Below are positions 1 to 11,047 of a stretch of 11,047 bases of DNA, piece after piece. The translations under genes were made by a program, and so were the position numbers. The stretch is from positions 1-11,047 of the forward strand of contig JBFMBF010000033.1 of the NCBI GenBank assembly GCA_040755315.1, in the 5' to 3' direction. Below the pieces are notes generated by a model. That model was not told where the DNA came from, did not search any database, and worked only from the letters and a program-made list of their open reading frames with translations. Source of the DNA: Candidatus Hadarchaeota archaeon. GTDB lineage: Archaea; Hadarchaeota; Hadarchaeia; Hadarchaeales; Hadarchaeaceae. How positions within the stretch are numbered: position 1 is the first letter of the stretch; each line of letters opens with the position of its first letter.

Positions 1-83
1 TAGCCCTTTCTGCCACGTCCCTTGCGTTCCTGAACCATCGTCTTGTTCACTGCTATCCTTGCCAGTTCCACTGGGTCTATCAC
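1..83 (-). CDS. Putative transposase, N-terminal fragment (partial)
   Basis: GTG at 83 gives MIDPVELARIAVNKTMVQERKGRGRKG(Y), open to the window edge. The basic GRGRKGY motif recalls the N-termini of archaeal IS5/IS4-clan DDE transposases. Only 27 codons are visible. Confidence 0.45.
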   Translation of the reverse strand, partial: MIDPVELARIAVNKTMVQERKGRGRKG

Positions 84-124
84 GAACCATCTAGGGCGTC
101 AGGGAGAAAGAATTATGCACCCCC
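1..124 (-). mobile_element. Probable left end of an insertion sequence (IS5-like), truncated by the window edge
   Basis: The minus strand reads ttag|GGGGGTGCATAATTC from 128 downward, resembling IS5/IS903-type termini (GG..TGCATAA) next to a YTAR-like site (CTAA, 125-128). A transposase-like ORF starts about 40 nt inside. The + strand surface-protein frame is closed by TAG at 92-94. The second end lies outside the window. Confidence 0.5.
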
Positions 125-616
125 CTAAGAGTAGAATTCAACGTCCCTGGAGTCGCTTACGGTTATTGTCACGACAACGTTCAGGTCGAGGCGAAGGTGA
201 AAGTTGGTGAGAGAATAGATGTCGCTGTGGTCTCAGATAATGCTGATGGCCGGACGATAGTGCTGAACGTCGACAACGAGACGCTGCCGGGCCTCAGGGT
301 CGGGCATATCGTTGTTGAAGTCGACAACGAGAATATCGGCCAAGCAGACGACTATGCAGACGTGCTTGACCCAACGAATGACGGCGGCTTGGCAGAGTAC
401 CTTACATTGGTCGGGAACAGGGGGGTTCAGCTTCTGGTCTCAATCCCACACTTCTCGACCCGCACGATCACGATTTCTACGCTTCCAACCCAACCGTTCC
501 CTGTAGCGCCACCAATGTATTTAGTAGCCGTTGCGGGAATCATTCTCATTGTTGTGCTTGTTGTGATTATCTGGAGATACCTTACTTCCGGAAGCAAAAA
601 TTTGGTTAAAAATTAG
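125..616 (+). pseudogene. C-terminal part of an archaeal cell-surface protein with a C-terminal membrane anchor, probably IS-interrupted
   Basis: The frame of ORF 197-616 stays open upstream (LRVEFNVPGVAYGYCHDNVQVEAK...) with no signal peptide or convincing start. The motif ADVLDPTNDG..EYL..G..G.Q.LVSIPHFSTRTITI resembles C-terminal domains of uncharacterised euryarchaeal surface proteins. It is followed by a Pro-rich linker, a TM helix (YLVAVAGIILIVVLVVIIW) and a basic tail; one N-glycosylation sequon (NET). Confidence 0.6.
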
Positions 617-626
617 TTTGTTTCCA

Positions 627-639
627 TAGCCTTTTTACA
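627..639 (+). promoter_or_regulatory. Putative BRE/TATA promoter of the HD-domain gene
   Basis: TAGCCTTTTTACA starts 43 nt before ATG 670. The same 11-mer at the same spacing occurs at 2564. Confidence 0.55.
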
Positions 640-669
640 AGGCCGCCGTGAGTTCTTCACGTGAGCCTT

Positions 670-1932
670 ATGCCAGAAGAAAAAACAATCCACGACCCCG
701 TCCACGGCAGCATGACCTTGAGCGGGATAATCCTCGACCTGATCGACACCGCGGAGGTGCAGCGGCTCCGCGGAATTCGACAGCTCGGCCTGGCGAACGT
801 GGCCTTCCCGGGCGCCAACCACTCCCGCTTCGAGCACGCCCTCGGTGTGGGTCACCTAGCTTGGAAAGTCGCGAACAAGCTTGGTCTGGAGGCTGGCGAG
901 AAAAACACCCTGCAGGCCGCCGCCGTCCTCCATGATGTCGGCCACGCCCCTTACTCCCACACACTGGAGCACCTGATGGTCGACTACCTCAAGAAAGACC
1001 ACATGGAAATCACTGGGCAGATCATCCAGGGGAAGATGAGCATGGCTCCGGAAAATGAAGCCGCTCTGAGGAAGCTTGGGATATCGCGGGCGAACCATGT
1101 CTTGAAAAAATGGGGAGTTTCTTCAAGGGAGGTTTCCCAGCTATTAATGGGGAAGCACAGGCGCCGCTATCTCGGTGATCTAATCCACAGCGAGGTTGAC
1201 GTTGACCAGATGGACTACCTGCTGAGGGACTCTCACTTCACGGGCGTTGCTCTCGGGATGGTCGACATGGACAGGCTTATGAGGACACTGGTCATACACG
1301 GCGGCCGCTCATGCATAATGGCTAAGGGGGTCGAGGCGGTGGAGGGGCTCCTGACGGCGAGGGGTCTCATGTACAGCTCTGTTTATTACCATCACACCGT
1401 GCGGGTGGCAGAGGTTATGCTGATGAACGCCGTTGACAGGGCCCTCGAGAAAAGCGGCTTCAACCGCAACTTCTTCCTCATGGACGACGCGCAGCTGATG
1501 GAGAGACTCAGTTCCGTCGGAGGCTATCCCGCGGAGATGGTCATGAGGCTCCGCTACAGGCAGCTTTTCAAGTCTGCCCATGTAGAGACCAGGAAAGAGC
1601 TGAGCAAGTCGGAAAAGCAAAAGTACCTGTCGCGCTTCGGCAAGTGGAGCATGGTGCGCGAGGCCCAAGACGAGATAGCTGACGAGGCCGGGGTAGGGCG
1701 CGGCAGTGTGCTGCTGGATGTGCCGATTGTGGACATCATAACTTCGGAGCCGAGGATTGAAAAGGTCGACATGCCGGTGATCCAAGAAGGGAAGATTTCC
1801 AAGCTTTCAAAAGTTTCGCCGCTCGCCACGGCTCTGAAGCAAAGGCAGGCCCCAAGGTACATGCTCCGCGTCATCTCTGAGGACAAGCTGGTGGAAAAAG
1901 TCAAGCGGGCCGCCGAGCGGGTTTTGAGTTAA
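670..1932 (+). CDS. HD-domain phosphohydrolase (COG1078; SAMHD1/EF1143-like dNTP triphosphohydrolase family)
   Basis: Motifs IHDPVHG, QRLRGIRQLG, HSRFEHALG, LHDVGHAPYSH, DVDQMDYLLRD, VYYH. ATG 670 is preferred to GTG 661 from promoter spacing. Confidence 0.92.
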   Translation: MPEEKTIHDPVHGSMTLSGIILDLIDTAEVQRLRGIRQLGLANVAFPGANHSRFEHALGVGHLAWKVANKLGLEAGEKNTLQAAAVLHDVGHAPYSHTLEHLMVDYLKKDHMEITGQIIQGKMSMAPENEAALRKLGISRANHVLKKWGVSSREVSQLLMGKHRRRYLGDLIHSEVDVDQMDYLLRDSHFTGVALGMVDMDRLMRTLVIHGGRSCIMAKGVEAVEGLLTARGLMYSSVYYHHTVRVAEVMLMNAVDRALEKSGFNRNFFLMDDAQLMERLSSVGGYPAEMVMRLRYRQLFKSAHVETRKELSKSEKQKYLSRFGKWSMVREAQDEIADEAGVGRGSVLLDVPIVDIITSEPRIEKVDMPVIQEGKISKLSKVSPLATALKQRQAPRYMLRVISEDKLVEKVKRAAERVLS

Positions 1933-2480
1933 CCAATGGCCCTGCGCCCGATATCCGTGGGCCTGAGCGCCGTATCCAGGTAACCCAGCACTTGGAGCCT
2001 CGTGATCTGGCCTTTCGCGATAATCAACGGGACGCCCGCCTCTTCAGCCGCTTTTTCTATTGTGCTACCAGAAATCAGGCTTTTCATCATGGACCTGCCG
2101 ACCTCGCCGACGAGGATCTCGTCTGAGAGCCGCGCCTTCATCTCATCGCCAAGCTTGGAGCGCTTGAGTATCGCGGCGAAGAGCATGGGGCTGGGCGGCA
2201 CGCCGTACTTCCGGCGCAGCGTCCTCTGGCTGATTTTAGAGCCGGCTATGGCCGACCTGAGGCTCTCCATGTCTCTGGCAAACTCGTAAAGAGCGGCTTC
2301 CTCGGCTGTCTCTTTTGATTCTCTGGCCTCCGAAATTTTGATACTTCTCAACCTGAGCTCCCTCTCGAGGGCAGCCTTCTCCTTTTTGAGTTTCGCCAGT
2401 TCTTCAGGTCCCTTCCTCCCAAACATCAGAAGGGCAAGCAAGACCCCTATCACGGCCAGCAGCACGATTTCAATCCACAT
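1929..2480 (-). CDS. Hypothetical protein: N-terminal TM anchor, coiled coil, C-terminal winged-helix-like domain
   Basis: From ATG 2480: hydrophobic MWIEIVLLAVIGVLLALLMF, a charged helical segment (EELAKLKKEKAALERELR), and an HTH/wing pattern (TIEKAAEEAGVPLIIAKGQITRLQVLGYLD..LRPTDIGRRAI). TTTAAA at 2508-2513 fits a promoter for this start. The stop codon overlaps that of the HD gene (TTAA, 1929-1932). Confidence 0.8.
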   Translation of the reverse strand: MWIEIVLLAVIGVLLALLMFGRKGPEELAKLKKEKAALERELRLRSIKISEARESKETAEEAALYEFARDMESLRSAIAGSKISQRTLRRKYGVPPSPMLFAAILKRSKLGDEMKARLSDEILVGEVGRSMMKSLISGSTIEKAAEEAGVPLIIAKGQITRLQVLGYLDTALRPTDIGRRAIG

Positions 2481-2505
2481 GTTACAAAAATTACTTTGCT
2501 CAAGT

Positions 2506-2513
2506 GGTTTAAA
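2506..2513 (-). promoter_or_regulatory. Putative TATA box of the TM-wHTH gene
   Basis: TTTAAA lies 28-33 nt upstream of ATG 2480. Confidence 0.5.
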
Positions 2514-2563
2514 CATAACGGGGCGGCGGACTTTGTTTGTTTAACAATATTCTATCACTTCAG

Positions 2564-2576
2564 TAGCCTTTTTATT
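2564..2576 (+). promoter_or_regulatory. Putative BRE/TATA promoter of the CARF-thrC unit
   Basis: TAGCCTTTTTATT starts 43 nt before ATG 2607. Confidence 0.55.
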
Positions 2577-2606
2577 CACCCAAGAAAACCATCTTGATAG
2601 AGAATC

Positions 2607-3077
2607 ATGAAGGTGGCGATTCAGGGCTTAGGTGAAGTCCCAACGACGGTGATGGTGGTTTTTGAGGAGGAGAAGCCGGACATCTCTTATGTCATATGTT
2701 CGGAATACCAGCTCAAACATGTTGCAAAGATGTACGGGTACACAAAGACCAACGAGGAAATCATCCAAGAGGCTGCCGCAAAGGCCGGGGTAAAGCTGGA
2801 ATTTTGTGTCAAGGATGTTTTCGACCCTGCGGTTGTCGGCGAGTGTTTGGGGGAGATACTGAACAAGCTCAACCCGAAGGAGGACGAGGTTATCGTGAAC
2901 TACACTGGCGGTTCTGCCGTCGTCAGGCTGCTGCTGGGGACATTGGGGGTCGTCCTCTCGATGGTGATGAAGGCAAGGGTCATCTATGCGATAAAATATC
3001 CGCACGGGGTGGACGTTTCAGCGGACCACACAGATGCCCTTAGGGACATTTTCCAGCGTCTCAAAATTATAACATGA
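2607..3077 (+). CDS. Stand-alone CARF (CRISPR-associated Rossmann fold)-like protein
   Basis: 156 aa with the CARF pattern: first strand plus GxxP (VAIQGLGEVP), KPD..YVICS, DVFDP, and strand plus TGG (EVIVNYTGG), then a helix and a final VIY strand. No fused effector domain. Confidence 0.72.
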   Translation: MKVAIQGLGEVPTTVMVVFEEEKPDISYVICSEYQLKHVAKMYGYTKTNEEIIQEAAAKAGVKLEFCVKDVFDPAVVGECLGEILNKLNPKEDEVIVNYTGGSAVVRLLLGTLGVVLSMVMKARVIYAIKYPHGVDVSADHTDALRDIFQRLKIIT

Positions 3078-3096
3078 TTTTCGGGCTGGTGCAAGC

Positions 3097-4323
3097 TTGA
3101 TACTCAGGTGTCTCAGGTGCGGCCACGAGCACCTGCCGAAAAAAGGTTTGTACACCTGTGAAAGGTGCGGCGGGAAAATTGAGGTTGTTTACAATTATGC
3201 GAAAGTTTCTCTGACTAGGGGGCGGCTTTCCAAGGGAAGTGGAATCTGGAAATATTCCGAGCTTCTGCCGCTCTCGAACAGGAAAAACGTAGTGAGTCTC
3301 GGCGAAGGCGGCACCCCGCTGCTCGAGGCGAGGAACCTGGCGGGAGTCCTTGGGATTAAGCACCTTTACCTGAAGGACGAGACCCGAAACCCGACCAGCT
3401 CTTTCAAGGACAGGATGATGAGCGTCGGGGTCTCGAAGGCGGCGGAGTTTGGTGCGGAAGCAGTGGTGACGGCATCGAGCGGGAACGCGGCGGTGTCGCT
3501 GGCGGCATACGCGGCCAAAGCTGGCATAAAGTGCTACGCCTTCGTGCCTGCACATGCACCTGAGAGCAAGATGGCCCAGCTTTCGATGCACGGGGCCAGG
3601 GTAGTCAAGGTTGCCGGGATGAAGAAGGGCGACCCGACATACACCATGATGCTGGAGTCCTGGAAGAAGTTTGGCTGGCATCCCATCCCGAGCGCCGGGG
3701 CCTTCAACCCCTACCATTGGGAAGGTATCAAGACTATGTCTTACGAGGTTTGTGAAGGTTTGGGCTGGAAGGTTCCCGACTGGGTGGTAGTCCCAACTGG
3801 CGCCGGGACTCTGCTTTCCGGCAGCGCCAAAGGATATTTTGAGTTTGATCAGTTGGGGCTGGTGAAGGGTGTACCACGGATGGTTTGTGTTCAGGCGAAG
3901 GGGAGTGCCCCAATCGTGAAGGCTGTTGCGGAAAACATTCCGCCCGAGAAGATAGAGACGTGGGTCAATCCAAAAACCATCGCGGGGGGGCTGATAGACC
4001 CTTACCCATGGGACGCAGACACGGCGATTCCCGCTATAAAGCGCTCTGGTGGGGCTGCTGTCGCGGTGAGCGACGAAGAGATTCTGGAAGCCGAGAAGAT
4101 GCTGGCCAGGCGGGAGGGGATTTTCGCCGAGCCTTCTGGGGCGGCTGGAGTGGCCGGGCTGAGGACGCTTTTGGATGAGGGAACCATAGACCAATCTGAC
4201 GTTGTCGTGGTTGAGGTCACCGGCGGCGGGCTGAAGGATGTTAAGGTTGCTCTAGAAATTTCGGAGAAACCCATAGCCATAGAACCCAGGCTGGAGCAAC
4301 TTGAGAAGTTTTTGAAAGCTTAA
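3097..4323 (+). CDS. thrC: Threonine synthase-family PLP enzyme with N-terminal Zn ribbon
   Basis: CxxCG...CxxCGG; SLGEGGTPL; PLP-lysine motif KDETRNPTSSFKDR; ASSGNAA; EGIKT; EPSGAAGVAG; TGGGLKD. TTG start with GGTG a few nt upstream. Family is secure; the exact substrate is not. Confidence 0.85.
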   Translation: MILRCLRCGHEHLPKKGLYTCERCGGKIEVVYNYAKVSLTRGRLSKGSGIWKYSELLPLSNRKNVVSLGEGGTPLLEARNLAGVLGIKHLYLKDETRNPTSSFKDRMMSVGVSKAAEFGAEAVVTASSGNAAVSLAAYAAKAGIKCYAFVPAHAPESKMAQLSMHGARVVKVAGMKKGDPTYTMMLESWKKFGWHPIPSAGAFNPYHWEGIKTMSYEVCEGLGWKVPDWVVVPTGAGTLLSGSAKGYFEFDQLGLVKGVPRMVCVQAKGSAPIVKAVAENIPPEKIETWVNPKTIAGGLIDPYPWDADTAIPAIKRSGGAAVAVSDEEILEAEKMLARREGIFAEPSGAAGVAGLRTLLDEGTIDQSDVVVVEVTGGGLKDVKVALEISEKPIAIEPRLEQLEKFLKA

Positions 4324-4373
4324 ATTCCGCGACTTCAATTCAATCTTGAAGAGAACCGAACGGGGGTGAAAAG

Positions 4374-4782
4374 TTGGAAAAGAAAACAGTCGGAATCATC
4401 GGGTTAGTCGGCGGGATTTTGGCGCTGGTTAGTGTCGCGCTGCCTTGGATGTCCATAACGGTTTTTGGTTTCAGTGCAAGCTTTTCTGGTCTTGACGTCT
4501 TGACGTCTTGAACGCAGGCGGAGAAGGTCTGGTGATGGCCGTGCTGGTGCTTATCGGCGGAATCTTGGCGTTGCTGGGCGCGCTTGGGTCACTTACTGCC
4601 AAGATACCTGCAAAGCTTCTGCCAATTGGGGGAATACTTGCTATTGCTGGGGAGATATGGGCAGTCGCAAGAATAGGCGTACTGGCCTCGGAGCCGGTGT
4701 CGTTGGTTTTGGAGTTTACATAGGAATAGTCGGGGCAGTACTTGCGCTGCTGGGATATTTCGGCGCTCGAGGAAAGAAGTAG
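4374..4782 (+). pseudogene. Small ~4-TM membrane protein gene with two frameshifts
   Basis: RBS GGGGTGA, then TTG 4374: MEKKTVGIIGLVGGILALVSVALPWMSITVFGFSASFSGLDV, stopped at TGA 4509-4511 after an 8-bp duplication. It continues in a second frame (LNAGGEGLVMAVLVLIGG...WAVARIG), then a third from about 4681 (TGLGAGVVGFGVYIGIVGAVLALLGYFGARGKK, TAG 4780-4782). Confidence 0.8.
4489..4511 (+). repeat. 8-bp tandem repeat (GTCTTGAC x2 + GTCTTGA)
   Basis: Directly visible. Removing one unit restores the reading frame. Confidence 0.9.
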
Positions 4783-4799
4783 CTTCGCAAGCATTGAGG

Positions 4800-4818
4800 T
4801 TTTTTATTTTTTGTTTTT
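4800..4818 (+). terminator. Oligo-T terminator after the membrane protein pseudogene
   Basis: TTTTTTATTTTTTGTTTTT begins about 18 nt after TAG 4782. Confidence 0.7.
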
Positions 4819-4873
4819 CTATAAAGCACGGCAAACCATCGCTGCCTCTTGCAAGCGCAGCTGGCTAATTTCC

Positions 4874-4882
4874 AAATAAAAA
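4874..4882 (-). terminator. Oligo-U terminator of the ncRNA
   Basis: UUUUUAUUU immediately follows ...AUCCCCGCCA on the minus strand. Confidence 0.7.
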
Positions 4883-5113
4883 TGGCGGGGATCTCGACCC
4901 ATCCCTTACTTTCTCAACGAGCTTGCAAATCTCGACCACTTTGCTCGCCCGCTGTTTTTTCAAGTCAGGGCCTTTCTCCCGCAGTCGATGCCTTTCCCCG
5001 ATCTTCCCGGAGATTATCCGCGTCCTTCCCCGGTTTTTCGCCCGGGTTTTTACACGGCGCCCCGTTGCCCTTAGGCTTCGGTTCGGCCTCCTCTGCAGGT
5101 TTCCATCCCCGCC
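4883..5113 (-). ncRNA. Unassigned ~231-nt structured non-coding RNA
   Basis: 5' GGCGGGGAU (5113-5105) pairs perfectly with 3' AUCCCCGCC (4892-4884). Four further nested helices and several hairpins are joined by A-rich linkers. TATA box at -30..-23, U-tract right after the 3' end, and no credible ORF. Confidence 0.8.
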
Positions 5114-5135
5114 GACATTACTTGGGTCAATCGGC

Positions 5136-5155
5136 TATTTAAAATTTTTTTAAAA
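5136..5155 (-). promoter_or_regulatory. BRE/TATA promoter of the ncRNA (AT-rich region shared with the divergent GTPase gene)
   Basis: The minus strand reads AAAAAAT-TTTAAATA. TTTAAATA (5143-5136) sits at -30..-23 relative to 5113, the canonical archaeal spacing. Confidence 0.75.
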
Positions 5156-5230
5156 AGTGGATATATTTCAGCTTCGGAGCTAGGCAGAAAATCTGTTATT
5201 TGCCTGAACTGGCAGTATATTTGGTGGAAA

Positions 5231-6370
5231 ATGCCAACCAACGTGTCACCGGAGTACATCAAGGCCGAGCAGAAGTACCAGCAAGCGCGCACGATTGAGG
5301 AGAAAATCGCGGCCACTGAAGAACTCATAAGGGCCGCGCCCAAACACAAGGGAACCGAGAAGCTGCTGAGTACCCTGAAGCGGAGGCTAGCCAAGCTGCG
5401 CAGGGAGCTCGAGGAAAAGCGGGAGCGCAGGTCGGGGCGCGGCGGAGGGCAGCCTTTCGCCGTGAAGAAGGAGGGGGCGGCGCAGGTGGCGCTCGTCGGG
5501 ATGCCCAACTCAGGCAAGTCCACGCTGCTCAGGATGCTGACGAGCGCAAAGCCGGAGGTGACCGACCACCCATTTGCCACGACAGAGCCGGTGCCTGGGA
5601 TGATGCAGTTTGAGGATGTTCAGATCCAGCTCGTGGAAATACCGGCGATTGTGGAGGGGTCGAGCGTCGGGCGGGGTCTCGGGGCCAAACCACTGAGTGC
5701 CGCAAGAAACGCAGACGTCGTCGCCCTTGTCATAGACTCTTCCTCGAACGCGGTCAGGCAGGCGCGGACCTTGATCGAAGAGCTTGAGACGGCAGGGGTG
5801 AGACTTAACAAGCGGCCGCTTGCGGTTTCCATCGAGCGCAGGCCTGCTGGAGGGGTTGAAATAAAGGGAGGAGGTTTTGTCGATGGGGGCGAGGAAGAGG
5901 TGAAAAAAATTCTCATCTCCCACCGAATCCACAATGCATTCGTGATCGTGGAAGAGCCGGTCACGGCGGATGAGTTTGAAGGTGTCCTGGAGGAGGCTTC
6001 CGTTTACAGGCGCGCATTCTTTATTGTCACAAAGTCCAACTCCCGGGGCGCGGCCGAGTCTTTGAGTCGAGAATTCAGGGACTTTCCGATAATTCTTTCC
6101 AGCAGCGAACCAGGGAAGGTCAAGGCTGAAATCTACTCCGGGATGAACCTGATCAGGATTTACACCAGGCGGCCTGACGAGGATCCTGCAAAGCGCCCGC
6201 TTGTAATCCCGAAGGGATCAACAGTTTCTGACGTGGCTGGGGCCGTGCACAGGGATTTCAAGGAGAGCCTGAAGTTCGCCAGGGTCTGGGGATCAACAAG
6301 ATTCCCGGGGCAACAGGTGAAAAGGGATTACATCCTCTCGGACAGAGACATCGTGGAGCTTCACCTGTGA
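5231..6370 (+). CDS. DRG/OBG-family GTP-binding protein with C-terminal TGS domain
   Basis: N-terminal helical domain with PKHKGTEKL; G1 GMPNSGKST; G2 HPFATT; PGMMQFEDVQIQLVE; TGS domain (GSTVSDVAGAVH..FARVWGS..GQQV..DRDIVELH). RBS GGTGG. Confidence 0.92.
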   Translation: MPTNVSPEYIKAEQKYQQARTIEEKIAATEELIRAAPKHKGTEKLLSTLKRRLAKLRRELEEKRERRSGRGGGQPFAVKKEGAAQVALVGMPNSGKSTLLRMLTSAKPEVTDHPFATTEPVPGMMQFEDVQIQLVEIPAIVEGSSVGRGLGAKPLSAARNADVVALVIDSSSNAVRQARTLIEELETAGVRLNKRPLAVSIERRPAGGVEIKGGGFVDGGEEEVKKILISHRIHNAFVIVEEPVTADEFEGVLEEASVYRRAFFIVTKSNSRGAAESLSREFRDFPIILSSSEPGKVKAEIYSGMNLIRIYTRRPDEDPAKRPLVIPKGSTVSDVAGAVHRDFKESLKFARVWGSTRFPGQQVKRDYILSDRDIVELHL

Positions 6371-6382
6371 GGTTCGGGGCGG

Positions 6383-6396
6383 CAGCCAATTAAATA
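6383..6396 (+). promoter_or_regulatory. Putative TATA promoter of rpl10e
   Basis: CAGCCAATTAAATA; ATTAAATA lies 29-36 nt upstream of ATG 6425. Confidence 0.55.
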
Positions 6397-6424
6397 CTGG
6401 GAGACATAGCATCTAAGGGATACA

Positions 6425-6943
6425 ATGCCATTGAGACCAGCAAAAACATATCGCTACTTCAGCGGCCCGGCCTACTCGAGGCGGGAGTTTGTGAAGGGGG
6501 TGCCTGGCATGAGAGTTACATTCTTTGACATGGGCAACCCAAATGGAGTGTTCCCAATTGAGTTTTCCCTGATTTCTTTAGAGACTGGCCAAATCAGACA
6601 CAATGCTATAGAAGCTGCCAGGGTCGCTGCAAACAGAATTTTAGAAATCCAGGTCGGGAAGGACAACTATCACTTCAAGGTCAGGGTCTACCCTCACCAG
6701 GTGCTGAGGGAGAACCCGATGGCAATGGGCGCAGGGGCGGACAGGGTTTCAGACGGGATGAGGCACGCTTTCGGCAGGCCCATAGGCGTTGCGGCGAGGG
6801 TGAGCGCAGGGCAGAAATTAATGACGCTGAAGATAAACAAGGAGTTCATCGCTCTCGCAAAGGAGGCCCTCCGGAGGGCCAGCTCAAAATTATCTCTGCC
6901 TACAAGAGTGATTGTTGACAAGGGGCAAGAGTTACTAAAGTGA
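6425..6943 (+). CDS. rpl10e: 50S ribosomal protein uL16 (L10e)
   Basis: MPLRPAKTYR..GPAYSRREFVKGVP, QIRHNAIEAARVAANR, RVYPHQVLREN..GAGADRVSDGMRHAFGRPIG: typical archaeal L10e. Confidence 0.97.
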   Translation: MPLRPAKTYRYFSGPAYSRREFVKGVPGMRVTFFDMGNPNGVFPIEFSLISLETGQIRHNAIEAARVAANRILEIQVGKDNYHFKVRVYPHQVLRENPMAMGAGADRVSDGMRHAFGRPIGVAARVSAGQKLMTLKINKEFIALAKEALRRASSKLSLPTRVIVDKGQELLK

Positions 6944-7819
6944 TTCTTTCGAGATGGCCCCAAGCAGCTCGTAGATTAACCTTGCAGCCACGAACGCCGT
7001 CGTCCCGTCATCGTGTGGCGGAACCAACTCAACAACATCGCAGCCGGCCAGGTTAAGCCCGCCAAGCCCCTTCAGAAGCTGCATCACCTGAAATGTCGAA
7101 GGTCCACCTGGCTCGGGGGTCGCCACTCCCGGGGCGAAAGCAGGGTCAACAATATCAAGGTCAATCGTGATGTAAACCTTCCTGTCCATGGCCAGCTCCT
7201 CCACATCCCTGGCCACCTTGATTGGATCATCCATGACATCCGATGGGCTGAAAGAGGTGATGCTGTTTTTATCCAGGAACTCTGCCTCTTCCTTTGACCA
7301 TGACCTGACGCCAATCTGAACTAGACGGTCGGGGGGCAGGAAATCCAGGATCCTTCTCATCACGGTGGCGTGGCATACCTTGTTTCCCATGTAATCATCC
7401 CTCAGGTCCCTGTGGGCGTCCAGATGGACCACGAAGCCGCTGCCGAGCGCCTTGGCCGAGAAGTAGCTCAGGGTGTGTTCCCCCCCGAGGAGGAAAGGCA
7501 GCTTACCGTCCTTCGATATCTCTTTTACAACATCTGCGATTCTTCTTCCGCTCTCTTCCATGTCGGTAGGCACAAGGATCAAGTCCCCGAGGTCTGTGAT
7601 GTTGAGCGTCTCGAAAACATCCACTCCTACAGACGGGACATAGGTCTCTAAGTTGGCCGAGGCCTCCCTTATCTTAGCTGGCGCAAATCTGTAGCCGGAG
7701 CGGTAGCTTGACGTCATGTCCATTGGGACGCCGAGGAAGACGACATCTGACTTCTCGTATGTGAAGTCAAAACCTCCAAAACCTGGTCTTATGTGGAGAA
7801 TCTGGTCAAGAAACTTCAA
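6935..7819 (-). CDS. speB: Agmatinase (ureohydrolase family)
   Basis: GVPMDMTSSYRSGYRFAP..IR, DLGDL, GGEHTLS, DAHRDL, DLDIVDPAFAPGVATPEPGG, DVVEL. TTG start with GGTG upstream. Converges with rpl10e (9-nt overlap). Confidence 0.9.
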   Translation of the reverse strand: MKFLDQILHIRPGFGGFDFTYEKSDVVFLGVPMDMTSSYRSGYRFAPAKIREASANLETYVPSVGVDVFETLNITDLGDLILVPTDMEESGRRIADVVKEISKDGKLPFLLGGEHTLSYFSAKALGSGFVVHLDAHRDLRDDYMGNKVCHATVMRRILDFLPPDRLVQIGVRSWSKEEAEFLDKNSITSFSPSDVMDDPIKVARDVEELAMDRKVYITIDLDIVDPAFAPGVATPEPGGPSTFQVMQLLKGLGGLNLAGCDVVELVPPHDDGTTAFVAARLIYELLGAISKESL

Positions 7820-7831
7820 GCTCGCACACCT

Positions 7832-8314
7832 TCAATCCACTTCCTTTGAAACCAGCACCTGCCCGGACCTGGCGACCTCCTTCAAAACATCGGGCCCGAG
7901 GTTGATAATCAGCTTCTCGATGTCGCCATGCGCCCCGCTCAGCTCTGCTATTACTGCCCCATCTTTAGAGTCCACGATTTTTCCACCTGCCTTTTCTATC
8001 TGTTCGACGACTTTCCAGTGCTGGGGGTCCTCGAGCTTTTTTGTCTTGAGGAGCACCACTTCCCTCACCACGCTTTTCTCAGGCTCTATGACTGCCACAT
8101 TGACTATCGGCTCTGAGCGCGACAGCACCCGCCTCATGAGCTCGGCCATGTTGTCGTTCGCTTGGAACATCAGGATTATCCTGGCCAGCCCCGACGGCTC
8201 TATCCCGACTGTTATGGAGTCGAGGTTTATCTGACGCCTTGTGAAGTCCCTTGATATTCTCATCATCACGCCCGGGACATTTTGACAGAGGACTGAAAAA
8301 ATTCTTGTCTTCAT
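7832..8314 (-). CDS. ilvN: Acetolactate synthase small (regulatory, ACT) subunit
   Basis: NVPGVMMRI..FTRRQINLDSITVG, VREVVLLK, KEVARSG. Directly follows the large subunit; RBS AGGTGA. Confidence 0.9.
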   Translation of the reverse strand: MKTRIFSVLCQNVPGVMMRISRDFTRRQINLDSITVGIEPSGLARIILMFQANDNMAELMRRVLSRSEPIVNVAVIEPEKSVVREVVLLKTKKLEDPQHWKVVEQIEKAGGKIVDSKDGAVIAELSGAHGDIEKLIINLGPDVLKEVARSGQVLVSKEVD

Positions 8315-8322
8315 TACATCAC

Positions 8323-10005
8323 CTAAGTGAGGATCGGCTCGTCCAGCCTTCCCCCCGCAGGAATCATCGGGAGCGCGTGCTCGTCCGGGTCTATCGGAAT
8401 GTCGAGCACGGCAGGCTTCCCGCTATTCAGGGCCTCGCGGAGCTTCGGCGCGATTTCATCCGGCCTGCTCGCGCGGTCGCCCCACCCCCCGTAGGCCTCT
8501 GCCAGCTTGACGAAGTCGGGGACCTTCCCGAGGTCGACGGCGGACCTCCTCTTCTGGAAGAACAGATCCTGCCACTGTTTCACCATGCCTAGGTATCTGT
8601 TATTTAAAATGCAGGAGACTACGGGGATATTGTTCTCAACAGCGGTGGCCATCTCCTGAGAGTTCATGAGGAAGCTGCCATCCCCGGCAATGTTTACGAC
8701 GTCGCATTCTGGGCGGGCGATTTTTGCCCCTATTGAAGCTGGAAACCCGAAGCCCATTGTTCCGAGACCTCCGGAGCTTATGAAGTGCCTTGGTTTCTTG
8801 ACCTGGTAGAAGTGCGCTGCCCACATCTGGCACTGCCCGACCTCGGTTGTGATTATGGCGGAGTCGCCGGCCACCTTCATTATCTCCTTTAGTGCACGCT
8901 GAGGCTTGATTGGGATATCGTCGTATTCCATGGAAGGGGCGAGATCTGCACGTAGCTTCTTCACCCGGTCTATCCACTCGCTGGTCCTTCCACGCTGGAC
9001 ATGCTGGTGCAGGCCGTTGATTATGGATGAGAGAGCCGACCTTGCATCAGCGACTATCGGGAGGTCCACCCTGACGTTTTTCCCTATCTCCACTTGGTCC
9101 ACGTCTATATGGATAATCTTTGCTTTCGGGGCGAAGTGTCGCAGGTCGCCCGTGGCGCGGTCGCTGAATCTGACCCCGACCCCCACCAAGAGGTCGCACT
9201 CTGTGACTGCAAGGTTGGCCACCACCCTGCCGTGCATCCCGAGCATTCCAAGGGAGAGCGGGTGGTCTTCCGGGATTGTGCCTTTTCCAAGCAGCGAGGT
9301 TACAACGGGGGCGCCTAGCATCTCCGCCAGCTGCACCAGCTCCCCAGAAGCTCCGGACCAGACGACGCCGCCGCCCGCGTAGATTACGGGCTGGCGGGCG
9401 TGGACGAGCATCTCCACGGCCCTTCTGACCTCGGAAGGTGTGGGTTCAAGCTTCAGATGTTTCACGTAATCAACATCTGCGGGGATTTTTATGTCGGCCT
9501 TTCCAACTTGGACGTCCTTTGGGATGTCTATGTGGACGGGGCCGGGCCTGCCAGAGATAGCGACCTTGAAAGCCAGCCTGACTATCTTCGGGAGCTCTTC
9601 GGCCTTTTTCACTATGAAGTTGTGCTTGGTGATCGGGAGCATCAGGCTGAGCATGTCGGCCTCCTGGAAGGCGTCGGTGCCTAGTACATTCGAGGTGACC
9701 TGGCCTGAAAGGGCGATTACCGGGGAGCTGTCCATATAAGCGTTGAGAACACCTGTAATCAAGTTGCTTGCCCCTGGACCCGATGTGGTCATGCAGATGC
9801 CGGGCTTGCCTATCGCGCGTGCATAGCCGTCGGCGGCGTGGGCGGCCCCCTGCTCATGCCTCGTCAGGATGTGCCGGATTTCATGCTCGTCATAAAGGGC
9901 GTCGTAGATTGGGATTATGGACCCGCCGGGGATGCCGAAGATGTGCTTGGCCCCTTCAGCTTTCAGGGCCTCAAACAGGGCCTTGGAGCCCGTCATCTCG
10001 ACCAT
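8323..10005 (-). CDS. ilvB: Acetolactate synthase large (catalytic) subunit, biosynthetic type
   Basis: FGIPGG, RHEQGAAHAADGYAR, TSGPGASN, DAFQE, GRPGPVHIDIPKD, LGMLGMHG, RFSDR, SGGLGTMGFG, and the ThDP motif GDGSFLMN...NNRYLGMV. Confidence 0.96.
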   Translation of the reverse strand: MVEMTGSKALFEALKAEGAKHIFGIPGGSIIPIYDALYDEHEIRHILTRHEQGAAHAADGYARAIGKPGICMTTSGPGASNLITGVLNAYMDSSPVIALSGQVTSNVLGTDAFQEADMLSLMLPITKHNFIVKKAEELPKIVRLAFKVAISGRPGPVHIDIPKDVQVGKADIKIPADVDYVKHLKLEPTPSEVRRAVEMLVHARQPVIYAGGGVVWSGASGELVQLAEMLGAPVVTSLLGKGTIPEDHPLSLGMLGMHGRVVANLAVTECDLLVGVGVRFSDRATGDLRHFAPKAKIIHIDVDQVEIGKNVRVDLPIVADARSALSSIINGLHQHVQRGRTSEWIDRVKKLRADLAPSMEYDDIPIKPQRALKEIMKVAGDSAIITTEVGQCQMWAAHFYQVKKPRHFISSGGLGTMGFGFPASIGAKIARPECDVVNIAGDGSFLMNSQEMATAVENNIPVVSCILNNRYLGMVKQWQDLFFQKRRSAVDLGKVPDFVKLAEAYGGWGDRASRPDEIAPKLREALNSGKPAVLDIPIDPDEHALPMIPAGGRLDEPILT

Positions 10006-10016
10006 TCAAATCCCCT

Positions 10017-10046
10017 TGAGTTATAACTTCACCTGCTTAAAACTCA
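10017..10046 (-). promoter_or_regulatory. ilvB promoter (TATA-like TTTTAAG) within an imperfect inverted repeat
   Basis: TTTTAAG at 10042-10036 lies 31-37 nt upstream of ATG 10005. Arms TGAGTTATAA (10017-10026) and TTAAAACTCA (10037-10046) match at 9/10. Confidence 0.5.
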
Positions 10047-10090
10047 TGTTACTGGGGCTCCAGCTGGCCGGTCGCCCTCCCTGCAAGCGA

Positions 10091-10852
10091 TTATCGGCGC
10101 CTCTCCTCCAGCTTTGCGAGGATGGTGCTCCGATATTTTTTCCTGCCGTCCCTTGTCTGGCCTATGAGCTTCGCGCTTTCGCTCACGCCCATCCGGAAAT
10201 TGTCCTTGAGCAGCGACGCCATCCGCCGCGCCAGCAGCAGGGAGCTTACGTAGAGGTCAAGCCCACCGTGGCGCTCCTCAGCTTTTATTATGAACTCCTG
10301 CTCGGTACCAAGGACCATGGCCTCGAGCGAGCTTTTTATTTTTGAAAGCTTTTCCCGGGACAGCTTGCCCCTTACCTGGAGGATGGCCTCGTAATAGCCT
10401 GCGCTTTTTAGGCTGCAGATTTCGCAACTTTTTTTTACCAGCTTCAGCTTGATGTCGGCTTCCTCAGACTTGGGCTCGGCCTGGAGTTCGTGGACCTTTC
10501 CAACAGCTTTTATCTTGACCATCCCGGCCCCCATGTCCGGCTCGACGTTTATCTTGACGTCCGGGGCGCCGGGGGGGCTGAGCAGCTTCTGGCCTGACTC
10601 TTCGACCTTGACGACCTTGACGTTGGAGAGAGCCACTTTTTTGACTATCTCTTCAATAGACTCTTTCTCGTTTGCCGTTTGCCATCCCTTCCCGAGCTGG
10701 TAGGCGTTGCACCCCCTGCAGACGATGACCTGGATTTCCTTCGGGGCCTCGAGCAGGCGGGCCTGTTCCGAGAAGCAGCGCTGGCAGAGTCCCTGGACCA
10801 GCGGGCCAGAGTCGGTCTCGAAGGCGCCGCATCTGTAGCAGAATCTCTTCAT
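10091..10852 (-). CDS. nmd3: NMD3-family ribosome-associated protein (short archaeal form)
   Basis: Four CxxC pairs (CYRCG, LCQRC, CRGC, CEIC), YEAILQVR, GGLDLYVSS, KLIGQTRDGRKKYRSTI. At 253 aa it has no room for a C-terminal OB domain. Confidence 0.88.
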   Translation of the reverse strand: MKRFCYRCGAFETDSGPLVQGLCQRCFSEQARLLEAPKEIQVIVCRGCNAYQLGKGWQTANEKESIEEIVKKVALSNVKVVKVEESGQKLLSPPGAPDVKINVEPDMGAGMVKIKAVGKVHELQAEPKSEEADIKLKLVKKSCEICSLKSAGYYEAILQVRGKLSREKLSKIKSSLEAMVLGTEQEFIIKAEERHGGLDLYVSSLLLARRMASLLKDNFRMGVSESAKLIGQTRDGRKKYRSTILAKLEERRR

Positions 10853-11047
10853 GTCACCAAGCTTGTTTTTTCTGGTGGCTTAAGTCAGTTGTTTCGGCGG
10901 CGCCTTTTCAGCGGATTTTTTTCCTTCTATGTGAGTCGTTCGGCTAGCTCCACTCCATACTTTTTTAGGTCATCTCCTCCTTTATCCTTTTGGGGCGTAC
11001 ATGCAGCCTTCTATTCGCGGTCAAAGCCGCAATGGTATGCTGCGCTC

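Follow-up and report, generated by a model that had tools for sequence, protein, structure and literature searches.

A probable new family of structured, independently transcribed RNAs in the archaeal phylum Hadarchaeota

To our knowledge, very few large intricate RNAs are known from archaea past rRNA, tRNA, RNase P RNA, and SRP RNA. In bacteria, a profile similar to that of the locus described here marked OLE, raiA, ROOL, and GOLLD as RNAs of unusual biochemistry. These ornate non-coding RNAs, such as the raiA motif of ~200 nt, are complex for their size, carry many conserved unpaired nucleotides, and are independently transcribed. The same traits characterize a minus-strand region on contig JBFMBF010000033.1 of a Candidatus Hadarchaeota archaeon (assembly GCA_040755315.1), from which a stretch of 11,047 nt, referred to as the window, was analyzed. 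By these likenesses the orphan ornate RNAs appear to be its closest analogue in kind; they are bacterial or phage-borne, whereas the window RNA is archaeal, confined to one phylum, multi-paralogous at chromosomal housekeeping loci, and without an Rfam match to any of them. The region from 5113 to 4883 very probably represents a real, independent, and new structured RNA family. A sequence-only reading had proposed a stable, multi-domain, independently transcribed archaeal non-coding RNA of an uncatalogued class, which is borne out by promoter and terminator signals, homologues, covariation, the lack of an Rfam match, and the lack of a conserved reading frame. The portions available of the literature on Hadarchaeota/Hadesarchaea non-coding RNA, novel archaeal structured RNA, and large ornate non-coding RNA contained no description of this RNA, and the accessible part of a recent preprint (10.64898/2026.10.21.760802) made no mention of the family, which its supplementary cluster tables might contain.

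Archaeal RNase P RNA (RF00373), of which a small type-T form also exists, resembles the window RNA in its ~200–300 nt, ends joined by a terminal helix, multi-domain organization, conserved unpaired purines, and stand-alone promoter, and archaeal SRP (7S) RNA (RF01857) is likewise a stable, abundant housekeeping-type transcript with both ends paired. If the window RNA were a diverged form of RNase P RNA, SRP RNA, or another housekeeping RNA already known, the comparable size, the terminal helix formed from both ends, and the own promoter would be accounted for. However, canonical genes for both were present elsewhere in the same genome (RNase P RNA at C11:20624–20912 with 182.4 bits and SRP RNA at C19:11995–12303 with 140.1 bits), and the family model R2 with filters off gave at most 5.4 bits on the RNase P locus and at most 9.1 bits on the SRP locus. 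The family has several paralogues per genome compared to one functional RNase P gene, and RF00373 gave no match at E ≤ 10 in a model search that covered CR-I to CR-V and the P4 pseudoknot, the consensus strings being absent according to the sequence-only reading. The long helix 5 of RF01857 and, as that reading had observed, its helix-8 motif were also missing, and its model, which includes helices 5, 6, and 8 and the Alu domain, gave no match. With canonical genes elsewhere and no cross-match, RNase P or SRP identity is effectively refuted, and identity with any known housekeeping RNA retains virtually no probability.

Rfam 15 (4227 models) gave no match in the full window at the gathering score, and at E ≤ 10 on 4700–5300 only two models surfaced, U2 with 14.4 bits against a gathering score of 46 and HTT-AS1_3 with 12.5 bits against one of 70, each matching the other strand. 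Eight homologous loci gave no Rfam match, and the polB-upstream loci gave nothing usable at E ≤ 0.1. The novelty proposed from the sequence, for which a significant Rfam match was the obvious challenge, stands. Similarity with the Y RNAs and bacterial YrlA bound by Ro60/Rsr includes several paralogues, a terminal stem from both ends, and short tRNA-like patches, although the window RNA is about twice their size, has no Rfam Y-RNA match, and belongs to a phylum without Ro60. The TROVE/Ro60 domain (PF05731) was found in none of the 66 phylum genomes, in a search whose control found it in two of 14 named genomes (Deinococcus and Bacteroides), and Ro60/Y RNA identity was rejected on this result. 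The RNA is judged to be a new class that matches no catalogued family.

The minus-strand fold of 4883–5113 had a minimum free energy (MFE) of −106.9 kcal/mol (z −7.15), equaled by none of 200 shuffles, compared to −74 kcal/mol (z −2.85) for the plus strand of the same region. Full-length homologues had 68–94% identity and their similarity broke off at the predicted RNA ends, with BLAST conservation running from query 37/38 to ~272–279, equivalent to window 5113 to ~4879; the family model (CM R1) scored 250.6 bits on 4884–5113. Many G-U variants pair solely on the minus strand, for instance CG in 40 and UG in 17 copies or GC in 26 and GU in 17. The sequence, strand, and ends are those first read from the DNA.

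The covariation alignment (A1), built with MAFFT from 57 distinct copies with a consensus from RNAalifold, had compensatory double changes in 44 of the 60 consensus pairs, at least three in each of nine helices, so that the covariation anticipated earlier was found in every consensus helix. A further alignment (A3) comprised 54 metagenome copies. Among the 57 copies, 96.9% of cells were paired compared to 34–45% with the partners slid, and the covariation score was 0.464 compared to 0.210 after column shuffling and 0.068–0.095 with slid partners. None of 500 column shuffles equaled the real alignment in any of five measures, and in 70 copies the 17 column pairs with the highest mutual information were all helix pairs. 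This refutes a chance GC-rich fold. A small protein gene was the other reading of the conservation, and plus-strand ORFs of 97 and 76 codons do overlap the region; against it, no frame was open in more than 30 of the 57 copies, variability was flat over the codon phases (0.164/0.160/0.177), and 528 of the 587 gap runs were a single nucleotide long. Codon-type conservation, named earlier as the sign of a small protein gene, is absent from these copies, and a coding or chance origin can be set aside as practically excluded. Separately, the downstream 107-codon ORF (4471–4794, minus strand) was rejected as a gene candidate, having no Pfam match and resembling the antisense strand of a membrane-protein gene encoded on the plus strand.

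The secondary structure drawn by hand in the sequence-only reading was partly retained (Table 1). P1, P2 (CCUGCAG/CUGCGGG), P4 (CAGCGGGC/GCUCGUUG), P5 (GCAAA/UUUGC), and the hairpin CCCGG/CCGGG all recurred in the RNAalifold consensus with compensatory changes. The P3 helix CCCUGACUU/AAGUAAGGG was placed in the wrong register; covariation instead gives GGCCC/GGGUC (4972–4968/4900–4896) and CUU/AGG (4964–4962/4906–4904), leaving the conserved AGUA unpaired. The three small hairpins AGGC/GCCU, ACGG/CCGU, and CGGA/UCCG clash with covariation-supported helices and give way to CCG/CGG with GCC/GGC, CCGUGU/ACGCGG, and UCUCCG/CGGGGA. By helix, P1 (helix 1) had six central pairs in the consensus with three compensatory, helix 2 of the 5′ domain had 11 pairs with nine compensatory and 97.1% of cells paired, and helix 3 (hairpin a) had six pairs with three compensatory and 99.4% paired. 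Helices 4 and 5 of hairpin b contributed three compensatory pairs apiece, all six pairs of helix 6 (hairpin c) had compensatory changes, and helices 7, 8, and 9 of the 3′ domain had 3, 3, and 11, respectively. One covarying pair lay outside the helices, linking a tetraloop position of hairpin a with the ninth P1 pair, and may reflect shared ancestry only.

Table 1. Features of the RNA gene and its flanks in window coordinates.
Feature	Position	Strand	Sequence or structure	Remarks
A-run	5145–5151	minus		Immediately 5′ of the TATA box in a BRE-like position; from sequence, BRE role inferred
TATA box	5136–5144	minus	UUUUAAAUA	From sequence; ends 22 nt before G+1
RNA gene	4883–5113	minus		231 nt; a type-1 member
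P1, 5′ strand	5105–5113	minus	GGCGGGGAU	Pairs with 4892–4884; 9 bp in the MFE fold
5′ domain	4978–5099	minus	P2 (5099–5093/4984–4978) and P2a (5087–5085/4992–4990)	Three hairpins inside
Hairpin a	5062–5081	minus	CCG/CGG and GCC/GGC, UAAG tetraloop	Tetraloop UACG elsewhere
Hairpin b	5018–5057	minus	CCGUGU/ACGCGG, 5×5 internal loop AAAAA/GAAGG, CCCGG/CCGGG, loop CGAAAAA	Internal loop conserved
Hairpin c	4995–5013	minus	UCUCCG/CGGGGA, purine-rich loop	Sequence variable; differs among family types
3′ domain	4896–4972	minus	P3a GGCCC/GGGUC, P3b, internal loop, P4, P5	
Internal loop, 5′ side	4955–4961	minus	GAAAAAA	A154–A157 invariant in 57 copies; faces the AGUA strand
P5 apical loop	4930–4939	minus	GUGGUCGAGA	Hallmark of type 1
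Internal loop, 3′ side	4907–4914	minus	AGAAAGUA	Family consensus GAGUA
P1, 3′ strand	4884–4892	minus	AUCCCCGCC	MFE fold, consensus, and covariation
Oligo-U termination signal	4874–4882	minus	UUUUUAUUU	From sequence

The TATA element TTTAAATA at 5143–5136 lies, as first read, at −30 to −23 relative to G5113, and the single A (4883) before the terminal U tract is also as described. Homologues carried TTAAATA, TATAAATA, or TATTTATA at the TATA box, a TATA-like A/T octamer started 26–32 nt upstream in 69 of the 72 family copies, and most of the 30 homologues aligned with their flanks had an A-rich run just before this box. Of the 72 copies, 52 had a T-run no more than 15 nt from the 3′ end, the misses being type-3 copies whose 3′ ends are loosely placed by the model, and an oligo-T tract closed every type-1 copy. 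The RNA thus appears, from these signals, to have its own transcription unit with an archaeal TATA promoter and an oligo-U end. The A/T-rich tract past the type-1 oligo-T could serve as promoter of the next gene.

A cis-acting leader or riboswitch for a downstream gene, notably polB, would explain why, at 10 loci (families f1, f2, and f5), polB follows a 230-nt copy in the same orientation at a distance of 9–116 nt. This polB-adjacent copy was the only one detected in families f2 and f5, and genomes without a detectable member still bear another P1-closed structured RNA upstream of polB. Across the family, however, 41 of the 72 copies face a convergent ORF as their nearest downstream neighbour, no credible same-strand gene lies downstream of the window copy, conservation ends at P1, and the tract closing type-1 copies is followed by what can be the next promoter. 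A cis role for the family is accordingly quite improbable, although the polB-adjacent paralogue may have some link to polB expression, and the gene arrangement suggests that the RNA probably acts in trans.

The terminal helix of 7–9 bp followed by one unpaired base recalls a tRNA or the tRNA-like domain of tmRNA, as does the 3′ end GGGUCGAGAUCCCCGCC (type 2: GUCGAGGGGUCGAACCCCGCC), which is similar to the variable-loop/T-arm/acceptor string GUCGAGGGUUCGAAUCCCUCC found in this genome's tRNAs. An RNA that mimics or derives from tRNA could engage tRNA-processing or translation factors as decoy, sensor, or substrate. ARAGORN nevertheless found no tRNA or tmRNA gene in the window, the Rfam tRNA and tmRNA models gave nothing at E ≤ 10, and, unlike tmRNA, the RNA holds no reading frame. 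Covariation splits the T-arm-like string between two helices: GGGUC pairs with GGCCC 70 nt upstream rather than in a T-arm hairpin (helix 7, 99.6% paired with three compensatory pairs), and CCCCGCC forms helix 1 together with the 5′ end. The base after P1 varies among A, U, and G, and the likeness is a short string that may be due to chance. A tRNA-derived identity is, on balance, improbable.

A homologue search of the kind proposed with the sequence-only reading found the family in 51 of the 66 genomes of the Hadarchaeota phylum, with a 230-nt type, shorter types of ~200–210 nt, and a divergent 205-nt member. One to six copies occur per genome at syntenic housekeeping loci, namely DRG GTPase/geranylgeranyl-reductase-like, AOR/PolB, and GlnA/GDH/MoeA, and CDF genes are also neighbours. 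The DRG neighbour was named by Pfam; the geranylgeranyl-reductase-like, AOR, PolB, GlnA, GDH, MoeA, and CDF neighbours are presumed to be such from reading their printed sequences, and no RNA-related theme was seen among the genes neighbouring the copies. The paralogues have a common core and vary in two apical modules, namely the P5 loop and hairpin c. When 185,579 species genomes were scanned for exact patterns, the 230-nt type turned up solely in records of Hadesarchaea/Hadarchaeota; of 26 bacterial-titled loci from that scan, a single one, L154, matched a model (20.8 bits). A relative outside the phylum was sought with R2 in five other archaeal genomes, and the single match of 13.4 bits, in protein-coding-looking sequence, was taken as chance.

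Well-assembled genomes without a detected copy included G010 (95% complete) and seven g15 genomes, R2 gave no match in 10 such negative genomes, and the DRG upstream regions of G010 and G018 held no such RNA gene; since default search filters missed a true divergent member at C18 in the window's own genome, these absences are detection-limited. The RNA is therefore either non-essential or diverged past detection in these lineages. Several related copies per genome and a patchy occurrence among genera would also suit a guide or scaffold serving mobile elements or defence, such as an omega-RNA, bridge RNA, retron RNA, or Y RNA with Ro60. This reading is very improbable given the chromosomal sites among housekeeping genes, the Ro60 result above, the absence of a transposase, reverse transcriptase, recombinase, or nuclease among the neighbours seen, and conservation that stops at P1 and so leaves no variable guide-like tail. 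The syntenic housekeeping sites, together with zero matches to the family in viral contigs, point to copies that are inherited and not mobile.

Forty-four positions were invariant in the 57 copies, including the unpaired A13, A31, A37, A42, A49, A65–67, A78–80, A141, and A154–157. On the 3′ side of the internal loop, A204, U206, and A207 were invariant and G205 nearly so, and this strand was kept in all three family types; the AGUA/GAAAA loop may resemble the AGUA/GAA loop-E (bulged-G) motif. G178, U179, C180, and G181 of the P5 loop were invariant and its other positions at least 90% conserved, and in types 2 and 3 its place is taken by short loops of the GNRA type. A pseudoknot in which the invariant P5 loop (GGUCG) would pair with the conserved CGAC ahead of the P2 3′ strand was rejected, as family f2 keeps the loop and not the CGAC. 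Four genome sites were exactly complementary to the P5 loop, none of them informative; the assembly searched lacks the 16S rRNA gene. The pattern of conservation suggests that the core adopts one tertiary fold that would be the functional unit.

Metatranscriptome data contained 13 short pieces (37–164 nt, depth 8–56) of relatives' copies in RNA contigs from two runs of one study, although contigs assembled in this way carry no information on strand, ends, or level, and carry-over of DNA is possible. The pieces fell only within 4956–5095 with none on the flanks, the uncovered parts being uninformative. DNA runs X1 and X2 covered parts of the stretch at a depth of ~3–8, and none of the sequencing runs held at least half of its sampled words. 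The contigs are a hint of expression, and of high abundance.

The best explanation is a stand-alone gene for a compact, trans-acting RNA that belongs to a family with paralogues and may form the core of a ribonucleoprotein, a proposal that as a whole is evenly balanced between being right and wrong. Its own archaeal TATA promoter would drive transcription and the oligo-U tract would end the RNA. The predicted fold is a three-way junction in which P1 closes both ends, P2 leads into the 5′ domain with three hairpins, and P3–P5 form the 3′ domain, which bears the conserved AGUA/GAAAA internal loop and the invariant apical loop GUGGUCGAGA; the junctions are rich in purines, with many invariant adenosines among them. 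As type 1 of what is very probably an uncatalogued, Hadarchaeota-restricted, multi-paralogue family, the RNA would contribute a conserved core that is most likely the RNA core of a ribonucleoprotein, and the swapped apical modules may give the paralogues different partners or specificities. A ribonucleoprotein scaffold, rather than an RNA-only catalyst or ligand binder, is a tentative choice, held with somewhat less than even confidence.

An RNA-only machine would be a new ribozyme or ligand-binding RNA in which the junction adenosines form an active site or pocket and proteins are dispensable. It would fit the high density of unpaired positions without variation across the junctions and internal loops, the three-way-junction core with purine-rich strands, the GNRA-type apical loops of types 2 and 3 that are typical of intramolecular docking, and a complexity comparable to that of the orphan ornate bacterial RNAs. 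Conversely, a cleavage-site signature is missing, none of the Rfam ribozymes or riboswitches matches, and paralogues within genomes combined with lineage losses are unusual for a core catalyst, which makes this reading unlikely. Phylum-specific self-folding RNA machines, either a new ribozyme or a tRNA-directed class, with a common core and interchangeable apical modules for paralogue-specific substrates or partners, are a doubtful further reading. The common catalytic or recognition core would then combine the three-way junction and its invariant adenosines with the AGUA/GAAAA loop, an assignment that is itself speculative.

This self-folding-machine reading, if true, would add one more large functional RNA to the very short archaeal list of rRNA, tRNA, RNase P RNA, and SRP RNA. 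The alignment and models from this analysis allow in vitro testing and systematic annotation of the family. Since the Hadarchaeota, subsurface archaea with small genomes, are uncultured, an abundant RNA machine specific to their lineage, if real, would be a direct lead to biology that is invisible in protein annotation.

The RNA gene on the minus strand is a structured RNA and not protein-coding. It folds into one closed structure with a minimum free energy of -106.9 kcal/mol (z-score -7.15; none of 200 dinucleotide shuffles folding equally well) versus a weaker -74 kcal/mol and z -2.85 for the plus strand, in line with the strand assigned by the sequence-only reading. In the homologue search that this reading had called for, 291 bases around the RNA were compared by BLAST with 61 related genomes; the matches were full length, 68-94% identical, and frequently numbered two or three a genome, their alignments running from query base 37-38 (window 5113-5114) to 270-289, mainly 272-279. 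Outside the RNA, 30 flanked homologues had only a TATA-like box and a T-run in common. For 57 distinct copies aligned with MAFFT (79% mean column identity), the RNAalifold consensus has 60 pairs, 44 of which retain pairing via two-sided changes; in every one of the nine consensus helices, three or more pairs are compensatory. Paired cells reached 96.9% compared to 83.9% in column shuffles and 34-45% with the 3' partners slid by 1-3 columns, and the covariation score was 0.464 compared to 0.210 and 0.068-0.095, respectively; on each of five measures, 0/500 column shuffles equalled the observed value. When 70 distinct copies were aligned separately, the 17 top mutual-information pairs were all base pairs of the consensus helices.

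Codon-type conservation, which would have indicated a small protein gene, was absent from the 57 copies: no reading frame was open in more than 30, variability had no three-base periodicity, and 528 of 587 gap runs were single bases. Frequent G-U alternatives are compatible with the minus strand only. Together with the covariation, these features rule out a protein gene and therefore identify a structured RNA.

P1, which closes both ends, meets a 5' domain (P2 with hairpins a-c) and a 3' domain (P3-P5) in a three-way junction. The promoter, terminator, P1, P2, P4, P5, and CCCGG/CCGGG hairpin of the sequence-only reading are all present in the window sequence or fold. Its hand-folded P3 (CCCUGACUU/AAGUAAGGG) was unsupported, covariation favoring GGCCC/GGGUC and CUU/AGG instead, a register that leaves the conserved GAGUA unpaired and facing an invariant GAAAA; its small hairpins AGGC/GCCU, ACGG/CCGU, and CGGA/UCCG had to be abandoned, clashing with the covariation-supported hairpins a, b, c, and the P2 extension. 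Across the 57 copies 44 positions are invariant, many of them unpaired adenosines in the junctions, the hairpin-b internal loop, and the loop facing AGUA. Among 70 copies of type 1 (the ~230-nt form including the window copy), the third tetraloop base of hairpin a, either A or C, changes together with pair nine of P1, either U-A or C-G (C/G 32 times, A/A 23, C/A 13), which could be a tertiary contact or merely shared ancestry.

Features of the RNA gene, its neighbor, and the family members of the same genome (R1, covariance model of 57 copies)
Feature	Position	Strand	Basis or remark
Structured RNA gene (own-genome member 1)	5113-4883	minus	231 nt, G+C-rich; R1 250.6 bits
TATA box UUUUAAAUA	5144-5136	minus	ends 22 nt 5' of first G
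Termination signal: single A, then UUUUUAUUU	downstream of RNA	minus	sequence
Outer helix of 3' domain GGCCC/GGGUC	4972-4968 with 4900-4896	minus	covariation
Three-pair helix CUU/AGG	4964-4962 with 4906-4904	minus	covariation
P2 extension GCC/GGC	inside P2	minus	consensus/covariation
Hairpin a: CCG/CGG and GCC/GGC, loop UAAG or UACG	inside P2	minus	consensus/covariation
Hairpin b: CCGUGU/ACGCGG, 5x5 internal loop AAAAA/GAAGG, CCCGG/CCGGG	inside P2	minus	consensus/covariation
Hairpin c: UCUCCG/CGGGGA	inside P2	minus	consensus/covariation
DRG GTPase gene	5231-6370		Pfam
Own-genome member 2, 196 nt	C16:9391-9586 (L134 1201-1396)	plus	R1 80.3 bits
Own-genome member 3, divergent, 205 nt	C18:8992-9196 (L229 3028-3232)	minus	directly upstream of polB

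No catalogued RNA family matched, as the sequence-only reading had anticipated. Across the window nothing in Rfam 15 reached gathering score; at E<=10 in 4700-5300 there were two chance-level matches only, on the opposite strand, and eight homologous loci had none. The window's own genome (1.21 Mb, 50 contigs, 86.6% complete) encodes canonical RNase P RNA (contig C11, 182.4 bits) and SRP RNA (C19, 140.1 bits) elsewhere, and with filters off the family model scored at most 9.1 bits at both, rejecting either identity. Y RNA was rejected as a Ro60/TROVE gene occurred in 0/66 genomes of the phylum (a control search found it in 2/14 named genomes). ARAGORN identified no tRNA or tmRNA in the window. 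A tRNA mimic, the second rival explanation, is improbable: the RNA 3' end resembles variable-loop/T-arm/acceptor strings of own-genome tRNAs, but covariation contradicts a T-arm hairpin. ARAGORN found 27 tRNA genes in the same genome; many of these are long, contain intron-like inserts, and have an anticodon that is called ambiguously, and a 3' CCA is encoded in many.

R1 matched 51 of the 66 genomes available for the phylum, comprising the window's own and, by archaeal family, 39/45 (f1), 6/6 (f2), 1/1 (f3), 1/9 (f4), 3/3 (f5), and 0/1 (f6), with 1-6 matches per positive genome. The 70 matches of at least 196 bits were all full length, and lower-scoring ones were shorter paralogues, i.e., type 2 (about 203-215 nt) and type 3 (about 197-211 nt). 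Common to all types are P1, P2, the three hairpins, A-rich junctions, GGAAAAAG, GAAAAG, GAGUA, and GGUCGAA; they diverge at hairpin c and the P5 tip, which has the invariant loop GUGGUCGAGA in type 1 and short GNRA-type loops in types 2 and 3. In genus g7, type 2 lies in tandem ~90 nt upstream of type 1, such as at locus L005 (plus strand; 203-nt type 2 at 1212-1414, 231-nt type 1 at 1502-1732) and likewise at L003, L004, L007, L008, and L130, each copy with a separate TATA-like box and T-run. The window's own genome has three members. That on C16 carries a TTTAAATA box and T-run of its own; its neighbors are a small membrane-protein gene on one side and, on the other, a convergent aldehyde:ferredoxin-oxidoreductase-like gene. 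The C18 member was detected with filters off only (38.8 bits; E 4.9e-10, given the small search space), which shows that family counts from default searches are too low.

Five genomes from outside the order yielded no member. An exact pattern from the type-1 3' domain, fitting 44 of the 57 aligned copies, was scanned against one genome per species (185,579 species), giving 86 stretches; R1 confirmed 54 of the 80 loci retrieved, 51 titled Hadesarchaea, Hadarchaeota, Hadarchaeales, Hadarchaeum, or Hodarchaeaceae, two 'uncultured archaeon', and one 'Methanobacteriota archaeon'. The titles are part of the basis for placing the window's genome in the phylum. The other 26 loci, with bacterial titles, were chance, having no model match bar one at 20.8 bits. 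The pattern had 0 matches in viral contigs and 106 in metagenome contigs, where the model confirmed 54 of 80 loci retrieved. Ten negative genomes still gave no match with the broader family model R2; these include G050 (10 contigs, 90% complete) and G010 (9 contigs, 95% complete); G017, of the same genus as G010, has two copies. In G010 and G018 no such RNA gene lies in the region 5' of the DRG GTPase gene, where relatives carry type 1. Since divergent members can evade filtered searches, the negatives are taken to mean that some lineages lost the RNA or diverged strongly, and not as proven absence.

A TATA-like A/T octamer begins 26-32 nt upstream in 69 of 72 aligned family copies and a T-run follows within 15 nt downstream in 52, the misses being type-3 copies with loosely placed 3' ends. 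Copies occupy conserved chromosomal places (neighbor names were read directly off the sequences, DRG alone being named by Pfam). Type 1 occurs at two loci, one flanked by DRG GTPase (divergent) and geranylgeranyl-reductase-like (convergent) genes, the other by an aldehyde:ferredoxin oxidoreductase gene and polB. Type 3 neighbors glutamine synthetase, glutamate dehydrogenase, MoeA, or cation-efflux genes. The nearest downstream ORF is convergent for 41 of the 72 copies. These signals, syntenic sites, and convergent neighbors point to RNA genes that are stand-alone, trans-acting, and vertically inherited, and speak against leaders and mobile-element RNAs. At the polB locus the RNA is on the polB strand, 9-116 nt upstream; f2 and f5 yielded this copy alone. 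For the window copy, a cis role linked to polB is very unlikely; no credible gene lies downstream of it on the same strand. A 107-codon minus-strand ORF (4471-4794) had no Pfam match and is probably the antisense shadow of a plus-strand membrane-protein gene split over three frames. The overlapping plus-strand ORFs (4374-4511, 4508-4723, and 4657-4782) read as one small glycine/leucine-rich membrane protein, and this gene (4374-4782) looks frameshifted twice, by pseudogenization or assembly errors. Genomes without a detectable member have other strongly folding RNAs at the polB-upstream spot, namely G010 (L230 1321-1468, plus, 148 nt, -56 kcal/mol) and G023 (L228 reverse complement 1272-1463, 192 nt, -108 kcal/mol), both closed by a GGCGG.../...CCGCC helix and with neither an Rfam match nor clear family likeness. 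In three genomes the polB-proximal RNA is preceded, at a distance of ~40-60 nt, by a conserved 66-71-nt element with an GGGGCGAC/GUCGCCCC-type closing helix (coordinates L230 1205-1275, plus; reverse complements L229 1143-1208 and L228 1139-1208; either strand may be the one transcribed), which had no Rfam match at E<=0.1.

No sequencing run contained at least half of the stretch's sampled words. Thirteen short contig pieces (37-164 nt, depth 8-56) in two metatranscriptome runs of one estuary study match only 4956-5095, the conserved 5' domain, and run on into sequence unlike the window that resembles relatives' hairpin c, with no contig in either run on the RNA flanks. The pieces hint, and no more, that the copies of relatives are abundant as RNA: assembled contigs cannot reveal strand, ends, or level and may include DNA carry-over.

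The RNA is rated as a new class, matching no Rfam family and with a function assignable to no known kind. No description was found among the titles and abstract openings returned by full-text literature searches, nor in the available passages of a 2026 preprint on prokaryotic intergenic clusters, the supplementary tables of which might include the family. In kind it comes closest to the orphan 'ornate' bacterial RNAs, no archaeal family being nearer. Invariant unpaired adenosines usually pack helices, and a single compact tertiary fold is therefore predicted; the AGUA/GAAAA loop presumably resembles a loop-E (bulged-G) motif, a common docking site for protein or tertiary contacts. An RNA-only catalyst or ligand binder is the main rival, albeit an unlikely one. 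The RNA probably acts in trans through its three-dimensional fold. The leading, still tentative, reading is that it forms the core of a ribonucleoprotein, in which the modules differing among paralogue types (hairpin c and the P5 tip) would tune partner choice.
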